Shown: positions 1 to 64,000 of the stretch, piece by piece
Numbering within the stretch: position 1 is the stretch's first letter
How the letters are laid out: each line of letters begins with the position of its first letter
NCBI RefSeq assembly: GCF_988243305.1
Contig: NZ_OZ547136.1
Length of the DNA stretch: 64,000 nt
Strand: one strand, 5' to 3'
Program-made: the position numbers and the translations under genes
Notes under the pieces: generated by a model
The model's input: the letters and a program-made list of their open reading frames with translations, nothing else
The model's database searches: none
Told to the model about the DNA's origin: nothing

Positions 1-362
1 TCGCGCTGGGCAATACCATTGATTTGACTGTAATTGCCCAGACAGGTTTGCTGGGGATCCTGTTGGGTGTGGCAGTAATTATCGTGACCGGTATTCCGTT
101 GATTATCGCCGATAAATTGATTGGCGGTGGCGATGGCACTGCCGGAATTGCCGCTTCCAGTTCCGCAGGGGCCGCGGTAGCGACACCTGTGCTGATTGCA
201 GAAATGGTGCCTGCGTTTAAACCGATGGCTCCGGCAGCAACTTCGCTGGTCGCGACGGCGGTCATTGTGACTTCGATTCTGGTGCCAATTCTTACCTCTA
301 TCTGGTCACGTAAAGTCAAAGCCAGAGCAGCGAAAATCGAAATTTTAGGTACGGTGAAATAA
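1..362 (+). CDS. kdgT: 2-keto-3-deoxygluconate permease, C-terminal part (5' end outside window)
   Basis: Hydrophobic Gly/Ala-rich C-terminus, open frame from window edge to stop at 362; position upstream of yiiM as in K-12. Confidence 0.6.
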
Positions 363-510
363 ACCTGCTTCCTTAATCCCCACAGCCGGATGAACTAACG
401 TTCGTCCGGTTTGCTATTGAGTTCCTGCCTGGATACTTACCGCGAAAACAGCACGCCTGACATAAAATAAATATGGTCTAATGGGGAAATTTCTCGTGGA
501 GAGGGAACAG

Positions 511-1185
511 ATGCGATATCCGGTTGATGTATACACAGGCAAGATTCAGGCTTATCCCGAAGGCAAACCCAGCGCAATTGCTAAAATCCAGGTTGATGGT
601 GAGTTGATGCTGACGGAGCTGGGGCTGGAAGGTGACGAGCAGGCGGAGAAAAAGGTTCACGGCGGGCCAGACAGAGCGCTGTGTCATTATCCTCGTGAGC
701 ACTATCTCTACTGGGCGCGGGAATTTCCGGAACAGGCGGAGTTGTTTGTTGCGCCTGCGTTTGGCGAAAATCTCTCAACCGACGGTCTGACGGAAAGTAA
801 TGTTTATATTGGCGATATTTTCCGCTGGGGAGAGGCATTAATTCAGGTCAGCCAGCCACGCTCACCTTGCTATAAACTCAATTACCATTTTGATATCAGC
901 GATATAGCGCAGTTGATGCAAAACACGGGTAAAGTGGGGTGGTTGTATAGCGTGATTGCGCCAGGGTTGGTATCTGCTGATGCGCCGCTGGAGTTGGTTT
1001 CCCGTGTCAGTGATGTGACCGTGCAGGAGGCTGCCGCCATCGCATGGCATATGCCGTTTGATGACGAGCAGTATCACCGTTTACTCTCCGCCGCCGGGTT
1101 ATCGAAAAGCTGGACGCGGACGATGCAAAAGCGCCGACTGAGCGGCAAGATCGAAGATTTTTCCCGCCGGTTGTGGGGAAAATAA
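511..1185 (+). CDS. yiiM: MOSC-domain protein YiiM
   Basis: ATG at 511 (MRYPVDVYTGKIQ...), 224 aa; ORF-track frame 481..1185 trimmed to the recognised start. Confidence 0.85.
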   Translation: MRYPVDVYTGKIQAYPEGKPSAIAKIQVDGELMLTELGLEGDEQAEKKVHGGPDRALCHYPREHYLYWAREFPEQAELFVAPAFGENLSTDGLTESNVYIGDIFRWGEALIQVSQPRSPCYKLNYHFDISDIAQLMQNTGKVGWLYSVIAPGLVSADAPLELVSRVSDVTVQEAAAIAWHMPFDDEQYHRLLSAAGLSKSWTRTMQKRRLSGKIEDFSRRLWGK

Positions 1186-1193
1186 TCCCCGGA

Positions 1194-1254
<61 letters not shown>

Positions 1255-1255
1255 G

Positions 1256-2496
<1,241 letters not shown>

Positions 2497-3020
2497 TGAA
2501 CTGCACCCCAAATGTTGGACATAATCTGACATCTGAAGGTGCAGTTTATGAAACATTCATTTGAAGTAAAACTTGCCGCTGTAAATCATTACCTGGCCGG
2601 TCATGCTGGCATCATTTCTACGGCAAAACTCTTTCAACTTTCTCACACCAGCCTCTCACACTGGATTAATCTTTTTCTTCTTCACGGTCCTCGGGCACTG
2701 GATTGCAGACACAGGCGTAGCTATTCTCCTGAAGATAAACTTTGCGTGGTTCTTTATGCTCTCGGGCATTCTGAGTCTCTACCCCGGGTAGCTGCCCGGT
2801 TTAACATTCCCAGCCACAACACGGTTAAAAACTGGATAAAAGGCTACCGCAAATCTGGTGATGAGGCCTTTATCAGGCGCAGGAAGGAGAAAAGCATGAC
2901 CCGTTCTGATGATACCCATGAAAACGAGGCAAACATGACGCCGGAAGAGATGAAGAATGAGCTGCGTTATCTTCGCGCAGAAAATGCATATCTGAAAGCC
3001 ATGCAGGAGCATCTCCTGGA

Positions 3021-3026
3021 AAAAAA

Positions 3027-3027
<1 letters not shown>
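3021..3027 (+). promoter_or_regulatory. Programmed -1 ribosomal frameshift heptamer A AAA AAG
   Basis: In orfA zero frame; the -1 frame stays open from 3027 into orfB with no stop. Confidence 0.6.
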
Positions 3028-3928
<901 letters not shown>

Positions 3929-3931
3929 ATC

Positions 3932-3995
3932 AGCGTCGCATCAGGCATCCTGCTCAAATGCCGGATGCGGCGTAAACGCCTTATCCTGCCTACAA
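3932..3995. repeat. REP/BIME palindromic units between IS right end and cpxA
   Basis: gcgtcgcatcaggc and gccggatgcggcgtaaacgccttatcc consensus-like REP motifs. Confidence 0.6.
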
Positions 3996-4004
3996 ATGCG
4001 GAGT

Positions 4005-5378
4005 TTAACTCCGCTTATACAGCGGCAACCAAATCACCAGCCGTAAACCGCCCAGCGGGCTGTCTTCCGCTTTAACCCAGCCACGATGCTGCTGAATGGC
4101 GGTTTCAACAATCGCCAGCCCCAAACCTGTACCGCCAGATTCACGATCGCGTGCTTCATCGGTCCGATAGAACGGACGGAAAATCTGTTCGCGATCTTCC
4201 GGGCTAACGCCAGGACCATCGTCGTCCACCGTAATGGTGATACCGTCTTTATCTACCGCAAAGCCCACTTCAATCTTCGTATGGGAATAACGCAGAGCAT
4301 TACGAACAATGTTTTCCAGCGCACTTTCCAGGGCGTTCGGATTGCCGTACAGCGGCCACGGCCCAGGCGGGAAGTTAACCATCAACGACTTGCCCATCTG
4401 CTCGGCTTCGAACGCCGCGTTATCCAGCACTTCGCCCCACAACTGGTTAGCTTTCAATGTCTCGCTTACCAGCGCGTTTTTCTGCTGATTACGTGACATC
4501 ACCAACAGATCGTTAATCATGCTGTCCAGACGTTGCGCTTCGGTTTCAATACGCTCCAGTTCCTTGCTTTCACCGCTACGACGGCGCAGTAACGCCGTAC
4601 CCAGTTGCAGACGCGTCAGCGGGGTGCGCAGCTCGTGAGAGATATCAGAAAGTAGACGCTGCTGAGAGGTCATCATGCGCTCCAGCGCGGTGACCATCTG
4701 GTTAAAACTGGCACCTGCGGCAAGGAATTCCTGTGGCCCCGCTTCCAGTTCCGGGTGCTGGCGTAAGTTTCCCTGGGCAACTTCATCGGCAGCGTTTTTC
4801 AGCTTACGCGCCGGTTTTGCCAGACTCCAGGCCAACCACAACAGCAACGGCGTACTGACCAGCATGGTGACAATCAGCAGTAATAGCGGGCGGTCAAACA
4901 GTAAGTTAATGAAATCGGATTGAGAACTGCTGGCCGGACGAATCAGATAAAGTTGGTAATTATCTTCGCCATCACGCACGGAGAACGGACCGACCAGTTC
5001 CACGCGCCCATACTTTTTCTTCTGCGGATGATCGGCGTTATCGGCCTGACCAATAAAGTTACGAATGATCTGCATTTCGCTGCGTTCAGCGCCGATCACG
5101 CGGCCTTCGGTGGTCACCAATAACAAACGCTGTCCTGGCGGTGCCCACTTATCAATCGCCCGGAACAGACGCCGCCACCACATTAAATCATTGGGCGGAT
5201 CGTTCGCCAGCTCCGCTTCGACATGCTGCTCAATCATCAGACCCTGACGCTGTTCGCTATCCAGAAGCTCGGTCATCTGGCGTGAATCGAGCTTGGGTAA
5301 CATCAAAACCAACATCAACACCAGCGCCAGCGTCAGCCAGAAGATGGCGAAGATGCGCGCGGTTAAGCTGCCTATCAT
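4005..5378 (-). CDS. cpxA: Envelope-stress sensor histidine kinase CpxA
   Basis: 457 aa; 2 TM, HAMP, HisKA (HELRTPLTRL), HATPase; overlaps cpxR stop. Confidence 0.95.
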   Translation of the reverse strand: MIGSLTARIFAIFWLTLALVLMLVLMLPKLDSRQMTELLDSEQRQGLMIEQHVEAELANDPPNDLMWWRRLFRAIDKWAPPGQRLLLVTTEGRVIGAERSEMQIIRNFIGQADNADHPQKKKYGRVELVGPFSVRDGEDNYQLYLIRPASSSQSDFINLLFDRPLLLLIVTMLVSTPLLLWLAWSLAKPARKLKNAADEVAQGNLRQHPELEAGPQEFLAAGASFNQMVTALERMMTSQQRLLSDISHELRTPLTRLQLGTALLRRRSGESKELERIETEAQRLDSMINDLLVMSRNQQKNALVSETLKANQLWGEVLDNAAFEAEQMGKSLMVNFPPGPWPLYGNPNALESALENIVRNALRYSHTKIEVGFAVDKDGITITVDDDGPGVSPEDREQIFRPFYRTDEARDRESGGTGLGLAIVETAIQQHRGWVKAEDSPLGGLRLVIWLPLYKRS

Positions 5379-6073
5379 GAAGCAGAAACCATCAGATAGC
5401 CGCGACCACGCAAGGTTTTAAACCACGGGTGACCATCTTTACGATCCGGCAGTTTACGACGCAGGTTGGAAATGTGCATATCGATAGCGCGGTCGAAAGG
5501 CGTCAGACGTTTGCCCAGCACTTCCTGGCTTAAATGTTCACGGGAAACCACCTGACCCAGATGCTGTGCCAGCAAATAGAGCAGGGTAAACTCAGTACCG
5601 GTTAACTCCAGCGTTTGCCCGTCGAAGCTGGCTTCCTGACGGCCTGGATTCAGCACTAAGGCATCAACTTCCAGTGTCGGTGAACCGTTGTCGTTGTTTT
5701 GCTGTTGCTCGCTCCAGTGCGAACGGCGCAGGATCGCGCGAATACGTGCCACCAGCTCACGATCATTAAACGGTTTCGGGAGATAGTCATCTGCGCCCAG
5801 CTCAAGGCCGAGAACGCGATCAAGTTCACTGCCGCGCGCCGTCAACATAATGACAGGCGTCTGGTGTGTCTGGCGAAGTGCTTTTAATGTGTCGATACCA
5901 TTTTTCTTCGGCATCATTACATCAAGCAAAAGTAAATCAATGCTGTCGTCCAGAAGATCAAGCGCCTGTTCCCCATCGTGGGCAACAATCACATTGAAGC
6001 CTTCCATCTCGAGCAGCTCCTTTAATAGGGAAGTCAGCTCTCGGTCATCATCAACTAACAGGATTTTATTCAT
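5375..6073 (-). CDS. cpxR: Response regulator CpxR (OmpR family)
   Basis: 232 aa, MNKILLVDDD receiver + winged-helix C-terminus. Confidence 0.95.
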   Translation of the reverse strand: MNKILLVDDDRELTSLLKELLEMEGFNVIVAHDGEQALDLLDDSIDLLLLDVMMPKKNGIDTLKALRQTHQTPVIMLTARGSELDRVLGLELGADDYLPKPFNDRELVARIRAILRRSHWSEQQQNNDNGSPTLEVDALVLNPGRQEASFDGQTLELTGTEFTLLYLLAQHLGQVVSREHLSQEVLGKRLTPFDRAIDMHISNLRRKLPDRKDGHPWFKTLRGRGYLMVSAS

Positions 6074-6128
6074 TGTTTAAATACCTCCGAGGCAGAAATT
6101 ACGTCATCAGACGTCGCTAATCCATGAC

Positions 6129-6143
6129 TTTACGTTGTTTTAC
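6129..6143 (-). promoter_or_regulatory. CpxR box GTAAA-N5-GTAAA in cpxR/cpxP divergent region
   Basis: Minus strand reads gtaaaacaacgtaaa, exact match to CpxR consensus. Confidence 0.5.
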
Positions 6144-6222
6144 ACCCCCTGACGCATGTTTGCAGCCTGAATCGTAAACTCTCTATCGTTGAATCGCGAC
6201 AGAAAGATTTTGGGAGCAAATG

Positions 6223-6723
6223 ATGCGCATAGTTACCGCTGCCGTCATGGCCTCAACGCTGGCAGTCAGTTCATTAAGCCACGCTGCTGAAGTCGGTTCA
6301 GGCGATAACTGGCATCCGGGTGAAGAACTTACGCAGCGCAGTACGCAGAGCCATATGTTCGACGGCATAAGTTTAACCGAACATCAGCGTCAGCAGATGC
6401 GAGATCTTATGCAACAGGCCCGGCACGAACAGCCTCCTGTTAATGTTAGCGAACTGGAGACAATGCATCGCCTTGTCACCGCAGAAAATTTTGATGAAAA
6501 CGCTGTGCGCGCACAGGCAGAAAAAATGGCGAATGAGCAAATTGCTCGTCAGGTTGAGATGGCAAAAGTCCGCAACCAAATGTATCGCCTGTTAACGCCG
6601 GAGCAGCAAGCGGTTTTAAACGAGAAACATCAACAACGAATGGAGCAGTTGCGCGACGTGACGCAATGGCAAAAAAGTTCATCGTTGAAGCTATTGAGTA
6701 GTAGCAACTCACGTTCCCAGTAG
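6223..6723 (+). CDS. cpxP: Periplasmic adaptor/inhibitor CpxP
   Basis: 166 aa, signal peptide then LTXXQ-type repeats; divergent from cpxR. Confidence 0.9.
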
Positions 6724-6746
6724 TAAACCCTGTTTTCCTTGCCATA

Positions 6747-6793
6747 GACACCATCCCTGTCTTCCCCCACATGATGTGGGGGTTTTTTTTATC
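6747..6793 (+). repeat. attL core of prophage (47-bp direct repeat, includes cpxP terminator hairpin)
   Basis: gacaccatccctgtcttcccccacatgatgtgggggttttttttatc identical at 6747..6793 and 38352..38398. Confidence 0.8.
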
Positions 6794-6875
6794 AATTACT
6801 TACATGCAATCAAAAGTAAAAACAGGTACTTATCGAAAGCTGTAAGGGTTTGGAGCGGTTTCAAAATTTCTTGAG

Positions 6876-6894
6876 TGTGGACACTATGTGGACA
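6876..6894 (+). promoter_or_regulatory. Candidate Int arm-type binding sites (tandem TGTGGACA)
   Basis: tgtggacactatgtggaca near attL; similar tgtggacgctatgtggaca near attR at 38285..38303. Confidence 0.4.
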
Positions 6895-6909
6895 TTCAGA
6901 GGGGGAAAT

Positions 6910-7920
6910 TTATAACGTCACTCCGCCTTTTAGTGGATTCAGAGCGACGGCATTTTGCAGATAGTCAGGCGCAAGGTGCGCATAGGCCATCGTCTGCTGA
7001 ATGCTCGCATGTCCCAGAATCTGTTGCAGTGCGATTATATTGCCCCCATTCATCATGAAATGGCTTGCGAATGTATGCCGCAGGATGTGGGTTGCCTGAT
7101 TGGGTGGTATATCAGGTTTCACTCTGCGTAAAATCCCGCAAAATTTCTCATAATCAACTTTGAATAATTTGGCGCTGGCCTCCTCTTTAACTTTTTTCTC
7201 CAGTTCCTCAGAAATCGGCACGGTTCGCTTTTTACCGTTTTTGGTTTTCAGGAAGGTAACCCTGCAATTTGTAATCTGTGCTGGTTTTAGCGTGGCAACT
7301 TCCGTCCATCTTCCTCCGGTGCTCAGACATAAAAGCGCGACAAGTAAGTCATCACCAGCCAAAACATTTAACAGTTTTTCGATTTCTGCTTTTTCCAGGA
7401 ACGTCATTTCAGGGTTGGCCTCCGCCAGTGGCGGCAGTCCGTGAATTGGGTGTTGCCCGGAAAATTCATCCAATTGAATTAATTTTGTGAACATGCCGGA
7501 TAATCGGTACATGTCACGGTTTATCGTTGCGGCACTGATACCATCACGTAGTCGCATGGAACGATAATCCATCAAAGCCCTTTTGCTCATCCTGCTCACT
7601 GGTATATCACCTATGCCGCTGATGGTTTTGAGTAGATGATTAAACTCTTTTGTTCCATGCTCGTGGTTTTGCCCGTGATATTTCCACCAGATGTCCAGCA
7701 ACTCACTCAAAGTCCGGCGGTCTGCTCGCTGGCCTCCCCATTCTTTCTGACTGGCATTGGCGATTGTGTATCGCTCAAATGCTAGTGCTTCAGCTTTTCT
7801 TTCGAATTTCCTGCGGATGCGTTTTCCGTCGCGACCGCGAGGTCTAATGTCCACTTCATAGCGACCATCATCGAGCTTCTTAATTGCCATAAGAAAGCCC
7901 TCCGGCGCTGTATTCACCAT
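6910..7920 (-). CDS. int: P2-type tyrosine integrase
   Basis: 336 aa, adjacent to attL, C-terminal R..H..R..Y catalytic-domain pattern (HILRHTFASH...AYAHL). Confidence 0.9.
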   Translation of the reverse strand: MVNTAPEGFLMAIKKLDDGRYEVDIRPRGRDGKRIRRKFERKAEALAFERYTIANASQKEWGGQRADRRTLSELLDIWWKYHGQNHEHGTKEFNHLLKTISGIGDIPVSRMSKRALMDYRSMRLRDGISAATINRDMYRLSGMFTKLIQLDEFSGQHPIHGLPPLAEANPEMTFLEKAEIEKLLNVLAGDDLLVALLCLSTGGRWTEVATLKPAQITNCRVTFLKTKNGKKRTVPISEELEKKVKEEASAKLFKVDYEKFCGILRRVKPDIPPNQATHILRHTFASHFMMNGGNIIALQQILGHASIQQTMAYAHLAPDYLQNAVALNPLKGGVTL

Positions 7921-7959
7921 CTTGGTAGCAAATGGTAAAAATGTAATCTTTATATAGAG

Positions 7960-8253
7960 TTAGCCAATCCTTTTCGCGGAGTGGTTGGACTCTGTTGACT
8001 CTGGCCCAATGTGCGCGAGAGCCGGTGCGATTTGTCCTGCGTCCGGCGCGGTTTTATCTGTCATAAGCCATAGAGCATATTTTTGGAATGTGGGATGCAT
8101 AGTGATTTTTAGCAAAGCTGTGCCACCGGGTTCAAAGTTTCCTCCTTCATATTTTTTAAGTGTGCTTAGCGGTAACTCTATGATTTCACAGAATTTTGAT
8201 TGGCTTAGCCCTTCAGCCTCACGCAAGGCCTTAATCTTTTCGCTTAATTTCAT
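7960..8253 (-). CDS. P2 C-type immunity repressor
   Basis: 97 aa HTH protein; C-terminal QIAPALAH motif as in P2 C; divergent from cox. Confidence 0.8.
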   Translation of the reverse strand: MKLSEKIKALREAEGLSQSKFCEIIELPLSTLKKYEGGNFEPGGTALLKITMHPTFQKYALWLMTDKTAPDAGQIAPALAHIGPESTESNHSAKRIG

Positions 8254-8264
8254 TTGACATGGTG

Positions 8265-8308
8265 CCTATATAGGGACTAAATTCCCTCAAAACTGGAACC
8301 TATATAGG
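8265..8308 (+). promoter_or_regulatory. Candidate early operator: two CCTATATAGG palindromic 10-mers in C/cox divergent region
   Basis: cctatatagg at 8265..8274 and 8299..8308; TTGACA at 8254..8259. Confidence 0.35.
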
Positions 8309-8374
8309 TTCCATTGATTTGAGAATAAACCAGCATCTAAACGGTTTTGAGTGGTTTAGAAAGGGCTGGATCCT

Positions 8375-8662
8375 ATGAGGGTACCATATATGGACGCTGA
8401 AAATTATGTGATTCAGTATCCGCTTGATGCGGTTCATGTGGATAAATTTGCTGATTTATTAGGGAAGCCAAAGACAGCCGTCAGTGAAATGGTGAAGGCA
8501 AATAAATTACCAATTATTGAATTGCGTGATCCTTGCAAACCGAAGGCTCGTGCCGGTGAAAAATGGGTTTTCATTCCTGAGTTTAATCGCGCTGTACGTG
8601 AGGCGTTTTATAACCGACCGGTTGAACAGCGTGATGCATGGCTTTTGTGGATGGGGTTGTGA
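8375..8662 (+). CDS. cox: Cox-like excisionase/transcriptional switch
   Basis: 95 aa, position and similarity to P2 Cox (…LPIIELRDP…AGEKWVFIP…RDAWLLWMGL). Confidence 0.7.
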   Translation: MRVPYMDAENYVIQYPLDAVHVDKFADLLGKPKTAVSEMVKANKLPIIELRDPCKPKARAGEKWVFIPEFNRAVREAFYNRPVEQRDAWLLWMGL

Positions 8663-8835
8663 TTATGAATGAGCCGCGTTGTATTGCTCAGTTATTGCGT
8701 AACGAAAGCCCCAGGGCGATTGACTTCACTATCACCCACGGTAAGGGGCGTAAGGGAATCATTATCCGCACCAAAAAACAGAGTCCGTTAAAAAAGGCTC
8801 TGACCTTTCTGAAAAGCCGGAGGGTATGGAAATGA
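8638..8835 (+). CDS. Hypothetical early protein (P2 orf78 position)
   Basis: Small basic ORF between cox and B; likely starts at internal ATG 8665. Confidence 0.4.
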   Translation: MAFVDGVVIMNEPRCIAQLLRNESPRAIDFTITHGKGRKGIIIRTKKQSPLKKALTFLKSRRVWK

Positions 8836-9332
8836 CAGTGATGACGCTCAATCTCGTTGAAAAACAGCCAGCAGCTATGCGCCGGATAATTGGCAAGCAT
8901 CTTGCCGTCCCTCGCTGGCAGGATACATGTGATTATTATAATCAGATGATGGAGCGCGAACGGCTAACGGTTTGCTTTCATGCACAGTTAAAACAGCGTC
9001 ACGCAACGATGCGTTTTGAAGAAATGAACGACGTCGAACGTGAACGACTGGTTTGTGCAATTGATGAATTGCGTGGCGCATTCTCAAAACGCCGTCAGGT
9101 CGGCGCAAGTGAGTATGCATATATTAGTTTTTTAACAGTCAGTCAGCGTCGTACTTTATTTATGCATGCGGGATTGACAGAAAAAGAATTCAATCAGCCG
9201 TACTGGCGAATTAATGAAGAATCATGTTACTGGCGTGATGCTTTATTCCGTGCATTACGTGAATTATTCAGTCTGTTTGAGTATGCACCGACAATTCTGA
9301 CGTCGGTAAAACCAGAGCAATATCTGCATTAA
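8826..9332 (+). CDS. Replication protein B-like
   Basis: 168 aa at P2 gene B position. Confidence 0.55.
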   Translation: MEMTVMTLNLVEKQPAAMRRIIGKHLAVPRWQDTCDYYNQMMERERLTVCFHAQLKQRHATMRFEEMNDVERERLVCAIDELRGAFSKRRQVGASEYAYISFLTVSQRRTLFMHAGLTEKEFNQPYWRINEESCYWRDALFRALRELFSLFEYAPTILTSVKPEQYLH

Positions 9333-9395
9333 ATAATTAACCAGAGTTTTTAACGCACTTAATCGTGCGGGGCTTCTTTTTGCCTGGAGAAAGTC

Positions 9396-9620
9396 ATGCA
9401 TACAGTTTCTGAAAATCAGTGCGGTAAATACGCATTACTGCTGCAACAGGCCAGAACCGAAGCACAGGCCGACGCTGCGACGCGCTTTTCTTCTCATCTT
9501 GACGCCATGATTCGCCACATCACAAAGGCGGAGTTATCCCGCGTGGAGATAGTTGAGCTGCTCAGTCAGGAGTCGGAAAAATTTCACAATATCGGATTGT
9601 CTCGCGGGGAGGTGCTTTGA
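9396..9620 (+). CDS. Hypothetical early protein
   Basis: 74-aa ORF in early operon, translationally coupled series. Confidence 0.4.
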
Positions 9621-9922
9621 TGTCCTGTTCTCGTTCGGTTGTATTACTGAATAACGCCTTAAAAATCGCCGTTATGAAAAATGGTGATTTGTCTCTTATT
9701 CAACTTGGTATTGATAAAGAGAAGCGCGAAATAACTGAATCTGTTATCGCGATTTATCAGAGTGAATTAAACCTCCTGTCTGATGTGGTCAATTTACTTG
9801 TTAAACGCGCTGTATTCCACAAGCAAATTTCCTCAGTGGATGAACTGACAAAATTAACGACAGAACTCGCCAGTTATTGCGCTGATGAATTTAAGAAGCT
9901 GAACGACAAAAGGAGCTGGTAA
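9617..9922 (+). CDS. Hypothetical early protein
   Basis: 101-aa ORF, overlapping stop/start with neighbours. Confidence 0.4.
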
Positions 9923-10146
9923 TGCCGGACAACGTGGATTTTATTCAGGAACAACAGGCTGAATTACTGGAGCGCCAGATTAACGCGGCAAGGGTAAAAC
10001 ATTGCGGTGTTTCTGCGCTGGTTTGCGAAGAGTGTGACGCGCCAATACCTGCTGCCCGTCGTGCGGCTTATCCGTCAGCCACGCGTTGTGTTTCCTGTCA
10101 GTCAGTCTTTGAAGCAAAAAACAAACATTACCGGAGAACGGCATGA
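9922..10146 (+). CDS. TraR/DksA-family C4 zinc-finger protein
   Basis: CxxC...CxxC (CEECDAPIP...CVSCQ) in 74 aa. Confidence 0.6.
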   Translation: MPDNVDFIQEQQAELLERQINAARVKHCGVSALVCEECDAPIPAARRAAYPSATRCVSCQSVFEAKNKHYRRTA

Positions 10147-10418
10147 GTATTCGTATTGAAATTGGCGAACGTTATGTCGTTACCAGTGACAGCTTTCAGT
10201 TTATTCTCCACGAGAAAAAGAGAGCGGAAAGCGGTAAAAACGCCGGTCAGGAATGGCTGGCGGTGGTTGGTTATTACCCGAAATTAGGCCAGCTCGTTTC
10301 CGGCCTGATGCATCACGATATTCTGACCGGAAGCGCAAAATCTTTTGCTGATTTAAACGCGCAGGTTGAGCAACTCAGCAAGCGTTGTTCAGAGGCTTTT
10401 GGCTCATATGGCCGTTAA
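10143..10418 (+). CDS. Hypothetical early protein
   Basis: 91-aa ORF overlapping gene A start. Confidence 0.45.
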   Translation: MSIRIEIGERYVVTSDSFQFILHEKKRAESGKNAGQEWLAVVGYYPKLGQLVSGLMHHDILTGSAKSFADLNAQVEQLSKRCSEAFGSYGR

Positions 10419-12684
10419 AGCCTCCGGGCGTTTTGTCCCTCCGTCAGCATTTACCGCAGGCACCGGTAAGGCGTTTACCGGTGCTTATGCATGGAACGCG
10501 CCACGCGAGGATGTCGGGCGCGAAAGACCTCTTACACGTGACGAGATGCGTCAGGTGCAAGGTGTTTTATCCACGATTAACCGCCTGCCTTACTTTTTGC
10601 GCTCGCTGTTTACTTCACGCTATGACTACATCCGGCGCAATAAAAGCCCGGTGCACGGGTTTTATTTCCTCACATCTACTTTTCAGCGTCGTTTATGGCC
10701 GCGCATTGAGCGTGTGAATCAGCGCCATGAAATGAACACCGACGCGTCGTTGCTGTTTCTGGCAGAGCGTGACCACTATGCGCGCCTGCCGGGAATGAAT
10801 GACAAGGAGCTGAAAAAGTTTGCCGCCCGTATCTCATCGCAGCTTTTCATGATGTATGAGGAACTCTGCGATGCATGGGTTGATGCGCATGGTGAAAAAG
10901 AATCGCTGTTTACGGATGAGGCGCAGGCTCACCTGTATGGTCATGTTGCTGGCGCTGCACGTGCTTTCAATATTTCCCCGCTCTACTGGAAAAAATACCG
11001 TAAAGGACAGATGACCACGAGGCAGGCATATTCTGCCATTGCCCGCCTGTTTAACGATGAGTGGTGGATTCATCAGCTTAAAGGCCAGCGTATGCGCTGG
11101 CATGAGGCGTTACTGATAGCTGTCGGGGAGGTCAATAAAGACCGTTCTCCTTATGCCAGTAAACACGCCATTCGTGATGTGCGTGCGCGCCGCCAGGCAA
11201 ATCTGGAATTTCTTAAATCGTGTGACCTTGAAAACAGGGAAACCGGCGAGCGCATCGACCTTATCAGTAAGGTGATGGGCAGTATTTCTAATCCTGAAAT
11301 TCGCCGGATGGAGCTGATGAACACCATTGCCGGTATTGAGCGTTACGCCGCCGCAGAGGGTGATGTGGGGATGTTTATCACGCTGACCGCGCCGTCAAAG
11401 TATCACCCGACACGTCAGGTCGGAAAAGGCGAAAGTAAAACCGTTCAGCTTAATCACGGCTGGAACGATGAGGCATTTAATCCAAAGGATGCGCAGCGTT
11501 ATCTCTGCCGTATCTGGAGCCTGATGCGCACGGCATTCAAGGATAATGATTTACAGGTCTACGGTTTGCGAGTCGTCGAGCCACACCACGACGGAACGCC
11601 GCACTGGCATATGATGCTTTTTTGTCATCCACGCCAGCGTAACCAGATTATCGAAATCATGCGTCGCTATGCGCTCAAAGAGGATGGCGACGAAAGAGGA
11701 GCCGCGCGAAACCGTTTTCAGGCAAAACACCTTAACCGGGGCGGTGCTGCGGGATATATCGCGAAATACATTTCAAAAAACATCGACGGCTATGCACTGG
11801 ATGGTCAGCTCGATAACGACACCGGCAGGCCGCTGAAAGACACTGCAGCGGCTGTTACCGCATGGGCGTCAACGTGGCGCATTCCGCAATTTAAAACGGT
11901 TGGCCTGCCGACAATGGGGGCTTACCGTGAACTACGCAAATTGCCTCGCGGCGTCAGCATTGCTGATGAGTTTGACGAGCGCGTCGAGGCTGCACGCGCC
12001 GCCGCAGACGGTGGTGATTTTGCGCTGTATATCAGCGCGCAGGGCGGGGCAAATGTCCCGCGCGATTGTCAGACTGTCAGGGTCGCCCGTAGTCTGTCGG
12101 ATGACGTTAACGAGTACGAGGAAGAAGTCGAGAGAGTGGTCGGCATTTACGCGCCGCATCTCGGCGCGCGTCATATTCATATCACCAGAACGACGGACTG
12201 GCGCATTGTGCCGAAAGTTCCGGTCGTTGAGCCTTTGACTTTAAAAAGCGGCATCGCCGCGCCTCGGAGTCCTGTCAATAACTGTGGAAAGCTCACCGGT
12301 GGTGATACTTCGTTACCGGCTCCCACACCTTCTGAGCACGCCGCAGCAGTGCTTAATCTGGTTGATGACGATGTTATCGAATGGAATGACCCGGAGGTCG
12401 TGAGGGCGCTCAGGGGCGCATTAAAACACGACCGGAGAACGCCAAACCGTCAGCAAAGAAACGGAAGCCCGTTAAAACCGCATGAAATTGCACCATCGGC
12501 CAGACTGACCCGGTCGGAACGATTGCAAATTACCCGTATCCGCGTTGATCTCGCTCAGAACGGTATCAGGCCGCAACGATGGGAGCTTGAGGCGCTGGCG
12601 CGTGGCGCGACCGTAAATTATGACGGGAAACCTTTCACTTATCAGGTCGCTGATGATTGGCCGGGATTTTTGTTACCCATTTGA
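10408..12684 (+). CDS. P2 gpA-type rolling-circle replication initiator endonuclease
   Basis: ~758 aa from ATG 10408 (ORF-track frame opens 10366); HxH and tyrosine-containing motifs (PHHDGTPHWHMMLF, AGYIAKYISKN). Confidence 0.85.
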   Translation: MAVKASGRFVPPSAFTAGTGKAFTGAYAWNAPREDVGRERPLTRDEMRQVQGVLSTINRLPYFLRSLFTSRYDYIRRNKSPVHGFYFLTSTFQRRLWPRIERVNQRHEMNTDASLLFLAERDHYARLPGMNDKELKKFAARISSQLFMMYEELCDAWVDAHGEKESLFTDEAQAHLYGHVAGAARAFNISPLYWKKYRKGQMTTRQAYSAIARLFNDEWWIHQLKGQRMRWHEALLIAVGEVNKDRSPYASKHAIRDVRARRQANLEFLKSCDLENRETGERIDLISKVMGSISNPEIRRMELMNTIAGIERYAAAEGDVGMFITLTAPSKYHPTRQVGKGESKTVQLNHGWNDEAFNPKDAQRYLCRIWSLMRTAFKDNDLQVYGLRVVEPHHDGTPHWHMMLFCHPRQRNQIIEIMRRYALKEDGDERGAARNRFQAKHLNRGGAAGYIAKYISKNIDGYALDGQLDNDTGRPLKDTAAAVTAWASTWRIPQFKTVGLPTMGAYRELRKLPRGVSIADEFDERVEAARAAADGGDFALYISAQGGANVPRDCQTVRVARSLSDDVNEYEEEVERVVGIYAPHLGARHIHITRTTDWRIVPKVPVVEPLTLKSGIAAPRSPVNNCGKLTGGDTSLPAPTPSEHAAAVLNLVDDDVIEWNDPEVVRALRGALKHDRRTPNRQQRNGSPLKPHEIAPSARLTRSERLQITRIRVDLAQNGIRPQRWELEALARGATVNYDGKPFTYQVADDWPGFLLPI

Positions 12685-12942
12685 GTAAAAATACAGCGTG
12701 ATTTTATATGTCTTTGAATGGATTATGCGAAACACCTCTAAGGTAGATGAGGAGCAATAGCGTGTTGAATCAGAAGGCTAAATTGTATTGAATCGTTAGC
12801 ATGTAATTGAAGGCAGCTATTTGATTCGAGTCATAAAAGAGCATCTATTTCGGTTAATAAAACCATTGCGAGTGACTTTATGTCGAAGCATAATTCATCT
12901 CGAGCGAAGTCTTGCTAGTCTTTCATCGGATTGATGACGGGC

Positions 12943-12975
12943 GCAAAAAAACCACCCTGGCAGGTGGTTTTTTTG
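12943..12975. terminator. Bidirectional rho-independent terminator
   Basis: A-run, accacc-ctggca-ggtggt hairpin, T-run. Confidence 0.5.
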
Positions 12976-12986
12976 TTTGAAGCATA

Positions 12987-13100
12987 CTAAAGAAAAATAC
13001 TTACATGGATATTACTGACGTTTACTGACAAACCACTCGGACTACCATATGGATAGCCAAAGAGGGCCAGAACGAGAATGCAGTAATAGCACTTCTTCAT
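12987..13100 (-). CDS. Hypothetical 37-aa hydrophobic peptide (MKKCYYCILVLALFGYPYGSPSGLSVNVSNIHVSIFL)
   Basis: ATG with AGGAGG 5-10 nt upstream; terminator immediately downstream on the same strand. Confidence 0.3.
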   Translation of the reverse strand: MKKCYYCILVLALFGYPYGSPSGLSVNVSNIHVSIFL

Positions 13101-13822
13101 ATCGCCTCCTGTAAGCAGAGGGCAATTTCCGCCGATATATGCGCTTCTAAGGCGGAGTGACTATTGAGCGAAGTCTTGCCCTGAAATAATGCTCTGTTTA
13201 AACGCAAAGTGATCTGGCATATCACCGAACAGAGGACCTGAACAACACAACATATAGTATGTCGTTGTTTCTGGTTGCATTTTATGTTGTGTAATACTGG
13301 TTTTGCATCAAGGATGTTTGAGCTTTTTTTGATATAGCTCAAAGTAAAAAGCAGAGACTACGGATGATAAGGTCTTGAAAGCAATGTAAATTTTTTAAAG
13401 TTGTGAGTGGCTAGAAATGCACAGTTTCAATATGGCGGATTTAAACAAGTAATTAAAAATAGCGACACAAATTCCAATAAAATCATTAAGTTGCGTTTTC
13501 TGTGGAAACTTCGGTGACTCTGAAATTTTCTTTTAGTATCGCTGAGGTTTAACAACTCGCTGCGCAAGTAGTTAGTGTTTTTTTTAACTCAATATTCTGA
13601 TTTATAAGGTTTTTTATAAATCGTGGGCTGGTTGCGCATATTCATCTCGTGTTATCAGCAAAGATAAGCTCTATATGCAGAACTGAATGCATATATGATG
13701 TCGAAAATGTTATGGGAAAACGTGGATTAGTGTTATAGTAATGGCTGAAAAACAGCCTTGACATAAAATAACAACTGTGATATGGCTGTGCATACTTAAC
13801 TTTTTTAACGTAGGAGGCAACC

Positions 13823-14308
13823 ATGAGCTATGCAGCTAAAAAACTGCTTGACCGCTATTGGGATCGCCGACTACCTGTCGATCCGTTTAAGCTTGCTAAA
13901 GCGTGGGGTGCTCGTGTTGAAGCACTTGAGGAATCGGCTTATAACAACGATGGGTTAAGCGGTCTGGCTGTCATCAAAAAGGGTGTCCATAGGATTTATT
14001 TTGATTCTAGTGAACATTCTAATCGTCAACGTTTTACTGTTGCACACGAGTTAGGTCATCATGTGCTGGGGCATACCCAGGACGGAGAGTACCATCGGGA
14101 TAATGTCGGGAATTATTCAACAGGTGCTCGTGATTACCGTGAGGTTGAAGCAAACAAGTTTGCTGCTGAGTTGTTAATGCCTGAGTCTGCTATACGTCAA
14201 TTGGTATCCAGAGAAGGTATTGATAGCACTTTGAGATTAGCAAGCATCTTTAATGTATCAGAAGCCGCTATGCATTGGCGCTTAAAGAGCTTAGGAATGG
14301 CTTATTAA
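13823..14308 (+). CDS. ImmA/IrrE-family HEXXH zinc metallopeptidase-like protein (161 aa)
   Basis: HELGHHVLGH plus downstream E (FAAELLMPE); AGGAGG SD; promoter-like TTGACA at 13761; AT-rich cargo. Confidence 0.75.
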   Translation: MSYAAKKLLDRYWDRRLPVDPFKLAKAWGARVEALEESAYNNDGLSGLAVIKKGVHRIYFDSSEHSNRQRFTVAHELGHHVLGHTQDGEYHRDNVGNYSTGARDYREVEANKFAAELLMPESAIRQLVSREGIDSTLRLASIFNVSEAAMHWRLKSLGMAY

Positions 14309-14374
14309 TTAGCCTTTAACTTTTAACCTGTTTAAAATCACCTTTACGTTTGTACATGTAAGGGTGATTTTTTT

Positions 14375-14974
14375 ATGGCTGATATTGATTTATCTGGACA
14401 GTCCCCAGAGCAAGGAACCACTCCTAAGGGCGATTTAGATCCTGATATCCTTATAAGGCGAGATAGACGGGATGGTATAGAGCGTAGAAGTATGCGATTA
14501 GTGCTCTCTGCCGTTGTGCTTTGTTTTGCTTGTACATTTCTATGGCAGGGGCTTAACTTTGCTTTGGCTGTTGGAAATGGCTTGCTGGAAGCGAAAAGCA
14601 GTATTGCCGCAGCGATAACACAAAAAGTAGATACACAAACTTGTGTTTCAGCAGAAAAATGTTCTGCTTTATCTTCGGATCCGAAGATGGCTGATGAGAG
14701 GATAACACCATCTTCAGACACTAATAAAGTTAGAAAATCTATTTCTGGTTTATCCACCGATTGGTTATCGGCCAGTTCTCTAATAGCTATTGTTGCATTC
14801 ATCCTTGGTGTGGGTTTAACTTTGCTTTTGACTCTTCTTAAATCAGCATTTCAACACCCGACAGATAAAGACTTTAGAACAAAGTCGACATCTAATACTA
14901 TTGAGTTGGCCACGCCAATCAGTGAATTAATAATTGGTGTTCTGAATATAATTAAAGACAAACTATCTAAGTAA
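14375..14974 (+). CDS. Hypothetical membrane protein, two predicted TM helices (199 aa)
   Basis: Hydrophobic segments ~res 40-66 and 130-155; start codon sits in T-run of upstream terminator hairpin. Confidence 0.6.
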   Translation: MADIDLSGQSPEQGTTPKGDLDPDILIRRDRRDGIERRSMRLVLSAVVLCFACTFLWQGLNFALAVGNGLLEAKSSIAAAITQKVDTQTCVSAEKCSALSSDPKMADERITPSSDTNKVRKSISGLSTDWLSASSLIAIVAFILGVGLTLLLTLLKSAFQHPTDKDFRTKSTSNTIELATPISELIIGVLNIIKDKLSK

Positions 14975-15056
14975 AGCATTAGTTGTGATTTTTTATTGGT
15001 TTTAGTGATAATACATCTCCAGTACTTATTGTTACTGGAGAGTATTTTTAGTCGTT

Positions 15057-15998
15057 TTATATTTTTAATGTTAGTGAATGATATTCACGAGAGTTCACGT
15101 TCGATGTGATGTAATCGGGGGCGTTAACACCAAGAATCGCAACGAGTAATCGGCAAATTAAAGCCTGCATTTGTTGTAATATGTCATCTCCATATTGATA
15201 ATTGTTAATAGTGGTAAAGCCAAGTGGTTGACCATGAAACATAGCTTCATGAAAGTTTTCATTGCGGATGTTTGTAATGTTTTTTTTACCTGTAACCCAT
15301 GATGGTCGTGGTATTCCATAAGTTTTGCAGATCCACTTCAAGCGCCTGGAGTGATTTAGAGTCTTTTCTGTACACTTGTTCTTTTCTGCCCATGTTAAAG
15401 CAAAGCAACTATCCAGTGCCATATAAAGATACTGGAATTTTTCGAAGCTAAGGTATTGTGGGTTTTGGGATAAAAATAGTGCATGCACTATTGCTGCTAT
15501 ATTTATTGGTGCGTGTTTGGTTTTTGTCTCGCTAGACATGTATTTGAGTGCTAATTCTATAACCTCTTTTTCAGAGCACTTGACCAGAATAAAGTCAGTT
15601 AATTTGCTGGGTTTTATTGGGGTTGCGTCTAAAAAACCGGCATCAGTAGTTGTTAATCTTATCCCTTTGAAAAAAGACAGACACCACACAGCAAAATTGA
15701 GAGTTTCTAGTGAAGATGTATTTTTTAATTTTAGTGAGTGTGTTTTGGGTAAGCCAAATACTCGTTGGCTAAAAGGCATTGTGGATATGCCTCCATTGAG
15801 GTTATATACTTCTTGGTTTCCTGGGTATATCCAACCGTTAATAACATTTCTGTGATTGTTTATAAGATTTGTTTTTTCCGCTAGACCGGGTAAAGTAAGT
15901 AAAGAAAAATCATCAGTTTCAACGTTAACTTCTACTGGATAGTATCCAAACTCAGCTTCAATATCATTGGATTGCTGTTCGTCAACTTTACCTTGCAT
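15057..15998 (-). CDS. Hypothetical protein, 313 aa, unknown function (candidate phage-exclusion effector)
   Basis: Long ORF in AT-rich DNA (sampled lines roughly 35-40% GC vs >50% flanks), GGAG SD, convergent with membrane-protein gene; R-x4-H at ~245-250. Confidence 0.65.
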   Translation of the reverse strand: MQGKVDEQQSNDIEAEFGYYPVEVNVETDDFSLLTLPGLAEKTNLINNHRNVINGWIYPGNQEVYNLNGGISTMPFSQRVFGLPKTHSLKLKNTSSLETLNFAVWCLSFFKGIRLTTTDAGFLDATPIKPSKLTDFILVKCSEKEVIELALKYMSSETKTKHAPINIAAIVHALFLSQNPQYLSFEKFQYLYMALDSCFALTWAEKNKCTEKTLNHSRRLKWICKTYGIPRPSWVTGKKNITNIRNENFHEAMFHGQPLGFTTINNYQYGDDILQQMQALICRLLVAILGVNAPDYITSNVNSREYHSLTLKI

Positions 15999-16236
15999 AC
16001 ATTGCTCCGGTCAAAAATAGGCTCGATAATTCTCGTAAGCCTATCATGTTCGCAAAGTATCCATACCTGTGGATTTTGTAAATTTAAGTTGATTTGTCAT
16101 TAAATAAGCCGTTGCATGCAACAAGTGAATGTTTTTGCATGCGTCGGGGATGTCCGTTCAGGCTGCGTGCGGTCAGGACTGGTGCGGATCCATAGTATCT
16201 ATGCAACTGCATTAAAACCGCCCCATGAAGCGGGCG

Positions 16237-16255
16237 GGCGAGGCGGGGAAAGCAC
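16237..16255 (+). other. Phage cos site (19-nt cohesive end GGCGAGGCGGGGAAAGCAC)
   Basis: Matches recalled P2 cohesive-end sequence; located between cargo island and portal gene. Confidence 0.6.
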
Positions 16256-16395
16256 TGCGCGCTGGCGGTGGTGCTGATTTTATTTTTTCAGCGTCTCAGC
16301 GCGTCGTGACGGCGTTTGGATTGTGCGCCGGGGCGTTGGTGTGTCTGTGGGGTGTTTTGTGCGGTGGTGAGCGTGTGAGGGCGTGATGACGGGGT

Positions 16396-16420
16396 GTAAA
16401 AAAGCCGCCCGCAGGCGGCG
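16396..16420 (-). terminator. Rho-independent terminator downstream of portal gene
   Basis: gccgcc-cgca-ggcggc hairpin followed by T-run on minus strand. Confidence 0.45.
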
Positions 16421-16424
16421 ATGT

Positions 16425-17459
16425 TCAGCCGTTGTCGGTGTCCAGTGAGTAGTTTTTAAAGCGGATGACCTCCTGACCGAGCCAGCCGTTTATCTCGCGG
16501 ATCCTGTCCTGTAACGGGATAAGCTCATTGCGGACAAAGACCTTTGCCACTTTCTCAATATCACCCAGCGACCCGACGTTCTCCGGCTTGCCGCCCATCA
16601 ACTGAAAAGGGATGCGGTGCGCGTCCAGCAGGTCTGCGGCGCTGGCTTTTTTGATATTAAAAAAATCGTCCTTCGTTGCCACTTCACTGAGCGGGATAAT
16701 TTTAATGCCGTCGGCTTTCCCTTGCGGGGCATAGAGAAACAGATTTTTAAAGTTGTTGCGGCCTTTCGACTTCACCATGTTTTCGCGGAGCATTTCGATA
16801 TCGTTGCGATCCTGCACGGCATCAGTGACGTACATGATGTATCCGGCATGTGCGCCGTTTTCGTAATACTTGCGGCGGAACAGCGTGGCCGACTCATTCA
16901 GCCAGGCAGAGTTAAGGGCGCTGAGATATTCCGGCAGGCCATACAGCTCCTGATTAATATCCGGCTCCAGCAGGTGAAACACGGAGCCGGGCGCGAAAGG
17001 TGTCGGCTCATGGAAGGACGGCACCCACCAGTAAACATCCTCTTCCACGCCACGGCGGGTATATTTTGCCGGTGAGGTTTCCAGTCTGATGACCTTACCG
17101 GTGGTGCTGTAACGCTTTTCCAGAAACGCATTACCGAACACCAGAAAATCCAGCACAAAGCGGCTGAAATCCTGCTGGGAAAGCCACGGGTGCGGAATAA
17201 ACGTTGAAGCCAGAATATTACGTTTGACGTAAATCGGTGAGCTGTGATGTACGGCAGCACGCAGGCTTTTTGCCAGACCGGTAAAGCTGACCGGTGGCTC
17301 ATACCATCTGCCGTTACTGATGCACTCGACGTAATCCAGAATGTCACGGCGGTCGAGTACCGGCACCGGTTCACCAAAGGTGAATGCCTCCATTTTCGGG
17401 GCGCTGGCGGTCATTTTTTTTGCCGCAGGTTGCGGTGTTTTCCCTTTTTTCTTGCTCAT
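16425..17459 (-). CDS. Portal protein (P2 gpQ)
   Basis: 344 aa, P2 order and size. Confidence 0.9.
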   Translation of the reverse strand: MSKKKGKTPQPAAKKMTASAPKMEAFTFGEPVPVLDRRDILDYVECISNGRWYEPPVSFTGLAKSLRAAVHHSSPIYVKRNILASTFIPHPWLSQQDFSRFVLDFLVFGNAFLEKRYSTTGKVIRLETSPAKYTRRGVEEDVYWWVPSFHEPTPFAPGSVFHLLEPDINQELYGLPEYLSALNSAWLNESATLFRRKYYENGAHAGYIMYVTDAVQDRNDIEMLRENMVKSKGRNNFKNLFLYAPQGKADGIKIIPLSEVATKDDFFNIKKASAADLLDAHRIPFQLMGGKPENVGSLGDIEKVAKVFVRNELIPLQDRIREINGWLGQEVIRFKNYSLDTDNG

Positions 17460-19231
17460 TAGTAAAACTCCAGAATGGTGGATGTCAGCGGGGTGCTGAT
17501 ACCGGCGGTGAGTGGCTCATTTAACAGGGCGTGCATGGTCGCCCAGGCGAGATCGGCGTGGCTGGCTTCCTCGCTGCGGCTGGCCTCATAGGTGGCGCTG
17601 CGTCCGCTGCTGGTCATGGTCTTGCGGATAGCCATAAACGAGCTGGTGATGTCGGTGGCGCTGACGTCATATTCCAGACAGCCACGGCGAATAACGTCTT
17701 TTGCCTTGAGCACCATTGCGGTTTTCATTTCCGGCGTGTAGCGGATATCGCGTGCGGCGGGATAGAACGAGCGAACGAGCTGGAACACGCCGACACCGAG
17801 GCCGGTGGCATCAATTCCGATGTATTCGACGTTGTATTTTTCGGTGAGTTTGCGGATGGATTCAGCCTGGGTGGCAAAGTCCATGCCTTTCCACTGGTGA
17901 CGCTCAAGTATTCTGAATTTGCCACCGGCCACCACCGGCGGTGCCAGCACCACGCATCCGGCACTGTCGCCACGGTGTGACGGGTCGTAACCAATCCAGA
18001 CCGGGCGGGAGCCGAACGGATTCGCGGCAAACGGCGCATAGTCTTCCCATTCTTCCAGCGTGTCGACCATGCAGCGTTGCAGCTCCTCGAACGGGAACAC
18101 CGACGCCTTGTCGTCAACAAATTCACACATGAACAGGTTTTTAAAATCGTCGGCGCTGTTTTCGCGTTTAAGCTGCTCAATGTCGAACAGCGTGCAGCCA
18201 CCTTTCAGGGCGTCCTCAATGGTGACAATCTGCCGCCACTGACCGTCCGCACAGAGAAGCCCACCGGCAAGAGCGTTATGACTGACGTCGATTTCCACGC
18301 GTTCGGCGGCGCTGGCGCGTCCCCGGTTGAACAGTTCACCCGACCAGAACGGGTAGGCGTCGTGCGCCAGCGTGGACGGGGTGGAGAAATAGGTCGAGCG
18401 CAGGTGACTCTGTGAGGCCATACCTGATGCCACCTTACGCAGTACCTGAAAATTCGGTATCCAGAAAATCTCGTCGACGTACAGGTCGCCGTTATGGCTC
18501 TGCGCGGTGTTGGAGTTGGTGCCGAGAAAAATCAGTTTTGCGCCGTTATTGCCCAGGACAATTGGGTCACCGGTCAGGTCAACGTCAACCAGCCGGGCAA
18601 AGGCGATGATGTATTCGCGGAACACATACGCCTGCGTTTTACTGGCCGACAGAAAAATCTGGTTATGACCGGTTTTCAGGGCGCGCAGCAGCGCCTCGCG
18701 GGAAAAATAAAACGTCGCGCCAATCTGGCGGGATTTCAGGATATCGCGGATGCGGTGCTCAAGCCCTGCGCGATACCAGTGCAACTGATATTCGAAAGAC
18801 TGCTCAAAGAAAATCTGCTCCAGCTTTTCGATGGCCTCGTCACTGAAAAAATTCTTTTTCGGTTTGCGACGCCCGCCTTTGTTGCGGTTAGCGACGTTCG
18901 GATTAAAGTCTGCCTCGTTGCCGGTCTGACTGTAACGGTTGACCCGTGCCAGTCGTTCAATCTGGCGTCCGAGCAGGTCAATTTCCTTGAAGTCACCGCC
19001 GGTTTTCTGCGGTTTGATGATGAGCTGGGTCAGCCGCGCTTCCAGACTCATTTCGACACGGCTGATGGGGGCAACGCTGTCCCAGCCGTCGCGCTGTTTC
19101 CAGCTCTGCACCGTCGGGCGTTTCATCTGCAACATGGCGGCAATCTGCGGCACGGAAAATCCCTGCCAGTACAGCAGCGCCGCCTGACGACGCGGGTCGT
19201 GTAAAAGAGTGGTGTCTGTGGTGATGGTCAT
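17459..19231 (-). CDS. Terminase large subunit (P2 gpP)
   Basis: 590 aa from ATG at 19231 (MTITTDTT...); ORF-track frame extends to 19261. Confidence 0.9.
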   Translation of the reverse strand: MTITTDTTLLHDPRRQAALLYWQGFSVPQIAAMLQMKRPTVQSWKQRDGWDSVAPISRVEMSLEARLTQLIIKPQKTGGDFKEIDLLGRQIERLARVNRYSQTGNEADFNPNVANRNKGGRRKPKKNFFSDEAIEKLEQIFFEQSFEYQLHWYRAGLEHRIRDILKSRQIGATFYFSREALLRALKTGHNQIFLSASKTQAYVFREYIIAFARLVDVDLTGDPIVLGNNGAKLIFLGTNSNTAQSHNGDLYVDEIFWIPNFQVLRKVASGMASQSHLRSTYFSTPSTLAHDAYPFWSGELFNRGRASAAERVEIDVSHNALAGGLLCADGQWRQIVTIEDALKGGCTLFDIEQLKRENSADDFKNLFMCEFVDDKASVFPFEELQRCMVDTLEEWEDYAPFAANPFGSRPVWIGYDPSHRGDSAGCVVLAPPVVAGGKFRILERHQWKGMDFATQAESIRKLTEKYNVEYIGIDATGLGVGVFQLVRSFYPAARDIRYTPEMKTAMVLKAKDVIRRGCLEYDVSATDITSSFMAIRKTMTSSGRSATYEASRSEEASHADLAWATMHALLNEPLTAGISTPLTSTILEFY

Positions 19232-19404
19232 GAATACCTCGCCGTGATGAATACACGGCAAGGCTACTGAGTCGCGCCCCGCGATTCGCTAAGGTGCTGT
19301 TGTGTCAGTGATAAGCCATCCGGGACTGATGGCGGAGGATGCGCATCGTCGGGAAACTGATGCCGACATGTGACTCCTCTAATCACTATTCAGGACTCCT
19401 GACA

Positions 19405-20259
19405 ATGGCAAAAAAAGTCTCAAAATTCTTTCGTATCGGCGTAGAGGGTGACACCTGTGACGGGCGTGTCATCAGTGCGCAGGATATTCAGGAAATGGCC
19501 GAAACCTTTGACCCGCGAGTCTATGGTTGCCGCATTAACCTGGAACATCTGCGCGGCATCCTGCCTGACGGTATTTTTAAGCGTTATGGCGATGTGGCCG
19601 AACTGAAGGCCGAAAAGATTGACGATGATTCGGCGCTGAAAGGCAAATGGGCGCTGTTTGCGAAAATCACCCCGACCGATGACCTTATCGCGATGAACAA
19701 GGCCGCGCAGAAGGTCTATACCTCAATGGAAATTCAGCCGAACTTTGCCAATACCGGCAAATGTTATCTGGTGGGTCTGGCCGTCACCGATGACCCGGCA
19801 AGCCTCGGCACGGAATACCTGGAATTCTGCCGCACGGCAAAACACAACCCCCTGAACCGCTTCAAATTAAGCCCTGAAAACCTGATTTCAGTGGCAACGC
19901 CCGTTGAGCTGGAATTTGAAGACCTGCCTGAAACCGTGTTCACCGCCCTGACCGAAAAGGTGAAGTCCATTTTTGGCCGCAAACAGGCCAGCGATGACGC
20001 CCGTCTGAATGACGTGCATGAAGCGGTGACCGCTGTTGCTGAACATGTGCAGGAAAAACTGAGCGCCACTGAGCAGCGCCTCGCTGAGATGGAAACCGCT
20101 TTTTCCGCACTTAAGCAGGATGTGACTGACAGGGCGGATGAAACCAGCCAGGCATTCACCCGCCTGAAAAACAGTCTCGACCACACCGAAAGTCTGACCC
20201 AGCAGCGCCGCAGCAAGGCCACCGGTGGTGGCGGTGACGCCCTGATGACGAACTGCTGA
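19405..20259 (+). CDS. Capsid scaffolding protein (P2 gpO)
   Basis: 284 aa from MAKKVSKFF; divergent from P. Confidence 0.85.
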   Translation: MAKKVSKFFRIGVEGDTCDGRVISAQDIQEMAETFDPRVYGCRINLEHLRGILPDGIFKRYGDVAELKAEKIDDDSALKGKWALFAKITPTDDLIAMNKAAQKVYTSMEIQPNFANTGKCYLVGLAVTDDPASLGTEYLEFCRTAKHNPLNRFKLSPENLISVATPVELEFEDLPETVFTALTEKVKSIFGRKQASDDARLNDVHEAVTAVAEHVQEKLSATEQRLAEMETAFSALKQDVTDRADETSQAFTRLKNSLDHTESLTQQRRSKATGGGGDALMTNC

Positions 20260-20317
20260 CCGGCGTCAGTCAGTCCGGGAAAACCTTCACGATTAACCCT
20301 TAATTTCAGGAAAAACT

Positions 20318-21391
20318 ATGCGCCAGGAAACCCGCTTTAAATTTAATGCCTACCTGTCCCGTGTTGCCGAACTGAACGGCATCGACGCCGGTGATGTGTC
20401 GAAAAAATTCACCGTTGAACCGTCGGTCACCCAGACCCTGATGAACACCATGCAGGAGTCCTCTGACTTTCTGACCCGCATCAACATTGTGCCGGTCAGC
20501 GAAATGAAAGGGGAAAAAATTGGCATCGGTGTCACCGGCTCCATCGCCAGCACCACCGACACCGCCGGTGGCACCGAGCGTCAGCCGAAGGACTTCTCGA
20601 AGCTGGCGTCAAACAAGTACGAATGCGACCAGATTAACTTCGATTTTTATATCCGCTACAAAACGCTGGACCTGTGGGCGCGTTATCAGGATTTCCAGCT
20701 CCGTGTCCGTAACGCCATTATCAAACGCCAGTCCCTTGATTTAATCATGGCCGGTTTTAACGGCGTGAGGCGTGCCGAAACCTCTGACCGCAGCAGCAAT
20801 CCGATGCTGCAGGATGTGGCGGTCGGCTGGCTGCAGAAATACCGCAATGAAGCCCCGGCGCGCGTGATGAGCAAGGTCACTGACGAGGAAGGACACACCA
20901 CCTCTGAGGTTATCCGCGTGGGTAAGGGCGGTGATTATGCCAGCCTTGACGCACTGGTGATGGATGCGACCAACAACCTGATTGAGCCGTGGTATCAGGA
21001 AGACCCTGACCTTGTGGTGATTGTGGGACGTCAGCTACTGGCGGACAAGTATTTTCCCATCGTCAACAAGGAGCAGGACAACAGCGAAATGCTGGCCGCT
21101 GACGTCATCATCAGCCAGAAACGCATCGGTAACCTGCCGGCGGTACGCGTCCCGTACTTTCCGGCGGATGCGATGCTCATCACAAAGCTGGAAAACCTGT
21201 CCATCTACTACATGGATGACAGCCATCGCCGCGTGATTGAGGAAAACCCGAAACTCGACCGCGTGGAGAACTACGAGTCAATGAACATTGATTACGTGGT
21301 GGAAGACTACGCCGCCGGTTGTCTGGTGGAAAAAATTAAGGTCGGTGATTTCTCCACACTGGCTAAAGCGACCGCAGAGCCGGGAGCGTAA
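20318..21391 (+). CDS. Major capsid protein (P2 gpN)
   Basis: 357 aa. Confidence 0.9.
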   Translation: MRQETRFKFNAYLSRVAELNGIDAGDVSKKFTVEPSVTQTLMNTMQESSDFLTRINIVPVSEMKGEKIGIGVTGSIASTTDTAGGTERQPKDFSKLASNKYECDQINFDFYIRYKTLDLWARYQDFQLRVRNAIIKRQSLDLIMAGFNGVRRAETSDRSSNPMLQDVAVGWLQKYRNEAPARVMSKVTDEEGHTTSEVIRVGKGGDYASLDALVMDATNNLIEPWYQEDPDLVVIVGRQLLADKYFPIVNKEQDNSEMLAADVIISQKRIGNLPAVRVPYFPADAMLITKLENLSIYYMDDSHRRVIEENPKLDRVENYESMNIDYVVEDYAAGCLVEKIKVGDFSTLAKATAEPGA

Positions 21392-21394
21392 CCG

Positions 21395-22138
21395 ATGACG
21401 AGTCCCGCACAGCGCCACATGATGCGGGTCTCGGCAGCGATGACCGCGCAGCGGGAAGCCGCCCCGCTGCGACATGCAACTGTCTATGAGCAGATGCTGG
21501 TTAAGCTCGCCGCAGACCAGCGCACACTGAAAGCGATTTATTCAAAAGAGCTGAAGGCCGCGAAAAAACGCGAACTGCTGCCGTTCTGGTTGCCGTGGGT
21601 GAACGGCGTGCTGGAGCAGGGCAAAGGTGCACAGGATGACATTCTGATGACGGTCATGCTGTGGCGTCTGGATACCGGCGATATTGCCGGTGCGCTGGAG
21701 ATTGCCCGTTATGCCCTGAAGTACGGTCTGACCATGCCGGGTAAACACCGCCGTACCCCGCCGTACATGTTCACCGAGGAGGTAGCGCTCGCGGCCATGC
21801 GCGCTCACGCTGCCGGTGAGTCTGTGGATACCCGCCTGCTGACGGAGACCCTTGAACTGACCGCCACGGCTGACATGCCTGATGAAGTGCGCGCAAAGCT
21901 GCACAAAATCACCGGTCTGTTTCTGCGTGACGGTGGTGATGCCGCCGGTGCGCTGGCGCACCTGCAACGTGCGACACAGCTCGACTGTCAGGCAGGCGTC
22001 AAAAAAGAGATTGAACGACTGGAGCGGGAGCTGAAACCGAAGCCGGAGCCGCAGCCAAAAGCGGTCACCCGCGCCCTGCGTAAGACCCGGAGCGTGACAC
22101 CGGCAAAACGTGGACGCCCGAAAAAGAAAGCCAGTTAA
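21395..22138 (+). CDS. Terminase small/endonuclease subunit (P2 gpM)
   Basis: 247 aa, basic C-terminus. Confidence 0.85.
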   Translation: MTSPAQRHMMRVSAAMTAQREAAPLRHATVYEQMLVKLAADQRTLKAIYSKELKAAKKRELLPFWLPWVNGVLEQGKGAQDDILMTVMLWRLDTGDIAGALEIARYALKYGLTMPGKHRRTPPYMFTEEVALAAMRAHAAGESVDTRLLTETLELTATADMPDEVRAKLHKITGLFLRDGGDAAGALAHLQRATQLDCQAGVKKEIERLERELKPKPEPQPKAVTRALRKTRSVTPAKRGRPKKKAS

Positions 22139-22237
22139 CAACCGAATGCGCCCCGCGCCAGGGCGGCACGCCGGTCAGTGAGGGTGAATCACCTGACACT
22201 GCACCGGCGTCCACCGCCCGACTTTTCAGAGGTAGTC

Positions 22238-22747
22238 ATGATGACGCTGATTATTCCGCGAAAGGAGGCTCCCGTGTCCGGTGAGGGTACGGTGGTCATC
22301 CCGCAACCGGCAGGCGACGAGCCGGTGATTAAAAACACGTTCTTTTTTCCCGATATCGACCCGAAGCGCGTCCGGGAACGTATGCGCCTTGAGCAGACCG
22401 TCGCCCCCGCCCGTCTGCGTGAGGCCATCAAGTCAGGCATGGCGGAGACGAATGCGGAGCTGTACGAGTACCGCGAACAGAAAATTGCTGCCGGTTTTAC
22501 GCGTCTGGCGGACGTCCCGGCGGACGACATCGACGGTGAAAGCATCAAAGTTTTTTACTACGAGCGCGCCGTGTGTGCGATGGCGACCGCATCGCTTTAT
22601 GAGCGTTATCGCGGCGTGGATGCCAGTGCGAAAGGCGACAAGAAGGCCGACAGCATTGACAGCACCATTGATGAGCTGTGGCGGGATATGCGCTGGGCGG
22701 TGGCGCGTATCCAGGACAAGCCGCGCTGCATCGTGAGTCAAATCTGA
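22238..22747 (+). CDS. Head completion protein (P2 gpL)
   Basis: 169 aa from MMTLIIPRK. Confidence 0.8.
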   Translation: MMTLIIPRKEAPVSGEGTVVIPQPAGDEPVIKNTFFFPDIDPKRVRERMRLEQTVAPARLREAIKSGMAETNAELYEYREQKIAAGFTRLADVPADDIDGESIKVFYYERAVCAMATASLYERYRGVDASAKGDKKADSIDSTIDELWRDMRWAVARIQDKPRCIVSQI

Positions 22748-22950
22748 TGAAGACCTTTGCGCTACAGGGCGACACGCTCGACGCCATCTGTGTCCGGTAT
22801 TACGGGCGCACTGAGGGCGTGGTTGAGACCGTGCTCGCCGCAAATCCGGGACTGGCTGAACTGGGCGCGGTGCTGCCGCACGGCACCGCCGTCGAACTGC
22901 CCGACGTTCAGACCGCGCCCGTGGCTGAAACTGTCAATCTGTGGGAGTAA
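22747..22950 (+). CDS. Tail protein X (LysM-like)
   Basis: 67 aa MKTFALQGDTLDAICVRYYG...; start overlaps L stop. Confidence 0.8.
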   Translation: MKTFALQGDTLDAICVRYYGRTEGVVETVLAANPGLAELGAVLPHGTAVELPDVQTAPVAETVNLWE

Positions 22951-22953
22951 CGC

Positions 22954-23235
22954 ATGACAGCAGAAGAAAAAAGCGTCCTGTCGCTTTTCATGATTGGGGT
23001 GCTGATTGTTGTCGGCAAGGTGCTTGCCGGTGGTGAACCCATCACCCCGCGTCTGTTTATCGGGCGCATGTTGCTCGGTGGTTTTGTCTCGATGGTTGCC
23101 GGTGTTGTTCTGGTGCAGTTTCCTGACCTGTCACTGCCTGCGGTGTGCGGCATCGGCTCCATGCTGGGTATCGCCGGTTATCAGGTGATTGAGATTGCCA
23201 TTCAGCGCCGCTTTAAGGGCAGGGGGAAACCGTAA
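22954..23235 (+). CDS. Holin (P2 gpY)
   Basis: 93 aa, hydrophobic, basic C-terminus. Confidence 0.8.
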   Translation: MTAEEKSVLSLFMIGVLIVVGKVLAGGEPITPRLFIGRMLLGGFVSMVAGVVLVQFPDLSLPAVCGIGSMLGIAGYQVIEIAIQRRFKGRGKP

Positions 23236-23732
23236 TGCCGGTTATTAACACGCATCAGAATATCGCCGCCTTTCTCGACATGCTGGCCGTGTCCGAAGGG
23301 ACGGCAAACCATCCGCTGACGAAAAACCGGGGCTATGACGTGATAGTCACCGGACTGGACGGGAAGCCGGAAATTTTCACCGACTACAGTGACCACCCGT
23401 TCGCACATGGCCGACCGGCGAAGGTGTTTAACCGTCGCGGTGAAAAATCCACGGCCTCCGGTCGCTATCAGCAGCTTTACCTGTTCTGGCCGCATTACCG
23501 CAAACAGCTTGCCCTGCCGGATTTCAGTCCGTTGTCACAGGACAGACTTGCCATTCAGTTGATCCGCGAACGCGGTGCACTGGATGACATCCGGGCGGGA
23601 CGCATTGAGCGCGCCATTTCACGCTGTCGCAATATCTGGGCGTCCCTGCCGGGTGCCGGTTACGGTCAGCGTGAGCATTCACTGGAAAAACTGGTCACCG
23701 TCTGGCGTACCGCTGGCGGCGTACCGGCTTAA
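23235..23732 (+). CDS. Endolysin (P2 gpK lysozyme)
   Basis: 165 aa with AVSEGT motif. Confidence 0.85.
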   Translation: MPVINTHQNIAAFLDMLAVSEGTANHPLTKNRGYDVIVTGLDGKPEIFTDYSDHPFAHGRPAKVFNRRGEKSTASGRYQQLYLFWPHYRKQLALPDFSPLSQDRLAIQLIRERGALDDIRAGRIERAISRCRNIWASLPGAGYGQREHSLEKLVTVWRTAGGVPA

Positions 23733-23746
23733 ACGGAGTAAACACC

Positions 23747-24172
23747 ATGAAGAAATTATCCCTTTCACTGATGCTGAACGTGTCGCTGGCGCTGATGCTG
23801 GCACTGTCCCTGATTTACCCGCAGAGCGTGGCCGTCAATTTTGTCGCCGCCTGGGCGATTCTGGCGACGGTTATCTGTGTGGTTGCCGGTGGTGTCGGCG
23901 TGTATGCCACTGAGTATGTGCTGGAACGCTACGGGCGGGAGCTGCCGCCGGAATCGCTGGCCGTGAAGATTGTCGCGTCGCTGTTTTTGCAGCCGGTGCC
24001 GTGGCGCAGACGGGCGGCGGCTCTGGTGGTGATGGTGGCGACGTTTATCTCGCTGGTCGCTGCCGGGTGGATTTTTACCGCGCTGATTTACCTCGTGGCG
24101 TCGGTGTTCTTCCGGTTGATACGCACGGCCTGTCGTCAGCGTTTTGAGGGGCGGGAACCATGTCAAAGCTGA
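23747..24172 (+). CDS. LysA-like membrane protein (lysis timing)
   Basis: 141 aa, multi-TM. Confidence 0.7.
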   Translation: MKKLSLSLMLNVSLALMLALSLIYPQSVAVNFVAAWAILATVICVVAGGVGVYATEYVLERYGRELPPESLAVKIVASLFLQPVPWRRRAAALVVMVATFISLVAAGWIFTALIYLVASVFFRLIRTACRQRFEGREPCQS

Positions 24173-24585
24173 TGATTGTGCTGGTTGTGTTGTTATCACT
24201 GGCGGTGGCCGGTCTGTTTCTGGCGAAGCATGAAAACGCCAGCCTGCGCACCTCGCTGGACAGGGCGAACAACGTCGCCAGCGGGCAGCAGACGACCATC
24301 ACCATGCTGCAAAATCAGCTTCATGTTGCCATCACCAGGGCAGACAAAAACGAGCTGGCGCAGGTGGCACTGCGTCAGGAACTGGAGAACGCCGCGAAGC
24401 GTGAAGCACAGCGCGAGAAAACCATCACGAGGTTACTTAATGAAAACGAAGATTTTCGCCGCTGGTACGGTGCTGACCTGCCTGATGCTGTGCGCCGGTT
24501 GCACCAGCGCCCCGCCTGCACTGACGCCAGTGATTGTCGCCAACGCCTGCCCGAAAGTGAGCCTTTGCCCGATGCCGGGCAGTGA
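24160..24585 (+). CDS. LysB, Rz-like inner-membrane spanin
   Basis: N-terminal TM, coiled-coil periplasmic part. Confidence 0.7.
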   Translation: MSKLMIVLVVLLSLAVAGLFLAKHENASLRTSLDRANNVASGQQTTITMLQNQLHVAITRADKNELAQVALRQELENAAKREAQREKTITRLLNENEDFRRWYGADLPDAVRRLHQRPACTDASDCRQRLPESEPLPDAGQ

Positions 24586-24730
24586 CCCGCAGACGAACGG
24601 CGATTTAAGTGCCGATATCCGGCAGCTTGAGAACGCGCTGGCACGCTGTGCCAGCCAGGTAAAAATGATTAAACACTGTCAGGACGAAAACGATGCTCAA
24701 ACCCGACAGCCTGCGCAGGGCGCTGACTGA
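24440..24730 (+). CDS. LysC, Rz1-like outer-membrane lipoprotein spanin (overlapping lysB, +1 frame)
   Basis: MKTKIFAAGTVLTCLMLCAGC lipobox; Pro-rich. Confidence 0.65.
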   Translation: MKTKIFAAGTVLTCLMLCAGCTSAPPALTPVIVANACPKVSLCPMPGSDPQTNGDLSADIRQLENALARCASQVKMIKHCQDENDAQTRQPAQGAD

Positions 24731-25160
24731 TGCCGTCACGGTGCTGAAAACTAACCCCGATATGTTGCGGATATTCGTGGATAACGGGAGTATTGCCTCC
24801 ACGCTGGCGACGTCGCTGTCATTCGAAAAACGTTACACGCTCAATGTGATTGTGACCGACTTTACCGGTGATTTTGACCTGCTCATCGTGCCGGTGCTGG
24901 CGTGGCTGCGGGAAAATCAGCCCGACATCATGACCACCGACGAAGGCCAGAAAAAGGGCTTCACGTTTTATGCGGACATCAACAATGACAGCAGCTTTGA
25001 TATCAGCATCAGCCTGATGCTGACCGAGCGCACGCTGGTCAGTGAGGTGGACGGCGCGCTGCATGTGAAGAATATCCCGGAACCCCCGCCGCCGGAGCCG
25101 GTCACCCGCCCGATGGAGCTTTATATCAATGGTGAACTGGTGAGTAAGTGGGATGAATGA
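24693..25160 (+). CDS. Tail completion protein (P2 gpR)
   Basis: 155 aa. Confidence 0.8.
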   Translation: MLKPDSLRRALTDAVTVLKTNPDMLRIFVDNGSIASTLATSLSFEKRYTLNVIVTDFTGDFDLLIVPVLAWLRENQPDIMTTDEGQKKGFTFYADINNDSSFDISISLMLTERTLVSEVDGALHVKNIPEPPPPEPVTRPMELYINGELVSKWDE

Positions 25161-25605
25161 GTTTAAGCGTTTTGAAGACCGGCTGACCGGACTGATTGAG
25201 TCGCTGTCACCGTCAGGGCGTCGGCGACTGAGCGCCGAACTGGCGAAACGTCTGCGTCAGAGTCAGCAGCGCCGGGTGATGGCACAGAAAGCCCCGGACG
25301 GCACACCCTACGCACCACGCCAGCAGCAGAGCGCCAGAAAAAAGACCGGTCGCGTTAAGCGAAAAATGTTTGCGAAACTTATCACCAGTCGTTTTTTGCA
25401 TATCCGCGCCAGCCCGGAGCAGGCATCAATGGAGTTTTACGGCGGGAAGTCGCCGAAAATCGCCAGTGTGCATCAGTTCGGTCTGTCGGAAGAAAACCGG
25501 AAAGACGGTAAGAAAATTGATTATCCGGCGCGTCCTCTGCTCGGCTTTACCGGTGAGGATGTGCAGATGATTGAAGAGATTATCCTGGCTCACCTCGACC
25601 GTTAG
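25153..25605 (+). CDS. Tail completion protein (P2 gpS)
   Basis: 150 aa. Confidence 0.8.
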   Translation: MNEFKRFEDRLTGLIESLSPSGRRRLSAELAKRLRQSQQRRVMAQKAPDGTPYAPRQQQSARKKTGRVKRKMFAKLITSRFLHIRASPEQASMEFYGGKSPKIASVHQFGLSEENRKDGKKIDYPARPLLGFTGEDVQMIEEIILAHLDR

Positions 25606-25671
25606 TTGTGCCATTCCCGACACCTCATCGTCACATTGCCGCCGGTATGACCCGGCGGCATCCTTCCCGTT

Positions 25672-26307
25672 ATGAACACTCTCGCAAATATTCAGGAACT
25701 CGCGCGCGCACTGCGCAATATGATTCGCACCGGCATTATCGTCGAAACCGACCTTAACGCCGGTCGCTGCCGTGTGCAGACCGGCGGCATGTGCACCGAC
25801 TGGCTTCAGTGGCTGACCCATCGCGCAGGACGTTCGCGCACATGGTGGGCACCTTCCGTGGGGGAACAGGTGCTGATTCTGGCCGTGGGTGGTGAACTCG
25901 ACACGGCGTTCGTTCTGCCGGGGATTTATTCCGGCGATAACCCCTCGCCGTCTGTGTCGGCGGATGCCCTGCATATCCGTTTCCCTGACGGGGCGGTGAT
26001 TGAGTATGAACCCGAAACCAGTGCACTCACGGTAAGCGGAATTAAAACGGCCAGCGTGACGGCTTCTGATTCTGTTACTGCCACGGTACCGGTGGTCACG
26101 GTGAAAGCGTCAACCCGTGTCACCCTGGACACACCGGAAGTGGTCTGCACTAACAAACTGACTACCGGCACGCTGGAAGTGCAGAAGGGCGGGACGATGC
26201 GCGGCAACATTGAACACACCGGCGGTGAACTCTCATCAAACGGTAAGGTACTGCATACCCACAAACACCCCGGCGACAGCGGCGGCACAACCGGGAGTCC
26301 TCTATGA
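25672..26307 (+). CDS. Baseplate spike/assembly protein (P2 gpV)
   Basis: 211 aa. Confidence 0.85.
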   Translation: MNTLANIQELARALRNMIRTGIIVETDLNAGRCRVQTGGMCTDWLQWLTHRAGRSRTWWAPSVGEQVLILAVGGELDTAFVLPGIYSGDNPSPSVSADALHIRFPDGAVIEYEPETSALTVSGIKTASVTASDSVTATVPVVTVKASTRVTLDTPEVVCTNKLTTGTLEVQKGGTMRGNIEHTGGELSSNGKVLHTHKHPGDSGGTTGSPL

Positions 26308-26651
26308 CAGCGCGTTATCTCGGAATGAATCGCAGTGATGGCCTGACGGTCACTGACCTTGAGCATATCAGCCAGAGTATCGGCGATATCCTGCGCACAC
26401 CGGTCGGCTCACGGGTGATGCGTCGTGATTACGGCTCGTTGCTGGCGTCAATGATTGACCAGCCGCAGACTCCGGCGCTTGAGTTGCAGATTAAGGTCGC
26501 CTGTTACATGGCAGTGCTGAAATGGGAACCCCGCGTCACCCTGTCATCCGTCACCACTGAGCGCAGTTTTGACGGGCGAATGACGGTCACGTTAACCGGC
26601 CAGCACAACGACACCGGCCAGCCACTTTCGTTAACCATCCCTGTGAGTTGA
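26304..26651 (+). CDS. Baseplate protein (P2 gpW)
   Basis: 115 aa. Confidence 0.85.
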   Translation: MTARYLGMNRSDGLTVTDLEHISQSIGDILRTPVGSRVMRRDYGSLLASMIDQPQTPALELQIKVACYMAVLKWEPRVTLSSVTTERSFDGRMTVTLTGQHNDTGQPLSLTIPVS

Positions 26652-26655
26652 AATC

Positions 26656-27564
26656 ATGCCGATTATCGACCTGAACCAGCTACCCGCACCGGATGTGGTC
26701 GAGGAGCTGGACTTTGAAACCATTCTCGCCGAACGCAAGGCGACACTGATTTCCCTTTACCCGGAAGACCAGCAGGAGGCGGTCGCCCGTACCCTGACGC
26801 TGGAATCCGAGCCTCTCGTCAAACTGCTGGAGGAAAATGCTTATCGTGAGCTTATCTGGCGTCAGCGTGTGAATGAGGCCGCACGGGCGGTGATGCTGGC
26901 CTGTGCAGCCGGTAATGACCTTGATGTGATTGGTGCCAATTACAACACCACGCGCCTGATTATCACCCCGGCAGATGATTCGACCATCCCGCCGACACCG
27001 GCAGTGATGGAGTCTGACACCGATTATCGTCTGCGTATTCAGCAGGCGTTTGAGGGCTTAAGCGTCGCCGGGTCGGTGGGAGCCTATCAGTATCATGGTC
27101 GCAGTGCTGACGGGCGTGTCGCGGATATCTCTGTCACCAGTCCGTCTCCGGCCTGCGTCACTATCTCCGTGCTGTCACGTGAAAATAACGGCGTCGCATC
27201 CGAAGACCTGCTGGCCGTGGTGCGTAACGCCCTTAATGGCGAGGACGTCAGGCCGGTAGCCGACCGCGTGACCGTGCAGTCTGCCGCCATTGTCGAATAT
27301 CAGATAAACGCCACGCTTTACCTTTACCCAGGTCCCGAAAGCGAACCCATCCGCGCTGCTGCCGTGAAAAAACTGGAAGCGTACATCACGGCACAGCACC
27401 GGCTTGGGCGCGACATCCGTCTGTCTGCCATTTATGCCGCTTTGCATGTGGAAGGCGTGCAGCGTGTCGAACTGACTGCACCTCTGGCTGACATTGTGCT
27501 CAACAGTACGCAGGCGTCTTTCTGCACCGAATACAGCGTCGTGACCGGAGGCTCGGATGAGTGA
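26656..27564 (+). CDS. Baseplate protein (P2 gpJ)
   Basis: 302 aa. Confidence 0.85.
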   Translation: MPIIDLNQLPAPDVVEELDFETILAERKATLISLYPEDQQEAVARTLTLESEPLVKLLEENAYRELIWRQRVNEAARAVMLACAAGNDLDVIGANYNTTRLIITPADDSTIPPTPAVMESDTDYRLRIQQAFEGLSVAGSVGAYQYHGRSADGRVADISVTSPSPACVTISVLSRENNGVASEDLLAVVRNALNGEDVRPVADRVTVQSAAIVEYQINATLYLYPGPESEPIRAAAVKKLEAYITAQHRLGRDIRLSAIYAALHVEGVQRVELTAPLADIVLNSTQASFCTEYSVVTGGSDE

Positions 27565-28168
27565 TTCGCGCCTGCTGCCGACTGGCTCATCACCGCTTGA
27601 AGTCGCCGCCGCAAAAGCCTGTGCAGAAATTGAAAAAACGCCGGTCAGTATTCGTGAGCTGTGGAACCCGGATACCTGTCCGGCAAATCTGCTGCCGTGG
27701 CTGGCGTGGTCATTTTCGGTTGACCGCTGGGATGATAAGTGGCCGGAAGCGACAAAACGCGCTGTTATCCGCGATGCGTATTTCATTCACTGCCATAAGG
27801 GCACTATAGGCGCAATCCGTCGTGTGGTGGAGCCGCTCGGCTATCTGATTGAGGTGAGGGAGTGGTGGCAACTCAATGAGGAGCCGGGGACGTTCCGCAT
27901 CGTTGTTGGCGTGCTTGAGCAGGGTATTACCGAGGAAATGTATCAGGAGCTGGAGCGCCTCGTTGCTGATGCAAAACCTGCAAGCCGCCATCTGACGGGA
28001 CTGGCTATCAGTTTAAGTACAACCGGCAACATTTTTGCCGGTGCAGGATGCTATCACGGTGACGCCCTGACGGTTTATCCCTACACCCCGGAGGCCATTA
28101 TTGTCGGAGGGGATTATTTCCCGGCCTCGGCCATTCATTTAATTGATAACCTGAGAGTAAACGCATGA
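27557..28168 (+). CDS. Baseplate protein (P2 gpI)
   Basis: 203 aa. Confidence 0.8.
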   Translation: MSDSRLLPTGSSPLEVAAAKACAEIEKTPVSIRELWNPDTCPANLLPWLAWSFSVDRWDDKWPEATKRAVIRDAYFIHCHKGTIGAIRRVVEPLGYLIEVREWWQLNEEPGTFRIVVGVLEQGITEEMYQELERLVADAKPASRHLTGLAISLSTTGNIFAGAGCYHGDALTVYPYTPEAIIVGGDYFPASAIHLIDNLRVNA

Positions 28169-29529
28169 CAGTGAAATACTACGCCATTCTGACTATTCAG
28201 GGCGCAGCACGGCTGGCTAACGCGACGATGCTCGGCAGTAAGCTGAATCTGACGCAAATGGCCGTTGGTGATGCGAATGGTGTCTTGCCGACACCAGACC
28301 CGGCACAGACAAAACTGATTAACCAGAAACGCATTGCACCGCTGAATCTTCTTAGTGTTGACCCGAACAACCAGAGCCAGATTATTGCGGAGCAAATCAT
28401 CCCTGAGAGCGAGGGCGGATTCTGGATCCGTGAGATTGGGCTTTATGATGATGAAGGCGTACTCATTGCGGTGGCGAACTGCCCGGAAACGTACAAACCG
28501 CAGTTGCAGGAAGGCAGCGGTCGTACCCAGACTATCCGCATGATTCTGGTTGTCACGAATACCGAAGCCATCACGCTGAAAATCGACCCGTCGGTGGTAC
28601 TGGCGACCCGTAAATACGTGGATGATGAAGTCCTGGAATTAAAGCTGTATGTGGATGACCAGATGAGAAACCACATTGCCGCACAGGATCCTCATACCCA
28701 GTATGCGCAGAAACATAATCCGACATTTACCGGAGAACCAAAAGCGCCGACGCCTGCCGCAGGAAATAACACCACGCGGATTGCGACCACTGAGTTTGTT
28801 CAGGCCGCTATTACCGCTCTGATTAACGGTGCGCCAGCCACACTGGACACACTGAAAGAAATTGCCGCGGCCATTAACAATGACCCGAAATTCAGCACCA
28901 CCATTAACAATGCGCTGTCAGGTAAGCAGCCACTGGATGAGACGCTGACTCATTTGAGTGGAAAGGATGTAGCTGGTCTTCTCGCATACCTTGGTTTGGG
29001 AGAAGGTTCGGCATTACCCGTTGGCGTGCCTGTTCCGTGGCCTTCCGCCACTCCGCCAACAGGCTGGCTGAAATGCAACGGTGCCGCTTTTTCTGCTGAA
29101 GAATACCCGGAACTGGCAAAGGCTTATCCGACAAATAAATTGCCTGATTTACGTGGTGAGTTTATTCGTGGCTGGGATGACGGGCGTGGTGTGGATGCGG
29201 GACGTGCCTTGCTAAGTCTTCAGGATGACTCTTTTGAAGCGCACAGGCATGAGTCCTTTTTTTACGCGGGTATTTCTCGCAATGAAATACCATTAAAAAA
29301 TCTTCCAAGTTCAGACGAGATGCTGACTTTAAGTTCTACAACTAATGCCTTGTCCCCGGACGGTATTGATGCCACTAATTCGTTAATTGGTAATGATGAT
29401 TACAACTGTCTGATTGAAGGAAATAAAAATAACAAACGAACAGCGACGGGGTTGAGTACCAGTATTGTCGGTGCAGCAGAGACACGCCCACGTAATATTT
29501 CATTTAATTACATTGTGAGGGCTGCATGA
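28165..29529 (+). CDS. Tail fibre protein (gpH-like), constant N-terminus + currently expressed variable C-terminus
   Basis: 454 aa; contains inversion crossover site at 28991..29004. Confidence 0.85.
   Translation: MTVKYYAILTIQGAARLANATMLGSKLNLTQMAVGDANGVLPTPDPAQTKLINQKRIAPLNLLSVDPNNQSQIIAEQIIPESEGGFWIREIGLYDDEGVLIAVANCPETYKPQLQEGSGRTQTIRMILVVTNTEAITLKIDPSVVLATRKYVDDEVLELKLYVDDQMRNHIAAQDPHTQYAQKHNPTFTGEPKAPTPAAGNNTTRIATTEFVQAAITALINGAPATLDTLKEIAAAINNDPKFSTTINNALSGKQPLDETLTHLSGKDVAGLLAYLGLGEGSALPVGVPVPWPSATPPTGWLKCNGAAFSAEEYPELAKAYPTNKLPDLRGEFIRGWDDGRGVDAGRALLSLQDDSFEAHRHESFFYAGISRNEIPLKNLPSSDEMLTLSSTTNALSPDGIDATNSLIGNDDYNCLIEGNKNNKRTATGLSTSIVGAAETRPRNISFNYIVRAA
28991..29004 (+). repeat. Inversion crossover site, left (ttggtttgggagaa)
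   Basis: 14-bp perfect inverted repeat with 30904..30917; Hin/Gin-site-like AAACC...GGTTT core. Confidence 0.7.
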
Positions 29530-30131
29530 TGTATAACGCCATCTTGAATAGTAAACTTATTGCCACAAAGGCAGGAGAGATTACCGTTTATAACTATGAC
29601 AGTGAGACACGGGAGTATATTTCTGCATCAACTGAATATCTTGCTGTGGGTGTCGGTATCCCTGCATATTCCTGTTTAGATGCTCCTGGCACACATAAGG
29701 CTGGTTATGCAATCTGCCGTTCGGCAGATTTAAACTCATGGGAATATGTGCCAGACCATCGCGGTGAAATCATCTATAGCACCGAAACAGGAGAATCGAA
29801 AGAAATCACAGCTCCGGGTGATTATCCTGAAAATACAACCACTATCGCCCCGTTAACGCCATACGATGAATGGGATGGTGAGAAATGGGTAACAGATACT
29901 GTGGCACAGCATAGCGCCGCAGTAGGCGCGGCAGAAGCACAGCGCCAGTCACTGATTGATGCAGCAATGGCTTCCATTAGTCTGATTCAGCTGAAATTAC
30001 AGGCCGGACGGAAGTTGACGCAGGCAGAAACAACCAGCCTTAACGCTGTGCTGGATTACATTGACGCGGTGACGGCAACTGATACCAGCACCGCGCCTGA
30101 TGTCATCTGGCCTGAACTGCCGGAGGCGTAG
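29526..30131 (+). CDS. Tail fibre assembly chaperone (gpG-like)
   Basis: 201 aa following H. Confidence 0.8.
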   Translation: MMYNAILNSKLIATKAGEITVYNYDSETREYISASTEYLAVGVGIPAYSCLDAPGTHKAGYAICRSADLNSWEYVPDHRGEIIYSTETGESKEITAPGDYPENTTTIAPLTPYDEWDGEKWVTDTVAQHSAAVGAAEAQRQSLIDAAMASISLIQLKLQAGRKLTQAETTSLNAVLDYIDAVTATDTSTAPDVIWPELPEA

Positions 30132-30543
30132 GCCATTCAATATCTGGCGCACCGGAAGTATCGACCAGCTCCAGTGCGTCCAGATAATCCAGCCACAAAT
30201 TATATTGCGCCAGTTCCTCACCTTTCAGACGACCAATAGCCGCTTTACCAGGCCATTGTTTACTGTTCATGTATTCGTTGGCCTGGTTAATCAATTGCTG
30301 TTTTTCCAGTTCGGCTGCAGCAATCTGTTCCTCATGTGTTGGTGGTGGAATTTCAGACCATGCAGGAAAACCATTTTCTCCAGCGATGCGGATTTTCCCT
30401 TCCGGCGGTAATCCGGAAAACTCAATATACACCTGCTCGTCAACTTCAACAGCATCATCTGGCCATGATTCAGCTTGAGTGTAATCCTCTTTCATCTCCA
30501 GCGGATAGAAAGAGTTTGTAGTCGCGGAATATATATAATTCAT
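30103..30543 (-). CDS. Alternative tail fibre assembly chaperone (G') in invertible segment
   Basis: 146 aa, C-terminus resembles that of G, convergent and overlapping. Confidence 0.7.
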   Translation of the reverse strand: MNYIYSATTNSFYPLEMKEDYTQAESWPDDAVEVDEQVYIEFSGLPPEGKIRIAGENGFPAWSEIPPPTHEEQIAAAELEKQQLINQANEYMNSKQWPGKAAIGRLKGEELAQYNLWLDYLDALELVDTSGAPDIEWPTPPAVQAR

Positions 30544-30564
30544 TTCTCATTCCATATAGCTAAA

Positions 30565-30917
30565 TTAACAGCCTAACGCTAAAAATGAAGCGCCGAGACC
30601 TGGAGTACTGGCTCTGGATATAAATTTAACCGGGTCGGGACTAAAACCTGCACAGGCAATATAACCAACAGCCCCGCTATCTGGTGTGTAGTCTTGTGAG
30701 ACCAAAACACGCAGACATCTGTTTGGAAATGCAATCGGGAAATGGGTTACTACATCCTGTGCAATGCCTGGTGCGCCGATTGAGCCCCACTGAAGAATAA
30801 AACCTGATGGTAATTTTTGATATCCAGTACCTGAAACAGAAAGCGTGAAGCTACCCATATCAGGTATCTGATTCGCCCCTGTCCCTACATTCCTTTTAGC
30901 CGCTTCTCCCAAACCAA
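30565..30917 (-). CDS. Alternative tail-fibre C-terminal cassette (H' variable part), silent in this orientation
   Basis: Reads [14 protein letters not shown]... in same frame as H across the crossover repeat; upstream in-frame stop at 30967..30969. Confidence 0.7.
30904..30917 (-). repeat. Inversion crossover site, right
   Basis: ttctcccaaaccaacgtttatgaaaa resembles cix/gix/hix sites. Confidence 0.7.
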
Positions 30918-30984
30918 CGTTTATGAAAATGCAGAGATAACGGGCAACTGGCATCATCTCCGGTTTTTATTCAGGGGGATGCTC

Positions 30985-31578
30985 ATGCTTATTGGCTATG
31001 TACGCGTGTCAACAAATGACCAGAACACGGAATTGCAGCGTAACGCGCTGGAGTGCGCAGGATGCGAGCGGATTTTTGAGGATAAAATCAGCGGCACGAA
31101 GTCCGACCGACCGGGACTGAAAAAACTGCTCAGAACATTATCATCAGGTGACACTCTGGTAGTCTGGAAGCTGGACCGGCTGGGGCGTAGTATGCGGCAT
31201 CTGGTCATTCTGGTTGAGGAGCTGCGCGAACGCGGCGTTAATTTTCGCAGCCTGACAGATGCTATTGATACCAGCACGCCGATGGGGCGTTTTTTCTTTC
31301 ATGTGATGGGTGCCCTGGCTGAAATGGAACGAGAACTCATTGTCGAGCGGACTCGCGCCGGACTGGAAGCGGCCAGAGCTAAAGGTCGTATTGGTGGCAG
31401 ACGTCCGAAGCTCACCGCGAGTGAGTGGGAACAGGCAGGACGGTTGCTGGTTGCGGGTGAATCACGTCAACGCGTGGCGCTGATTTTTGATATTGGCCTG
31501 TCCACGCTCTATAAAAAATTCCCCTCATCAGCGGCAAAGAATAAATTGTGTCATCCCTTAGCCAACCGGGACAAATAG
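30985..31578 (+). CDS. Serine DNA invertase (Hin/Gin/Cin/Pin family)
   Basis: MLIGYVRVSTNDQ catalytic Ser motif, C-terminal HTH; adjacent to invertible segment. Confidence 0.9.
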   Translation: MLIGYVRVSTNDQNTELQRNALECAGCERIFEDKISGTKSDRPGLKKLLRTLSSGDTLVVWKLDRLGRSMRHLVILVEELRERGVNFRSLTDAIDTSTPMGRFFFHVMGALAEMERELIVERTRAGLEAARAKGRIGGRRPKLTASEWEQAGRLLVAGESRQRVALIFDIGLSTLYKKFPSSAAKNKLCHPLANRDK

Positions 31579-31637
31579 CCTGACATCTCCGGCACAACTG
31601 AAAATATCACTCACCCATTAACCACGGAGTTAAACGG

Positions 31638-32828
31638 ATGAGTGACTATCATCACGGCGTGCAGGTGCTGGAGATTAACGACGGCACCCGTGTCATTTCC
31701 ACCGTATCCACTGCCATTGTTGGCATGGTCTGCACGGCCAGCGATGCGGATGCGGAAACCTTCCCCCTCAATAAACCGGTGCTGATTACCAATGTGCAGA
31801 GTGCAATTGCAAAGGCCGGTAAAAAAGGCACGCTGGCGGCATCGTTGCAGGCTATCGCCGACCAGTCAAAACCGGTCACCGTTGTCGTGCGTGTGGAAGA
31901 CGGCACCGGCGACGACGAGGAAACAAAACTCGCGCAGACCGTTTCCAATATCATCGGCACCACCGACGAAAACGGTCAGTACACCGGACTGAAAGCCCTG
32001 CTGGCGGCGGAGTCTGTTACCGGTGTTAAACCGCGTATTCTCGGCGTGCCGGGACTGGACACCAAAGAGGTGGCTGTTGCACTGGCATCAGTCTGTCAGA
32101 AGCTGCGCGCTTTCGGGTATATCAGCGCATGGGGCTGTAAAACCATTTCCGAGGTGAAAGCCTACCGCCAGAATTTCAGCCAGCGTGAGCTGATGGTCAT
32201 CTGGCCGGATTTCCTCGCATGGGATACGGTCACCAGTACAACCGCCACCGCGTATGCCACCGCCCGTGCGCTGGGTCTGCGCGCTAAAATCGACCAGGAG
32301 CAGGGCTGGCATAAAACGCTGTCCAACGTCGGGGTAAACGGTGTTACCGGCATCAGCGCCTCTGTATTCTGGGATTTGCAGGAGTCCGGCACCGATGCTG
32401 ACCTGCTTAACGAGTCAGGCGTCACTACGCTGATTCGCCGCGACGGTTTCCGATTCTGGGGTAACCGTACCTGCTCTGATGACCCGCTGTTCCTCTTTGA
32501 AAACTACACCCGCACCGCGCAGGTGCTGGCCGACACGATGGCTGAGGCGCACATGTGGGCGGTGGACAAGCCCATCACCGCAACGCTGATTCGCGACATC
32601 GTTGACGGCATCAATGCCAAATTCCGTGAGCTGAAAACAAACGGCTATATCGTGGATGCGACCTGCTGGTTCAGCGAAGAATCCAACGATGCGGAAACCC
32701 TCAAGGCCGGAAAACTGTATATCGACTACGACTATACTCCGGTGCCTCCTCTCGAAAACCTGACCCTGCGCCAGCGTATTACCGATAAATACCTGGCAAA
32801 TCTGGTCACCTCGGTTAACAGCAATTAA
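31638..32828 (+). CDS. Tail sheath protein (P2 gpFI)
   Basis: 396 aa. Confidence 0.9.
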   Translation: MSDYHHGVQVLEINDGTRVISTVSTAIVGMVCTASDADAETFPLNKPVLITNVQSAIAKAGKKGTLAASLQAIADQSKPVTVVVRVEDGTGDDEETKLAQTVSNIIGTTDENGQYTGLKALLAAESVTGVKPRILGVPGLDTKEVAVALASVCQKLRAFGYISAWGCKTISEVKAYRQNFSQRELMVIWPDFLAWDTVTSTTATAYATARALGLRAKIDQEQGWHKTLSNVGVNGVTGISASVFWDLQESGTDADLLNESGVTTLIRRDGFRFWGNRTCSDDPLFLFENYTRTAQVLADTMAEAHMWAVDKPITATLIRDIVDGINAKFRELKTNGYIVDATCWFSEESNDAETLKAGKLYIDYDYTPVPPLENLTLRQRITDKYLANLVTSVNSN

Positions 32829-32840
32829 GGAGCCTGACCG

Positions 32841-33359
32841 ATGGCAATGCCGCGCAAACTCAAGTTAATGAACGTCTTTCTGAACGGCTACAGCTATCAG
32901 GGCGTTGCAAAGTCCGTCACGCTGCCAAAACTGACCCGTAAGCTCGAAAACTATCGCGGTGCGGGGATGAACGGCAGCGCACCGGTAGACCTCGGCCTTG
33001 ATGACGATGCGCTGTCAATGGAGTGGTCGCTCGGGGGCTTCCCGGATTCGGTTATCTGGGAGCTTTACGCCGCAACCGGCGTGGATGCCGTGCCGATTCG
33101 TTTTGCAGGCTCTTACCAGCGCGACGATACCGGCGAAACTGTGGCCGTCGAAGTGGTCATGCGTGGACGTCAAAAAGAAATTGACACCGGCGAGGGTAAA
33201 CAGGGAGAAGACACCGAGTCGAAAATCTCCGTGGTCTGCACCTATTTCCGGCTGACGATGGACGGTAAGGAGCTGGTCGAAATCGACACCATCAACATGA
33301 TTGAGAAGGTGAACGGCGTCGACCGGCTGGAGCAACACCGCCGCAATATCGGCCTGTGA
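32841..33359 (+). CDS. Tail tube protein (P2 gpFII)
   Basis: 172 aa. Confidence 0.9.
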   Translation: MAMPRKLKLMNVFLNGYSYQGVAKSVTLPKLTRKLENYRGAGMNGSAPVDLGLDDDALSMEWSLGGFPDSVIWELYAATGVDAVPIRFAGSYQRDDTGETVAVEVVMRGRQKEIDTGEGKQGEDTESKISVVCTYFRLTMDGKELVEIDTINMIEKVNGVDRLEQHRRNIGL

Positions 33360-33415
33360 TTTTCATCCGGTCAGCCTGGCTGACCGGTTAACCCCGATTC
33401 AGAAGTGAGAAAACC

Positions 33416-33691
33416 ATGAACAAAGAAAATGTGATTACCCTGGACAATCCGGTCAAGCGTGGTGAGCAGGTTATCGAACAGGTCACGCTGATGAAACCTA
33501 ATGCCGGGACGCTGCGCGGTGTCAGTCTGGCTGCGGTCGCAAACTCCGAAGTCGATGCACTGATTAAAGTGCTGCCGCGCATGACGGCACCGATGCTGAC
33601 CGAGCAGGAAGTCGCCGCGCTGGAACTGCCTGACCTTGTGGCGCTGGCCGGTAAGGTGGTCGGTTTTTTGTCGCCGAACTCGGTGCAGTGA
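33416..33691 (+). CDS. Tail assembly chaperone gpE
   Basis: 91 aa upstream of tape measure. Confidence 0.8.
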   Translation: MNKENVITLDNPVKRGEQVIEQVTLMKPNAGTLRGVSLAAVANSEVDALIKVLPRMTAPMLTEQEVAALELPDLVALAGKVVGFLSPNSVQ

Positions 33692-33843
33692 CGTTTCCGA
33701 AAAATCTGTCGGTCGATGACCTGATGGCGGATGTGGCAGTGATATTTCACTGGCCGCCATCAGAACTGTATCCCATGAGTCTGACCGAACTCATCACATG
33801 GCGCGAAAAGGCGCTCCGGCGAAGCGGAAACACGAATGAGTAA
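33416..33843 (+). CDS. gpE+E' frameshift fusion product
   Basis: TTTTTTG slippery run at ~33664..33670; -1 frame open to TAA at 33841..33843. Confidence 0.6.
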
Positions 33844-36283
33844 CAATGTAAAATTACAGGTATTGCTCAGGGCTGTTGACCAGGCATCCCGCCCGTTTAA
33901 ATCCATCCGTACAGCGAGCAAGTCGCTGTCGGGGGATATCCGGGAAACACAAAAATCACTGCGCGAGCTGAACGGTCACGCATCCCGTATTGAGGGATTT
34001 CGCAAGACCAGCGCACAGCTTGCCGTGACTGGTCATGCACTTGAAAAGGCACGGCAGGAAGCCGAAGCCCTTGCCACACAGTTTAAAAACACTGAACGTC
34101 CGACCCGTGCTCAGGCGAAAGTGCTGGAATCCGCAAAGCGTGCGGCGGAGGACTTACAGGCGAAATATAACCGCCTGACAGATTCCATTAAACGCCAGCA
34201 GCGGGAACTGGCCGCTGTGGGAATTAATACCCGCAATCTTGCACATGATGAGCAGGGACTGAAAAACCGTATCAGTGAAACCACCGCACAGCTTAACCGT
34301 CAGCGTGACGCGCTGGCGCGTGTCAGTGCACAACAGGCAAAACTTAACGCAGTAAAACAGCGTTATCAGGCCGGAAAGGAACTGGCCGGAAATATGGCCT
34401 CAGTGGGCGCTGCCGGTGTGGGGATTGCTGCTGCGGGAACGATGGCCGGAGTTAAGCTGCTGATGCCCGGTTATGAGTTTGCGCAGAAAAACTCAGAATT
34501 GCAGGCTGTGCTCGGTGTGGCAAAAGACTCCGCCGAAATGGCTGCACTACGCAAGCAGGCGCGCCAGCTCGGCGACAATACCGCAGCCTCGGCAGATGAT
34601 GCAGCCGGTGCGCAGATTATTATTGCGAAAGCCGGTGGGGATGTTGATGCCATTCAGGCGGCAACGCCGGTCACGCTGAATATGGCGCTGGCGAACCGTC
34701 GCACGATGGAAGAAAACGCCGCCCTGCTGATGGGGATGAAATCCGCCTTTCAGCTTTCAAACGATAAGGTCGCTCATATCGGGGATGTTCTCTCCATGAC
34801 GATGAACAAAACCGCCGCCGATTTTGACGGCATGAGCGATGCGCTGACCTATGCCGCACCTGTGGCAAAAAATGCCGGTGTCAGCATTGAAGAAACCGCC
34901 GCAATGGTCGGGGCGCTGCATGATGCAAAAATTACAGGCTCAATGGCGGGGACGGGAAGCCGTGCCGTGTTAAGTCGCCTGCAGGCACCAACGGGAAAAG
35001 CATGGGATGCACTCAAAGAGCTTGGTGTGAAAACCTCAGACAGTAAGGGAAACACCCGACCAGTATTTACCATTCTGAAAGAAATGCAGGCCAGTTTTGA
35101 GAAAAACCGGCTCGGTACTGCCCAGCAGGCTGAATACATGAAAACCATTTTCGGGGAGGAGGCCAGTTCAGCCGCCGCCGTGCTGATGACTGCCGCCTCA
35201 ACCGGAAAGCTGGACAAACTGACCGCTGCGTTTAAAGCCTCAGACGGAAAGACCGCAGAACTGGTAAATATCATGCAGGACAACCTCGGAGGTGACTTTA
35301 AGGAGTTTCAGTCCGCTTATGAGGCGGTGGGGACTGACCTGTTTGACCAGCAGGAAGGCGCACTGCGTAATCTCACGCAGACGGCCACAAAGTATGTGTT
35401 AAAACTCGACGGCTGGATCCAGAAAAACAAATCACTGGCGTCAACCATCGGCATCATTGTCGGTGGCGCGCTGGCGCTTATTGGCATCATCGGTGCCATT
35501 GGTCTTGTAGCCTGGCCGGTTATCACCGGCATCAATGCCATTATCGCGGCAGCAGGCGCAATGGGGGCAATCTTCACGACGGTTAGCAGTGCTGTTATGA
35601 CCGCCATCGGGGCGATTAGCTGGCCGGTTGTGGCCGTGGTGGCCGCCATTGTCGCCGGGGCGTTGCTTATCCGTAAATACTGGGAGCCTGTCAGCGCATT
35701 CTTTGGCGGTGTGGTTGAAGGGCTGAAAGCGGCATTTGCGCCGGTGGGGGAGCTGTTCACGCCACTGAAACCGGTGTTTGACTGGCTGGGCGAAAAGTTA
35801 CAGGCCGCGTGGCAGTGGTTTAAAAACCTGATTGCCCCCGTCAAAGCCACCCAGGACACCCTGAACCGTTGTCGTGACACGGGTGTCATGTTCGGGCAGG
35901 CACTGGCTGACGCGTTGATGCTGCCGCTTAATGCGTTCAACAAACTGCGCAGCGGTATTGACTGGGTACTGGAAAAACTCGGTGTTATCAACAAAGAGTC
36001 AGACACACTTGACCAGACCGCCGCCAGAACTCAAGCCGCCACGTATGGCAGCGGTGGTTATATTCCGGCGACCAGCTCTTATGCAGGCTATCAGGCTTAT
36101 CAGCCGGTCACGGCACCGGCTGGCCGCTCTTATGTGGACCAGAGTAAAAACGAATATCACATCAGCCTGACGGGTGGCACTGCGCCGGGGACACAGCTTG
36201 ACCGCCAGTTACAGGATGCGCTCGAAAAATACGAGCGGGATAAACGTGCGCGCGCCCGTGCCAGCATGATGCATGACGGTTAA
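33836..36283 (+). CDS. Tail tape measure protein (P2 gpT)
   Basis: 815 aa, coiled-coil N-terminus, Gly/Ala-rich hydrophobic segments. Confidence 0.9.
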   Translation: MSNNVKLQVLLRAVDQASRPFKSIRTASKSLSGDIRETQKSLRELNGHASRIEGFRKTSAQLAVTGHALEKARQEAEALATQFKNTERPTRAQAKVLESAKRAAEDLQAKYNRLTDSIKRQQRELAAVGINTRNLAHDEQGLKNRISETTAQLNRQRDALARVSAQQAKLNAVKQRYQAGKELAGNMASVGAAGVGIAAAGTMAGVKLLMPGYEFAQKNSELQAVLGVAKDSAEMAALRKQARQLGDNTAASADDAAGAQIIIAKAGGDVDAIQAATPVTLNMALANRRTMEENAALLMGMKSAFQLSNDKVAHIGDVLSMTMNKTAADFDGMSDALTYAAPVAKNAGVSIEETAAMVGALHDAKITGSMAGTGSRAVLSRLQAPTGKAWDALKELGVKTSDSKGNTRPVFTILKEMQASFEKNRLGTAQQAEYMKTIFGEEASSAAAVLMTAASTGKLDKLTAAFKASDGKTAELVNIMQDNLGGDFKEFQSAYEAVGTDLFDQQEGALRNLTQTATKYVLKLDGWIQKNKSLASTIGIIVGGALALIGIIGAIGLVAWPVITGINAIIAAAGAMGAIFTTVSSAVMTAIGAISWPVVAVVAAIVAGALLIRKYWEPVSAFFGGVVEGLKAAFAPVGELFTPLKPVFDWLGEKLQAAWQWFKNLIAPVKATQDTLNRCRDTGVMFGQALADALMLPLNAFNKLRSGIDWVLEKLGVINKESDTLDQTAARTQAATYGSGGYIPATSSYAGYQAYQPVTAPAGRSYVDQSKNEYHISLTGGTAPGTQLDRQLQDALEKYERDKRARARASMMHDG

Positions 36284-36297
36284 GGAGGTGACGAAAA

Positions 36298-36777
36298 ATG
36301 ATGCTCGCGTTAGGTATGTTTGTTTTTATGCGCCAGACGCTGCCACACCAGACCATGCAGCGTGAATCAGATTATCGCTGGCCGTCAAATTCCCGTATCG
36401 GTAAACGGGATGCCTACCAGTTTCTCGGTGTTGGCGAGGAAAACATGACGCTTGCCGGTGTGCTTTATCCCGAACTGACCGGCGGCAAGCTGACGATGAC
36501 CACGCTCAGGATGATGGCTGAGGAGGGGCGGGCGTGGCCGTTACTGGATGGCACCGGCATGATTTACGGCATGTATGTCATCAGCAGGGTGAGTGAAACA
36601 GGGAGAATTTTCTTTGCAGACGGCACACCCCGAAAAATTGATTTTACGCTGTCGCTCACCCGCGTTGATGAATCACTGGCCGCGCTTTATGGCGATATCG
36701 GTAAACAGGCAGAATCGCTCATCGGTAAGGCTGGCAGTATGGCGACTAAATTCATGGATATGACGGGGGCGGGATAA
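36298..36777 (+). CDS. Tail protein (P2 gpU)
   Basis: 159 aa. Confidence 0.85.
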   Translation: MMLALGMFVFMRQTLPHQTMQRESDYRWPSNSRIGKRDAYQFLGVGEENMTLAGVLYPELTGGKLTMTTLRMMAEEGRAWPLLDGTGMIYGMYVISRVSETGRIFFADGTPRKIDFTLSLTRVDESLAALYGDIGKQAESLIGKAGSMATKFMDMTGAG

Positions 36778-37940
36778 TGCTGGATGCACTGACATTTGAT
36801 GCAGGCAGTACGCTGACGCCGGATTACATGCTGATGCTCGACAGCAGGGATATTACCGGCAATATCAGCGACCGTCTGATGAGCATGACCCTGACGGATA
36901 ACCGGGGCTTTGAGGCTGACCAGCTTGATATTGAACTGAACGATGCCGACGGGCAGGTCGGGCTGCCGGTTCGTGGCGCTGTCCTGACGGTGTATATCGG
37001 CTGGAAAGGTTTTGCCCTGGTATGCAAAGGGAAATTTACCGTTGATGAGGTTGAACACCGGGGCGCGCCGGATGTGGTTACCATCCGCGCCCGGAGTGCA
37101 GATTTTCGCGGGACGCTCAATTCCCGCCGGGAAGGCTCATGGCATGACACCACGCTCGGTGCGATTGTTGAGGCGATAGCCTCCCGTAACAGGCTGGAAG
37201 CCAGTGTCACTCCGTCACTGGCCGGAATTAAAATCCCGCACATCGACCAGTCGCAGGAGTCTGATGCGAAATTCCTGACCCGTCTTGCTGAACGCAACGG
37301 CGGCGAGGTGTCGGTAAAAATGGGAAAACTGTTGTTTCTCAAAGCGGGGCAGGGGGTGACGGCCAGCGGTAAAAAAATCCCGCAGGTCACCATAACCCGC
37401 AGCGACGGCGACCGCCATCATTTTGCGATTGCTGACCGTGGAGCCTATACCGGCGTAACGGCAAAGTGGTTACACACCAAAGACCCGAAACCACAAAAGC
37501 AGAAGGTAAAACTGAAACGCAAAAAGAAAGAAAAACACCTGCGCGCACTGGAGCACCCGAAAGCAAAACCGGTCACGCAGAAGAAAGCGCCAAAAGTACC
37601 GGAAGCGCGCGAAGGTGAATACATGGCCGGTGAGGCTGACAACGTTTTTGCCCTGACTACGGTATATGCCACGAAAGCGCAGGCCATGCGCGCCGCTCAG
37701 GCGAAGTGGGATAAACTGCAACGGGGGGTGGCGGAGTTCTCCATCAGCCTGGCTACCGGTCGGGCTGATATTTACACGGAAACGCCGGTCAGAGTGTCAG
37801 GCTTTAAGCGCGTCATAGACGAGCAGGACTGGACAATTACTAAGGTGACACATTTTCTGAATAATAGCGGCTTCACGACGTCCTTAGAGCTTGAGGTCAG
37901 GCTTTCTGATGTGGAGTACGAAACAGAAGATTATGAGTGA
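36777..37940 (+). CDS. Tail protein (P2 gpD)
   Basis: 387 aa. Confidence 0.85.
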   Translation: MLDALTFDAGSTLTPDYMLMLDSRDITGNISDRLMSMTLTDNRGFEADQLDIELNDADGQVGLPVRGAVLTVYIGWKGFALVCKGKFTVDEVEHRGAPDVVTIRARSADFRGTLNSRREGSWHDTTLGAIVEAIASRNRLEASVTPSLAGIKIPHIDQSQESDAKFLTRLAERNGGEVSVKMGKLLFLKAGQGVTASGKKIPQVTITRSDGDRHHFAIADRGAYTGVTAKWLHTKDPKPQKQKVKLKRKKKEKHLRALEHPKAKPVTQKKAPKVPEAREGEYMAGEADNVFALTTVYATKAQAMRAAQAKWDKLQRGVAEFSISLATGRADIYTETPVRVSGFKRVIDEQDWTITKVTHFLNNSGFTTSLELEVRLSDVEYETEDYE

Positions 37941-38021
37941 TGTATTTTGTTTATCTGTTTGTTTTATAAGGATAAGTTAACTAAAATGGCACTATCAACA
38001 AAACTGGAAGAGGTGCTCGCG

Positions 38022-38240
38022 ATGTTTCATTGTCCTTTATGCCAGCATGCCGCACATGCGCGTACAAGCCGCTATATCACTGACACGACAAAAGAGCGTT
38101 ATCACCAGTGTCAGAACGTGAATTGCAGCGCCACGTTCATCACCTATGAGTCGGTACAGAGATACATCGTGAAGCCGGGAGAAGTCCACGCCGTAAGGCC
38201 GCACCCGTTGCCGTCAGGGCAGCAAATTATGTGGATGTGA
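38022..38240 (+). CDS. ogr: Late-gene activator Ogr (zinc finger)
   Basis: 72 aa from MFHCPLCQHAAH..., CxxC...CxxC; last gene before attR. Confidence 0.85.
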   Translation: MFHCPLCQHAAHARTSRYITDTTKERYHQCQNVNCSATFITYESVQRYIVKPGEVHAVRPHPLPSGQQIMWM

Positions 38241-38351
38241 TCACAAAAATAGCCCCTCAGTTGAGGGGCTTTATTTATGGTCGATGTGGACGCTATGTGG
38301 ACAGCGGTTGACATAAATCCATTTATATCATCAGGTTAGGTGCTTTTTTGT

Positions 38352-38398
38352 GACACCATCCCTGTCTTCCCCCACATGATGTGGGGGTTTTTTTTATC
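38352..38398 (+). repeat. attR core of prophage
   Basis: Identical 47 bp to attL. Confidence 0.8.
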
Positions 38399-38476
38399 CT
38401 CAATTTGCCTGCTGCTTAATGCATTGCAGATGATTTGCTTCCGTTATACTAGCGTCAGTTGATAGCGGGAGTATTT

Positions 38477-39379
38477 ATGAATCAATCTTATGGACGGCTG
38501 GTCAGTCGGGCGGCGATTGCTGCAACGGCGATGGCTTCACTGCTATTGCTGATTAAAATTTTTGCATGGTGGTATACCGGGTCGGTGAGTATTCTCGCCG
38601 CGCTGGTGGATTCGCTGGTGGATATCGGCGCGTCGTTGACGAATTTACTGGTGGTGCGATATTCCCTGCAACCTGCCGACGATAATCACTCGTTTGGTCA
38701 CGGTAAAGCTGAGTCCCTCGCGGCGCTGGCGCAAAGTATGTTTATCTCCGGTTCGGCACTATTCCTCTTTTTGACGGGTATTCAACATCTGATATCTCCA
38801 ACACCGATGACAGATCCAGGCGTCGGGGTAATCGTGACAATTGTGGCGCTAATTTGTACGATTATCCTTGTCTCGTTTCAGCGGTGGGTGGTGCGCCGGA
38901 CGCAAAGCCAGGCGGTGCGGGCTGATATGCTACATTACCAGTCTGATGTTATGATGAACGGCGCAATTCTGCTGGCGCTGGGGTTGTCCTGGTACGGCTG
39001 GCATCGCGCCGATGCTCTGTTTGCATTGGGAATCGGCATCTATATTTTATATAGCGCGTTACGCATGGGATATGAGGCGGTACAGTCATTACTGGATCGC
39101 GCATTGCCTGATGAAGAACGGCAAGAAATTATTGATATCGTGACTTCCTGGCCGGGTGTTAGCGGCGCTCACGATCTTCGCACGCGGCAGTCAGGGCCGA
39201 CCCGCTTTATTCAGATTCATTTGGAAATGGAAGACTCTCTGCCTTTGGTTCAGGCACATATGGTGGCGGATCAGGTAGAGCAGGCTATTTTACGGCGTTT
39301 TCCGGGATCGGATGTGATTATCCATCAGGACCCCTGTTCCGTCGTACCCAGGGAGGGTAAACGGTCTATGCTTTCATAA
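38477..39379 (+). CDS. fieF: Cation-efflux (CDF) transporter FieF/YiiP
   Basis: 300 aa from [11 protein letters not shown]. Confidence 0.9.
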
Positions 39380-39559
39380 TCAGTATAAAAGAGAGCCAGA
39401 CCCGCATTTTGTGTATAAAATACCGCCATTTGGCCTGACCTGAATCAATTCAGCAGGAAGTGATTGTTATACTATTTGCACATTCGTTGGATCACTTCGA
39501 TGTGCAAGAAGACTTCCGGCAACAGATTTCATTTTGCATTCCAAAGTTCAGAGGTAGTC

Positions 39560-40522
39560 ATGATTAAGAAAATCGGTGTGTTGACAAGCGGCGGTGATGC
39601 GCCAGGCATGAACGCCGCAATTCGCGGGGTTGTTCGTTCTGCGCTGACAGAAGGTCTGGAAGTAATGGGCATTTATGACGGCTATCTGGGTCTGTATGAA
39701 GACCGTATGGTACAGCTAGACCGTTACAGCGTTTCTGACATGATCAACCGTGGCGGTACGTTCCTCGGTTCTGCGCGTTTCCCGGAATTCCGCGACGAGA
39801 ACATCCGCGCCGTGGCTATCGAAAACCTGAAAAAACGTGGTATCGACGCGCTGGTGGTTATCGGCGGTGACGGTTCCTACATGGGTGCAATGCGTCTGAC
39901 CGAAATGGGCTTCCCGTGCATCGGCCTGCCGGGCACTATCGACAACGACATCAAAGGCACTGACTACACTATCGGTTTCTTCACTGCGCTGAGCACCGTT
40001 GTAGAAGCGATCGACCGTCTGCGTGACACCTCTTCTTCTCACCAGCGTATTTCCGTGGTGGAAGTGATGGGCCGTTATTGTGGCGATCTGACCCTGGCTG
40101 CGGCCATTGCCGGTGGCTGTGAATTCGTTGTGGTTCCGGAAGTTGAATTCAGCCGTGAAGACCTGGTAAACGAAATCAAAGCGGGTATCGCGAAAGGTAA
40201 AAAACACGCGATCGTGGCGATTACCGAACATATGTGTGATGTTGACGAACTGGCGCATTTCATCGAGAAAGAAACCGGTCGTGAAACCCGCGCAACTGTG
40301 CTGGGCCACATCCAGCGCGGTGGTTCTCCGGTGCCTTACGACCGTATTCTGGCTTCCCGTATGGGCGCTTACGCTATCGATCTGCTGCTGGCAGGTTACG
40401 GCGGTCGTTGCGTAGGTATCCAGAACGAACAGCTGGTTCACCACGACATCATCGACGCTATCGAAAACATGAAGCGTCCGTTCAAAGGCGACTGGCTGGA
40501 CTGCGCGAAAAAACTGTATTAA
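39560..40522 (+). CDS. pfkA: 6-phosphofructokinase I
   Basis: 320 aa from [22 protein letters not shown]. Confidence 0.95.
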
Positions 40523-40574
40523 TGATTTCGGAAAAAGGCAGATTCCTTTAGCCTGAAACCGATGACAGAAGCAA

Positions 40575-40670
40575 AAAGGCCTGATGCGCTTCGCTTATCA
40601 GGCCTACATGAATTCTATAATCTATTGAATTTGCAAACTTTTATAGGTCGGATAAGGCGTTTGTGCCGCA
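40575..40670. repeat. REP/BIME elements between pfkA and sbp
   Basis: gcctgatgcgcttcgcttatcaggcctac and ggataaggcgtttgtgccgcatccggca. Confidence 0.6.
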
Positions 40671-40841
40671 TCCGGCATGGACAAAGCGCACTTTGTCAGC
40701 AATATGAGGCGGATTTCTTCCGCCTTTTTAATCCCCCAACATATACCCGCAAGTTATAGCCAATCTTTTTTTATTCTTTAATGTTTGGTTAACCTTCTGG
40801 CACGCTTTGCTCATCACAACACAACATAAGAGAGTCGGGCG

Positions 40842-41831
40842 ATGAACAAGTGGGGCGTAGGGTTAACATTTTTGCTGGCGGCAACCAGCGTTATGGCAAA
40901 GGATATTCAGCTTCTTAACGTTTCATATGATCCAACGCGCGAATTGTACGAACAGTACAACACGGCATTCAGCGCCCACTGGAAACAGCAAACTGGCGAT
41001 AACGTGGTGATCCGTCAGTCCCACGGTGGTTCAGGCAAACAAGCGACGTCGGTAATCAACGGTATTGAAGCTGATGTTGTCACGCTGGCTCTGGCCTATG
41101 ACGTGGACGCGATTGCGGAACGCGGGCGGATTGATAAAGAGTGGATCAAACGTCTGCCGGATAACTCCGCACCGTACACTTCCACCATTGTTTTCCTGGT
41201 GCGTAAGGGCAATCCGAAGCAGATCCATGACTGGAACGATCTGATTAAACCGGGTGTTTCGGTGATCACGCCTAATCCGAAAAGCTCTGGTGGCGCGCGC
41301 TGGAACTACCTGGCTGCCTGGGGCTACGCGCTGCACCACAACAACAACGATCAGGCAAAAGCGCAGGATTTTGTTCGGGCACTTTATAAAAACGTCGAAG
41401 TTCTGGATTCTGGCGCGCGCGGCTCCACTAATACCTTTGTCGAGCGCGGGATTGGCGATGTACTGATCGCCTGGGAAAACGAAGCTCTGCTGGCAGCGAA
41501 TGAGCTGGGGAAAGATAAATTCGAAATCGTTACGCCGAGTGAGTCTATCCTCGCAGAGCCAACCGTGTCGGTGGTCGATAAAGTGGTCGAGAAAAAAGGC
41601 ACCAAAGAGGTGGCGGAAGCCTACCTGAAATATCTCTACTCGCCAGAAGGTCAGGAAATTGCCGCGAAAAACTACTACCGTCCGCGCGATGCTGAGGTGG
41701 CGAAAAAGTACGAAAATGCGTTTCCAAAGCTGAAGTTATTCACCATTGATGAAGAGTTCGGCGGCTGGACGAAAGCGCAAAAAGAGCATTTTGCTAACGG
41801 CGGTACGTTCGATCAGATTAGCAAACGCTGA
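40842..41831 (+). CDS. sbp: Periplasmic sulfate-binding protein
   Basis: 329 aa with signal peptide. Confidence 0.9.
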
Positions 41832-41937
41832 TTTCTCCAGGATAATTATCAAACCCGGTGGTTTCTCGCGACCGGGTTTTTTATTTGTCACGATTTTGCG
41901 TTACCCTTGCATCTCTTTGAGGTACAGGGAAAAAAAG

Positions 41938-42693
41938 ATGAAAAAAGCGGGTCTTCTTTTTTTGGTGATGATAGTTATCGCCGTTGTGGCTGCCGGTATT
42001 GGTTACTGGAAATTAACCGGTGAAGAGTCGGATACATTACGTAAGATTGTCCTTGAGGAATGTTTGCCCAATCAGCAGCAAAATCAAAATCCTTCGCCAT
42101 GTGCGGAAGTCAAACCCAATGCCGGATACGTGGTTTTAAAAGATCTTAATGGCCCACTGCAATATCTGTTGATGCCAACGTATCGTATTAACGGAACTGA
42201 AAGTCCTTTGTTGACCGATCCTTCAACGCCGAACTTCTTTTGGTTGGCCTGGCAGGCGCGTGATTTTATGAGCAAAAAATACGGTCAGTCGGTTCCCGAT
42301 CGCGCGGTTTCTTTGGCGATCAACTCTCGCACCGGGCGTACGCAAAACCATTTTCATATTCATATCTCTTGTATTCGTCCTGATGTGCGCGAACAGCTGG
42401 ATAACAATCTGGCTAACATCAGCAGCCGCTGGTTGCCACTGCCAGGTGGTTTGCGTGGGCATGAGTACCTGGCGCGTCGGGTAACGGAAAGCGAACTGGT
42501 ACAACGCAGCCCATTTATGATGCTTGCAGAGGAAGTGCCTGAGGCGCGGGAACATATGGGAAGCTACGGGCTGGCGATGGTGCGGCAGAGTGATAATTCG
42601 TTTGTTTTGCTGGCGACACAACGAAATCTACTGACGCTGAACCGTGCTTCAGCCGAGGAAATCCAGGATCATCAGTGTGAGATTTTGCGTTAA
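41938..42693 (+). CDS. cdh: CDP-diacylglycerol pyrophosphatase
   Basis: 251 aa from [13 protein letters not shown]. Confidence 0.85.
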
Positions 42694-42747
42694 GGCGAGG
42701 AGTTAAGGAAAGTAAGTGCCGGATATGAAATCCGGCACCTGTCAGAC

Positions 42748-59960: not shown

Positions 59961-60278
59961 TTAGTATTCCCACGTCTCCGGGTTAATCCCCATCTCACGC
60001 ATGATCTCTTTTGCCGCTTCCGGGATTTCGTCGCTGCGCTCTTTACGCAGATCGGCATCATCCGGCAAAGGTTGCCCGGTAAAGGCATGCAGAAACGCTT
60101 CGCACAGCAGCTCGCTGTTGGTAGCGTGACGCAGGTTGTTCACCTGACGACGCGTGCGTTCATCGGTGAGGATTTTTAACACCTTAAGAGGAATGGAAAC
60201 CGTAATCTTTTTGACTTGTTCACTCTTCTTGCCGTGCTCAGCGTATGGGCTGATATATTCGCCGCTCCATTCAGCCAT
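59961..60278 (-). CDS. metJ: Methionine repressor MetJ
   Basis: 105 aa from [18 protein letters not shown]. Confidence 0.95.
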
Positions 60279-60467
60279 GAGATACTTAATCCTCTTCGTC
60301 AATAAATTGAGACCAGACCACACAATTTATGTGGGTACTGACCGTAAACCCGCATAGTTTACCGTACAGGCGCTACCGTGACATCGTGTAATGCACCTGT
60401 CGGCGTGATAATGCATATAATTTTAACGGCTATTTGGGATTTGCTCAATCTATACGCAAAGAAGTTT

Positions 60468-60491
60468 AGATGTCCAGATGTATTGACGTCC
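60468..60491 (+). promoter_or_regulatory. Tandem met boxes (MetJ operator) in metJ/metB divergent region
   Basis: agatgtcc agatgtat tgacgtcc, 8-bp repeats near consensus AGACGTCT. Confidence 0.6.
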
Positions 60492-60554
60492 ATTAACACA
60501 ATGTTTACTCTGGTGCCTGACATTTCACCGACAAAGCCCAGGGAACTTCATCAC

Positions 60555-61715
60555 ATGACGCGTAAACAGGCCACCATCGCAGTGCGTAGCGGGTTAAATG
60601 ACGACGAACAGTATGGTTGCGTTGTCCCTCCCATCCATCTTTCCAGCACCTATAACTTTACCGGATTTAATGAACCGCGCGCGCATGATTACTCGCGGCG
60701 CGGCAACCCAACGCGCGATGTGGTTCAGCGTGCGCTGGCAGAACTGGAAGGCGGTGCTGGTGCCGTACTTACTAATACCGGCATGTCCGCGATTCACCTG
60801 GTAACGACCGTCTTTTTGAAACCAGGCGATCTGCTGGTTGCGCCGCACGACTGCTACGGAGGCAGCTATCGCCTGTTCGACAGCCTGGCGAAACGCGGTT
60901 GCTATCGCGTGTTGTTTGTTGATCAAGGCGATGAACAGGCATTACGGGCAGCGCTGGCAGAAAACCCCAAACTGGTACTGGTAGAAAGCCCAAGTAATCC
61001 ATTGTTACGCGTCGTGGATATTGCGAAAATCTGCCATCTGGCAAGGGAAGTCGGGGCGGTGAGCGTGGTGGATAACACCTTCTTAAGCCCGGCATTACAA
61101 AATCCGCTGGCATTAGGTGCCGATCTGGTGTTGCATTCATGCACGAAATATCTGAACGGTCACTCAGACGTGGTGGCCGGCGTGGTGATTGCTAAAGATC
61201 CGGACGTTGTCACTGAACTTGCCTGGTGGGCAAACAATATTGGCGTGACGGGCGGCGCGTTTGACAGCTATCTGCTGCTACGCGGGTTGCGAACTCTGGT
61301 GCCGCGTATGGAGCTGGCCCAGCGCAACGCGCAGGCGATTGTGAAATATCTGCAAACCCAGCCGTTGGTGAAAAAACTGTATCACCCGTCGCTGCCGGAA
61401 AATCAGGGGCATGAAATTGCCGCGCGCCAGCAAAAAGGCTTTGGCGCAATGTTGAGTTTTGAACTGGATGGCGATGAGCAGACGCTGCGTCGTTTCTTGG
61501 GCGGGCTGTCGTTGTTTACGCTGGCGGAATCATTAGGGGGAGTGGAAAGTTTAATCTCTCACGCCGCAACCATGACACATGCAGGCATGGCACCAGAAGC
61601 GCGTGCTGCCGCCGGGATCTCCGAGACGCTGCTGCGTATCTCCACCGGTATTGAAGATGGCGAAGATTTAATTGCCGACCTGGAAAATGGCTTCCGGGCT
61701 GCAAACAAGGGGTAA
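60555..61715 (+). CDS. metB: Cystathionine gamma-synthase
   Basis: 386 aa from MTRKQATIAVRSG; PLP-lysine region. Confidence 0.95.
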   Translation: MTRKQATIAVRSGLNDDEQYGCVVPPIHLSSTYNFTGFNEPRAHDYSRRGNPTRDVVQRALAELEGGAGAVLTNTGMSAIHLVTTVFLKPGDLLVAPHDCYGGSYRLFDSLAKRGCYRVLFVDQGDEQALRAALAENPKLVLVESPSNPLLRVVDIAKICHLAREVGAVSVVDNTFLSPALQNPLALGADLVLHSCTKYLNGHSDVVAGVVIAKDPDVVTELAWWANNIGVTGGAFDSYLLLRGLRTLVPRMELAQRNAQAIVKYLQTQPLVKKLYHPSLPENQGHEIAARQQKGFGAMLSFELDGDEQTLRRFLGGLSLFTLAESLGGVESLISHAATMTHAGMAPEARAAAGISETLLRISTGIEDGEDLIADLENGFRAANKG

Positions 61716-61717
61716 AA

Positions 61718-64000
61718 ATGAGTGTGATTGCGCAGGCAGGGGCGAAAGGTCGTCAACTGCATAAATTTGGTGGCAGTAGTCTGGCTGATGTGAAGTGTTA
61801 TTTGCGTGTCGCGGGCATTATGGCGGAGTACTCTCAGCCTGACGATATGATGGTGGTTTCCGCCGCCGGTAGCACCACTAACCAGCTGATTAACTGGTTG
61901 AAACTAAGCCAGACCGATCGTCTCTCTGCGCATCAGATTCAACAAACGCTGCGTCGCTATCAGTGCGATCTGATTAGCGGCCTGCTACCCGCCGAAGAAG
62001 CCGATAGCCTCATTAGTGCCTTTATCAGCGATCTTGAGCGCCTGGCGGCGCTGCTCGACAGCGGTATTAACGACGCGGTGTATGCGGAAGTGGTGGGCCA
62101 CGGCGAAGTGTGGTCGGCGCGCCTGATGTCTGCGGTGCTTAATCAACAAGGGCTGTCAGCGGCCTGGCTTGATGCCCGCGAGTTTTTACGCGCTGAACGC
62201 GCTGCGCAACCGCAGGTTGATGAAGGGCTTTCTTACCCGTTGCTGCAACAGCTACTGGTACAACATCCAGGCAAACGTCTGGTGGTGACCGGGTTTATCA
62301 GCCGTAACAACGCCGGTGAAACGGTGCTGCTGGGGCGTAACGGTTCCGACTATTCCGCGACACAAATCGGTGCGCTGGCGGGTGTTTCTCGTGTAACCAT
62401 CTGGAGCGACGTCGCCGGGGTATACAGTGCCGACCCGCGTAAAGTGAAAGATGCCTGTCTGCTGCCATTGCTGCGTCTGGATGAGGCCAGCGAACTGGCG
62501 CGTCTGGCGGCTCCCGTTCTTCACGCCCGTACTTTACAGCCAGTTTCTGGCAGCGAAATCGACCTGCAGCTGCGCTGTAGCTACACGCCGGATCAAGGTT
62601 CCACGCGCATTGAACGCGTGCTGGCCTCCGGTACTGGTGCGCGTATTGTCACCAGCCACGATGATGTCTGTTTGATTGAGTTCCAGGTGCCCGCCAGTCA
62701 GGATTTCAAACTGGCGCATAAAGAGATCGACCAAATCCTGAAACGTGCTCAGGTGCGCCCACTGGCGGTTGGCGTGCATAACGATCGCCAGTTGCTGCAA
62801 TTTTGCTACACCTCAGAAGTCGCTGACAGTGCGCTGAAAATTCTCGACGAAGCGGGATTACCTGGCGAACTGCGCCTGCGTCAGGGGCTGGCGCTGGTGG
62901 CGATGGTTGGGGCGGGCGTAACCCGTAACCCGCTGCATTGCCACCGCTTCTGGCAGCAACTGAAAGGCCAGCCGGTCGAATTTACCTGGCAGTCGGATGA
63001 CGGCATCAGCCTGGTGGCAGTACTGCGCACCGGACCGACCGAAAGCCTGATTCAGGGGCTGCATCAGTCCGTCTTCCGCGCAGAAAAACGCATCGGCCTG
63101 GTATTGTTCGGCAAGGGCAATATCGGTTCCCGCTGGCTGGAACTGTTCGCCCGTGAGCAGAGCACGCTCTCGGCGCGTACCGGCTTTGAATTTGTGCTGG
63201 CAGGCGTGGTGGACAGCCGCCGCAGTCTGTTGAGTTATGACGGGCTGGACGCCAGCCGCGCGTTAGCCTTCTTCAACGATGAAGCGGTCGAGCAGGATGA
63301 AGAGTCGCTGTTCCTGTGGATGCGCGCCCATCCGTATGATGATTTAGTGGTGTTGGACGTTACCGCTAGCCAGCAGCTTGCTGACCAGTATCTCGATTTT
63401 GCCAGCCACGGTTTCCACGTCATCAGCGCCAACAAACTGGCGGGAGCCAGCGACAGCAATAAATATCGCCAGATCCACGACGCCTTCGAAAAAACCGGGC
63501 GTCACTGGCTGTACAACGCCACCGTCGGTGCGGGCTTGCCGATCAACCATACCGTGCGCGATCTGATCGACAGCGGCGATACTATTTTGTCGATCAGTGG
63601 GATCTTCTCCGGCACGCTCTCCTGGCTGTTCCTGCAATTCGACGGTAGCGTGCCGTTTACCGAGCTGGTGGATCAGGCGTGGCAGCAGGGCTTAACCGAG
63701 CCTGATCCGCGTGATGACCTTTCCGGCAAAGACGTGATGCGCAAGCTGGTGATTCTGGCGCGTGAAGCGGGTTACGACATCGAACCAGATCAGGTGCGCG
63801 TGGAATCGCTGGTGCCTGCCCATTGCGAAGGCGGTAGCATCGACCATTTCTTTGAAAACGGCGATGAACTTAACGAGCAGATGGTGCAACGACTGGAAGC
63901 GGCCCGCGAAATGGGGCTGGTGCTGCGCTATGTGGCGCGTTTCGATGCCAATGGCAAAGCGCGTGTGGGCGTGGAAGCGGTGCGTGAAGACCATCCGCTG
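61718..64000 (+). CDS. metL: Bifunctional aspartokinase II / homoserine dehydrogenase II (3' end outside window)
   Basis: ATG at 61718 (MSVIAQAGAKGRQLHKFGGSS); frame open to window end. Confidence 0.9.
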   Translation, partial: MSVIAQAGAKGRQLHKFGGSSLADVKCYLRVAGIMAEYSQPDDMMVVSAAGSTTNQLINWLKLSQTDRLSAHQIQQTLRRYQCDLISGLLPAEEADSLISAFISDLERLAALLDSGINDAVYAEVVGHGEVWSARLMSAVLNQQGLSAAWLDAREFLRAERAAQPQVDEGLSYPLLQQLLVQHPGKRLVVTGFISRNNAGETVLLGRNGSDYSATQIGALAGVSRVTIWSDVAGVYSADPRKVKDACLLPLLRLDEASELARLAAPVLHARTLQPVSGSEIDLQLRCSYTPDQGSTRIERVLASGTGARIVTSHDDVCLIEFQVPASQDFKLAHKEIDQILKRAQVRPLAVGVHNDRQLLQFCYTSEVADSALKILDEAGLPGELRLRQGLALVAMVGAGVTRNPLHCHRFWQQLKGQPVEFTWQSDDGISLVAVLRTGPTESLIQGLHQSVFRAEKRIGLVLFGKGNIGSRWLELFAREQSTLSARTGFEFVLAGVVDSRRSLLSYDGLDASRALAFFNDEAVEQDEESLFLWMRAHPYDDLVVLDVTASQQLADQYLDFASHGFHVISANKLAGASDSNKYRQIHDAFEKTGRHWLYNATVGAGLPINHTVRDLIDSGDTILSISGIFSGTLSWLFLQFDGSVPFTELVDQAWQQGLTEPDPRDDLSGKDVMRKLVILAREAGYDIEPDQVRVESLVPAHCEGGSIDHFFENGDELNEQMVQRLEAAREMGLVLRYVARFDANGKARVGVEAVREDHPL

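Follow-up and report, generated by a model that had tools for sequence, protein, structure and literature searches.

The -1 frameshift on the A AAA AAG heptamer of IS150 (insJ/insK in E. coli K-12) has been established experimentally (Vogele et al. 1991, cited in PMC4066793). For bacterial -1 signals, a published rule places a stimulatory GGAG 6 to 17 nucleotides before the slippery motif, and a mean hairpin stability of 0.45 kcal/mol per nucleotide is given for the IS3 family (both as quoted in PMC4066793). IS1397 inserts in REP/PU palindromes, according to PMC1525189, in which the earlier literature on this element is cited (Bachellier et al. 1997; Clement et al. 1999; Wilde et al. 2001, 2003).

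The DNA analysed here is a stretch of 64,000 nucleotides (contig NZ_OZ547136.1 of NCBI RefSeq assembly GCF_988243305.1; hereafter 'the window') from the kdgT-yiiM-cpxA-cpxR region of E. coli, with an insertion sequence located in the BIME between yiiM and cpxA. The original prediction was that of an IS3-family element in which a frameshift heptamer supports an intact OrfAB transposase, and the element was identified as IS1397 (Table 1): OrfAB scored 388 bits on the NCBIfam model transpos_IS3 (cut-off 160), and the element matched RefSeq copies named 'IS3-like element IS1397 family transposase' over the full length with 99.5-99.9% nucleotide identity, the assignment being made indirectly, through the NCBI naming of the matching copies. 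Its 1,432 bp equal the length of the other full-length IS1397 copies compared and fall in the size range of the IS3 family (approximately 1.2 to 1.55 kb), and its TG...CA ends follow the family pattern; an OrfAB identity of 41% to IS150 and a duplicated helix-turn-helix (HTH) in OrfA place it in the IS150 subgroup. In nucleotide identity, insertion in a REP/PU loop and 3-bp duplication there was no substantive difference from IS1397 as published; a known E. coli insertion sequence is present here in an ordinary copy that appears intact, and nothing about the copy itself is new. As a complete explanation of the locus, an intact IS1397 in a REP/PU loop, producing OrfAB through a -1 slip on A AAA AAG with the help of flanking stimulators, is considered very probable.

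Table 1. Features of the IS1397 copy and of its target site (positions in the window)
Feature	Coordinates	Strand	Basis
Left arm of split REP/PU palindrome, GCCTGATAAGACGCT	2479..2493		Joins right arm in empty sites
Left 3-bp target-site duplication, ATC	2494..2496		Single ATC in empty sites
Complete IS1397 (IS3 family, IS150 subgroup), 1432 bp	2497..3928	+	Full-length megablast matches
Left terminal inverted repeat (IRL), 5'-TG, TGAACTGCACCCCAAATGTTGGACA	2497..2521	+	Inverted repeat; same in all compared copies
orfA, 173 aa	2548..3069	+	Translation; ATG 2548 to TGA 3067-3069
SD-like AGGAG, candidate upstream stimulator	3005..3009	+	11 nt before heptamer; published rule; same in all copies examined
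A AAA AAG slippery heptamer, programmed -1 frameshift site	3021..3027	+	In orfA phase; relatives; RefSeq notes
orfB part of OrfAB, -1 frame from G3027	3027..3896	+	Translation; HTH_21 and rve catalytic core
Predicted 38-nt hairpin, candidate downstream stimulator	3031..3068	+	RNAfold -12.4 kcal/mol, C-G closed
Catalytic D295 (WVTDITEF)	3429..3431	+	Invariant column; aligns to region of first catalytic D of retroviral integrase
Catalytic D355 (LHSDQGWHY)	3609..3611	+	Invariant column; aligns to integrase NTDNG motif
Catalytic E391 (MENFFGHLK), 35 residues after D355	3717..3719	+	Invariant column
K398, 7 residues past E391	3738..3740	+	Invariant column
Right terminal inverted repeat (IRR), ends CA-3'	3904..3928	+	Inverted repeat; same in all compared copies
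Right 3-bp target-site duplication, ATC	3929..3931		Single ATC in empty sites
Right arm of split REP/PU palindrome, AGCGTCGCATCAGGC	3932..3946		Joins left arm in empty sites

The reading frames of the element follow the two-ORF layout of the IS3 family, with phases 0 and -1 partly overlapping and a slippery motif within the overlap. The ATG of orfA is preceded by GAAGGTG, and at the slip site the orfA codons read ...CTG GA[A AAA AAG] CGC..., which is the canonical X XXY YYZ phase. In the -1 frame, the last upstream stop was found at 2958-2960, and from 2961 onwards no stop precedes the TAA at 3894-3896; as orfA ends at 3069, the heptamer lies inside an orfA/orfB overlap of 109 nucleotides. The heptamer had been placed correctly, and the claim that the -1 frame stays open from it into orfB stands. 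Joining 2548-3027 to 3027-3896 gives an OrfAB of 449 amino acids with the junction ...LLEKK-APGAGEK.... Under the proposed mechanism, normal translation from the ATG would give OrfA, a DNA-binding and regulatory protein, while a fraction of the ribosomes would slip one base back on the heptamer, the two Lys-tRNAs re-pairing from AAA-AAG to AAA-AAA, so that the next codon read would be the GCG at 3027-3029 and reading would continue to 3896. The product would be a transposase in which the HTH and zipper region of OrfA is joined to a DD(35)E catalytic core. From the arrangement of the frames and from the comparisons given below, we infer that frameshifting in IS1397 probably takes place at this heptamer.

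RefSeq coding sequences for IS1397 likewise consist of two joined pieces labelled 'programmed frameshift', in which the automatic annotation (PGAP) has placed the junction one base past the heptamer. For this reason all database IS1397 OrfAB proteins read ...LLEKK-P-PGAG. The practical point is that the RefSeq automatic junction gives P at residue 161, where slippage on the heptamer predicts A; the OrfAB of the window agrees with its database counterpart (NCBI protein P0001) at every other residue.

The heptamer by itself is not a rare sequence. On both strands of the window AAAAAAG occurred 35 times, relative to 13.8 times in shuffled sequences, which would be in line with a chance run of A's in lysine-rich coding sequence, OrfA and OrfB being made only as separate proteins. 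The number of in-phase positions in the overlap is however small (approximately 36), and an in-phase copy there was expected 0.0098 times by chance, from which it follows that the heptamer is not a chance feature. The orfB frame also speaks against separate synthesis of OrfB, as its early part lacks any start codon preceded by a ribosome-binding site, and the first start listed is a GTG at 3174, 71 codons in. Conservation was examined both within IS1397 and among more distant elements. An 80-nucleotide IS1397 frameshift cassette was found at 5,209 places in 1,719 E. coli genomes, and the heptamer and AGGAG were identical in eight out of eight cassette copies aligned (window copy included). A scan of IMG/VR gave 79 relative loci, which were 41-58% identical in the best-matching segment, except for one partial, near-identical copy. 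Parts corresponding to both OrfA and OrfB were present in 64 of these, with orfB in the -1 frame in 62 (46 distinct sequences), and the overlap of each of the 62 contained A AAA AAN in phase, in most cases as A AAA AAG. By these comparative data a chance heptamer with separately made proteins is effectively refuted. A further set of relatives (L010-L014, L083 and L093), mostly on metagenome or read-assembly contigs, had single uninterrupted ORFs of OrfAB length, which represent either fusions that occur naturally or errors of assembly at the run of A's and are uninformative on frameshifting.

The same A-run could in principle give rise to OrfAB at the level of transcription. With the preceding base the run comprises seven A's (3020-3026), and one A added by RNA polymerase would, judging from the sequence, lead to the same LLEKK-APGAG fusion as a -1 slip of the ribosome; certain IS elements do make use of transcriptional realignment (Sharma et al. 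2011, cited in PMC4066793). Most relatives, however, keep just six A's followed by G, strictly in X XXY YYZ phase, and since a mechanism at the polymerase level would not require this phase, its conservation speaks against polymerase slippage. For slippage to be efficient, E. coli RNA polymerase requires a run of approximately nine bases or more, which also counts against a run of seven. With IS150 using ribosomal frameshifting on the same heptamer (cited in PMC4066793), transcriptional slippage as the main source of OrfAB is regarded as highly improbable.

Marginally less probable still is a productive slip at another A-run, located at 3042-3049 (G AAA AAA C), which would give the junction ...EKKRQELEKK-TKVIR. 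This run reads AAA AAA in orfA phase (3043-3048), within the overlap and with the -1 frame open, and in some IMG/VR relatives a second in-phase heptamer is likewise found further downstream. With a G before the run, the P-site tRNA would nevertheless have to pair again on GAA, mismatched at the first position, so that the site departs from the canonical X XXY YYZ motif; the run forms part of the loop of the predicted hairpin and is followed by no structure at a suitable distance, and both candidate stimulators belong to the heptamer at 3021.

These likely stimulators of slippage on A AAA AAG are the AGGAG 11 nucleotides upstream, within the published distance range, and the 38-nucleotide hairpin, which starts 4 nucleotides after the motif and is closed by a C-G pair, both in agreement with the published empirical rules (PMC4066793). 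The stability of the hairpin was not significantly above that of shuffled sequence (z -1.19, -0.72 and -0.86), so its support comes from these rules, and at 0.33 kcal/mol per nucleotide it is below the quoted family mean. In a widespread sister lineage (ST131, BH100N), which has the same heptamer and AGGAG as the window and also carries T3015, an A at 3061 turns the U3038.G3061 wobble into a U-A pair; this variant is compatible with the hairpin and proves nothing. As an alternative fold, CTCCTGG (3013-3019) could pair with either CAGGAG copy, leaving the heptamer in a loop; no function is attached to this pairing. Compared with dnaX and IS911-type signals, IS1397 has the same heptamer, a GGAG-type sequence at 11 nucleotides upstream and a hairpin at 4 nucleotides downstream, although its stimulators are predicted ones, its hairpin is weaker than is typical for the IS3 family and its 3-nucleotide spacer is at the short end.

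IS150 is the known system to which the IS1397 transposase was aligned end to end, with 41% identity over 453 aligned positions (E = 6e-122). The two elements share domain order, the heptamer (located in the K-12 copy of IS150), TG...CA ends and the DDE + K motif. They differ in that IS150 is not REP-specific, in that the stem downstream of the heptamer is far more significant in IS150 (z -3.2) than in IS1397 (z -0.9), and in the position of the slip site itself. In IS150 the heptamer falls within a YLKK peptide, as it does in all of the 44 relatives examined (IS150 included), in which it is inside a conserved ...ENAYLKK; IS1397 has ...ENAYLKA (CTG AAA GCC) at this position, and its own heptamer encodes part of ...HLLEKK, 7 codons (21 nucleotides) downstream (2991-3027). 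This shift agrees with a 6-residue gap in the IS150 alignment, the OrfAB linker of IS1397 being 6 residues longer. A GGAG is located 11 nucleotides upstream of the IS1397 site and, in many relatives, of the old site. One possible, and at present tentative, reading of these observations is that the slip site of IS1397 is not positionally homologous to that of its subgroup, the motif having been lost at YLKK and moved one zipper heptad downstream together with a GGAG and a new hairpin; we consider this somewhat doubtful.

The domain content of the predicted proteins is that of an IS3-family transposase. Pfam matches in OrfA were HTH_28 (two stretches), HTH_23 and HTH_Tnp_1, and its two HTH regions are followed by leucines at heptad spacing (L142, L149 and L156), from which a zipper is predicted on the translation; OrfAB matched HTH_28, HTH_21, rve, rve_2 and rve_3, and its family profile matched the HTH protein 2jn6. 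Inactivating substitutions in the DDE triad would have spoken against an intact transposase, and the triad was therefore inspected in 29 aligned IS3-family proteins of 29-51% identity, including IS150 and IS3 InsF. All three catalytic residues, and the lysine following them, were present in OrfAB and invariant in 29 out of 29 sequences, with the DD(35)E spacing of the family and K at +7, and the search for triad damage was accordingly negative. A profile of this alignment reached a retroviral integrase weakly, with both D motifs aligned, while a PDB search with the single OrfB sequence gave no match. A word-indexed protein search returned only near-identical IS1397 variants; IS1397 copies are more than 98% identical to each other, with the next relatives at 55% or less and the next cluster representative at 43%.

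At the ends of the element, IRL and IRR are complementary at 21 of 25 positions (TGAACTG...CAGTTCA), and both are the same in every other copy compared. The duplication was assessed against two independent empty sites, from K-12 and from strain STEC1588, which has IS621 only at this locus. Both read GGCCTGATAAGACGCT-ATC-AGCGTCGCATCAGGC, with the inner part GACGCT-ATC-AGCGTC, and thus contain a single ATC in the loop of the palindrome, relative to one ATC on each side of the element in the window. The duplication is for this reason a real one, of a length within the 3-5 bp of the IS3 family, and the insertion occurred in the PU loop; the intact repeats and the 3-bp duplication that the original prediction had described are consequently both borne out. 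The window copy and nine other IS1397 copies were all found between two PU arms, with duplications of 3 to 4 bp.

In different strains, IS1397 has entered the yiiM-cpxA BIME independently on at least four occasions, one of them being the insertion in the window. In BH100N the element is at a position identical to that in the window and differs from it at 27 nucleotides; in ST2747 it is shifted by 1 bp, with the duplication TAT; and in strain 042 it lies in the second PU of the BIME, with the duplication AAAC. A more distant relative (L009; GCA_023823935.1, CP085717.1, element at approximately 346-1786), 43% identical and with an almost identical IRL (TGAACTGCACCCCAATTGTTAGACA), is also found in a palindrome loop, GCACTCGGAC-GTT|IS|GTT-CCGAGTGC, so that palindrome-loop targeting seems to reach distant relatives.

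By megablast, IS1397 matches were obtained in 3,496 of 5,426 complete E. coli genomes, with full-length matches in 1,707. Some part of the element is thus present in approximately 3,500 genomes, and the frameshift cassette or the element in full length in only approximately 1,700, leaving roughly 1,800 with partial remnants only. Relative to the two nearest copies (GCA_053165265.1), the window copy has one synonymous base, T3857, and relative to the copies of strain MEI003 it has three synonymous bases. T3857 also makes perfect a 13-bp inverted repeat with a 3-nucleotide loop (ACTCAGTCCGGTA gaa TACCGGACTGAGT, 3851-3879), located in the 3'-terminal part of orfB, a short distance inward of IRR; among ten other copies it is shared only with that of ST2747, the remaining nine having C, which leaves a mismatch.

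It had been proposed that the copy is probably transposition-competent, and from its sequence this is plausible. A structurally intact copy could nevertheless be non-proficient, either because N105D or K56R impairs end binding or multimerisation or because expression is too low. OrfA of the window has R56 and D105, where the most abundant variants have K56 and N105; D105 is rare (a minor haplotype), and N105 is present without exception in the ten OrfAB variants of highest abundance that were compared. A strict promoter scan upstream of orfA found no promoter, and the sole promoter-like match there lies inside IRL (TGAACT, 17 nucleotides, CATAAT) and is weak, agreeing at 8 of 12 positions. IS3-family transposition proceeds through a figure-eight and circle intermediate; a junction promoter formed by circularisation was considered and rejected, as IRR joined to IRL gave no sigma-70 match better than the one within IRL. 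Against a defect of this kind, the OrfAB variant of the window also occupies at least five further PU loops, in two other genomes, every one of these copies having a separate 3- to 4-bp duplication and DNA one to three synonymous substitutions away. This shows that the lineage with D105 and R56 has multiplied and strengthens the inference of competence. The catalytic half of the protein is identical to the consensus, and the inverted repeats do not depart from those of any other copy. A lack of proficiency is on balance unlikely, and the copy is plausibly able to transpose.

Several other features of the window lie close to the element or were considered in connection with it. IS621, the other insertion sequence of E. 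coli that targets REP (IS110 family, with a bridge-RNA-guided recombinase), is present as a complete copy (1,279 bp, 1200-2478, minus strand, transposase CDS 1305-2285) 18 bp from the IRL of IS1397. It is inserted at GTAG|GCCTGAT, the foot of the REP palindrome that holds IS1397, and is 100% identical to the copy that STEC1588 carries at this site. The non-coding left end of IS621 (approximately 2286-2478), where the bridge RNA is expected, is untouched by IS1397. The two elements target the same REP palindrome, but IS621 has an unrelated DEDD/serine recombinase, lacks inverted repeats and a frameshift, and inserts at the palindrome foot, in contrast to the loop insertion of IS1397. In the yiiM-cpxA spacer IS621 alone occurs in many E. 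coli genomes and IS1397 alone in a few, and the two together were found in none of the 5,426 complete E. coli genomes (window positions 1-6000, match coverage of at least 80%). Antisense ORFs within IS1397 (72-105 amino acids) were rejected as genes, with zero Pfam matches, and no Rfam family was matched in or near the element. The only two matches in the window at the Rfam gathering score were a ClpQY (hslVU) promoter element (54292-54349, minus strand) and an L31 ribosomal-protein leader (58961-59013, plus strand), which are expected chromosomal features unrelated to IS1397.

The finding is that of a known element using a known mechanism, and as such an annotation-level result, its main value being the correct annotation of a locus beside cpxA that holds an intact and, judging from its features, probably mobile IS1397. 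Four IS1397 insertions and one of IS621 in a single REP cluster illustrate the strength of REP palindromes as landing pads, a role already established in the literature. An IS1397 copy near cpxA could yield more REP-targeted insertions or recombine with other copies. If the slip site of IS1397 has indeed moved relative to that of its subgroup, and if this has not yet been described, it would be a natural case in which a recoding signal had moved as one unit; such a move would change the share of the zipper that is common to OrfA and OrfAB, and would be a property of IS1397 generally and not of the copy in the window.

Follow-up and report, generated by a model that had tools for sequence, protein, structure and literature searches.

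The cpxP–fieF attachment site of a Wphi-type P2-like prophage lies in the 3' end of the small RNA gene cpxQ

We analysed a stretch of DNA of 64,000 nt (hereafter, the window), in which positions 6747–38398 very probably represent a complete Wphi-type P2-like prophage, inserted by its integrase into the 3' end of the small RNA gene cpxQ with restoration of that gene. Both the type of prophage and its attachment site between cpxP and fieF were already known; what is added here is the identity of the site as the 3' end of cpxQ and the placement of the crossover in the 5' portion of the shared sequence. A preliminary description of this DNA had proposed a P2-like prophage at this position, and this was confirmed, as the interior of the element is 97–99% identical to P2-like phages.

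The ends of the element are marked by a 47-nt direct repeat, GACACCATCCCTGTCTTCCCCCACATGATGTGGGGGTTTTTTTTATC, the two copies of which (6747–6793 and 38352–38398) are 100% identical and spaced by 31,605 nt. In a repeat search of positions 5000–41000, this pair was by far the longest direct repeat, the others being imperfect and 20–31 nt long with 66–90% identity. A chance origin of the 47-nt repeat in this 36-kb interval was therefore excluded. Each of four free phage genomes (Wphi, HQ103, R18C and L-413C) carries a single copy of these 47 nt, between ogr and int; in HQ103, the end of the match on the ogr side and the start of the match on the int side share these 47 nt. Likewise, the core is present once in the empty attB of E. 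coli, while two copies flank the prophage in the window. When the two bacterial flanks were joined via one copy of the core, the resulting 796 nt were 100% identical to the unoccupied cpxP–fieF locus of many E. coli. The left copy, the attL core (BOP'; 6747–6793), corresponds to nt 15–58 of CpxQ plus 3 nt and is identical to the attP core of Wphi. The right copy, the attR core (POB'; 38352–38398), carries nt 15–58 without the 5' 14 nt of CpxQ, and its left flank is phage DNA, as in the attP of Wphi. The earlier identification of the 47-bp repeat as the att core thus stands, given its single copy both in the attP of free phages and in the empty attB.

The flanking genes, compared with K-12, place the insertion between cpxP and fieF, as published for Wphi and L-413C, and none of our observations contradicts integration at this site. 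On the left side, cpxP (6223–6723, plus strand), encoding the periplasmic Cpx modulator, is an ORF co-linear with K-12 cpxP (b4484) and ends 23 nt upstream of the left core copy, with cpxA and cpxR further to the left. The reconstructed locus differs from that of K-12 by nine mismatches in 1,073 nt. In the K-12 RefSeq annotation, the ncRNA gene cpxQ (b4716, 58 nt) begins 10 nt past the cpxP stop codon. By this annotation, cpxQ, which encodes an Hfq-dependent sRNA of 58 nt processed out of the cpxP 3'UTR, is intact at attL (6733–6790, plus strand) and is identical to K-12 at 57 of 58 positions, the only mismatch being an A in the terminator loop where K-12 has C. In the Cpx envelope stress response, CpxQ acts as the RNA arm; its processing by RNase E, its binding to and dependence on Hfq, and its repression of targets are known for K-12 and Salmonella (PMC4817254, PMC9438474). 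The RNA folds into a small hairpin, a terminator hairpin and U8. The CpxQ/cpxP intrinsic terminator was detected at 6764–6790 (plus strand) by terminator scan, as the hairpin 6764–6782 followed by U8. Each core copy holds such a terminator-like site, consisting of an 8-bp stem CCCCCACA/TGTGGGGG (six G-C pairs), a 3-nt loop and T8. The expectation of a terminator at both junctions was accordingly correct, the hairpins being located at 6764–6782 and 38369–38387, each inside a core copy.

The overlap of attB with the 3' part of cpxQ (b4716) is precise: the core begins at nt 15, runs to the annotated 3' end at nt 58 and extends 3 nt past it. The hairpin previously assigned to cpxP as its terminator belongs to the 3' end of cpxQ, an sRNA gene. 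The previous view of the target was right in that the terminator lies within the core, but incomplete in that the target is the 3' 44 nt of an annotated sRNA gene. Full-length cpxQ is re-formed at attL, with int 116 nt downstream. The 5' 14 nt of CpxQ stay bacterial at attL, including the seed C5/C6/U7 and the RNase E site forming the CpxQ 5' end. This documented seed (nt 5–7), which acts against cfa and was mutated in the cfa study, falls outside the core. From this arrangement, CpxQ function would be expected to be untouched in lysogens.

We also searched the window against Rfam, in which no family under the name CpxQ reached the threshold. The Hrs1 family (RF02628) aligned end-to-end with the cpxQ locus (6718–6790) on the minus strand, with a score of 44.5 bits (E = 4.6e-07), short of the gathering threshold of 56.4, and with the attR copy (38329–38395, minus strand) with 31.8 bits. 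The hrs1 gene of Erwinia amylovora, encoding an Hfq-dependent sRNA, is located between cpxP and fieF and co-oriented with both, according to its source paper. Hrs1 and CpxQ thus share the locus and the orientation given in the source paper, and differ in the below-threshold score and the opposite strand of the match. Since hrs1 was published at this locus and in this orientation and yet matches on the opposite strand, the stored Rfam model appears to run antisense to the RNA; Hrs1 would then appear to be the CpxQ orthologue, with the model representing its reverse complement. The Hrs1 match was taken as a lead, and cpxQ was identified by means of the K-12 annotation. Only two Rfam families exceeded the gathering threshold in the window, namely, the ClpQY (hslVU) promoter element (54292–54349, minus strand) and the L31 ribosomal-protein leader (58961–59013, plus strand), both of which are ordinary chromosomal features.

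The P2-like (Peduovirus) prophage body occupies 6794–38351, or 31,558 bp between the cores. Its early region (6794–12000) is 98–99% identical over the full length to HQ103, R18C, L-413C and the P2-like prophage of O157:H43 T22, and the remaining 25 kb show 97% coverage and 97.1% identity to the isolated phage MET_P1_103_31. The record of the latter is 31,582 bp long, in agreement with the 31,605-nt spacing of the repeat. The ORFs make up the full P2 gene set in the order int, C, cox, B and A, then portal, terminase, capsid, lysis and tail genes, and finally D and ogr. Together with the full-length P2-like match, this gene set suggests that the prophage is apparently intact. The gene for the C immunity repressor (7960–8253, minus strand) is an ORF of the size and position of Wphi C, with C protein annotated under the matches. 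As in the Pc-C-int transcription unit of P2, C is co-oriented with int. On the plus strand, a cox-like gene (excisionase and Pc repressor; 8375–8662, start codon uncertain) lies at the position found in Wphi, with Cox annotated under the 98–99% DNA matches, so that a putative Cox-dependent step in excision and integration can be predicted. The last phage gene before attR is ogr, the late-gene activator (38022–38240, plus strand), with Ogr annotated under 99% matches and a length of 219 nt as for P2 ogr.

Two further regions of the prophage were characterized. Positions 12685–16424 form a variable cargo region between the replication gene A and the portal gene, 99.7% identical to MET_P1_103_31, in which all of its genes are annotated as 'hypothetical'. 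It includes a 161-aa M78 peptidase (13823–14308; ImmA/IrrE-like, PADLOC capP 1e-30, also RmrA) and two ORFs (14375–14974 and 15057–15998 on the minus strand) without Pfam or PADLOC match, while approximately 1.1 kb (12685–13820) contains no ORF above 81 aa. These cargo genes may possibly serve defence or anti-defence. In the tail region, 27-nt inverted repeats at 28979–29005 (inside the tail-fibre gene H) and 30903–30929 bracket 1.9 kb, which hold a reversed alternative fibre C-terminus (30565–30957; Gp53-like_C) and a tail-fibre assembly gene (30103–30543). A serine invertase (30979–31578; Resolvase and HTH_7) adjoins this invertible tail-fibre segment, and the whole of 28979–31578 looks like a host-range switch of the Gin/Cin/Pin type.

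We then compared the integrase and the reconstructed attP with those of Wphi and P2. The Wphi-type tyrosine integrase gene int (6910–7920, minus strand; 6910–7890 if the start annotated for Wphi is used) encodes a protein identical to Wphi Int at 322 of 326 residues (99%) and 52% identical to P2 Int. Its ORF runs 10 codons (7891–7920, minus strand) upstream of the annotated Wphi start, reading MVNTAPEGFLM-AIKK..., and the same extension, MKSAPEGFLM-SIKK..., with a GTG start, is found in an 81% identical orthologue of Yokenella (11737–11766 of the Yokenella locus). As the extension is kept at the protein level in Yokenella, the true start of int may lie upstream of the annotated one. The P2 record annotates, for its own attP, the Int P arm, an IHF site, the attP core, Cox sites and the Int P' arm, and putative counterparts of the arm-type Int sites could be read from the sequence on both sides. 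The P' arm holds the direct repeat TGTGGACA-N3-TGTGGACA (6876–6894) under the annotated P' arm of P2; this repeat was also found by pattern search and is kept in the attP alignment with Wphi and P2. The P arm holds ATGTGGAC-N4-ATGTGGACA (38284–38303), which aligns with the annotated P arm of P2. A putative IHF site, TATCATCAGGTTA (38326–38338), separates the P arm from the core and corresponds in position to the IHF site annotated in P2; it agrees with the IHF consensus WATCAANNNNTTR at 12 of 13 positions and may bind IHF. In the three-way comparison of attP, the core was identical in Wphi, and the TGTGGACA arm repeats and the ogr terminator were present in all three phages.

The single difference between the window and K-12 cpxQ provided a natural marker of the crossover in lysogens, namely, an A/C polymorphism in the terminator loop at core position 28 (6774 in attL and 38379 in attR). 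Partial matches to empty sites share the same identity bands, and the count of loop alleles was thus limited to the 30 best-matching genomes and two aligned genomes. When attR carrying the C allele of K-12 was used as query, at least 30 lysogens matched with 100% identity, although these approximately 30 strains may be clonally related. When attL carrying C was used, no exact match was found among the 30 best-matching genomes; these were the same strains as those with C at attR, each with one mismatch. Alignment of two of the lysogens, M217 and 219, showed A at attL, as in the attP of Wphi, and C at attR, as in the attB of K-12. The combination of the phage A at attL with the host C at attR indicates that strand exchange occurred 5' of core position 28, within 6747–6773. 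The crossover thus lies towards the 5' side of the identity block, and the 3' part of the rebuilt cpxQ is derived from the element, as mapped by one informative position in the alignment of two lysogens and in the 30 best matches. It follows that the CpxQ terminator at attL, from at least 6774 on, is donated by the phage, while the terminator of the host sits before fieF. Within the mapped interval, AGACA and TGTCT form an inverted repeat (6746–6764) around a 7-nt spacer, CCATCCC (6751–6757), which coincides with the small hairpin of the CpxQ fold. We suggest these as putative core-type Int sites, with strand exchange probably taking place in the CCATCCC overlap; both the AGACA-N7-TGTCT sites and the exact positions of cleavage are proposed only from symmetry. 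Despite the possible clonal relation of these strains, M217 and 219 differ in the distance between their attL and attR matches, which is approximately 38.2 and 36.8 kb, respectively, compared with 31.6 kb here. Immediately before attR, both strains have a 642-nt gene annotated as 'hypothetical protein' (WP_000416606.1) in place of the 219-nt ogr, which suggests that their cargo or gene calls differ at the right end.

Based on these results, we propose the following model of integration. The tyrosine integrase, together with IHF, would recombine the phage attP, located between ogr and int and composed of the P arm, the IHF site, the 47-nt core and the P' arm, with the chromosomal attB, formed by the final 44 nt of cpxQ and a further 3 nt. 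The strands would be exchanged close to the left end of the identity block, probably within the CCATCCC spacer, and the remainder of the block would supply the 3' part of cpxQ, terminator included, as a copy carried by the phage. Integration would thereby rebuild full-length cpxQ at attL and move the original terminator of the host to attR, before fieF. The duplicated terminator would then be a by-product of this gene-restoring design and not a device acting on fieF.

The preliminary description had also raised the question of how many prophages use this attB, and we counted them in the complete E. coli genomes (n=5,426). The empty site was found in 4,593, attL (cpxP-core-int) in 792 and attR (phage-core-fieF) in 785, indicating that approximately 790 of 5,426 genomes (14.5%) are occupied. 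Beyond these genomes, the 44 nt of the core that belong to CpxQ were searched for in species-representative genomes, allowing either loop allele. Exact copies were detected in 66 loci of approximately 20 genera, including Escherichia, Salmonella, Citrobacter, Enterobacter, Klebsiella, Raoultella, Kluyvera, Kosakonia, Pantoea, Erwinia, Mixta, Edwardsiella and Yokenella; by pattern counts, 64 of the 66 loci have the bacterial CpxQ left junction. Another Escherichia species carries both attL and attR together with a 100% identical Int. In Yokenella regensburgei, attL was found with the P' arm repeats and an 81% identical Int at the same site, which indicates that the integrase lineage diverged while the target was kept.

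On the right side, two terminators precede fieF. A bidirectional intrinsic terminator, predicted on both strands by the scan, follows ogr at 38251–38270; the homologous feature of P2 carries the annotation 'rho-independent terminator for ogr transcript and F operon'. The second is the terminator copy of the attR core (38369–38395, plus strand; hairpin 38369–38387), the original cpxQ terminator of the host in lysogens, and the host C allele is kept there in M217 and 219. The gene fieF, encoding a CDF metal exporter (38477–39379, plus strand), is co-linear with K-12 b3915 and annotated as fieF in the matches, and pfkA lies beyond it in the window. In K-12, b3915 begins 82 nt past the end of cpxQ. 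In the window, the 126 nt that precede the start codon of fieF (the 47-nt core and a 79-nt spacer) are identical to those of the empty site. A fieF promoter downstream of cpxQ has been referred to by Grabowicz et al. (PMC4817254), and no promoter in the cpxP–fieF spacer is listed in a paper on constitutive promoters. In our promoter scan at attR, no plus-strand sigma-70-like site was found in the P arm, and none above the threshold between the core and fieF. A candidate −10 hexamer, TATACT (38445–38450, plus strand), which may mark the fieF promoter, was noted by eye 47 nt downstream of the core.

Three other interpretations of these junctions were considered. According to one, the repeat is not an att core but a chance match or the target-site duplication of a transposon. 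A direct repeat flanking mobile DNA is all that this interpretation accounts for; 47 exact nt in a 36-kb interval are far beyond chance, and isolated phage genomes contain these 47 nt as a single copy, indicating that the phage carries this sequence and does not generate it at insertion. With the free phage genomes, the empty sites and the repeat statistics all against it, we rejected this interpretation, the probability of which is negligible. Another interpretation, raised in the preliminary description, is that the insertion changes the expression of fieF, either by loss of the upstream context or by read-through from the F operon and ogr. The separation by approximately 31.6 kb from the ancestral upstream context is real with respect to cpxP, and the late F operon and ogr indeed point towards fieF. 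Read-through from cpxP into fieF is no longer possible in the lysogen, as 31.6 kb separate the two genes, so any contribution from the strongly Cpx-induced cpxP promoter would be abolished. However, the 126 nt before the fieF ATG are unchanged, which suggests that the promoter downstream of cpxQ (PMC4817254) is retained in the lysogen. Moreover, two tandem intrinsic terminators lie between ogr and fieF, the first being the annotated F-operon/ogr terminator of P2; combined with the unchanged 126 nt, these make the coupling of fieF to late phage transcription unlikely. In addition, the occupancy of approximately 15% of complete E. coli genomes argues against a marked effect, since it suggests no strong cost of insertion. 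The anatomy of attR therefore does not support an altered or late-transcription-coupled fieF; we consider such an effect improbable, and fieF expression in lysogens would be expected to be untouched.

The third interpretation concerns the possibility that the phage copy of CpxQ is itself regulatory. In the lysogen, a constitutively active Pc-C-int unit is convergent with cpxP–cpxQ, and the phage carries 44 nt of cpxQ in its attP. Acting as an antisense RNA, the Pc-C-int transcript could then pair with CpxQ or with the mRNA of cpxP; alternatively, attP or attR could give rise to a 5'-truncated RNA resembling CpxQ, comprising nt 15–58 with the Hfq-binding terminator. No minus-strand terminator-like site was predicted between the int stop (6910) and cpxP, and the cpxQ hairpin, when read antisense, is followed by AAGACAGG and not by a U run; with neither a minus-strand terminator nor a U tail, C-int transcripts could run antisense through cpxQ in lysogens. 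In attP, the same transcripts would cross the core and then end at the bidirectional ogr terminator. In published Hfq chimeras with RNAs of infecting phage lambda, CpxQ is likewise prominent. Nevertheless, this line of reasoning is purely structural, and gene restoration fully accounts for the 47-nt identity. As for the truncated RNA, no plus-strand sigma-70-like promoter was found upstream of the attR copy by promoter scan, and this copy is devoid of the 5' seed (nt 5–7) mutated in the cfa study. The literature that we searched contained no paper linking CpxQ with P2-like phages or attP. Regulation by the phage copy hence appears doubtful. The same holds for the wider proposal that Wphi-type phages modulate the RNA arm of the Cpx response, via an antisense int 3'UTR or a truncated RNA from attR or attP, or conversely that CpxQ regulates the int mRNA, for which we see only a slight chance. 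Integration with restoration of cpxQ is thus our preferred interpretation of the junctions.

The site itself has a history in the literature. In the study of E. coli W, the prophage Wphi1 was assigned to 'cpxP-fieF', and further P2-like prophages were placed at the RNA loci of rybB and cyaR (PMC3032704). Nilsson et al. (2011) gave the site of Wphi and L-413C as MG1655 position 4104392, with an L-413C core the same as that of Wphi, and the cpxP–fieF site was classed as lying between genes in this 2011 survey of P2-like att sites (PMC3448106). CpxQ was first described in 2016 (PMC4817254), which explains the intergenic classification of 2011. The integrase of Wphi is in use in E. coli integration plasmids of the pIT5 series. 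Position 4104392 presumably falls inside cpxQ, given an offset of approximately 2 kb between the old and the current coordinates. Our finding is a modest update at the level of annotation and does not open a long-standing question, yet it is of use for annotation and engineering: the 'cpxP-fieF intergenic' site of surveys and of the pIT5 plasmids sits inside cpxQ, and constructs or prophages at this site replace the 3' two-thirds of cpxQ with their own copy. Because the insertion swaps the 3' part of cpxQ, an attP fragment carrying less than the whole 47-nt core would leave CpxQ truncated. For a phage, the site is well suited, with a 44-nt target that is invariant in representatives of approximately 20 enterobacterial genera and a level of occupancy of approximately 15% in complete E. 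coli genomes. Together with cyaR and rybB, all three P2-like sites listed for E. coli W (PMC3032704) are sRNA loci. Were the wider proposal of regulation by Wphi-type phages true, for which the chance is slight, these sites would make the P2-type integrases a lineage specialized on the 3' ends of Hfq-dependent sRNA genes.

Finally, we compared the arrangement with known systems. With Wphi, L-413C and Wphi1, the prophage shares an Int of 99% identity, the 47-nt attP core, the arm repeats, the gene order ogr-attP-int-C-cox and the cpxP–fieF site. It differs from Wphi in the spacer of the P' arm between the core and the arm repeats, at many positions, and in the cargo of the window at 12685–16424, which matches MET_P1_103_31 and not Wphi. 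With P2 (locI), it shares a heterobivalent tyrosine Int, TGTGGACA on both arms, an IHF site, Cox as the directionality factor and an attP between ogr and int; in contrast, P2 Int is only 52% identical, its 27-nt core is unrelated and its attB is at the cyaR locus (PMC3032704). The broader class is that of elements integrating at the 3' ends of RNA genes, such as 186 in tRNA-Ile, Fels-2 and SopE-phi in ssrA, and the P2-like prophages at cyaR and rybB. As in these systems, attB overlaps the 3' part of the RNA gene, the identity block ends just past the 3' end, int is next to the restored end of the gene, and the strands cross over on the 5' side of the identity block. The difference is that cpxQ is derived from a 3'UTR and processed by RNase E, whereas the other RNA genes are independently transcribed. 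By analogy with these systems, the insertion at cpxQ is a case of classical integration at the 3' end of an RNA gene, in which the element brings a replacement 3' end.

Follow-up and report, generated by a model that had tools for sequence, protein, structure and literature searches.

The slot between replication gene A and cos of P2-like prophages is a known hotspot for cargo genes (Rousset 2022, PMC9122126). About a quarter of P2 hotspots carry partition systems and about 2% carry cdt toxin genes (Rousset 2022, PMC9122126), and thus not all cargo is defence. RosmerTA and ApeA are two of the described systems that resemble the cargo analysed here. [quoted passage not shown] In the RosmerTA module of Gordonia phage Kita, an ImmA-protease antitoxin is paired with a membrane-localised depolarising toxin, RmrT; the module protects against only two BASEL phages, and an HTH domain is frequent but not universal in RmrA (Ernits 2023, PMC10440598). 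ApeA (Gao et al. 2020; Ec1ApeA WP_000706972) is a single-gene tRNA-cleaving defence (bioRxiv 10.64898/2026.01.26.701840; 10.64898/2026.03.20.713152), and its characterised members have about 600 aa in three domains: one helical at the N-terminus, one termed Mid, and a HEPN domain that is split and carries insertions.

Here we compare with these systems the A-cos slot in a stretch of 64,000 nucleotides (hereafter, the window) from contig NZ_OZ547136.1 of assembly GCF_988243305.1. Altogether, our results support a model, to which we assign a probability of roughly 0.55, whereby the island in this slot is made up of independently mobile modules: ORF313, an ApeA-like HEPN RNase; a RosmerTA-like pair of a peptidase and a two-TM protein; and a segment of about 0.6 kb next to gpA.

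Content of the A-cos slot

The slot extends from the end of gpA (12684) to cos (16238-16256), with the following features:

10366..12684, plus strand: gpA, GC 0.537
12785..13400: conserved unannotated A-proximal segment, about 0.6 kb, independent of downstream cargo, 94-100% identical to OU784750
12943..12975: bidirectional terminator-like hairpin AAAAAAACCACCCTGGCAGGTGGTTTTTTT, 3' of gpA and of the 37-aa ORF, read from the sequence
12987..13100, minus strand: hydrophobic ORF of 37 aa (MKKCYYCILVLALFGYP...) whose Shine-Dalgarno sequence is GGAGG, intact in four loci
13823..14308, plus strand: ImmA/IrrE-type Zn metallopeptidase (Peptidase_M78), 161 aa, peptidase domain only
14334..14374, plus strand: terminator-like hairpin and U-tract ending at the TM ATG, with no Shine-Dalgarno-like bases other than GGGTGA in the 3' arm of the hairpin
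14375..14974, plus strand: 2-TM membrane protein, 199 aa, candidate toxin/effector, hydrophobic windows at about 38-65 and 129-160
15016..15041: bidirectional terminator-like hairpin where the TM gene and ORF313 converge, 9-bp stem, from a scan on both strands
15057..15998, minus strand: ORF313, 313 aa, N-terminal alpha/beta domain (about 13-140) followed by a C-terminal HEPN domain (about 143-300) that contains R245-N-x3-H250
16238..16256: cos core GGCGAGGCGGGGAAAGCAC, right edge of the cargo slot, read from the sequence
16425..17459, minus strand: gpQ, GC 0.529

The cargo is foreign and AT-rich. Its 3.5 kb have 36-44% GC between flanks of 53%, with values of 0.375 for the left intergenic region, 0.444 for the peptidase gene, 0.398 for the TM gene, and 0.365 for ORF313, and the clones of Rousset Table S2A share the sequence flanking cos. 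In agreement with the initial annotation, which had described about 3.5 kb of AT-rich DNA in this P2 hotspot, the slot encodes a HEXXH peptidase, a two-TM protein, a convergent 313-aa ORF, and a 37-aa hydrophobic ORF, and holds neither of the P2 genes tin and old. The proposal that the island carries its own expression signals holds for the Shine-Dalgarno sequences and the two bidirectional hairpins (12943-12975 and 15016-15041); the 13 sigma-70-like promoter matches are not above chance (9.4 +/- 3.2 in shuffles). Positions 12601-16400 contain no CTG-N10-CAG and no 20-mer with more than 13/20 matches to the LexA consensus; thus, this search did not reveal the SOS link that is expected of ImmA/ImmR and CapP/CapH switches.

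In line with the initial annotation, which could not match the combination to a named defence system, PADLOC calls no complete system in the island, its only models that match the three proteins are capP, RmrA, and related peptidase models, and the published proteins of Rst_3HP ('hp + hp + hp') do not resemble the three when judged by eye. The further suggestion that the system is undescribed is contradicted by the Rousset catalogue, to whose entries the three proteins are 99.7%, 100%, and 98.1% identical. Table S5B of that survey enters two systems separately, #11 (218 loci; a single gene, no domain) and #21 (148 loci; Peptidase_M78 + 2TM), and gives a function for neither; ORF313 is the 11th commonest cargo of the E. 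coli P2 hotspot (PMC9122126). The start that the catalogue gives for the TM protein is 39 codons too late, since conservation of the N-terminal 39 residues places the start at the upstream ATG.

Distribution of the modules

Forty-five complete E. coli genomes contain the entire island (>=99% identity), representing one clonal arrangement, and the trio of genes is found together at the same level of identity in eight IMG/VR contigs. Comparison of loci from P2/186-like prophages, a plasmid, and Vibrio and Acinetobacter elements does not bear out the idea that the genes travel as a unit: the pair is absent from 37 of the 46 IMG/VR loci that carry a relative of ORF313, and 10 of the 12 distinct pair lineages lack ORF313. 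ORF313 alleles at 75-79% nucleotide identity occur with DinI or DUF2158/ORF226 and without the pair, while an allele at 49% accompanies the pair in L081 and lies alone beside gpA in L082 and L083. The pair without ORF313 is found in L001/L007, L008, L032-34, L036-37, and L039 and, outside P2, on an Enterobacter plasmid, on a Vibrio harveyi element, and in A. baumannii. The trio recurs once in a diverged P2-like contig (L035/L081; peptidase 88%, TM protein 58%, and ORF313 49% identical), which exceeds the expectation from background frequencies of about 1% and, therefore, some functional synergy among the three may exist.

Both the clonal trio and its recurrence in the diverged contig would favour a single integrated and undescribed defence system as initially proposed, for instance one in which the peptidase and the TM protein sense or regulate and ORF313 is the effector. 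This reading is already disfavoured by the distribution just described; moreover, the pair and ORF313 face each other across a bidirectional terminator, and the Rousset catalogue curates them as separate systems. We consider it very improbable. Annotation pipelines should allow for the stacking of several modules in the P2 slot and not treat a 'combination' in it as a single system.

ORF313

ORF313 had been regarded as an orphan but belongs to a family of 456 representatives. It has an alpha-helical HEPN fold (AF2 model, pLDDT 93.5) and the conserved Rx4-6H motif, in which, among 71 sequences of 24-48% identity, R245 and H250 never vary and N246 and E251 are at least 90% conserved. In Foldseek searches of AFDB50, its neighbours are 'Apea-like HEPN' proteins of about 300 aa (E 1e-36 to 1e-11, TM 0.8-0.94) and 'ApeA N-terminal domain' proteins of 420-496 aa (E 1e-4 to 1e-5, TMq about 0.45-0.53), labels that are UniProt names and that our own Pfam scan did not reproduce; the same search against the PDB returned nothing significant. 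The PADLOC ApeA model, with which Ec1ApeA scores E = 0, matches neither ORF313 nor five of its relatives, ORF313 has no NCBIfam or Pfam match, and none of the 71 family members matches Pfam HEPN_Apea. Aligned by hhalign to an Ec1ApeA alignment, the family scores E = 0.1 over 18 columns that cover the motif only.

Similarly to ApeA, ORF313 is single-gene cargo on mobile elements and combines a C-terminal HEPN domain bearing the RNxxxH type of motif (RNKITH in Ec1ApeA, RNENFH in ORF313) with a non-catalytic N-terminal part. It differs from the characterised ApeA proteins in its size of 313 aa and its two domains, and its top AFDB neighbours do not appear in part 1 of the two-part published ApeA homologue list. 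Sequence identity to HepT of HepT/MntA, AbiV, and AbiA-CTD is only 10-13%, and unlike these systems, ORF313 has no MNT antitoxin partner and has an extra N-terminal alpha/beta domain. The exact protein is encoded by at least 1000 E. coli and Salmonella contigs, is named 'hypothetical' in every source, and we found no published test of it.

We suggest that ORF313 is a stand-alone ApeA-like HEPN RNase in which the N-terminal alpha/beta domain might serve as the sensor. If it acts as HEPN proteins generally do, the HEPN domains of two copies would come together in one composite active site and, by analogy to ApeA, the protein would lie idle until it senses infection and would then cleave phage RNA or the anticodon loops of tRNAs, thereby stopping phage growth. 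Our analysis shows the fold, the catalytic motif, and the mobility of ORF313 as a single gene in prophages and mobile elements; from there on, the RNase activity, its trigger and target, and a defence phenotype are inferred. If active, ORF313 would be a minimal ApeA-type sensor-RNase, useful for understanding how such proteins are triggered, and the HEPN/ApeA-like assignment makes a common 'hypothetical' cargo protein of the P2 hotspot directly open to experiment.

The peptidase/TM pair

The peptidase carries HELGH and E107, and all 12 paired sequences have H75, E76, H79, and E107. It matches PADLOC capP (1e-30, positions 8-153 of a 242-position profile), the best of 14 RmrA profiles (6e-17, positions 146-267 of 363), in both cases over the peptidase part only, and the phrog_87 metalloprotease (1e-32). 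The sequence contains no HTH domain and no cysteine, all 13 homologues have 158-164 aa, and neither the window nor the 12 other loci have an HTH or XRE-type repressor gene beside the peptidase gene. The TM gene is always directly 3' of the peptidase gene. Its product has no match in Pfam, PADLOC (E <= 1), or NCBIfam and matches phrog_8096, to which no function is assigned. TM2 ('AFILGVGLTL') is nearly invariant (mean column identity 0.81) and the C-terminal helix is conserved, while the loop is hypervariable (0.28), varies in length, and has a CX5C motif in the enterobacterial members but not in those of Vibrio and Acinetobacter. The hairpin and U-run precede the TM start in 12 of 13 peptidase-TM loci, with unrelated stems in the Vibrio locus (L019) and in L039, and 7 of 15 consensus pairs have changed on both sides, i.e. 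by compensatory changes. An AF2 model of a peptidase-linker-TM fusion has low confidence (pLDDT 62).

The pair resembles RosmerTA in its gene arrangement and in the RmrA-type M78/ImmA peptidase domain and differs from it in that the N-terminal XRE-type HTH of RmrA is missing, the TM protein matches no RmrT model, and a terminator hairpin lies between the genes. The peptidase family and catalytic motif are also common to ImmA/ImmR, IrrE/DdrO, and CapP/CapH, but in all 13 loci the peptidase is without an adjacent HTH substrate gene and is instead partnered by a membrane protein; in addition, it lacks the C-terminal domain of CapP and IrrE and contains no cysteine.

The conserved operon and the hairpin before the TM start fit a Rosmer-like module of peptidase antitoxin and membrane toxin. 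We suggest that this operon of two genes works like RosmerTA: the TM protein would be the toxic effector and depolarise the membrane or form a pore via the invariant TM2, the peptidase would act on it as an antitoxin or controller, and the hairpin at the start codon would hold down expression of the TM gene by sequestering ribosome-binding bases. The sequences themselves show the conserved adjacency of the genes across distant elements, the intact catalytic site without an HTH domain, and the conserved hairpin, while toxicity, neutralisation, and a defence role are inferred. Conservation of the operon extends from Enterobacterales to Vibrio and Acinetobacter, and its terminator-gated membrane gene is a tidy case for studying the control of membrane toxins by ImmA-type peptidases without an HTH. 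A homologous cassette from TA280 gave no protection against eight phages, including lambda, P1, T4, and T7, and the clone, pFR104 ('Peptidase + TM'), is listed in Table S2B among the additional tested systems and not among the validated ones (PMC9122126). Its peptidase is 88% and its TM protein 57% identical to those in the window, and the clone was evidently not toxic.

That negative test bears on two other readings of the cargo, both of which we regard as unlikely. In one, the pair is an envelope-sensing or superinfection-exclusion module rather than a toxin-antitoxin system, with the periplasmic loop contacting phage components and the cytoplasmic peptidase transducing or resetting the signal, as in a split BlaR1 arrangement. 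The variable, CX5C-bearing loop between conserved helices agrees with this, as does the predicted cytoplasmic location of both termini of the TM protein (charged residues before TM1), but the TA280 homologue did not protect, CX5C is absent from the Vibrio and Acinetobacter members, and the terminator immediately 5' of the TM start would suit a toxin whose dose is limited better than a surface blocker that is made constitutively. In the other, the cargo has no anti-phage role and consists of selfish addiction or stabilisation modules, or host-fitness morons, in a recombination hotspot. Here, the lack of protection counts in favour, together with the partition and cdt genes in other P2 hotspots and the presence of the pair beside a zeta-toxin gene on a large Enterobacter plasmid, where addiction is plausible; by contrast, a HEPN RNase that has an N-terminal sensor domain and is carried alone in a prophage hotspot is typical of defence.

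Alternatively, the peptidase might be an anti-repressor of the ImmA/ImmR or CapP/CapH type, with the TM protein as an accessory, that cleaves an XRE-type repressor such as prophage C and thereby induces the prophage or switches on nearby genes, analogous to Tum of phage 186. Such cleavage is the canonical role of the ImmA family, capP is the best PADLOC match, C (7960..8253, minus strand) has an XRE-type HTH, and phage 186 carries tum between A and cos. However, no locus has an HTH gene beside the peptidase and the island has no LexA box; the peptidase-bearing prophages have three different C alleles, some of these prophages have a 186-type gpA (35% identity), and the pair is also present on a plasmid and on non-P2 elements. 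The capP profile is covered only in part, the peptidase has no cysteine, and the reading does not explain why the peptidase gene is so strictly paired with the TM gene. We regard it as slightly less likely than the two readings above. Less doubtful, if still improbable, is a new abortive or defence switch made up of the HTH-less peptidase and the TM protein, with ORF313 separately defining a half-size 'mini-ApeA' class. In such a switch, a pore-forming TM protein could be silenced by the terminator and the Shine-Dalgarno-sequestering hairpin at its start codon and released either when infection leads to read-through or when the peptidase processes its cytoplasmic tails, the hypervariable periplasmic loop could set specificity, and ORF313 could have a trigger of its own, sensed by its compact N-terminal domain.

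The A-proximal segment

The third module in our model is a separate conserved segment of about 0.6 kb beside gpA with a terminator and the 37-aa ORF. The 1.1 kb described as non-coding in the initial annotation do lack a long ORF (12685-13822, 1138 bp), but most of this DNA is the conserved segment, which also adjoins unrelated cargo, i.e. an AAA ATPase in KO11FL and retron Ec48 in ESBLEC_HM50, both 3' of it. The segment is closer to OU784750 than the peptidase gene is. Of 5426 complete E. coli genomes, 149 contain it, compared with about 49 for the peptidase. The hairpin at 12943-12975 is identical in all four aligned loci and is the cause of weak, sub-threshold Rfam matches, and the minus-strand RNA from 13390 to 12940 has a folding z of -3.0. 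Family searches with the 37-aa ORF gave no match; its substitutions fall mostly at third codon positions (in L023, 3/0/7 at positions 1/2/3), and the exact 37-aa sequence is present on about 970 contigs.

Stacked cargo in the gpA–cos slot

The distribution of its genes argues that the island between gpA and cos of this P2-like prophage is stacked cargo whose parts are exchanged independently, as is ordinary for the P2 hotspot. The parts are a peptidase gene followed by a gene for a two-TM protein (the pair) and, on the opposite strand, ORF313, which encodes a 313-aa protein.

Features of the gpA–gpQ interval
ends 12684, gpA, 772 aa, G+C 0.537
left intergenic region, G+C 0.375
12785-13400, conserved A-proximal segment of ~0.6 kb
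12943-12975, bidirectional terminator-like hairpin
12987..13100, minus, 37-aa hydrophobic ORF
13823..14308, plus, Peptidase_M78/ImmA gene, 161 aa, G+C 0.444
14334-14374, 16-bp hairpin with a T run ending at the ATG of the TM gene, within the 66-nt spacer of the pair
14375..14974, plus, TM gene, 199 aa, G+C 0.398
14375-14491, upstream extension of the TM gene, missing from the published start
15016-15041, bidirectional terminator-like hairpin
15057..15998, minus, ORF313, G+C 0.365
16238-16256, cos core GGCGAGGCGGGGAAAGCAC
16425..17459, minus, gpQ (portal gene), terminase gene next, G+C 0.529

In 400-nt windows the G+C content is 34–46% from gpA to cos and 51–59% in both flanks, and these values, with those of the single features, bear out the AT-richness described in the initial annotation, all of whose ORFs were found at the island. 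Among the regulatory signals it described, the Shine-Dalgarno sequences and terminators are present in the sequence, but the promoters are not borne out, since a sigma-70 scan of the island gave 13 sites against 9.4 ± 3.2 in shuffled controls, which is chance level. Matches to Rfam over 12500-16500 were all sub-threshold, each due to the terminator hairpin at 12943-12975. An inverted repeat, GGCTGAAAAACAGCC (13743-13765), adjoins a TTGACA hexamer some 60 nt before the start of the peptidase gene, and the 60 nt around it are the sole upstream stretch common to the window and an otherwise different locus, L008 (88% identity); the repeat could be part of an operator or promoter.

While its sequence observation is thereby confirmed, the annotation's interpretation is only partly supported. 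It had proposed one system, and this does not hold, because the pair is absent from most loci with ORF313 and also occurs without it. The window alleles of the pair and ORF313 occur together at ≥99% identity in ~45 complete E. coli genomes, which is one clonal arrangement. ORF313 alleles at 75–79% nucleotide identity are found in ~49 further complete E. coli genomes, and the three inspected all lack the pair, the neighbors being a DinI-like gene or DUF2158 with ORF226. ORF313 relatives occur at 46 IMG/VR loci, namely eight of the window type, one diverged trio (L081, on the same contig as L035) and 37 without the pair, and the 49%-identical ORF313 allele of the diverged trio is lone cargo beside gpA in two other loci (L082 and L083). 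In P2-like loci ORF313 is always cos-proximal and reads towards gpA; its relatives outside P2 are likewise lone genes, in prophage-like or recombinase-flanked settings. Conversely, the pair stands without ORF313 in OU784750, E. coli O121, OHT76-1 and IMG/VR contigs with P2-type or 186-type gpA. Beyond P2 it is carried, again without ORF313, by an Enterobacter plasmid, an A. baumannii element and a serine-recombinase-flanked Vibrio harveyi element. Because the two co-occurrences of pair and ORF313 are more than expected at background frequencies of ~1%, we retain a small probability of functional synergy.

On the Enterobacter plasmid (L016, 1948-3316 and 4445-6545) the pair has a zeta-toxin/AAA_33 gene and a DprA-like gene nearby, and after it comes a 304-aa ORF of no known domain; the group looks like a small addiction or defense cluster.

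Relation to the published catalog

The gpA–gpQ interval has been surveyed across 18,150 P2-like loci of E. coli, and Table S5B of that survey lists a 313-aa protein alone as system #11 (218 occurrences, domain none) and, as system #21 (148 occurrences), a "Peptidase_M78" with a "2 TM" protein (Rousset et al. 2022, PMC9122126). The window proteins match these entries at 99.7%, 100% and 98.1% identity, so that neither unit is undescribed, as the island had been called. Table S2B, which holds systems tested without validation, includes pFR104, the "Peptidase + TM" of E. coli TA280, which under its native promoter gave a negative result against eight phages (PMC9122126). The pFR104 peptidase is 87.6% identical to that of the window and its TM protein only 56.7%; it is the TA280 allele, and its result therefore does not cover the window's own. 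Identity of the island with Rst_3HP, a validated three-gene "hp + hp + hp" system, was ruled out because its proteins are different ones.

A conserved neighbor of gpA and two slots at cos

The ~1.1 kb of non-coding DNA that had been counted as part of the island includes 12785-13400, which is 94–100% identical to OU784750, above the conservation of the adjacent peptidase gene. A total of 149 complete E. coli genomes contain this stretch, three times the number with the peptidase. The same segment lies at 4501-5106 in L023 and 4501-5116 in L024, two of the compared loci, and it carries no annotation in RefSeq (PGAP) E. coli records. In KO11FL and ESBLEC_HM50 the cos region comes immediately after it, and the cargo, an AAA ATPase or retron Ec48, sits between cos and gpQ. 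Since it adjoins cos with other cargo beyond, it is a lineage-conserved neighbor of gpA and not cargo. The hotspot has a slot on either side of cos, both in use in L037 (evidence at ~4700-7400 in L037, ~5000-5160 in L023, ~5010-5170 in L024 and 16108-16260 in the window). Cargo between cos and gpQ includes, besides the AAA ATPase and retron Ec48, a methyltransferase with a DUF262/HNH-like gene.

The segment holds a gpA-distal bidirectional terminator and the 37-aa hydrophobic ORF. Four loci keep the ORF intact, their substitutions falling chiefly at third codon positions, and it is called as a gene by some annotations; in the phage collection it occurs only within near-identical segments. The minus-strand RNA over its leader folds with z = −3.0 relative to shuffled controls. 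A small membrane peptide with a structured leader resembles type I toxins, and by this analogy the ORF might be a type-I-toxin-like small gene. It matches no family in PHROGs, NCBIfam or Rfam of the region, and a known toxin family was ruled out for lack of a PHROGs or NCBIfam match. An 81-aa ORF overlapping its start (13097..13342, minus) differs by five amino acids in L001 relative to the window and was judged non-coding.

A putatively terminator-gated peptidase and membrane-protein operon

The TM gene lies directly 3' of the peptidase gene in every locus inspected, and the two form a real operon. The 161-aa peptidase has an invariant H75-E76-x-x-H79 and E107, lacks an HTH domain and cysteine, and matches capP (1e-30), RmrA profiles (down to 6e-17) and phrog_87, each over the peptidase part only. 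The TM protein has no match in Pfam, NCBIfam or PADLOC; its sole family match is phrog_8096, of unknown function, and its relatives occur only in Enterobacterales, Vibrio and Acinetobacter. Its N-terminal MA(D/E)IDLSGQSP...DPDIL(I/L)RR is conserved at the protein level across diverged alleles, placing the true start at the ATG at 14375, 39 codons upstream of the one used by Rousset; the MRLVLS... start in Table S5B #21 and several 160-aa GenBank entries is thus probably 39 codons too short. The second helix (AFILGVGLTL...) is nearly invariant (mean column identity 0.81), and the loop between the helices, of variable length, averages 0.28; enterobacterial members carry a CX5C there. An AF2 model of a peptidase-(GGGGS)6-TM fusion reached only pLDDT 62 from a 12-row paired alignment and does not bear on whether the two proteins interact.

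The sole Shine-Dalgarno-like bases before the TM gene lie in the 3' arm of the 14334-14374 hairpin. Hairpin and U-tract are kept at the same place in 12 of 13 pair loci; the stems of the Vibrio locus and of L039 are unrelated in sequence to the others, and 7 of the 15 consensus pairs are changed on both sides. With this arrangement at its start, the TM protein should be kept scarce relative to the peptidase, the pattern expected if it is harmful. Such a terminator-gated operon of an HTH-less peptidase and a membrane protein would be one of two steps beyond the published catalog.

The closest precedent is RosmerTA, in which an ImmA-type protease domain resides in the antitoxin and the toxins vary; that of Gordonia phage Kita has a membrane-localized, depolarizing toxin and protects against only two BASEL phages (PMC10440598). 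RmrA profiles match the window peptidase part (best 6e-17), but with an HTH-less peptidase and a TM protein that matches no recognized RmrT, the pair, judged by sequence, fails the defining details of a RosmerTA member. Given such narrow spectra, the negative eight-phage test of the TA280 allele is weak evidence against defense. Acting as an anti-repressor of the ImmA/ImmR or CapP/CapH type is the classical role of this peptidase family, and the prophage C protein, with its XRE-type HTH, offers a possible substrate; such a role seems quite unlikely here, however, as no locus has an HTH gene beside the peptidase, a search of the island found no LexA box, and 186-type prophages, a plasmid and non-P2 elements carry the pair as well. 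Coupling to one immunity type was ruled out because the C allele differs in each of three peptidase-bearing prophages. Only the hypervariable TM loop points to an envelope-sensing or exclusion module, which we consider unlikely.

A short ApeA-like HEPN protein

ORF313 was reportedly first named by Odegrip in 2006, in P2-EC67, and the name already stands in GenBank record AM157369 from P2-EC67. An exhaustive search gave a family of 456 cluster representatives, almost all ~300 aa. Across 71 aligned sequences spanning 24–48% identity to the window protein, G112, E186, R245, H250 and G260 are invariant and N246 and E251 at least 90% conserved, giving RNxxxHE, a HEPN Rx4-6H motif. The AlphaFold model (pLDDT 93.5, pTM 0.91) has an alpha/beta domain (~13–140) and a helical domain (~143–300). 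Foldseek found no significant match in the PDB; the nearest AFDB50 entries are ~300 aa, named "Apea-like HEPN domain-containing" or "ApeA N-terminal domain-containing" in UniProt, and matches of 420–496 aa with the latter name score E 1e-4 to 1e-5. ORF313 itself has no match in Pfam, NCBIfam or PADLOC, no Apea model matched when all 71 members were scanned singly against Pfam, and precomputed Pfam entries are blank for 120 relatives, so the UniProt Apea names are not reproduced.

ApeA is a validated single-gene defense: Ec1ApeA and Ec2ApeA are three-domain proteins of ~600 aa that form decamers, are activated via a pocket between the N-terminal and HEPN domains (by a 5'-phosphorylated deoxydinucleotide in Ec2ApeA) and cleave tRNA anticodon loops and, for Ec1ApeA, also ssRNA-phage genomes (bioRxiv 10.64898/2026.01.26.701840, 10.64898/2026.03.20.713152). 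RNKITH of Ec1ApeA and RNENFH of ORF313 are of one motif type, but ORF313 has 313 aa and two domains and fails the sequence tests for ApeA membership: with the PADLOC ApeA model Ec1ApeA, its sequence taken from an E. coli genome, reaches E = 0 and neither ORF313 nor five relatives match, and profile–profile comparison with a 17-sequence Ec1ApeA alignment aligned only 18 columns around the motif (E = 0.1). Motif and model make ORF313 a likely ApeA-like HEPN RNase, short and divergent, and we file it by analogy as a new short variant that would work like ApeA rather than as an ApeA member. Placing it in a short ApeA-like HEPN class would be a step beyond the catalog for an abundant "hypothetical" protein. 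An ORF313 profile also drew bacterial RyR-domain proteins from PDB sequences (best E 0.007, the rest 0.3–0.8) at N-terminal residues ~2–55 (15834-15995, minus); with E values this marginal a RyR repeat domain was not adopted, and the match may be chance.

Surroundings of the prophage

Two IS-type transposase regions (1305-3896) lie upstream of cpxA-cpxR-cpxP, and the prophage is integrated beside cpxP, as in E. coli OHT76-1 (L041).

Features of these surroundings
1305..2285, 326-aa transposase
2539..3896, two-ORF IS3-like unit
4005-8662, stretch with cpxA-cpxR-cpxP and the prophage genes int, C and cox
6910..7920, int
7960..8253, C
8375..8662, cox

Follow-up and report, generated by a model that had tools for sequence, protein, structure and literature searches.

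Positions 12821–13398 of the window, by which we mean the whole 64,000-nucleotide stretch of contig NZ_OZ547136.1 that was analyzed, are probably a mobile cassette, complete in itself, whose mode of action resembles that of type I toxin-antitoxin loci of the par/Fst–RNA II kind. Every element of the cassette is conserved in the sequences aligned, and the alignments carry a coding signature, RNA structures, and co-variation of a repeat pair. In the mechanism we propose, a homologue of the nrdDG promoter on the minus strand would yield an mRNA of ~330 nt, with a structured leader of 172 nt and a mostly sequestered SD, and from this mRNA a 37-aa peptide with a hydrophobic N-terminal helix would be translated. 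On the plus strand, a sigma-70 promoter would produce a small RNA (sRNA) of ~75 nt, whose sequence would also fall within the 3′-terminal portion of the early P2 transcript that runs on from gene A. One bidirectional terminator would stop both convergent RNAs, and the first 14–18 nt of the sRNA would pair with the leader 66–79 nt upstream of the start codon, so that translation of the peptide, which we infer to be toxic or membrane-active, would be held down.

Extent and Setting of the Cassette

The window represents a P2-like prophage whose known gpA–gpQ cargo hotspot contains the stretch 12685–13822, between the end of gene A at 12684 and the portal gene at 16425–17459 (minus strand). A sequence-only reading had described this stretch as 1.1 kb of non-coding DNA with organized signals. 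There is indeed no substantial open reading frame (ORF) between gene A and the ImmA/IrrE peptidase gene, which starts at 13823 (none exceeds 81 aa), and the signals are present. The stretch itself is a mosaic of three parts and includes what appears to be a real small gene. Its parts, and the elements that mark their limits, are as follows.

12685..12820, plus strand: P2-lineage-specific spacer after gene A, missing from the plasmid and inovirus copies, in which homology begins at 12821
12821..13398, both strands: mobile cassette of ~575 bp, delimited by blastn to non-P2 loci and by nrdD-promoter homology
12821..12834, plus strand: outermost conserved element, TTGAT-N4-GTCAT, ~74 nt upstream of the predicted sRNA start
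13399..13822, plus strand: cargo-linked, variable, AT-rich leader
13758..13763 (TTGACA) and 13778..13786 (TGaTATGGC), plus strand: predicted promoter of the ImmA/IrrE peptidase gene, from sequence reading
13812..13817, plus strand: SD of the peptidase gene

Judged from these comparisons, the conserved unit within 12685–13822 is 12821–13398 only, and the rest does not form one object with the cassette. In blastn searches the window is 67%–74% identical to eight non-P2 loci over 12821–13393, and the homology to the nrdD promoter sets the right edge at 13398. The cassette core is more conserved than its flanks and the neighboring end of gene A. The spacer, presumably a 3′ untranslated part of the early transcript that lies outside the mobile cassette, is more variable than the core (pairwise identity 0.83–0.88 among P2-type copies). 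The element TTGAT-N4-GTCAT, which keeps its position in 7–8 of 10 aligned lineages, may bind a regulator; it resembles a half-site of the FNR/CRP family. On the other side, conservation of 13450–13822 is limited to prophages that share the peptidase gene (L001 and L008), others having different sequence in its place; the hairpins seen at 13440–13830 have a fold z of −2.3, which is not decisive with two lineages to compare.

The cassette is present in 150 of 5,426 complete Escherichia coli genomes, always after P2 gene A and with differing cargos, and its carriers amount to about 8% of 1,915 P2-type A genes. In filamentous (Ff-like) prophages, including that of Kluyvera georgiana, it adjoins secretin, Zot, and pII genes; in C. 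freundii it shares a contig with IncFII RepA. It is found on 414–425 plasmids in PLSDB, 394 of them from Klebsiella, and a Salmonella IncF plasmid also carries it. Carriers further include E. coli W, where the peptide has the locus tag ECW_m2278, and Klebsiella strains bearing pGN-2-like plasmids. RefSeq records hold no annotated gene in the cassette. A double-motif scan of GTDB gave four matches that were rejected as false positives with unrelated repeats (in Bacteroidia, Treponema, and Muribaculaceae bins and a Haloglomus chromosome), and two of five metagenome matches were likewise unrelated. The cassette does not occur in the first 100 kb of plasmid pSGH10, which comes from the hypervirulent K. 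pneumoniae strain studied by RIL-seq (RNA-RNA interaction sequencing), and full-text literature searches for the motif and peptide strings returned nothing relevant.

The Peptide Gene

Both the 37-aa ORF and its SD, which the earlier reading had picked out, are present on the minus strand.

12987..13100, minus strand: 37-aa ORF, MKKCYYCILVLALFGYPYGSPSGLSVNVSNIHVSIFL, intact in 33/33 unique P2-type copies
13105..13110, minus strand: SD AGGAGG, 4 nt before the ATG, with GGAGG invariant in all lineages

The pattern of substitutions indicates that the ORF is under purifying selection, i.e., a real gene. Its length stays at 37–39 aa, with start and stop unchanged, across 10 lineages that diverge down to 16% identity. 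Variable codon columns (of 38) number 19 at position 1, 14 at position 2, and 32 at position 3, and pN/pS is 0.26–0.47. Relatives of 37–38 aa at 56%–59% identity were found by phmmer. Only the 37-aa part is conserved, as seen from a 2-nt indel, a lineage-specific TAG, and an upstream in-frame stretch that varies between lineages from 3 to 61 codons. The longer minus-strand ORFs (81 aa and 39 aa) were rejected as genes since indels break them in relatives, and the 88- and 97-aa fusion proteins in databases were ruled out as the true product in the same way; a protein word-index search with the 88-aa fusion as query recovered only three near-identical clusters.

Predictions for all 8 lineages have the SD largely base-paired (P(unpaired) 0.1–0.27). 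Local anti-SD hairpins have energies of −7 to −11 kcal/mol, and the pairing partners of the SD differ between predictions.

The peptide is modeled as having a hydrophobic N-terminal helix of membrane type; AlphaFold places a helix at residues 3–15 alone, with a pLDDT of 55.6 that is too low for a fold search. It is atypical for a type I toxin, as its hydrophobic stretch is short (only 13–16 residues) and its C-terminal half (GLSVNVSNIHVSIFL) is serine-rich, has zero charged residues, and alternates polar with hydrophobic positions. Trp is present in some lineages only. Searches with the peptide found no match in Pfam at E ≤ 10, 0 families in NCBIfam at E ≤ 1, and no match in PHROGs or PADLOC, the latter having no model for the peptide.

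A Promoter Homologous to That of nrdDG

The region upstream of the peptide gene contains the following elements.

13302..13398, minus strand: nrdDG-promoter-like stretch, ~85% identical to the E. coli treC–nrdD intergenic region (blastn)
13298..13342, minus strand: FNR-type sites FNR-1, TTGATgcaaAACCA (13298–13311), and FNR-2, TTGAGctatATCAA (13329–13342), from the nrdDG alignment
13245..13260 and 13277..13292, minus strand: two NrdR-box-like 16-mers, by similarity to ACACWATATATWGTGT
13279..13284, minus strand: −10 hexamer TAAAAT, aligned with the nrdDG −10 and at the same distance
About 13271–13272, minus strand: predicted mRNA start, between the NrdR-like boxes, placed by analogy with nrdDG

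By alignment, the putative promoter of the peptide gene and the nrdDG promoter of the host are homologous. The 97-nt stretch has matches in 5,425 of 5,426 E. coli genomes (~85% identity, E about 1e-21), every one of them between treC and nrdD and in nrdD orientation. The aligned homology extends from about −120 through the second NrdR box and then ends, and within it both FNR sites, the −10, and the second NrdR box are kept in order and orientation. In the alignment both FNR-type sites fall on those of nrdDG from E. coli and from Salmonella, and FNR-2 has one mismatch to TTGAT-N4-ATCAA. The mRNA start was placed using the nrdDG FNR sites, which we take to lie at −33.5 and −64.5.

The box at 13245–13260 differs from ACACWATATATWGTGT at 2/16 positions and is the sole match with two or fewer mismatches in the 64 kb; its partner at 13277–13292 has 4/16 mismatches, and we count a linker of 16 bp between them. 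P2-lineage copies have a degenerate NrdR box at the canonical position, where other lineages keep box 1. Relative to nrdDG, the P2-lineage boxes are shifted by about one helical turn. A further difference is that the cassette copy would drive a 37-aa ORF on mobile elements and not the anaerobic ribonucleotide reductase. Activation by FNR and the presence of NrdR boxes are documented for nrdDG (PMC2892513, PMC12176259). Given the FNR sites, the −10, and the NrdR-like boxes, FNR and NrdR would be expected to act on the cassette promoter, with expression in anaerobiosis and on lifted NrdR repression. The nrdDG-promoter homologue was absent from the feature list of the sequence-only reading.

The Predicted Small RNA, Its Terminator, and Its Putative Target

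On the plus strand, a predicted sRNA begins with one copy of a repeat whose other copy lies in the leader of the peptide mRNA.

12866..12894, plus strand: sRNA promoter (TTGCGA, 17-nt spacer, CATAAT), one of two sigma-70-like sites in the scan
12902..12978, plus strand: predicted ~75-nt sRNA, consisting of a 5′ seed, a variable hairpin, and the terminator hairpin
12902..12915, plus strand: repeat copy 1, the sRNA 5′ seed, GAGCGAAGUCUUGC, complementary to the minus-strand leader at 13179..13166
13166..13179, minus strand: repeat copy 2, the sRNA target in the leader, GCAAGACUUCGCUC, 66–79 nt upstream of the ATG
12944..12975, both strands: shared intrinsic terminator of the sRNA (plus) and the peptide mRNA (minus), with 13-nt arms

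Both promoter hexamers and their 17–18-nt spacing are kept in all lineages, with wholly different spacer sequence. The sRNA, whose ends we placed from the positions of promoter and terminator, has a predicted fold of −31.9 kcal/mol (z = −4.35), and its middle hairpin shows changes on both sides in 7/9 pairs, values reached by 0–2 of 500 shuffles. The bidirectional terminator described earlier is borne out: its arms, 12944–12956 and 12963–12975, are 100% complementary over 13 nt and are preceded by an A-run and followed by a T-run, on which grounds it should work both ways. Nine lineages extend as far as the terminator, and its stem has the same sequence in each of them, with a single loop change in L049. 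The Rfam scan suggested in the earlier reading was unproductive, as at E ≤ 1 it returned only sub-threshold, terminator-driven matches (RNAI, Phe leader, P9, and mir-644); the best of these, RNAI, scored 27.8 bits against a gathering score of 47 and owed this to the terminator. Rfam RyfA (RF00126) gave no match to the cassette.

The repeated 14-mer reported earlier, GAGCGAAGTCTTGC, has exactly two plus-strand occurrences, 12902–12915 and 13166–13179, and its 13-nt core is found free of mismatches at these two places only in the 64-kb window. By our own estimate, the chance of one exact 14-mer pair in 1,138 nt is ~0.002. A weaker, gapped extension, GAGTGACT, precedes each copy, at 12870 and 13155. 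The predicted sRNA is, from its sequence, complementary to the leader of the peptide mRNA, and the two copies co-vary. The contiguous complementarity is 14 nt in the window (P2 lineage), the shortest value, and 15–18 nt in other lineages. Both copies read GGTAAGGCTTTGCTCA in one Salmonella plasmid, as compared with GGCAAGACTTCGCTCA; three positions are changed together in both copies in L058, where the seed version is GAGCAAAGCCUUAC; and the copies in L041 and L053 co-change at the flank. The intermolecular helix tested comprises 17 pairs and has 95.9% of its cells paired, versus 29%–39% with the partners slid. Four of its pairs are changed on both sides, values that 1–5 of 500 shuffles reach, the covariation being carried by four or five independent lineages and the shuffle control ignoring relatedness.

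Structure of the Predicted mRNA Leader

The further hairpins that had been mentioned are also present, several in number and some with compensatory changes. Those of the leader are the following.

13128..13156, minus strand: leader helix UCCGCC/GGCGGA around the conserved loop AGAAGCGCAnAUA, with both-side changes in 4/7 pairs
13192..13234, minus strand: leader hairpin 1, with outer stem CUCUGUU/AACAGAG, inner stem GUGAU/AUCAC, and UGCCAG in the loop

The 172-nt leader appears from these comparisons to be a conserved structured RNA. Across its 20 pairs, pairing is kept in 95.6% of cases and 7 pairs show compensatory change, a result equaled in 0 of 500 shuffles; the sequences used for testing were also those from which the structures had been derived. 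The outer stem of hairpin 1 occurs as UU/AA, CC/GG, and UC/GA variants and the inner stem has an A-U to G-C change, with 8/8 sequences paired. A long-range leader helix co-varies (−11.6 kcal/mol within a sequence versus −8.0 kcal/mol across lineages). A structural switch in which sRNA binding frees the strand that closes the SD was considered and rejected, as blocking the seed in silico gave no consistent change in SD accessibility. The comparison across relatives that the sequence-only reading had called for found the motif and the small ORF conserved and the repeat copies and stems co-varying. As a separate observation, the CUGGCA loop of the sRNA terminator could contact the UGCCAG loop of leader hairpin 1, though L049 changes the two loops differently.

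Comparison with Known Type I Systems

In silico, the cassette has the generic makeup of a type I locus, with a predicted hydrophobic protein of <60 aa and a complementary antisense sRNA encoded at the same locus. Par-like loci are defined by convergent promoters, a bidirectional terminator, oppositely read direct repeats, and a structure that sequesters the SD (PMC7472228). The cassette resembles par/Fst–RNA II (PMC7472228) in having convergent promoters at its two ends (13279–13342, minus strand, and 12866–12894, plus strand), a bidirectional intrinsic terminator common to the mRNA and a ~65–75-nt antisense RNA, an oppositely read direct repeat that provides 5′ complementarity, and a location on mobile elements. 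An intramolecular structure around the SD, as in par, is predicted for the cassette, with partners that vary from one prediction to another. It differs in having a single repeat pair, whereas par has DRa and DRb, and in a target that lies upstream of, and not over, the translation initiation region. The promoter assigned to the putative toxin duplicates a metabolic one of the host, and the cassette resides in Enterobacteriaceae, whose related Ldr toxins have another regulatory layout. Nor does the peptide show the Fst/Ldr signature (TM helix, Trp before a highly charged C-terminal tail, and P/D/S/TxxxG motif), as it has neither the charged C-terminal tail nor the PXXXG motif.

With tisB/istR-1, zorO/orzO, shoB/ohsC, and dinQ/agrB the cassette would share a short (about 14–20 nt) perfect complementarity to a separately transcribed sRNA, a target in a long structured 5′ leader distant from the SD, a translationally inert mRNA, and a small hydrophobic peptide. 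Those loci, in contrast, are divergent, have no common terminator, are mostly SOS-controlled or constitutive, and have no sequence similarity to the cassette (NCBIfam and Rfam searches were negative). Salmonella and E. coli timP/timR (ryfA) likewise combines a signal-sequence-like N-terminus with repression by an sRNA that pairs with the 5′ UTR (PMC7667032), but timR is divergent and adjacent, the locus belongs to the core genome, and the peptides could not be aligned by the searches run. For Hok/Sok, Ldr/Rdl, Ibs/Sib, TisB, ShoB, ZorO, DinQ/DqlB, and TimP as a whole, there was no NCBIfam, Pfam, or Rfam match.

The type I toxin-antitoxin-like interpretation offered earlier is sustained in its architecture, which is backed by the signs of purifying selection on the ORF, the conserved convergent sRNA promoter, the shared terminator, and the co-varying complementarity; the peptide, a putative toxin, is without a match to a known toxin family.

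Alternative Explanations

It is less probable, though a reading to be taken seriously, that the same cassette encodes no toxin but a small, conditionally expressed peptide, inserted in the membrane or exported, that would act in physiology or in phage exclusion and for which the sRNA would set an expression threshold. The short, signal-peptide-like hydrophobic segment (cleaved or uncleaved) without a charged tail, the lack of similarity to curated toxin families, and the dedicated environmental promoter of FNR/NrdR type would all be reasonable for such a peptide. However, the spread over plasmids, prophages, and inoviruses, the sequestered SD, the long structured leader, and the linked antisense RNA are hallmarks of type I systems, and TimP provides a precedent in which a signal-like 38-aa peptide can be a type I toxin (PMC7667032).

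We consider it very unlikely that the 14-mers are sites for a DNA-binding regulator, either of the cargo genes, as had been proposed, or of P2 early transcription, with no functional sRNA. Both copies are strongly conserved and each has the gapped 8-mer before it, as regulator sites might. Yet the cassette travels with unrelated neighbors, adjoining different cargos, plasmid genes, and filamentous phages, and encodes no DNA-binding protein; the joint changes of the copies in L058, L041, and L053 also speak against this reading, as does the placement of copy 1 exactly 7 nt past the conserved −10 hexamer and 28 nt before the terminator. Hardly credible is decaying junk, made up of earlier-cargo remnants and captured host DNA and conserved merely because the prophages are young: the region is AT-rich, unannotated, and in a recombination hotspot, and an IS element disrupts one copy, but the comparative data already contradict this, given a core more conserved than the gene A end and the flanks, 67%–74% identity kept across replicons, an intact ORF, a dominance of third-position changes, and compensatory stems.

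Implications

Should the cassette prove to be a type I toxin-antitoxin locus, it would extend the par/Fst design, which to our knowledge has so far been described for Gram-positive bacteria, to Gram-negative bacteria and add a new peptide family. The reuse of a complete nrdDG control region would be an unusual wiring of a mobile small gene to host oxygen and dNTP sensors. We suggest only tentatively, and with more doubt than conviction, that the cassette represents a previously unrecognized family of mobile kill-or-arrest switches, in which an FNR/NrdR-licensed, membrane-active peptide under par-type antisense restraint would act as an addiction or abortive-infection module. Release of NrdR would then report a disturbed dATP/ATP balance, such as might accompany replication stress or phage attack, and the beneficiaries of the switch would be large Klebsiella plasmids along with filamentous and P2-like phages.

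At least 150 complete E. coli genomes and at least 414 plasmids carry this conserved pair of gene and predicted sRNA with no annotation for it, and the plasmids concerned are for the most part large, conjugative, clinically important ones from Klebsiella. The hotspot analysis of Rousset et al. 2022 (PMC9122126) was protein based and retrieved annotated genes between gpA and gpQ; the text of it that we searched makes no mention of intergenic or non-coding sequence. Like other occupants of the P2 gpA–gpQ hotspot (the tin/old region), the cassette sits between gene A and a variable defense-type cargo; unlike that cargo, it is a constant module. Surveys of P2 hotspots that center on proteins miss this module, which lies beside the defense genes and is included in "native promoter" clones.

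Extent and Mosaic Structure

The window holds a P2-like prophage, and the positions of gpA and gpQ place the stretch 12685-13822 in P2's tin/old region, the variable locus between these two genes; passages of PMC9122126 describe it as a hotspot of anti-phage cargo. GC content falls from ~0.55 in gene A to 0.34–0.44 within the stretch. It is present in 149 of 5426 complete E. coli genomes, and none of these 149 carriers has an annotation there. P2-type gene A occurs at 1915 places in 1636 genomes; hence ~8% of such prophages have the cassette.

Features (window coordinates, strand)
10366..12684, ORF, replication endonuclease gpA (gene A)
12685-12820, P2-lineage spacer
12866-12894, +, predicted sRNA promoter, TTGCGA-17-CATAAT
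12902-12915 and 13166-13179, +, repeat GAGCGAAGTCTTGC, two exact copies
12944-12975, both strands, terminator hairpin, perfect 13-nt arms, A-run on one side and T-run on the other
12987..13100, -, 37-aa ORF, AGGAGG 4 nt ahead of ATG
13128-13156, -, leader helix
13192-13234, -, leader hairpin 1
13245-13260, -, second NrdR-like box
13279-13284, -, -10 TAAAAT
13298-13311, -, FNR-1
13329-13342, -, FNR-2, TTGAGctatATCAA
13399-13822, AT-rich cargo-linked leader
13758-13763 (TTGACA) and 13778-13786 (TGaTATGGC), good predicted extended -10 promoter for the peptidase gene
16425..17459, -, portal gpQ

The ~765 nt at the start of the stretch recur at 86–95% identity upstream of dissimilar cargos (AAA-ATPase pairs, a 1-kb hypothetical gene), and 13450-13822 is found only together with the ImmA/IrrE peptidase gene. 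Pairwise identity within the set of 33 unique P2-type copies is 0.93–0.997 at 12945-13264 and lower at the gene A end (0.89–0.92) and at 12705-12864 (0.83–0.88); comparison with non-P2 copies sets the limits of the unit at 12821-13393. The sequence-only reading had described one 1.1-kb non-coding stretch with organised signals. The signals are there, but the stretch is a mosaic and not one object, and it holds a conserved small gene; the finding is real and organised beyond what that reading could see. The cargo-linked leader also has an SD for the peptidase gene, and its hairpins were not significant with the sequences compared.

The cargo after the cassette (13823-15998) comprises three genes, for an ImmA/IrrE metallopeptidase with a match to the PADLOC CapP model (1.1e-30) but no adjacent HTH partner, a 199-aa membrane protein (PHROG 8096) and a convergent 313-aa protein (PHROG 5937), the latter two without assigned function. 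The three may form a hotspot system not yet characterised. In the decayed P2 prophage of E. coli CUPS TF 6/1_01 (L007 5639-6847), an IS4-like ISVsa5 is inserted just past cassette position 13309, in the FNR-site region. Many RefSeq "complete" E. coli chromosomes have base 1 at the start of a P2 prophage gene A (in one such record, L008, at 1-2277; at least ten of the 30 records listed have their match beginning at position 2278), apparently because start-fixing software mistook the phage replication endonuclease for a chromosomal replication gene.

A Small Gene and a Predicted Convergent RNA

The SD-preceded 37-aa ORF lies where the sequence-only reading had placed it. Loss of conservation among related prophages would have spoken against it; the ORF is intact in 33/33 unique P2-type copies, as four protein variants. 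Start and stop positions are constant in ten lineages, in which the in-frame stretch upstream stays open for 3 to 61 codons, depending on the lineage. Variable alignment columns at codon positions 1, 2 and 3 number 19, 14 and 32 of 38, and pN/pS is 0.26–0.47. An exhaustive phmmer search found relatives of 37–38 aa at 56–59% identity; a 39-aa relative (16% identity) is on a Salmonella plasmid. The ORF is a genuine gene, if a small one, and the consensus of its peptide is M-[KN]-[KR]-x3-CILVL[AT]L[FI]GYP-x-G-S-Q-S-G-W-S-V-x-V-S-H-I-x-V-x-I-x-L; it has no match in Pfam, NCBIfam, PHROG or PADLOC, and its AlphaFold model is a low-confidence one with a helix at residues 3-15 only.

Some lineages have lost the stop ahead of the ORF (TAG, minus strand, 13161-13163; frame 13101-13280), and gene callers then output 88- or 97-aa fusion proteins, which have become "representatives" of protein clusters in a large database. 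These calls arise because the reading frame ahead of the ORF remains open over a variable length; that frame is not conserved, and we reject both proteins as artefacts.

On the plus strand, the predicted sRNA promoter ends 7 nt ahead of the first 14-mer, and the terminator follows 28 nt past it. All lineages keep both hexamers, a 17–18-nt spacing and an upstream A/T-rich stretch, the spacer sequence being unrelated. The predicted ~75-nt sRNA folds at -31.9 kcal/mol (z = -4.35). Its middle hairpin varies in sequence by lineage while pairing is maintained: 7/9 pairs have both sides changed, a value reached by 0–2 of 500 shuffles. The bidirectional terminator, also noted previously, was borne out, its stem being unchanged in all lineages that reach that point (one has a single loop change). 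An Rfam scan gave nothing above threshold. In the prophage, the sRNA sequence also lies within the 3' end of the gene A early transcript, and so the sRNA may be released from that transcript too.

Probable RNA-RNA Pairing and the Structured Leader

Both copies of the duplicated 14-mer are present, and its 13-nt core has no third mismatch-free site in 64 kb. Direct repeats, read from opposite strands into the two predicted RNAs, make the sRNA 5' end complementary to positions 13179..13166 of the leader, contiguously over 14 nt in the window and 15–18 nt elsewhere. The copies change together: both are flanked by GTGAC in two comparison loci (L041, L053) and by TGGC in three others (L049, L051, L057), and on the Salmonella plasmid the core of both is altered at two or three positions (GGCAAGACTTCGCTCA to GGTAAGGCTTTGCTCA). 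Over ten lineages the 17-pair intermolecular helix has 95.9% of cells paired and four pairs with both sides changed, values reached by 1–5 of 500 shuffles; a slid partner gives 29–39%. Two copies could also be repeated regulator binding sites, as had been proposed, but protein binding does not explain their concerted change, in a cassette that moves between replicons without a DNA-binding protein of its own. We therefore read the repeat as probable RNA-RNA pairing between sRNA and leader.

The predicted leader is itself structured. Across eight lineages, RNAalifold together with a direct count of pairs supports hairpin 1 and the helix at 13128-13156, with 20 pairs in all, 95.6% of cells paired and seven pairs with both sides changed (0/500 shuffles; slid controls 39–46% paired), the outer stem of hairpin 1 occurring as UU/AA, CC/GG and UC/GA. 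The SD is predicted to be mostly paired in all lineages. A predicted long-range helix, in four sequence versions, pairs the 5' flank of the sRNA target with the strand immediately ahead of the SD; its energy is -11.6 kcal/mol within a sequence versus -8.0 across lineages. The suggested covariation check across relatives thus yielded both-sided changes in the leader stems, the sRNA hairpin and the repeat pairing.

The loop of leader hairpin 1 (~13212-13218) contains UGCCAG, the hexamer of the mRNA terminator loop (12957-12962), and the sRNA terminator loop, CUGGCA, is the complement of both. The leader and sRNA terminator loops could kiss, as loops do in par, but the L049 locus alters the two loops differently.

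A Promoter Resembling Host nrdDG

A sensitive blastn search with 12860-13420 matched 5425 of 5426 E. coli genomes, limited to query 443-539 (window 13302-13398) at ~85% identity. The target was in every case the treC-nrdD intergenic region, with the window minus strand in the nrdD direction. In alignment to the nrdDG promoters of E. coli and Salmonella, that of the cassette keeps FNR-2, FNR-1, the -10 and the second NrdR box, and appears to be a copy from host nrdDG. The nrdDG FNR sites lie at -33.5 and -64.5. By analogy with nrdDG, the mRNA start is predicted near 13271-13272, which would give a leader of 172 nt in an mRNA of ~330 nt. FNR activates nrdDG anaerobically and NrdR represses it, NrdR box 1 overlapping an FNR site (PMC2892513). 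The second box is the sole match to the NrdR consensus (probe from PMC12176259) with ≤2 mismatches in 64 kb. The plasmid and inovirus lineages retain, in addition, the first box at its canonical place; in two of them, in an alignment read by eye, a second box follows at a distance of exactly 15 bp downstream.

When 13245-13398 was compared with E. coli K-12 (L039) and Salmonella (L056), the P2-type promoter was nearest that of E. coli nrdD and the other types nearer the Salmonella type. Repeated exchange of the promoter with the host copy could account for this, as could parallel divergence of the cassette and host promoters. FNR-2 reads TTGAGCTAyATCAA in the E. coli nrdD-like type and TTGTTCTnnATCAA in the Salmonella-like plasmid/inovirus type. 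The outermost conserved cassette element, TTGAT-N4-GTCAT (12821-12834), is retained in most lineages, ~74 nt ahead of the predicted start of the sRNA. As a possible FNR/CRP-family site, it would place the sRNA under the signal that also governs the mRNA.

Relation to Known Systems

The earlier suggestion of a type I toxin-antitoxin-like peptide and sRNA fits the par-like layout, the conserved ORF and the co-varying repeat pairing. Par-like loci (PMC7472228) share with the cassette convergent promoters, a common bidirectional terminator, a direct repeat read both ways and a small hydrophobic peptide; their occluded SD may have a counterpart in the cassette's SD, which is predicted to be mostly paired. 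Unlike in par, the sRNA target does not overlap the initiation region; a target well upstream within a long leader, as here, is known from tisB/istR-1 and zorO/orzO, and TimP is a precedent for a 38-aa signal-like toxin. Models in Rfam, NCBIfam and Pfam assign no membership in the Fst/Ldr, Hok, Ibs, TisB, ShoB, ZorO, DinQ or TimP families.

An FNR/NrdR-gated mRNA held back by sRNA pairing is most likely. With FNR active and NrdR off, the peptide mRNA would be made; the sRNA would pair with the leader and prevent translation, and sRNA loss or an mRNA surge would allow the peptide to be made. Candidate routes of repression are a standby-site block, RNase III cleavage and a structural switch, for which an in-silico test was inconsistent. 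The cassette appears to be a new, widespread version of the type I toxin-antitoxin design, one that has pirated the nrdDG promoter. No curated model matches it, its site is unannotated in hundreds of RefSeq records, and the motif and peptide strings gave no paper in the literature searched, though the wider literature may differ. The hotspot survey, in the passages on its method, extracted annotated genes only, and "intergenic", "non-coding" and "noncoding" are absent from the passages searched (PMC9122126).

Copies on Other Replicons

The cassette is mobile, with distant copies outside P2 phages. Those of Kluyvera georgiana ATCC 51603 (L042/L048) and L041 adjoin secretin, Zot, DUF2523, pV and pII genes of Ff-like filamentous prophages; a Citrobacter freundii copy (L049) shares its contig with IncFII RepA, and another (L052) adjoins lpxP and IS110. 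In PLSDB, 414–425 plasmids have the cassette (394 Klebsiella, 351 conjugative), none with an annotation at the site. The most divergent copy is on Salmonella pCFSAN058565.

That copy (L058 782-877) has a DinQ-like type I toxin gene (dqlB) annotated ~2 kb away and an Rpn-family recombination nuclease gene next to it. On Klebsiella plasmids (K. pneumoniae pGN-2, L057 6161-8508), a 3'-5' exonuclease gene lies ~1.6 kb from the cassette, with Mov34/MPN and ThiF-family genes after it, a set that resembles ubiquitin-like conjugation defence operons.

What the first reader, a model, noticed from the sequence alone, without database searches (positions are those of the whole stretch)
13823..14974. ImmA/IrrE-type metallopeptidase paired with a two-TM membrane protein, with no partner HTH repressor
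ImmA/IrrE peptidases (HEXXH, here HELGHHVLGH...E) normally sit beside an XRE-family repressor that they cleave. No HTH gene is adjacent here. Instead the peptidase gene has a strong AGGAGG SD and a promoter-like TTGACA at 13761, and is followed by a membrane protein with two hydrophobic helices. A protease next to a possible membrane-disrupting effector is a layout seen in abortive-infection modules, but the function here is inference only.
Basis: partly seen in the sequence, partly recalled or inferred. Interest (0 to 1): 0.7.

Follow-up and report, generated by a model that had tools for sequence, protein, structure and literature searches.

The report
Short ImmA-type peptidase with membrane-toxin partner
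A P2-like prophage carries, in its known cargo/defence hotspot, a strictly linked two-gene cassette (small zinc peptidase plus two-helix membrane protein) that is a relative of an already validated RosmerTA-type toxin-antitoxin/phage-defence pair, so it is real but not a new kind of system.

Summary
Window 13823-14308 encodes a 161-aa Peptidase_M78 (HELGH 75-79, E107). Window 14375-14974 encodes a 199-aa protein with two hydrophobic helices. No HTH gene is adjacent.

The pair lies in the gpA-gpQ cargo hotspot of a P2-like prophage. It is a self-contained cassette. Every locus fetched through either protein had the partner next to it on the same strand. These loci span Enterobacterales, Vibrio, Aeromonas, Acinetobacter, Pseudomonas, Cupriavidus and Maridesulfovibrio, on phages, plasmids and islands.

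In most gammaproteobacterial copies a terminator-like hairpin containing the membrane gene's Shine-Dalgarno sequence sits immediately before its ATG. At least six different stem sequences keep this fold.

The peptidase is a full-length homologue (38% identity, E 1.6e-29) of RmrA from Gordonia phage Kita. There an HTH-less M78 antitoxin precedes a two-TM, membrane-depolarising toxin that gives narrow phage defence (Ernits 2023).

Rousset 2022 had already cloned the TA280 P2-hotspot variant of this cassette ("Peptidase + TM", pFR104). It is listed among tested systems that were not validated on eight phages.

Best reading: a RosmerTA-like toxin-antitoxin or abortive-infection module. It is a new member of a known kind. 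The mechanism of neutralisation and the trigger are unknown. Interest is moderate to low.

The parts
13704..13822 (+). Conserved 5' leader of the cassette. It holds the promoter-like -35 TTGACA (13758-13763), a 17-nt spacer, a TG-extended weak -10 TATGGC (13781-13786) and the SD AGGAGG (13812-13817).
   Evidence: Homology to other carriers starts at about 13704-13710 in six other P2-like phages and in Pectobacterium. The -35 element is kept in L002 and L004. The site was not reported by the consensus promoter scan. No LexA-box-like site with at most 1 mismatch lies here.
13823..14308 (+). Gene for a 161-aa HTH-less ImmA/IrrE (Peptidase_M78) zinc metallopeptidase. It is a short RmrA-like protein with HELGH at 75-79 and the third zinc ligand at E107.
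   Evidence: Family matches. Closest solved structures by sequence are CapP 7T5T (7.6e-7) and IrrE. The AF2 model has pLDDT about 90, and Foldseek top hits are CapP and IrrE/PprI. It is 37.9% identical over 161 aa to Gordonia phage Kita RmrA (E 1.6e-29).
14334..14374 (+). Intergenic terminator-like hairpin (stem 14334-14371, core 14338-14367) running into a T7 tract (14368-14374) that abuts the ATG. The 3' arm contains the SD-like AAGGGTGA (14360-14367) of the membrane gene.
   Evidence: Folding energy is -18.4 kcal/mol with z = -5.8 against 200 shuffles. The same hairpin + U-tract + AUG layout recurs with at least six different stem sequences in other genera.
14375..14974 (+). Gene for a 199-aa two-TM inner-membrane protein, the putative toxin/effector. 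It has an acidic disordered N-tail with a D-L-S-G motif, TM1 at about 41-63, a variable loop with two Cys, a nearly invariant TM2 (AFILGVGLTLLLTLLK) and a C-terminal amphipathic helix.
   Evidence: Sequence. phrog_8096 only, with no Pfam, NCBIfam or PADLOC family. Alignments. The family has only 69 clusters at 50% identity among 1.84e9 representatives. AF2 model. Hydropathy.
15016..15041 (.). Bidirectional terminator-like hairpin that closes the two-gene operon. It is shared with the convergent ORF313.
   Evidence: Reported on both strands by the terminator scan.

Best explanation
This is a RosmerTA-like toxin-antitoxin / abortive-infection cassette carried as cargo in the gpA-gpQ hotspot of a P2-like prophage. 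The first gene makes a small cytoplasmic ImmA/RmrA-type zinc peptidase without an HTH or sensor domain. The second makes a small inner-membrane protein with both tails in the cytoplasm.

Inferred mechanism:
1. In the lysogen the peptidase is made in excess. It has a strong SD, while the intergenic terminator and the hairpin that sequesters the second gene's SD throttle the membrane protein.
2. The peptidase keeps the membrane protein harmless by binding or cleaving one of its cytoplasmic tails.
3. When a particular phage infects, neutralisation fails and the membrane protein depolarises or permeabilises the inner membrane. This aborts the infection.

Shown here: gene content, strict linkage, co-inheritance, conserved catalytic residues, the conserved hairpin, carriage on mobile elements and in defence neighbourhoods, and homology of the peptidase to a validated RmrA.

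Inferred only: toxicity of the membrane protein, the direction of control, any proteolysis of the partner, and the trigger.
For: (1) Locus. The cassette lies between the P2 gpA replication endonuclease and the gpQ portal. This is the defence hotspot described in PMC9122126. The island has low GC, 35-42%.

(2) Linkage.
- All loci found through the membrane protein have a 157-170-aa M78 gene directly upstream on the same strand.
- All loci found through peptidases of 45-51% identity have a two-TM protein of the same architecture directly downstream.
- Phage ACA1 (gp1/gp2) and Burkholderia phage Carl1 carry the same layout.
- Pairwise identities of the two proteins correlate across 19 pairs (Mantel r = 0.94, 0 of 5000 permutations reach it).

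(3) Catalytic residues are invariant.

(4) Homology and precedent.
- The peptidase is 37.9% identical over its full length to Kita RmrA and has the same PADLOC signature.
- In Kita the M78 antitoxin gene is followed by a two-TM toxin.
- That toxin depolarises E. coli membranes and gives narrow defence against two BASEL phages (PMC10440598).

(5) The hairpin, U-tract and AUG layout with the SD in the 3' arm is conserved through different stem sequences. This fits tight limitation of a toxic product.

(6) Defence neighbourhoods occur outside phages. A canonical RosmerTA lies 1.8 kb away in Serratia, and a dCTP deaminase is adjacent in Cupriavidus. The cassette follows the S24 CI repressor in P. 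aeruginosa prophages, as rexAB follows cI in lambda (the lambda comparison is my own knowledge).
Against: - The only published test of this cassette type (pFR104, TA280 variant, native promoter, eight coliphages) appears in the table of tested systems that were not validated.
- No RmrT profile matches the membrane protein, and it has no detectable similarity to Kita RmrT. The toxin assignment therefore rests on architecture only.
- A fused-chain AlphaFold2 model did not order either tail of the membrane protein. Fused residues 163-205, which are the tail end of the peptidase, the linker and the first 14 residues of the N-tail, stay below pLDDT 50. This gives no support for docking.
- Kita RmrA neutralises its toxin only partly, and the complex is not predictable either.
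- Nothing here shows toxicity or proteolysis.
Confidence: 0.55

Rival explanations
1. Proteolysis-gated effector. The peptidase is the infection sensor and activator, not the antitoxin. On infection it cleaves an autoinhibitory cytoplasmic tail of the membrane protein, for example at the conserved D-L-S-G N-tail motif or before the C-terminal helix. This releases a pore-former, as in the gasdermin, Pepco and EACC1 protease-effector modules.
For: The tails carry short conserved motifs within otherwise variable sequence. Catalytic residues are invariant. Protease-licensed pore-formers are an established defence logic (10.1101/2025.11.14.688446). Relatives CapP and IrrE are ssDNA-activated sensors.
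Against: The 161-aa protein lacks the GAF domain and interdomain groove that bind ssDNA in CapP and IrrE. Matches cover only positions 8-153 of the 242-position capP profile. Known protease-effector modules use Ser or Cys proteases fused to sensors. The homologous Kita peptidase acts as the neutralising partner. The throttling hairpin makes more sense for a product that is toxic as made.
Confidence: 0.17
2. Antirepressor or induction module. The peptidase cleaves a repressor encoded elsewhere, such as the prophage C repressor or that of a co-resident element. This would be the functional analogue of phage 186 Tum at the same locus. The membrane protein would be a co-regulated exclusion or signalling factor.
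For: ImmA, IrrE and CapP relatives cleave HTH repressors. The homologue in Pseudoalteromonas phage ACA1 is annotated 'antirepressor'. Phage 186 has p95-tum-partial terminator-orf97 at the same position.
Against: There is no sequence similarity to Tum or Orf97. No LexA-box-like site lies in the promoter. The cassette occurs on a plasmid and in chromosomal islands, with no repressor or other HTH gene beside it. Its only constant partner is the membrane protein. The ACA1 annotation is by analogy, not by experiment.
Confidence: 0.08
3. A non-suicidal membrane function. Examples are superinfection exclusion at DNA entry, or another lysogenic-conversion role of the two-TM protein. The peptidase would act as its maturation or turnover protease.
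For: The cassette sits in moron-type positions in several phage families: the P2 hotspot, after CI in Pseudomonas prophages, between mor and the lysis genes in Mu-like phages, and at a prophage end in Klebsiella. The periplasmic loop carries a conserved Cys pair in enterobacterial members. The eight-phage test was negative.
Against: Homology of the first gene to a validated antitoxin and the analogous toxin architecture argue against it. So does carriage on non-phage elements next to defence genes. The terminator and SD occlusion are typical of toxic products.
Confidence: 0.12

Closest known systems
RosmerTA of Gordonia phage Kita (RmrA_D25 / RmrT_D5; Ernits et al. 2023, PMC10440598)
   Same: An HTH-less M78 peptidase of about 160-180 aa is encoded first, followed by a small protein with an acidic N-tail and two TM helices. 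Both are phage-borne. The peptidases are homologous over their full length (37.9% identity, E 1.6e-29) and have the same PADLOC hit pattern.
   Different: The membrane partner has no detectable sequence or profile similarity to RmrT_D5. It is longer (199 vs 119 aa), with a periplasmic loop and a C-terminal amphipathic helix. The genes are separated by a terminator / SD-sequestering hairpin instead of overlapping by 4 nt. No toxicity or defence data exist for this cassette.
Canonical RosmerTA (Millman et al. 2022; PADLOC RmrT/RmrA)
   Same: [quoted passage not shown] RmrA profiles match the peptidase domain.
   Different: Canonical RmrA is about 360-400 aa with an N-terminal XRE HTH, and the toxin gene usually comes first, as in the Serratia example. 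Here there is no HTH, the peptidase comes first, and no RmrT profile matches.
'Peptidase + TM' candidate of the P2 hotspot (pFR104; Rousset et al. 2022, PMC9122126, Table S2B)
   Same: It is the same cassette and the same hotspot. The TA280 proteins equal the P2DC1/L002 variant, with peptidase 88% and membrane protein about 56-58% identical to the window copy.
   Different: It is an allelic variant without the neighbouring ORF313. The authors annotated the second protein from an internal Met with 1 TM. It was listed as tested but not among the validated systems.
ImmA-ImmR, IrrE/PprI-DdrO and CapP-CapH peptidase-repressor pairs
   Same: They share the M78 fold and catalytic motif. CapP and IrrE are the closest solved structures.
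   Different: There is no adjacent HTH substrate. The GAF sensor domain and the ssDNA-binding groove of CapP and IrrE are absent.
Protease-effector defence modules (bacterial gasdermin, Pepco, EACC1; Evans et al. 2025 preprint)
   Same: A protease gene is linked to a small membrane-active protein.
   Different: Those modules use Ser or Cys proteases fused to sensors and effector families unrelated to this one. No M78 + 2-TM pairing is described there.

Membership tests
Peptidase_M78 (ImmA/IrrE) metallopeptidases | Match to PF06114 with HEXXH plus a downstream Glu zinc ligand | tested here: met
   Pfam E 8e-21. HELGH at 75-79 and E107 are invariant in the family. The predicted fold matches CapP and IrrE.
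ImmA-ImmR / CapP-CapH / IrrE-DdrO regulator pairs | Adjacent XRE-type HTH repressor that is the substrate | tested here: not met
   No HTH ORF is adjacent in the window. None is adjacent in the plasmid, island or most phage contexts. Only P. aeruginosa prophages have the phage's own S24 CI upstream.
CapP / IrrE | C-terminal GAF domain forming the ssDNA-binding interdomain groove | tested here: not met
   The protein is 161 aa. It aligns only to positions 8-153 of the 242-position capP profile and to residues about 75-155 of the 291-aa CapP.
RosmerTA | Two-gene operon with a Zn-peptidase (RmrA) partner | tested here: met
   RmrA profiles match at up to 6e-17 over the peptidase region. The protein is a full-length homologue of the validated Kita RmrA. 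Linkage is strict.
RosmerTA | N-terminal HTH on RmrA (usual but not universal) | tested here: not met
   Matches start at profile position about 141-215 of 357-400, so the HTH part is missing. Kita RmrA also lacks it.
RosmerTA | Partner belongs to a recognised RmrT toxin family | tested here: not met
   No PADLOC family matches at E up to 1. There is no similarity to Kita RmrT_D5 by BLASTP or hhalign. Only the architecture is alike (acidic N-tail plus 2 TM helices).
RosmerTA | Toxin is toxic and the peptidase partner neutralises it | not testable with these tools
   This needs expression assays. It has been shown only for the Kita homologue.
RosmerTA / anti-phage defence system | Protection against phage infection | not testable with these tools
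   In the literature, the TA280 variant (pFR104) was tested on eight phages and is not among the validated systems. Kita RmrTA protects against only 2 BASEL phages.
Phage 186 Tum antirepressor operon | Sequence similarity to Tum/Orf97 and a LexA-controlled promoter | tested here: not met
   BLASTP E values are 15 and 0.36. No LexA-box-like site with at most 1 mismatch lies at 13600-13830.
Protease-licensed effector modules (gasdermin, Pepco, EACC1) | Ser/Cys protease fused to a sensor, with a cognate effector family | tested here: not met
   The protease here is a stand-alone metallopeptidase. The effector has no Pfam family.

The most novel reading that the evidence does not exclude
The cassette may be a distinct, widespread class in which a minimal ImmA-type peptidase controls a membrane pore-former by site-specific cleavage of a conserved cytoplasmic tail motif. 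A structured intergenic terminator / SD-occluding RNA would set or sense the toxin-to-peptidase ratio. That would make it a protease-based, not binding-based, 'antitoxin' mechanism that could explain how HTH-less RmrA proteins work.
Probability: 0.15. Interest if true: 0.6.

Novelty: new member of a known kind. Interest (0 to 1): 0.35.

Why it matters
If confirmed, the cassette adds an E. coli/P2-borne, genetically tractable representative of the HTH-less RosmerTA type. How these peptidases neutralise membrane toxins, and what triggers them, is still unknown. The conserved hairpin gives a concrete, testable handle on how toxin dosage is controlled. It would also turn an unvalidated 'Peptidase + TM' hotspot entry into an annotated system that PADLOC-DB 2.0.0 models do not recognise.

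Tried and rejected
- Rfam scan of 12000-16600: only sub-threshold chance matches.
- Pfam, NCBIfam and PADLOC on the membrane protein and ORF313: nothing.
- PDB sequence search for ORF313: nothing.
- Foldseek of the membrane-protein model against viral structures: no match.
- Fused peptidase-linker-membrane protein AlphaFold2 with a paired alignment, to look for tail docking: the tails stayed disordered, so the result is uninformative.
I used per-sequence folds instead.
- Genome-contig scan: only one locus, because the derived peptide pattern was narrow.
- Look-up of P0041: not on record.
- Tum/Orf97 homology, claimed by analogy in the ACA1 paper: rejected.
- LexA control: rejected.
- The idea that the roughly 1-kb ORF-poor stretch upstream (12685-13703) belongs to the module or hides a lost repressor: rejected. 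Other carriers share homology only from about 13704 onward.
- ORF313 as a third component: rejected as obligatory. Several carriers lack it, and P2-EC67 has it without the pair.

Full report
**Context.** The window carries a P2-like prophage. The replication endonuclease gpA is at 10366-12684 (+), the portal gpQ at 16425-17459 (-) and the terminase at 17459-19261 (-). An essentially identical locus in E. coli EC1 is annotated in the same way and sits next to cpxP.

The finding lies in the low-GC island (35-42%) between gpA and gpQ. This is the cos-proximal cargo and defence hotspot of P2-like phages described by Rousset et al. 2022 (PMC9122126).

The island holds four things:
- a roughly 1-kb ORF-poor stretch (12685-13703);
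- the peptidase gene (13823-14308);
- the membrane-protein gene (14375-14974);
- the convergent ORF313 (15057-15998, minus strand).

**Observation.** Both ORFs are real and are annotated in RefSeq.
- The first protein is a Peptidase_M78/ImmA-IrrE protein. Evidence: Pfam 8e-21, phrog_87 at 1.4e-32, PADLOC capP at 1e-30 and RmrA at 6e-17.
- HELGH is at residues 75-79 and the third zinc ligand is E107. These residues are invariant across the family.
- The closest solved structures are CapP (7T5T) and IrrE/PprI, by sequence and by predicted fold.
- The protein has only the N-terminal peptidase part. It lacks the GAF domain that forms the ssDNA-sensing groove in CapP and IrrE.
- AGGAGG is 5 nt from the ATG. 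It is followed by a weak, TG-extended -10 that the consensus scan did not score.
- The second protein has two hydrophobic helices and belongs to no Pfam, NCBIfam or PADLOC family.
- No HTH gene is adjacent.

**The pair is a self-contained, mobile cassette.** Through the membrane protein I fetched loci from many sources:
- Pectobacterium, Serratia, an Enterobacter plasmid, Vibrio harveyi and Acinetobacter;
- seventeen viral contigs;
- Oceanisphaera.

Every one has a 157-170-aa M78 gene directly upstream on the same strand.

Going the other way, peptidases only 45-51% identical to the window copy came from:
- an Aeromonas Mu-like prophage;
- P. aeruginosa prophages;
- a Klebsiella prophage end;
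- Cupriavidus;
- Maridesulfovibrio.

Each is followed immediately by a two-TM protein of the same build: an acidic N-tail with a D-L-S-G-like motif, TM1, a loop, TM2 and a C-terminal amphipathic helix. This holds even where sequence similarity to the window protein is gone.

Pairwise identities of the two proteins correlate across 19 pairs (Mantel r = 0.94, none of 5000 permutations reaches it). The peptidase is the more conserved partner (mean identity 54% vs 34%).

Homology between carriers starts about 115 nt upstream of the peptidase ATG and ends at the stop codon of the membrane gene. The upstream kilobase and ORF313 are therefore separate cargo. P2DC1/TA280-type phages have the pair without ORF313, and P2-EC67 has ORF313 without the pair.

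In complete E. coli genomes the cassette occurs in 49 of 5426.

The membrane-protein family is small: 69 clusters at 50% identity among 1.84 billion representatives. Its TM2 (AFILGVGLTL) is almost invariant.

**A conserved RNA feature.** Between the two genes lies a hairpin (14334-14371, -18.4 kcal/mol, z = -5.8). It runs into a T7 tract that abuts the ATG. Its 3' arm contains the SD-like AAGGGTGA.

The same hairpin, U-tract and AUG layout recurs in these groups, each with a different stem sequence:

| Source | 5' arm ... 3' arm |
|---|---|
| Enterobacterial copies | UCACC...GGUGA |
| Vibrio | GCCCUCA...UGAGGGC |
| Aeromonas, Klebsiella and viral contig L039 | GCCACC...GGUGGC |
| Oceanisphaera | CCCUCUG...CAGAGGG |
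| A viral contig (L038) | GCCACU...AGUGGC |
| Pseudoalteromonas phage ACA1 | AGCCCUU...AAGGGCU |

In Pseudomonas, Cupriavidus, Burkholderia phage Carl1, Maridesulfovibrio and Gordonia phage Kita the genes abut or overlap instead, and the Acinetobacter copy has a short (30-nt) unstructured gap. RNAalifold on an automatic alignment found no consensus because the stems are not alignable by sequence. The evidence is therefore the set of per-sequence folds.

I infer that this element terminates most transcripts after the peptidase gene and occludes the ribosome-binding site of the second gene. That would keep the membrane protein scarce relative to the peptidase.

**What is known already.**

1. Rousset et al. 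2022 listed this arrangement among P2-hotspot systems. They cloned the TA280 variant with its native upstream region as pFR104, 'Peptidase + TM'. It appears in Table S2B ('additional tested systems'), not in Table S2A of validated systems. The text names only three other newly validated P2-hotspot systems.

2. Ernits et al. 2023 (PMC10440598) validated a RosmerTA system from Gordonia phage Kita.
   - It consists of RmrA_D25, annotated as Peptidase_M78 only, followed by RmrT_D5, a transmembrane toxin.
   - The toxin rapidly depolarises and permeabilises E. coli membranes.
   - It is only partly neutralised by RmrA.
   - The pair protects against just two BASEL phages.

   The window peptidase is a full-length homologue of Kita RmrA (37.9% identity over 161 aa, E 1.6e-29). 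Kita RmrT has an acidic N-tail and two TM helices. Both peptidases give the same PADLOC pattern, and neither toxin is in PADLOC. The two toxins show no sequence or profile similarity to each other.

3. Canonical RosmerTA (Millman 2022) is defined as a Zn-peptidase antitoxin with a toxin of unknown function. Its RmrA normally carries an HTH, as in the Serratia example that lies 1.8 kb from the cassette.

**Interpretation.** The best-supported reading is a RosmerTA-like toxin-antitoxin / abortive-infection cassette. The short peptidase would be the neutralising partner and the two-TM protein the membrane toxin.

Supporting evidence:
- homology to Kita RmrA;
- strict linkage and co-inheritance;
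- invariant catalytic residues;
- the dosage-limiting hairpin;
- carriage in moron and defence positions of several phage families, a plasmid and islands next to a dCTP deaminase or a RosmerTA.

Evidence against or missing:
- the negative eight-phage test, which is weak evidence given the narrow range of the Kita system;
- no direct evidence of toxicity or cleavage;
- no predicted docking of either tail in a fused-chain AlphaFold2 model.

Rival readings:
- **Protease-activated pore-former.** This is disfavoured by the missing sensor domain and by the Kita precedent.
- **Tum-like antirepressor.** There is no similarity to Tum or Orf97 and no LexA box. The cassette is also present, with no HTH gene beside it, on a plasmid and in chromosomal islands.
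- **Non-suicidal membrane function.**

**Verdict.** It is a new member of a known kind (the HTH-less RosmerTA type) and had already been catalogued in the P2 hotspot. What remains open is how a stand-alone ImmA-type peptidase neutralises a membrane toxin, what triggers the system, and what role the conserved hairpin plays.

Noticed in passing
window 12685-13703: About 1 kb between the gpA stop and the cassette boundary has no long ORF, yet it is 87% conserved in P2DC1/TA280-type phages and absent from other P2-like carriers of the pair. It contains a bidirectional terminator-like hairpin (about 12945-12975) and a direct repeat GAGCGAAGTCTTGC at about 12902 and 13167. It is probably a remnant of other cargo.
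   Followed up: partly
window 12987-13100 (-): A small ORF of 37 aa (MKKCYYCILVLALFGYPYGSPSGLSVNVSNIHVSIFL) has a hydrophobic N-half, an AGGAGG SD, and the terminator just downstream. It is 96.8% conserved against L002/L035, with two synonymous codon changes and one non-synonymous change. It may be a small membrane peptide or a type-I-toxin-like gene. It is not annotated in RefSeq.
   Followed up: partly
window 15057-15998 (-): ORF313 (phrog_5937) has no Pfam, NCBIfam, PADLOC or PDB match. It is an independent hotspot cargo gene, since P2-EC67 carries it with ORF73/ORF226 instead. However, a homologue of 49% identity again lies convergent to the peptidase-TM pair in viral contig L034. Its function is unknown.
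   Followed up: partly
L044 (phage 186) 3021-4464: At the same post-gpA locus, phage 186 has a LexA-controlled promoter p95, then tum, then a partial terminator t95a, then orf97 (annotated as blocking 186 infection), then t95b. This two-gene layout with an internal terminator parallels the cassette, but there is no sequence similarity.
   Followed up: yes
L006 8463-10246; L021 4873-6504: Outside phages, the cassette sits near recognised defence genes. A canonical RosmerTA lies nearby in Serratia (RmrT 8.5e-59, RmrA 2.7e-145), and a dCTP deaminase is adjacent in Cupriavidus (PADLOC 1.2e-173).
   Followed up: yes
L023 3966-4555 (Oceanisphaera): The membrane-protein gene is split by a frameshift after a 22-codon N-tail that follows the conserved hairpin and ATG. 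It could be a pseudogene, a sequencing error, or an N-tail-less variant starting at a GTG.
   Followed up: no
L042 277-1520 (Pseudoalteromonas phage ACA1): gp1 and gp2 are the same peptidase-TM pair, with the conserved hairpin. gp1 is annotated 'antirepressor' and is described in the paper as homologous to 186 Tum. I could not reproduce that similarity using the homologous window peptidase (44% identical to gp1); ACA1 gp1 itself was not compared with Tum.
   Followed up: yes

Follow-up and report, generated by a model that had tools for sequence, protein, structure and literature searches.

A terminator-like hairpin that contains the ribosome-binding site of the downstream membrane-protein gene in an uncharacterized two-gene M78 peptidase cassette of a P2-like prophage

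When the space directly in front of a start codon is taken up by a hairpin and a run of T, how, and to what level, can the gene behind it be expressed? In the window, by which we mean the whole 64,000-nucleotide stretch of DNA analyzed here, this arrangement separates a membrane-protein gene from the peptidase gene upstream of it. The initial annotation had described a hairpin and then a T-run ending at the ATG at position 14375, between the peptidase stop codon and the membrane-protein gene, with the sole Shine-Dalgarno (SD)-like element in the stem, and the sequence reads exactly so. The features considered are as follows.

13758 to 13786, + strand: candidate promoter P1 of the peptidase gene, read from the sequence
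13812 to 13817, + strand: strong SD sequence of the peptidase gene, AGGAGG
13823 to 14308, + strand: gene for a 161-aa minimal M78 (ImmA/IrrE-type) metallopeptidase, with its stop codon TAA at 14306 to 14308
14310 to 14338, + strand: candidate weak promoter P2 (TAGCCT at 14310 to 14315, 17-nt spacer, TAAAAT at 14333 to 14338)
14334 to 14371, + strand: hairpin with a 16-bp stem, which begins 26 nt after the peptidase TAA
14334 to 14349, + strand: 5' arm, AAAAUCACCUUUACGU
14350 to 14355, + strand: loop, UUGUAC
14356 to 14371, + strand: 3' arm, AUGUAAGGGUGAUUUU
14361 to 14368, + strand: SD-like AGGGUGAU, wholly within the 3' arm
14368 to 14374, + strand: T7 run (U-tract and SD-AUG spacer), abutting the ATG at 14375
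14375 to 14974, + strand: gene for a 199-aa membrane protein with two hydrophobic helices, matching phrog_8096 only
15016 to 15041: hairpin between the convergent membrane-protein and 313-aa protein genes, listed by the terminator-like scan on both strands
15057 to 15998, - strand: gene for a 313-aa protein (phrog_5937), convergent with the membrane-protein gene

The window is a P2-like prophage, with replication gene A (10366 to 12684, + strand), portal gene Q (16425 to 17459, - strand), and terminase gene P (17459 to 19261, - strand). The peptidase/membrane-protein pair and its hairpin occupy part of the variable segment that separates gene A from cos/Q, described in P2 as a hotspot for anti-phage systems (Rousset et al., PMC9122126). 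The cargo in this region consists of the 161-aa M78 peptidase, the 199-aa membrane protein, and the 313-aa protein on the opposite strand. The 313-aa gene was ruled out as a cassette member, being absent from the other cassette loci, and the unit is therefore a two-gene cassette. The hairpin at 15016 to 15041 is the probable end of its transcript.

The 1.5-kb cargo stretch was found at ≥99% identity in 46 of 5,426 complete E. coli genomes (49 with any form of it) and in one Salmonella phage record, and the cassette was rare in phage and plasmid collections (3 records each). The membrane-protein gene was recovered in P2-like phages, a P1-like element, plasmids, islands, Vibrio, and Acinetobacter. 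In every locus recovered, an M78 peptidase of ~161 aa was encoded directly upstream, and the other surroundings were unrelated. A search of viral contigs with the distant alignment, together with a search of metagenome contigs, added three loci (L251 to L253) and no new stem version; a protein scan of genome contigs with the membrane-protein alignment yielded no confirmed relatives. A literature search returned no paper mentioning the RefSeq accessions and, for COG2856, nothing relevant, and neither Rousset et al. 2022 nor a 2026 hotspot preprint mentions an M78 or ImmA gene in P2/P4 hotspots.

The upstream protein matched Pfam PF06114 (3.8e-21) and carries the RefSeq name "ImmA/IrrE family metallo-endopeptidase"; the HExxH metal-binding motif was invariant in the peptidase alignment. 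The PADLOC capP model was matched at 1e-30 over the peptidase domain only (positions 8 to 153 of the 242-position profile). Similarly, only the peptidase part (residues ~74 to 160) of the 291- to 301-residue solved CapP and IrrE chains was matched, and the M78 domain of the cassette peptidase alone accounted for its matches to the RmrA, PDC-M69B, and PD-Lambda-2_B models. The peptidase domain was closest to that of CapP. No helix-turn-helix (HTH) family was matched by either cassette protein in Pfam, PADLOC, PHROG, or NCBIfam.

The membrane protein, for which 53 homologues were detectable, had no match in Pfam, PADLOC, or NCBIfam. A DLSG motif near its N terminus and a helix at its C terminus are conserved, and its AF2 model is a helical hairpin (mean pLDDT of 65). 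By the positive-inside rule, both tails would be cytoplasmic and reachable for the peptidase, and the loop, which bears two conserved Cys residues, would be periplasmic. Taken as a pair, the two proteins fit no named defense system and none of the PADLOC families to which the peptidase models matched above belong.

The 16-bp stem of the hairpin includes four G-C pairs. The 41-nt element folds at -18.0 kcal/mol, compared to -4.2 ± 1.9 kcal/mol for shuffled sequences (z = -7.25; 0 of 200 shuffles were as good), and in its 101-nt context the hairpin folds at -25.1 kcal/mol (z = -4.4). Without the A/U-tract pairs, the core stem amounts to -14.1 kcal/mol. Two G·U pairs favor the + strand RNA (-18.4 versus -12.5 kcal/mol for the - strand). 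AUCACC within the 5' arm mimics the 16S anti-SD sequence, and AGGGUGAU is the only purine-rich, anti-SD-complementary stretch 5' of the membrane-protein ATG. Pairing of AGGGUGAU with the 16S 3' end was calculated at -10.2 kcal/mol, and freeing it in read-through RNA costs ~16 kcal/mol (16.2 kcal/mol), above the gain from SD/anti-SD pairing. The terminator scan did not list this site because four A-U pairs were counted into the stem, leaving too few T residues in the tail. No Rfam covariance model matched at 14300 to 14380, even at E ≤ 1. An RNA thermometer of the fourU/ROSE type, melting between 30 and 42°C, was ruled out by a folding energy of -16.1 kcal/mol at 42°C.

The same order of elements (hairpin, T4 to T8, ATG) was found in every gammaproteobacterial locus except one from Acinetobacter (L027), which has a 30-nt spacer without a hairpin. 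The gap between T-run and ATG was 0 to 1 nt in all hairpin-bearing loci. By sequence, the stems fall into about five versions.

Window and enterobacterial stem: AATCACC../..GGTGATT
Vibrio-type stem: GCC(C/T)TC / GAGGGC
L152 stem: GGCCAC / GTGGCT
L160 stem: CCCTCTG / CAGAGGG
L017, L252, and L253 stem: GCCACC / GGTGGC

Enterobacterial spacers read AAATCACCAT(C/T)AT, loop, AT(G/A)ATGGTGATTTTTTT, ATG, or the variant of the window, and the stems of the other lineages are followed by T5 to T7 and then at once by the ATG. Folding z scores in the other stem versions were -4.4 to -5.9 (-4.4 to -7.3 with the window included), and core stems without the A/U-tract pairs ranged from -7.7 to -15.4 kcal/mol across all versions. 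The L160 and L026 hairpins were listed as terminators by the scan tool. In every version, the G-rich, SD-like arm was the 3' arm. Calculated SD/anti-SD pairing was -9 to -10 kcal/mol in enteric loci, where opening the SD in read-through RNA costs 12 to 18 kcal/mol; the corresponding opening cost over all versions was 9 to 18 kcal/mol. The 3' arm of L152, GUGGCU, is a poor SD (-2.9 kcal/mol).

Covariation was assessed in an alignment of 14 enterobacterial sequences, with 500 shuffles and slid controls. In the helix, 87.5% of cells were paired, and 4 of the 16 pairs were altered on both sides. The covariation score was 0.122, compared to a shuffle mean of 0.064 (reached by 0 of 500 shuffles) and to 0.025 to 0.065 in the slid controls. 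The G·U pairs of the window, L002, and L153 gave a better fold as + strand RNA than as - strand RNA. A search for the pattern AATCACCAT-N6-24-ATGGTGATTTT returned at least 120 matches in unrelated, mostly low-G+C genomes and, among the matches listed, no new cassette loci; judged by sequence, these hairpins are apparently ordinary terminators. In viral contigs, the same kind of DNA pattern matched the cassette alone, and a dispersed repeat (REP element or transposon end) was rejected for this reason. The hairpin, the T-run, and the occluded SD are a real, selected element.

The length of the T-run differs between loci, from 8 nt down to just four T residues in L021, which shifts the frame between loci, and the sequence 5' of the ATG is therefore noncoding. 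A leader peptide or an upstream in-frame start within the 3' arm was ruled out on the same grounds. The N terminus MA(D/E)IDLSG is kept across the membrane-protein family, in which starts read MA/MS..DLSG. On these sequence comparisons, the ATG at 14375 is taken as the true start of the gene, and the hairpin/T-run/ATG layout accounts for the disagreement of gene callers on this start.

The two genes contrast in their ribosome-binding sites (RBSs), a strong AGGAGG in one case and a buried, weak SD in the other. At the peptidase start, all enterobacterial loci share GTAGGAGGC(A/T)ACC-ATG with hardly any variation. Upstream of it, the candidate promoter P1 combines TTGACA (13758 to 13763), a 17-nt spacer, and an extended -10 element, TGaTATGGC (13778 to 13786), and both TTGACA and TG(n)TA(A/T)GGC are kept across the P2-type loci. 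This candidate was missing from the consensus promoter scan, its -10 element matching at just 3 of 6 positions.

Taken together, these features are probably best explained by an intrinsic (Rho-independent) terminator that lies between the two cistrons and is merged with the RBS of the membrane-protein gene. The 3' arm of the terminator would be the SD and its U-tract the SD-AUG spacer, which accounts for the invariable position of the T-run next to the ATG. The U-run would be superfluous in a simple SD trap, as would the stem in a U-rich landing site for ribosomes. Most polymerases that initiate at the peptidase promoter would terminate in the U-tract, one base short of the AUG, and the resulting mRNA would encode the peptidase alone and end in a stable hairpin. 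In read-through RNA, the hairpin would re-form, extended by A-U pairs, and bury the SD. Termination and translational occlusion in vivo, and the efficiency of each, are inferred from the structure and its conservation, and the enterobacterial stem, which is A/U-rich with a loop of 6 to 10 nt, may be a partial terminator only. Expression of the membrane protein would no longer be coupled to that of the strongly translated peptidase and would be far lower, so that an abundant peptidase and a scarce membrane protein are predicted. Residual membrane protein would arise from rare read-through combined with hairpin breathing or from a weak promoter in the spacer. The initial annotation had proposed attenuated or conditional expression of a potentially toxic membrane protein. 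Its first part stands as a prediction, namely attenuation relative to the peptidase, to which the conservation, the compensatory changes, the strong AGGAGG on the peptidase gene, and the buried, weak SD on the membrane-protein gene all point.

Behind a terminator and with its SD buried, the membrane-protein gene might hardly be expressed, and an internal promoter was therefore taken seriously. The presence of a promoter for this gene within the spacer is a possibility that the initial annotation did not consider. With such a promoter, the hairpin would be an insulator and not a switch: a weak sigma-70 promoter in the spacer would give transcripts that start in the 5' arm, escape termination, and leave the SD free, the hairpin would act only on transcripts derived from upstream, and the membrane-protein gene would follow its own schedule. 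This reading refines the terminator-RBS explanation and does not oppose it. In all stem versions, the first G/C of the 5' arm is preceded, at a distance of at most 4 nt, by a -10-like hexamer (0 to 4 nt as measured and, for the L017 type, 3 nt as judged by inspection). This hexamer reads TAAAAT, TAGAAT, TATAAA, TATCCT, TACATT, or TACAAT (mostly TAnnnT, with TATAAA in the group-2 loci), and each has a partner hexamer 16 to 18 nt upstream, giving the following pairs (spacer length in nucleotides between the hexamers).

TAGCCT-17-TAAAAT (window)
TTTAAC-16-TAGAAT
TTCCC(T/A)-17-TATAAA
TTGC(T/G)A-17-TATCCT
CTGACT-17-TAGAAT
TTGCAA-17-TACATT
ATGGCA-18-TACAAT

In L017 and L152, this site (9/12) was the only promoter-like call of the scan in ~200 nt, and in the group-2 loci, the blocks CTTCCCT and TATAAAT are conserved, but the 17-nt spacer that they flank varies in sequence. 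In the window, the predicted start is near 14344 to 14346, within the 5' arm. Across the versions, a start 6 to 8 nt after the -10 hexamer would lower the cost of opening the SD to 1.4 to 6.3 kcal/mol (≤4 kcal/mol in enterobacterial loci), compared to 9 to 18 kcal/mol in read-through RNA. A promoter match so placed is expected by chance at 0.035 to 0.15 per sequence in shuffles, with a product of ~4e-5 over four independent versions; this product is post hoc and only suggestive, the criteria having been set after the data were seen, and the shuffle test ignores the tendency of an A-rich tract before a terminator to resemble a -10 element. The -35 hexamers are weak (2 to 4 of 6 positions; 3 of 6 in the window), and a convincing one is absent in L252 and L253. 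A spacer promoter of this kind is thus a tentative proposal, with a chance somewhat short of even.

Other readings of the hairpin assign it a different role or none. The remaining part of the earlier interpretation would make it a conditional switch, closed until phage infection causes it to be opened or read through and a toxic abortive-infection effector is released. The location of the cassette in the P2 A-cos/Q hotspot known for anti-phage systems (PMC9122126) fits this reading, as does the similarity of the peptidase domain to CapP, an ssDNA-activated peptidase (PMC13228613), and the membrane protein could be an effector. Nothing in cis suggests such a switch, however, since neither a conserved alternative structure, nor a leader ORF, nor an Rfam family was found and the stem is too stable for a thermometer, remaining folded in silico up to 70°C. 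An antiterminator or alternative helix was ruled out by inspection of the other versions, from which both the outer helix seen in the window and a CCUUUA/UAAGGG pairing are absent. Regulation could equally be post-translational, through the peptidase. Conditional expression at the hairpin is improbable, and toxicity and an abortive-infection role of the membrane protein are hypothetical. The generalization that such an arrangement is often seen for abortive-infection effectors was overstated; the documented precedent is a terminator before type III toxins (PMC3401426).

At the other extreme, the hairpin might just end and stabilize the peptidase mRNA, and compaction alone would then have brought it into overlap with the next start, without regulatory effect. 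Phage cargo cassettes are compact, and similar AATCACCAT...ATGGTGATTTT hairpins occur in the unrelated genomes mentioned above, but the 0- to 1-nt gap between T-run and ATG and the SD-like arm on the 3' side are kept in all stem versions, and a terminator so placed must physically lower downstream expression. We regard a plain 3' end as quite improbable. A still different proposal, by which the inverted repeat would act as DNA, as the operator of a dimeric repressor (the kind of protein with which ImmA/IrrE peptidases are usually paired), and would have no role as RNA, is hardly tenable. In its favor, the palindrome is almost perfect in most loci, and the candidate promoter and its start site overlap with it. 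However, the distance from TCACC to GGTGA ranges from 22 to 27 nt, which argues against a rigid protein operator, and the arms covary rather than stay conserved. Moreover, the wobble pairs would fail to match in a DNA palindrome or on the - strand, the repeat is always followed by a T-run, and the cassette encodes no HTH protein.

More distant relatives place the terminator-RBS element in an evolutionary context. The peptidase profile recovered 80 viral loci, among which 41 of the more distant ones (35 to 50% identity) were inspected; 38 of these 41 had a downstream ORF. In 36 of these 38, the ORF that follows the peptidase gene is predicted to specify a membrane protein of 120 to 230 aa with one to three hydrophobic segments (mostly two). 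Its start codon lies within -14 to +13 nt of the peptidase stop, in most cases as an ATGA or TAATG overlap, and no hairpin is present. Five of the distant downstream proteins scored against the membrane-protein profile (L160 at 5.7e-26 and four at 5e-6 to 3e-4), and many share an N-terminal DL(S/A)G and a C-terminal amphipathic helix, as judged by eye. Because the distant relatives use overlapping stop and start codons without a hairpin, the terminator-bearing spacer is a derived trait. By this comparison, translational coupling is the ancestral layout, for which the gammaproteobacterial lineage substituted a hairpin spacer of ~55 to 75 nt. This exchange of a stop/start overlap for a terminator-insulated arrangement, confined to one lineage, suggests that function depends on the ratio of the two proteins.

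A more far-reaching model, which we consider unlikely in its entirety, would give the hairpin a triple role as terminator, RBS trap, and promoter-proximal leader, with a promoter firing inside the 5' arm. The two genes would then be independent, the cassette would be a protease-controlled membrane effector of a toxin-antitoxin-like or anti-phage kind, and the insulator would have replaced the ancestral coupling in gammaproteobacteria.

The hairpin is probably a dual-purpose terminator and RBS element of a known kind in an uncharacterized cassette. The principle is established, in that an intervening terminator determines how much of two gene products is made relative to each other and occlusion of the SD keeps read-through RNA silent, and the layout seen here is unusually compact. 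The hairpin also marks a two-gene cassette that occurs both in the P2 anti-phage hotspot and on plasmids, P1-like elements, and islands, that matches no named defense or toxin-antitoxin system, and that is related to many translationally coupled gene pairs in viral contigs.

Among known systems, CapP-CapH, ImmA-ImmR, and IrrE-DdrO share with the cassette an upstream protein of the M78 peptidase fold family with HExxH. An HTH partner and a GAF domain define CapP/CapH and IrrE/DdrO (PMC13228613). Unlike these systems, the cassette lacks a gene for an HTH substrate as well as GAF and HTH domains, and its peptidase is only 161 aa long; the partner is a protein with two transmembrane segments (2-TM), and the known systems regulate by repressor cleavage, not by an RNA hairpin.

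The nearest precedent in design is found in type III toxin-antitoxin/abortive-infection loci (ToxIN, CptIN, and TenpIN), in which a palindromic terminator before the toxin gene sets the antitoxin-to-toxin ratio and 1 to 50 bp separate the components (PMC3401426). There, too, a short palindrome lies between an upstream component and a downstream gene. In the cassette, however, the upstream component is a peptidase-coding gene and not a set of tandem antitoxic RNA repeats (a search of 12690 to 15100 revealed no tandem repeats), the terminator also contains the SD, and the downstream product is a 2-TM protein, whose toxicity is only inferred, rather than a ToxN/AbiQ-type endoribonuclease. Membership in type III fails because there are neither RNA repeats nor a ToxN-like toxin.

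Protection against outside transcription offers a second parallel. In IS10, externally initiated transcripts are reportedly subject to "fold-back inhibition," as described by Davis, Simons, and Kleckner in 1985. The left end of IS200 carries a terminator against impinging transcription and an SD-sequestering stem-loop (PMC4513863). As in these elements, outside transcripts of the cassette would be terminated and/or have their SD buried, and productive mRNA would come from the gene's own weak promoter, which in the cassette is only predicted. IS200 uses two separate hairpins, whereas in the cassette one hairpin would do both jobs, and the protected gene, unlike those of IS200 and IS10, is not a transposase. 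Partial terminators within the rpsU-dnaG-rpoD and rplL-rpoB operons lower the expression of distal genes and set ratios between products. Those terminators stand apart from the next RBS, whereas in the cassette the 3' arm would itself be the SD and the U-tract the spacer to the AUG.

The start codon of the 199-aa membrane protein was called differently between database entries (cassette locus L002, 3918-4397; homologous protein entries P0006, P0021, and P0016-P0019). In NC_070905, the protein was called from an internal Met, yielding 159 aa; some entries were assigned a GTG or ATG start within the 3' arm of the hairpin between the two cassette genes ("MVIFFMA"), and others were shortened, with 80% coverage. 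The lack of a free SD element at the true start probably accounts for these discordant calls. The membrane-protein gene of one viral contig (L160, 1845-1915) was split by a frameshift beside a poly-A run (GATAAAAAAGAAAAAATAAC); this copy is either inactivated or affected by a sequencing error.

Group-2 loci (L018 and L020-L025) contained the block CTTCCC(T/A) about 10 nt 3' of the peptidase stop codon and exactly 17 nt upstream of TATAAAT, and this block was conserved despite its poor match to a -35 element. The corresponding position in P2-type loci was occupied by CCCTTTAAC. A promoter candidate for the peptidase gene itself was located in the window:

13743-13789: candidate peptidase promoter, TTGACA-17-TGaTATGGC, together with its flanking elements

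This candidate was bracketed by an inverted repeat, ACAGCC...GGCTGT, and preceded by a small hairpin (GGCTGaaaaaCAGCC), a layout that was kept across P2-type loci and that may constitute an operator for an unknown regulator.

The 1.1 kb at 12685-13822, 5' of the peptidase gene, contained no RefSeq-annotated gene. Two features were recognized there:

12987-13100, minus strand: hydrophobic ORF of 37 aa (MKKCYYCILVLALFGYPYGSPSGLSVNVSNIHVSIFL)
About 12945-12974: hairpin flanked by A7/T7, adjoining the 37-aa ORF

An AGGAGG site was present 4 nt upstream of this ORF, and a subthreshold match to the Rfam family RNAI was found at 12943-13053 on the minus strand (E = 0.028).

An additional gene was carried on the strand opposite the cassette:

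15057-15998, minus strand: gene for a 313-aa protein, phrog_5937

The sole family match of the encoded protein was this PHROG of unknown function, with no match in Pfam, PADLOC, or NCBIfam. The absence of the gene from all other loci bearing the peptidase/membrane-protein cassette indicates that it is separate cargo of the prophage hotspot, possibly an independent defense gene.

The minimal M78 peptidases encoded in viral contigs L161-L203 formed a broad family and were followed by small, mostly 2-TM predicted membrane proteins, in most cases with the peptidase stop codon overlapping the start codon of the downstream gene. Many of these downstream proteins, compared by eye, had in common the motif DL(S/A)G at the N terminus and an amphipathic helix at the C terminus. 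Such minimal peptidase/2-TM pairs, for which no existing name was found, were widespread in viral contigs.

Follow-up and report, generated by a model that had tools for sequence, protein, structure and literature searches.

The window analysed here, a stretch of 64,000 nucleotides of an Escherichia coli chromosome, carries a P2-like prophage, about 31.5 kb long and apparently complete, which lies between the host genes cpxP and fieF and encodes a tyrosine integrase at 6910-7920. Over 24.9 kb of its length, 97% matches phage MET_P1_103_31 with 97.9% identity, and 72-83% of the same 24.9 kb matches other listed P2-like phage records at 96-98%. The gene order V-W-J-I-H...FI-FII-E-T that marks P2-like phages (Peduovirus) is annotated in a near-identical prophage. 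Rfam and tRNA scans found nothing in the prophage. The region around the tail-fibre gene H contains the following features:

28165..29529, plus strand: tail-fibre gene H in its current assembly, 454 aa (ORF; best PHROG phrog_327, tail protein, E 1e-208)
28165..29004, plus strand: constant part of H, residues 1-280, ending in ...AYLGLGE and retained in both orientations (current and in-silico flipped translations are identical up to GLGE)
28979..29004: left 26-bp recombination site, pixL-like, TTCTCGCATACC-TT-GGTTTGGGAGAA, an arm of the inverted repeat; crossover expected at the central TT, 28991-28992
29005..29529, plus strand: current variable C-terminus of H, 174 aa, of the tail-collar domain type (Pfam Collar PF07484, E 1e-14)
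29526..30131, plus strand: chaperone for the current C-terminus, TfaE-like, 201 aa (phrog_105, tail fiber assembly, E 4e-97)
30103..30543, minus strand: second chaperone, for the alternative C-terminus, 146 aa (phrog_188, tail fiber assembly protein, E 1e-66)
30565..30903, minus strand: alternative fibre C-terminus cassette, currently unfused, 112 aa after GLGE (Pfam Gp53-like_C PF21882, E 9e-14; phrog_2557 and phrog_1396)
30904..30929: right 26-bp recombination site, TTCTCCCAAACC-AA-CGTTTATGAAAA, the other arm of the inverted repeat; crossover expected at the central AA, 30916-30917
30918..30957, minus strand: predicted short leader ORF outside the invertible segment, which supplies the invertase-facing cassette with an ATG of its own and is equivalent to the beginning of e14 'stfE'
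30985..31578, plus strand: serine DNA invertase of the Pin/Gin family, 197 aa (phrog_125, DNA invertase)
31003..31074: putative recombinational enhancer (Fis-dependent), lying inside the invertase gene at its 5' end and placed by its equivalence in position to the annotated P1 cin enhancer (nt 19-90)
31547..31637, plus strand: P2 late promoter pF region (activator-binding site and FI leader), from alignment with P2 and pro483 and from the activator-binding site and transcription start annotated in P2

The ORF list bears out the layout given in a preliminary description of this DNA, with H and its chaperone gene followed by an inverted alternative cassette with a chaperone gene of its own and, directly outside, the invertase gene. 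The segment of about 1.9 kb said to be bracketed by the repeats agrees with the site coordinates (about 1.92 kb) and holds two convergent cassettes, each made up of a fibre C-terminus and its chaperone gene, and the two chaperone genes overlap by 29 bp. The H protein has a Phage_tail_fib domain (Pfam) at residues 1-150 and a Collar domain at residues 287-334, and its N-terminal part of about 260 aa is 42% identical to P2 gpH. The current C-terminus shares 54% identity with the C-terminal part of e14 StfE and the chaperone encoded behind it 90% identity with e14 TfaE, while residues 55-146 of the second chaperone are 61% identical to e14 TfaP. In Pfam, one C-terminus falls under Collar and the other under Gp53-like_C, two different families, and a Tfa-type chaperone follows each of them. 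An NCBIfam search assigned no family to the fibre and chaperone proteins. Both fibre frames read GLGE across the repeat, and in-silico inversion yielded an uninterrupted, in-frame fibre of 392 aa, against 454 aa at present, with residues 1-280 in common, just as the preliminary description had anticipated. Since the left site lies within H at the GLGE codons, a constant N-terminus of 280 residues is joined to one of two C-termini.

The repeat had been described as perfect over 14 bp (28991..29004 and 30904..30917); its location was correct, but it is perfect over 15 bp (TTGGTTTGGGAGAAG at 28991-29005, with the complement at 30903-30917) and is embedded in a 27-nt inverted repeat with 81% complementarity (28979-29005 and 30903-30929). 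The functional sites are the 26-bp elements at 28979-29004 and 30904-30929, not the perfect repeat as such. Both are imperfect dyads of two 12-bp half-sites around a 2-bp core (12+2+12), lie in inverted orientation and have identical cores, and the same layout is found in Mu gix and e14 pix. When read as its reverse complement, the right site is TTTTCATAAACG-TT-GGTTTGGGAGAA. With crossover expected at the central TT/AA, the perfect repeat is made up of the crossover dinucleotide and the inner half-site. The right site is identical to e14 pixR, and the published repeat of the e14 P segment, TTGGTTTGGGAGAAGG, is equal to our sequence over the 15 bp common to both arms and, in the left arm, at 16 of 16 bases. 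Of the earlier wording that the sites resemble those of Hin and Gin, the Gin-type layout stood; Hin as closest relative was ruled out, because sites and invertase are nearest to those of e14 Pin and then to Gin.

The invertase aligns over its full length with the Gin structures 3UJ3 and 4M6F (E 1.7e-94; 78% identity to Gin/3UJ3), and also matches the DNA-binding domain of Hin (1HCR); it shares 86% identity with e14 PinE and 78% with Mu Gin. The earlier assignment as a serine invertase gene directly outside the segment is confirmed by both ORF and homology. In an NCBIfam search, serine-recombinase families appeared below threshold only. The protein has the two parts of a small serine recombinase, an N-terminal catalytic domain with Ser9 (Gin numbering, i.e. 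Hin minus 1) and a C-terminal helix-turn-helix domain, and in the same numbering carries S9, R42, K46, K47, R50, M114, Q150, R153 and L154. An inactivating mutation of the catalytic serine, named beforehand as an observation that would speak against a switch, was looked for and Ser9 proved intact. Contacts to Fis and the enhancer have been assigned to basic residues of helix B (Hin 47, 48 and 51) and to Hin Q151, R154 and L155, which have been described as unique to Fis/enhancer-dependent invertases (PMC3798978). All of the corresponding residues (K46, K47, R50, Q150, R153 and L154) are kept in the window's invertase. M114 is wild type here, and valine occupies this position in the aligned sequences of the Gin crystal structures. 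In Gin, the change of M114 to valine gives Fis independence. The switch in the window is predicted to depend on Fis.

In Gin, Cin and Hin, an enhancer with two Fis sites acts in cis from the 5' region of the invertase gene. The candidate enhancer in the window is identical to its counterparts at 56 of 72 positions for P1, 53 of 72 for Mu and 61 of 72 for e14, an excess over the rest of the gene that is small, and it contains the invariant blocks TCAACAAATGA and GCAGGATG near its two ends. Among 73 unique invertase genes, synonymous divergence was low in codons 1-12 and 25-30 and equally low in codons 67-72 and 109-114, and pairwise synonymous-site tests of the candidate against cin, gin and pinE were not distinctive. 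A crude promoter scan of positions 28000-31800 found no sigma-70-like promoter for the invertase in the 55-bp spacer, and no minus-strand promoter-like site upstream of the leader ORF near 30958-31200. A weak terminator-like hairpin at 30946-30965 is apparently not kept as a hairpin in e14, where the spacer was judged by eye. Homology to the P2 backbone resumes in the pF region (31547-31637), within the last invertase codons.

The window is a single sequence in which only one orientation of its own copy is visible. At a coverage of at least 80%, the arrangement of the window was colinear in 35 complete E. coli genomes and the in-silico flipped arrangement in 34, the best of which covered 100% of the query with 97.7% identity, so that the two orientations are near 1:1 among genomes with the same cassette pair. 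A comparison of the sibling isolates GPEC1209 and GPEC1210 over 9,044 bp shows a single difference: the 1,840 bp between the repeats are exact reverse complements of each other, with no mismatch. The sites of the window, the left one included, and its spacer are identical to those of the two siblings, and the invertases agree at 194 of 198 translated positions (197 residues plus stop), the four substitutions being non-catalytic. Inversion of near-identical prophages at exactly the sites of the window is thus observed. Assemblies of this locus that disagree in orientation do so for biological reasons and not through error. Among the IMG/VR loci whose right junction is intact, the invertase has either cassette type as its neighbour, the one in 25 and the other in 22 of 63 loci. 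At least nine junction types occur among related loci, some of which have three sites and four variants. For two P2-like prophages of the enteropathogenic strain EPEC E2348/69, inversion has been shown by population sequencing and PCR (PMC4272514). In contrast to the intact sites of the window, the right sites of five related loci (L012, L029, L031, L074 and L082) are decayed; these loci are presumably locked, and loss of function does occur in this family of switches.

Two readings deny the window a working switch. One holds that the inverted repeat arose by chance and has no role in recombination. A perfect 15-bp inverted repeat within 5 kb was indeed present at least once in 9 of 30 shuffled versions of the 64-kb window, i.e. 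in about a third, and is common enough that significance has to come from context and not from length; repeat length was accordingly rejected as a statistical argument, also in view of an unrelated perfect 15-bp inverted pair in host genes at 54865/57683. The 15-mer itself occurs at only two places in the window even when two mismatches are allowed (chance expectation 0.07 matches). The context speaks against chance, as the sequence agrees with that known for e14 pix, the right site has a constant spacing to a gene for a Gin/Pin-family invertase, its 5' end preceding the start codon by 80-81 bp in nearly all related loci, the two fibre frames are cut at the same codons and the repeat is the exact boundary of natural inversions. 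The flipped genomes and the exact inversion between GPEC1209 and GPEC1210 refute this reading, and we give it practically no credence. According to the other, the module is a relic, intact in sequence, whose copy in the window has lost the ability to invert, for instance through lack of invertase expression. The single visible orientation, the lack of a clear invertase promoter in the scan and the existence of locked or decayed relatives would fit. However, sites and spacer are those of a prophage that flipped between siblings, with an invertase differing at only the four non-catalytic residues, both orientations are about equally frequent among genomes with the same cassette pair, and such sites can be acted on in trans by further invertases of the Pin family that E. 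coli carries (PMC12529663). We regard a frozen copy as highly improbable.

A further reading concedes inversion and asks whom it serves. The switch might also, or even mainly, benefit the lysogen: translation of the invertase-facing cassette would start at a conserved spacer ATG (30957 or 30954 on the minus strand) and give a receptor-binding domain joined to a conserved leader of 18 codons, and this free protein, made with its chaperone in the lysogen, would mask receptors against competing phages. Inversion would then be two-sided, exchanging the virion tip and at the same time toggling the domain behind the leader. Of this leader, the first 13-14 codons with the ATG fall within the spacer that adjoins the invertase gene (30918-30957, minus strand), and the present product would be a Gp53-like protein of 130 aa, analogous to e14 StfE2. 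Such a role is suggested by an ORF (30565-30957, minus strand) that begins outside the invertible segment and whose equivalent in near-identical prophages is annotated in RefSeq as a gp53-like domain protein, and by a leader that has an open frame in 61 of the 63 related loci and also occurs in Mu. In e14, StfE2 starts in the same way and combines an equivalent leader with a Gp53-like domain, and it was reported to block T2 adsorption after inversion of the P segment (PMC12529663). On the other hand, the leader residues vary freely and two loci have a stop in the leader; the related loci are close relatives, so that the open frame may be mere inheritance; the invariant TGGCATCAT, which contains the ATG, could belong to the expression signals of the invertase; and the crude scan gave no promoter-like site for this strand near 30958-31200. 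Moreover, the Gp53-like part is only 25% identical to its StfP/StfE2 counterpart, and the e14 evidence comes largely from over-production from a plasmid. A function in the lysogen therefore appears unlikely to us, although with the conserved start in front of the 'silent' cassette and the 2025 report on e14 StfE2 it is directly testable. If true, P2-like prophages would carry a phase-variable module for defence against superinfection, concealed in a cassette that was supposed to be silent.

The interpretation we favour with high confidence is a functional site-specific inversion switch of the Pin/Gin type in the tail-fibre operon of the P2-like prophage. The reading as a tail-fibre switch already proposed in the preliminary description is supported, since all elements are intact and near-identical copies exist in both orientations. 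The anatomy of the locus, the compatibility of its frames and the intactness of the invertase are directly visible; that the copy in the window is active follows almost certainly, if indirectly, from comparison with its relatives. In the proposed mechanism the invertase would bind the two inverted 26-bp sites and, with Fis on the enhancer that lies inside the invertase gene at the 5' end, cleave both at the central TT/AA, and strand rotation followed by religation would invert the segment. The present state would provide the collar-type C-terminus followed by the TfaE-like chaperone, the other state the Gp53-like C-terminus followed by its own chaperone. Virions would be built only with the cassette that faces the late operon promoter, and a population of lysogens would consequently release two kinds of phage with different receptor specificity. 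The two forms would then differ in host range, for which the different Pfam families of their C-termini give an indirect indication. For annotation, this means that the 130-aa 'gp53-like' ORF and the 454-aa 'phage tail protein' represent two states of one switchable gene system, and the locus is useful for host-range prediction in P2-like phages. It is a clean and intact case of textbook bet-hedging, in which a temperate phage produces particles with two receptor specificities, and adds little beyond that.

The switch is an ordinary, previously described system, and its closest relative is the Pin/P-segment system of e14 in E. coli K-12 (stfP-tfaP / tfaE-stfE, pixL/pixR, PinE). The right sites of the two are identical, the left sites differ at 3 of 26 positions, and the GLGE junction is common to both. 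Invertase, TfaE-like chaperone and StfE-like C-terminus are 86%, 90% and 54% identical, respectively. In e14 as here, the convergent chaperone genes share 29 bp, and transcription of the invertase gene, whose start lies 80-81 bp downstream of the 5' end of the site, leads away from the segment. The segment comprises 1.8 kb in e14 and 1.9 kb here. The element e14 is lambdoid and defective, and its fibre gene is truncated, whereas in the window the module is fused to the full-length N-terminus of a P2-type gpH and the P2-like prophage around it appears complete; the Gp53-like cassettes are distant (25% identity), and the tail of the invertase is 13 residues longer than in e14, reading into the P2 pF promoter region. 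The G segment of Mu likewise combines a constant fibre part with two C-termini, each with a chaperone (S/U and S'/U'), an invertase that lies outside and is transcribed away, and 26-bp sites of the same layout; Gin is 78% identical. It differs in segment length (3 kb), in the core dinucleotide (TC instead of TT), in the junction motif LGLQET, in its unrelated fibre C-termini and in the phage backbone. In P1, Cin belongs to the same invertase family, and the stretch equivalent to the enhancer annotated in cin (nt 19-90) is 78% identical; however, the C segment is 4.2 kb long, cin reads towards the segment, and cixL lies directly at the 3' end of cin. Classic P2 has no such switch, as had been pointed out earlier: reference P2 has fun(Z), and not an invertase gene, between G and FI. 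Many P2-like phages and prophages, pro483 and KC618326 among them, nevertheless have exactly this module in the same place. In the EPEC E2348/69 prophages, pro483, 'Escherichia phage P2' KC618326 and Salmonella phage MET_P1_103_31, an annotated DNA invertase is found in the same order between the fibre chaperone gene and FI, and these loci differ from that in the window in cassette content only.

The window is part of an E. coli chromosome, its flank matching many E. coli genomes at 99.9% identity, and carries a P2-like prophage of ~31.5 kb inserted between cpxP and fieF. A deposited phage genome record matches 97% of 24.9 kb of the prophage at 97.9% identity. The gene layout given in the preliminary description (fibre gene H, two chaperones, an inverted cassette and an invertase outside the repeat) was found as described, within the following set of features:

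6910-7920: tyrosine integrase, in the prophage
13823-15998 (within): CapP-like/ImmA-type metalloprotease, 161 aa (PADLOC capP, E 1e-30; phrog_87)
13823-15998 (within): ORF without assigned function, 199 aa (phrog_8096)
13823-15998 (within), minus strand: ORF without assigned function, 313 aa (phrog_5937)
28165-29529, plus strand: fibre gene H, 454 aa, with a Phage_tail_fib N-terminus and a Collar domain at residues 287-334
29526-30131, plus strand: chaperone, 201 aa (phrog_105), 90% identical to TfaE of the K-12 element e14
30103-30543, minus strand: second chaperone, 146 aa (phrog_188), convergent
30565-30903, minus strand: alternative C-terminal cassette (Gp53-like_C)
30918-30957, minus strand: short leader with its ATG at 30957, preceding the cassette that faces the invertase
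30985-31578, plus strand: serine invertase, 197 aa, beyond the repeat; sheath gene FI comes next, at 31638

The three ORFs at 13823-15998 form a variable region with the replication gene on one side and the capsid genes on the other, the position of tin/old in P2, and may be defence or regulatory cargo. Elsewhere in the prophage, an inverted repeat of 21 nt (90%) with arms 3 kb apart lies in the capsid/terminase region (18943-18963 and 22008-22028) and a 27-nt palindrome (8281-8326) near the immunity region.

The inverted repeat bracketing the cassettes had been described as perfect over 14 bp. Its presence and position were borne out but its length was not, since TTGGTTTGGGAGAAG at 28991-29005 and its complement at 30903-30917 form a perfect repeat of 15 bp, nested in a larger one of 27 nt with 81% complementarity. 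No other copy of the 15-mer was found in the window with two mismatches tolerated. Shuffling of the 64-kb sequence gave a 15-bp inverted repeat inside 5 kb in 9 of 30 cases, and unrelated host genes hold a second perfect 15-bp pair (54865-54879 and 57683-57697) that is probably due to chance. As repeats of this kind are not unusual by chance in a sequence of 64 kb, the case for a switch is made by context and not by repeat length. The repeat is read as GLGE in both fibre frames, and in silico inversion of 29006-30902 yielded an uninterrupted 392-aa fibre which has residues 1-280 in common with the present one, in agreement with the alternative in-frame fibre proposed earlier. An internal inverted repeat of 18 nt (30050-30067 and 30176-30193) reflects homology between the chaperones at their C-terminal ends, LDYIDA in one and LDYLDA in the other. 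Their convergent genes overlap by 29 bp (30103-30131), as do tfaP and tfaE in e14.

The repeat arms are the inner halves of two 26-bp sites, each with a 12+2+12 layout. The left site reads TTCTCGCATACC-TT-GGTTTGGGAGAA and the right site, as reverse complement, TTTTCATAAACG-TT-GGTTTGGGAGAA; Mu gix, TTATCCAAAACC-TC-GGTTTACAGGAA, has the same layout. The two sites have identical inner half-sites but different outer ones, the pattern expected if inner halves are exchanged. Recombinases of this family cleave at the central dinucleotide, and we accordingly map the crossover to 28991-28992 and 30916-30917. Of the two sites, the right one has exactly the sequence of e14 pixR and the left one differs from pixL at three positions, and the published repeat of the e14 P segment, TTGGTTTGGGAGAAGG, is the same sequence as the window repeat (PMC12529663).

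The invertase aligned over its full length with structures of Gin (78% identity, E 1.7e-94), is 86% identical to e14 PinE and has both Ser9 and Arg42. Also present are K46, K47, R50 and Q150/R153/L154, residues of helix B and the DNA-binding domain that are reported to be conserved only in Fis/enhancer-dependent invertases (PMC3798978). A putative enhancer at 31003-31074 is the counterpart of the one annotated inside P1 cin (56/72 identical, with an invariant block close to either end); tests for additional constraint on this stretch gave no distinctive signal. The P2 backbone is again recognisable by homology from ~31547, in the last ~10 invertase codons and at the annotated activator (Ogr) binding site of the late promoter pF, so that the inversion module directly adjoins the FI promoter. 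Because the activator-site homology upstream of FI takes in the end of the gene with its stop codon (31547-31578), the right edge of the module falls inside the C-terminal tail of the invertase, a tail that is 13 residues shorter in PinE.

When 5,426 complete E. coli genomes were surveyed with 28600-31700 as query (colinear at at least 80% coverage), the window arrangement was present in 35 and the flipped one in 34, the best match to the flipped query having 100% query coverage and 97.7% identity. In the sibling isolates GPEC1209 and GPEC1210, the prophage occupies the same chromosomal position. Over 9,044 bp their loci are identical but for the 1,840 bp enclosed by the repeats, which are exact reverse complements with 0 mismatches. 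The window has the same two sites and the same spacer, over its entire length to the invertase start, and its invertase differs from theirs in four residues, all non-catalytic. Flipping is shown by relatives and not by the window itself, which is a single sequence. Near-identical copies of the fibre switch (3.1-kb query) were also seen in E. coli assemblies on records of 66-216 kb, presumably plasmids (NZ_CP018956.1, NZ_CP146689.1, NZ_CP104682.1 and NZ_CP146687.1); in strain MS 198-1, one such copy has the window orientation and the chromosomal copy is flipped.

In nearly all of 79 IMG/VR loci with related invertases, the distance from the 5' end of the right site to the downstream invertase start is 80-81 bp; the left site is found 1.1-3.3 kb upstream. 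The two cassette types of the window face the invertase in 25 and 22 of the 63 loci with an intact right junction, and related viral contigs have at least 9 C-terminal junction types after GLGE. Loci with a decayed or truncated right site (L012, L029, L031, L074, L082) are presumably locked switches, and those in which half-sites match at three or more places upstream of the invertase gene (L051, L077, L085) are probably of a multi-cassette, shufflon-like type.

The start of the leader is outside the invertible segment, and its frame continues into the cassette next to the invertase, whichever of the two this is. Of 63 related loci, 61 keep the leader open, but its residues are not conserved across them, and a scan for a promoter of this ORF found none; the invariant TGGCATCAT may instead be a signal for invertase expression. 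Mu has a counterpart of the leader, and in e14 it is the start of stfE (stfE/StfE2) by K-12 annotation. According to a 2025 paper (PMC12529663), StfE2, in which the leader is fused to a Gp53-like domain, prevents adsorption of T2 once e14 has inverted. The present orientation of the window encodes a structural analogue of 130 aa, leader plus Gp53-like, with only 25% identity between the two Gp53-like parts. A defence role for this protein in the window is possible but unlikely.

We conclude with high confidence that the locus is a Pin-type invertible host-range switch, the activity of this copy and its effect on host range being predicted. Both orientations in relatives, the intact sites and the intact Ser9 support the switch originally proposed. 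It belongs with the Gin/Cin/Pin/Hin-type systems, the e14 P segment being closest. Classic P2 has fun(Z) at the position of the module, confirming that it is without the switch. P2 gpH (L088; no invertase) contains EYLGLQETVN, the junction motif of the Mu gix crossover, at residues ~369-400, which looks like the remnant of an earlier crossover site within the fibre gene. P2-like phages such as pro483 and KC618326 carry the same module, annotated, at the same position. Fels-2 is likewise P2-like. Its Fin is another published prophage-borne invertase of the Gin/Pin kind (cited in PMC12529663). In EPEC E2348/69, whole-genome sequencing and PCR demonstrated inversion in two P2-like prophages, of which one has four variants and three sites (PMC4272514). 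Since the module is annotated in P2-like phages and its inversion is published, the finding is already known; neither the type of switch nor its position is novel.
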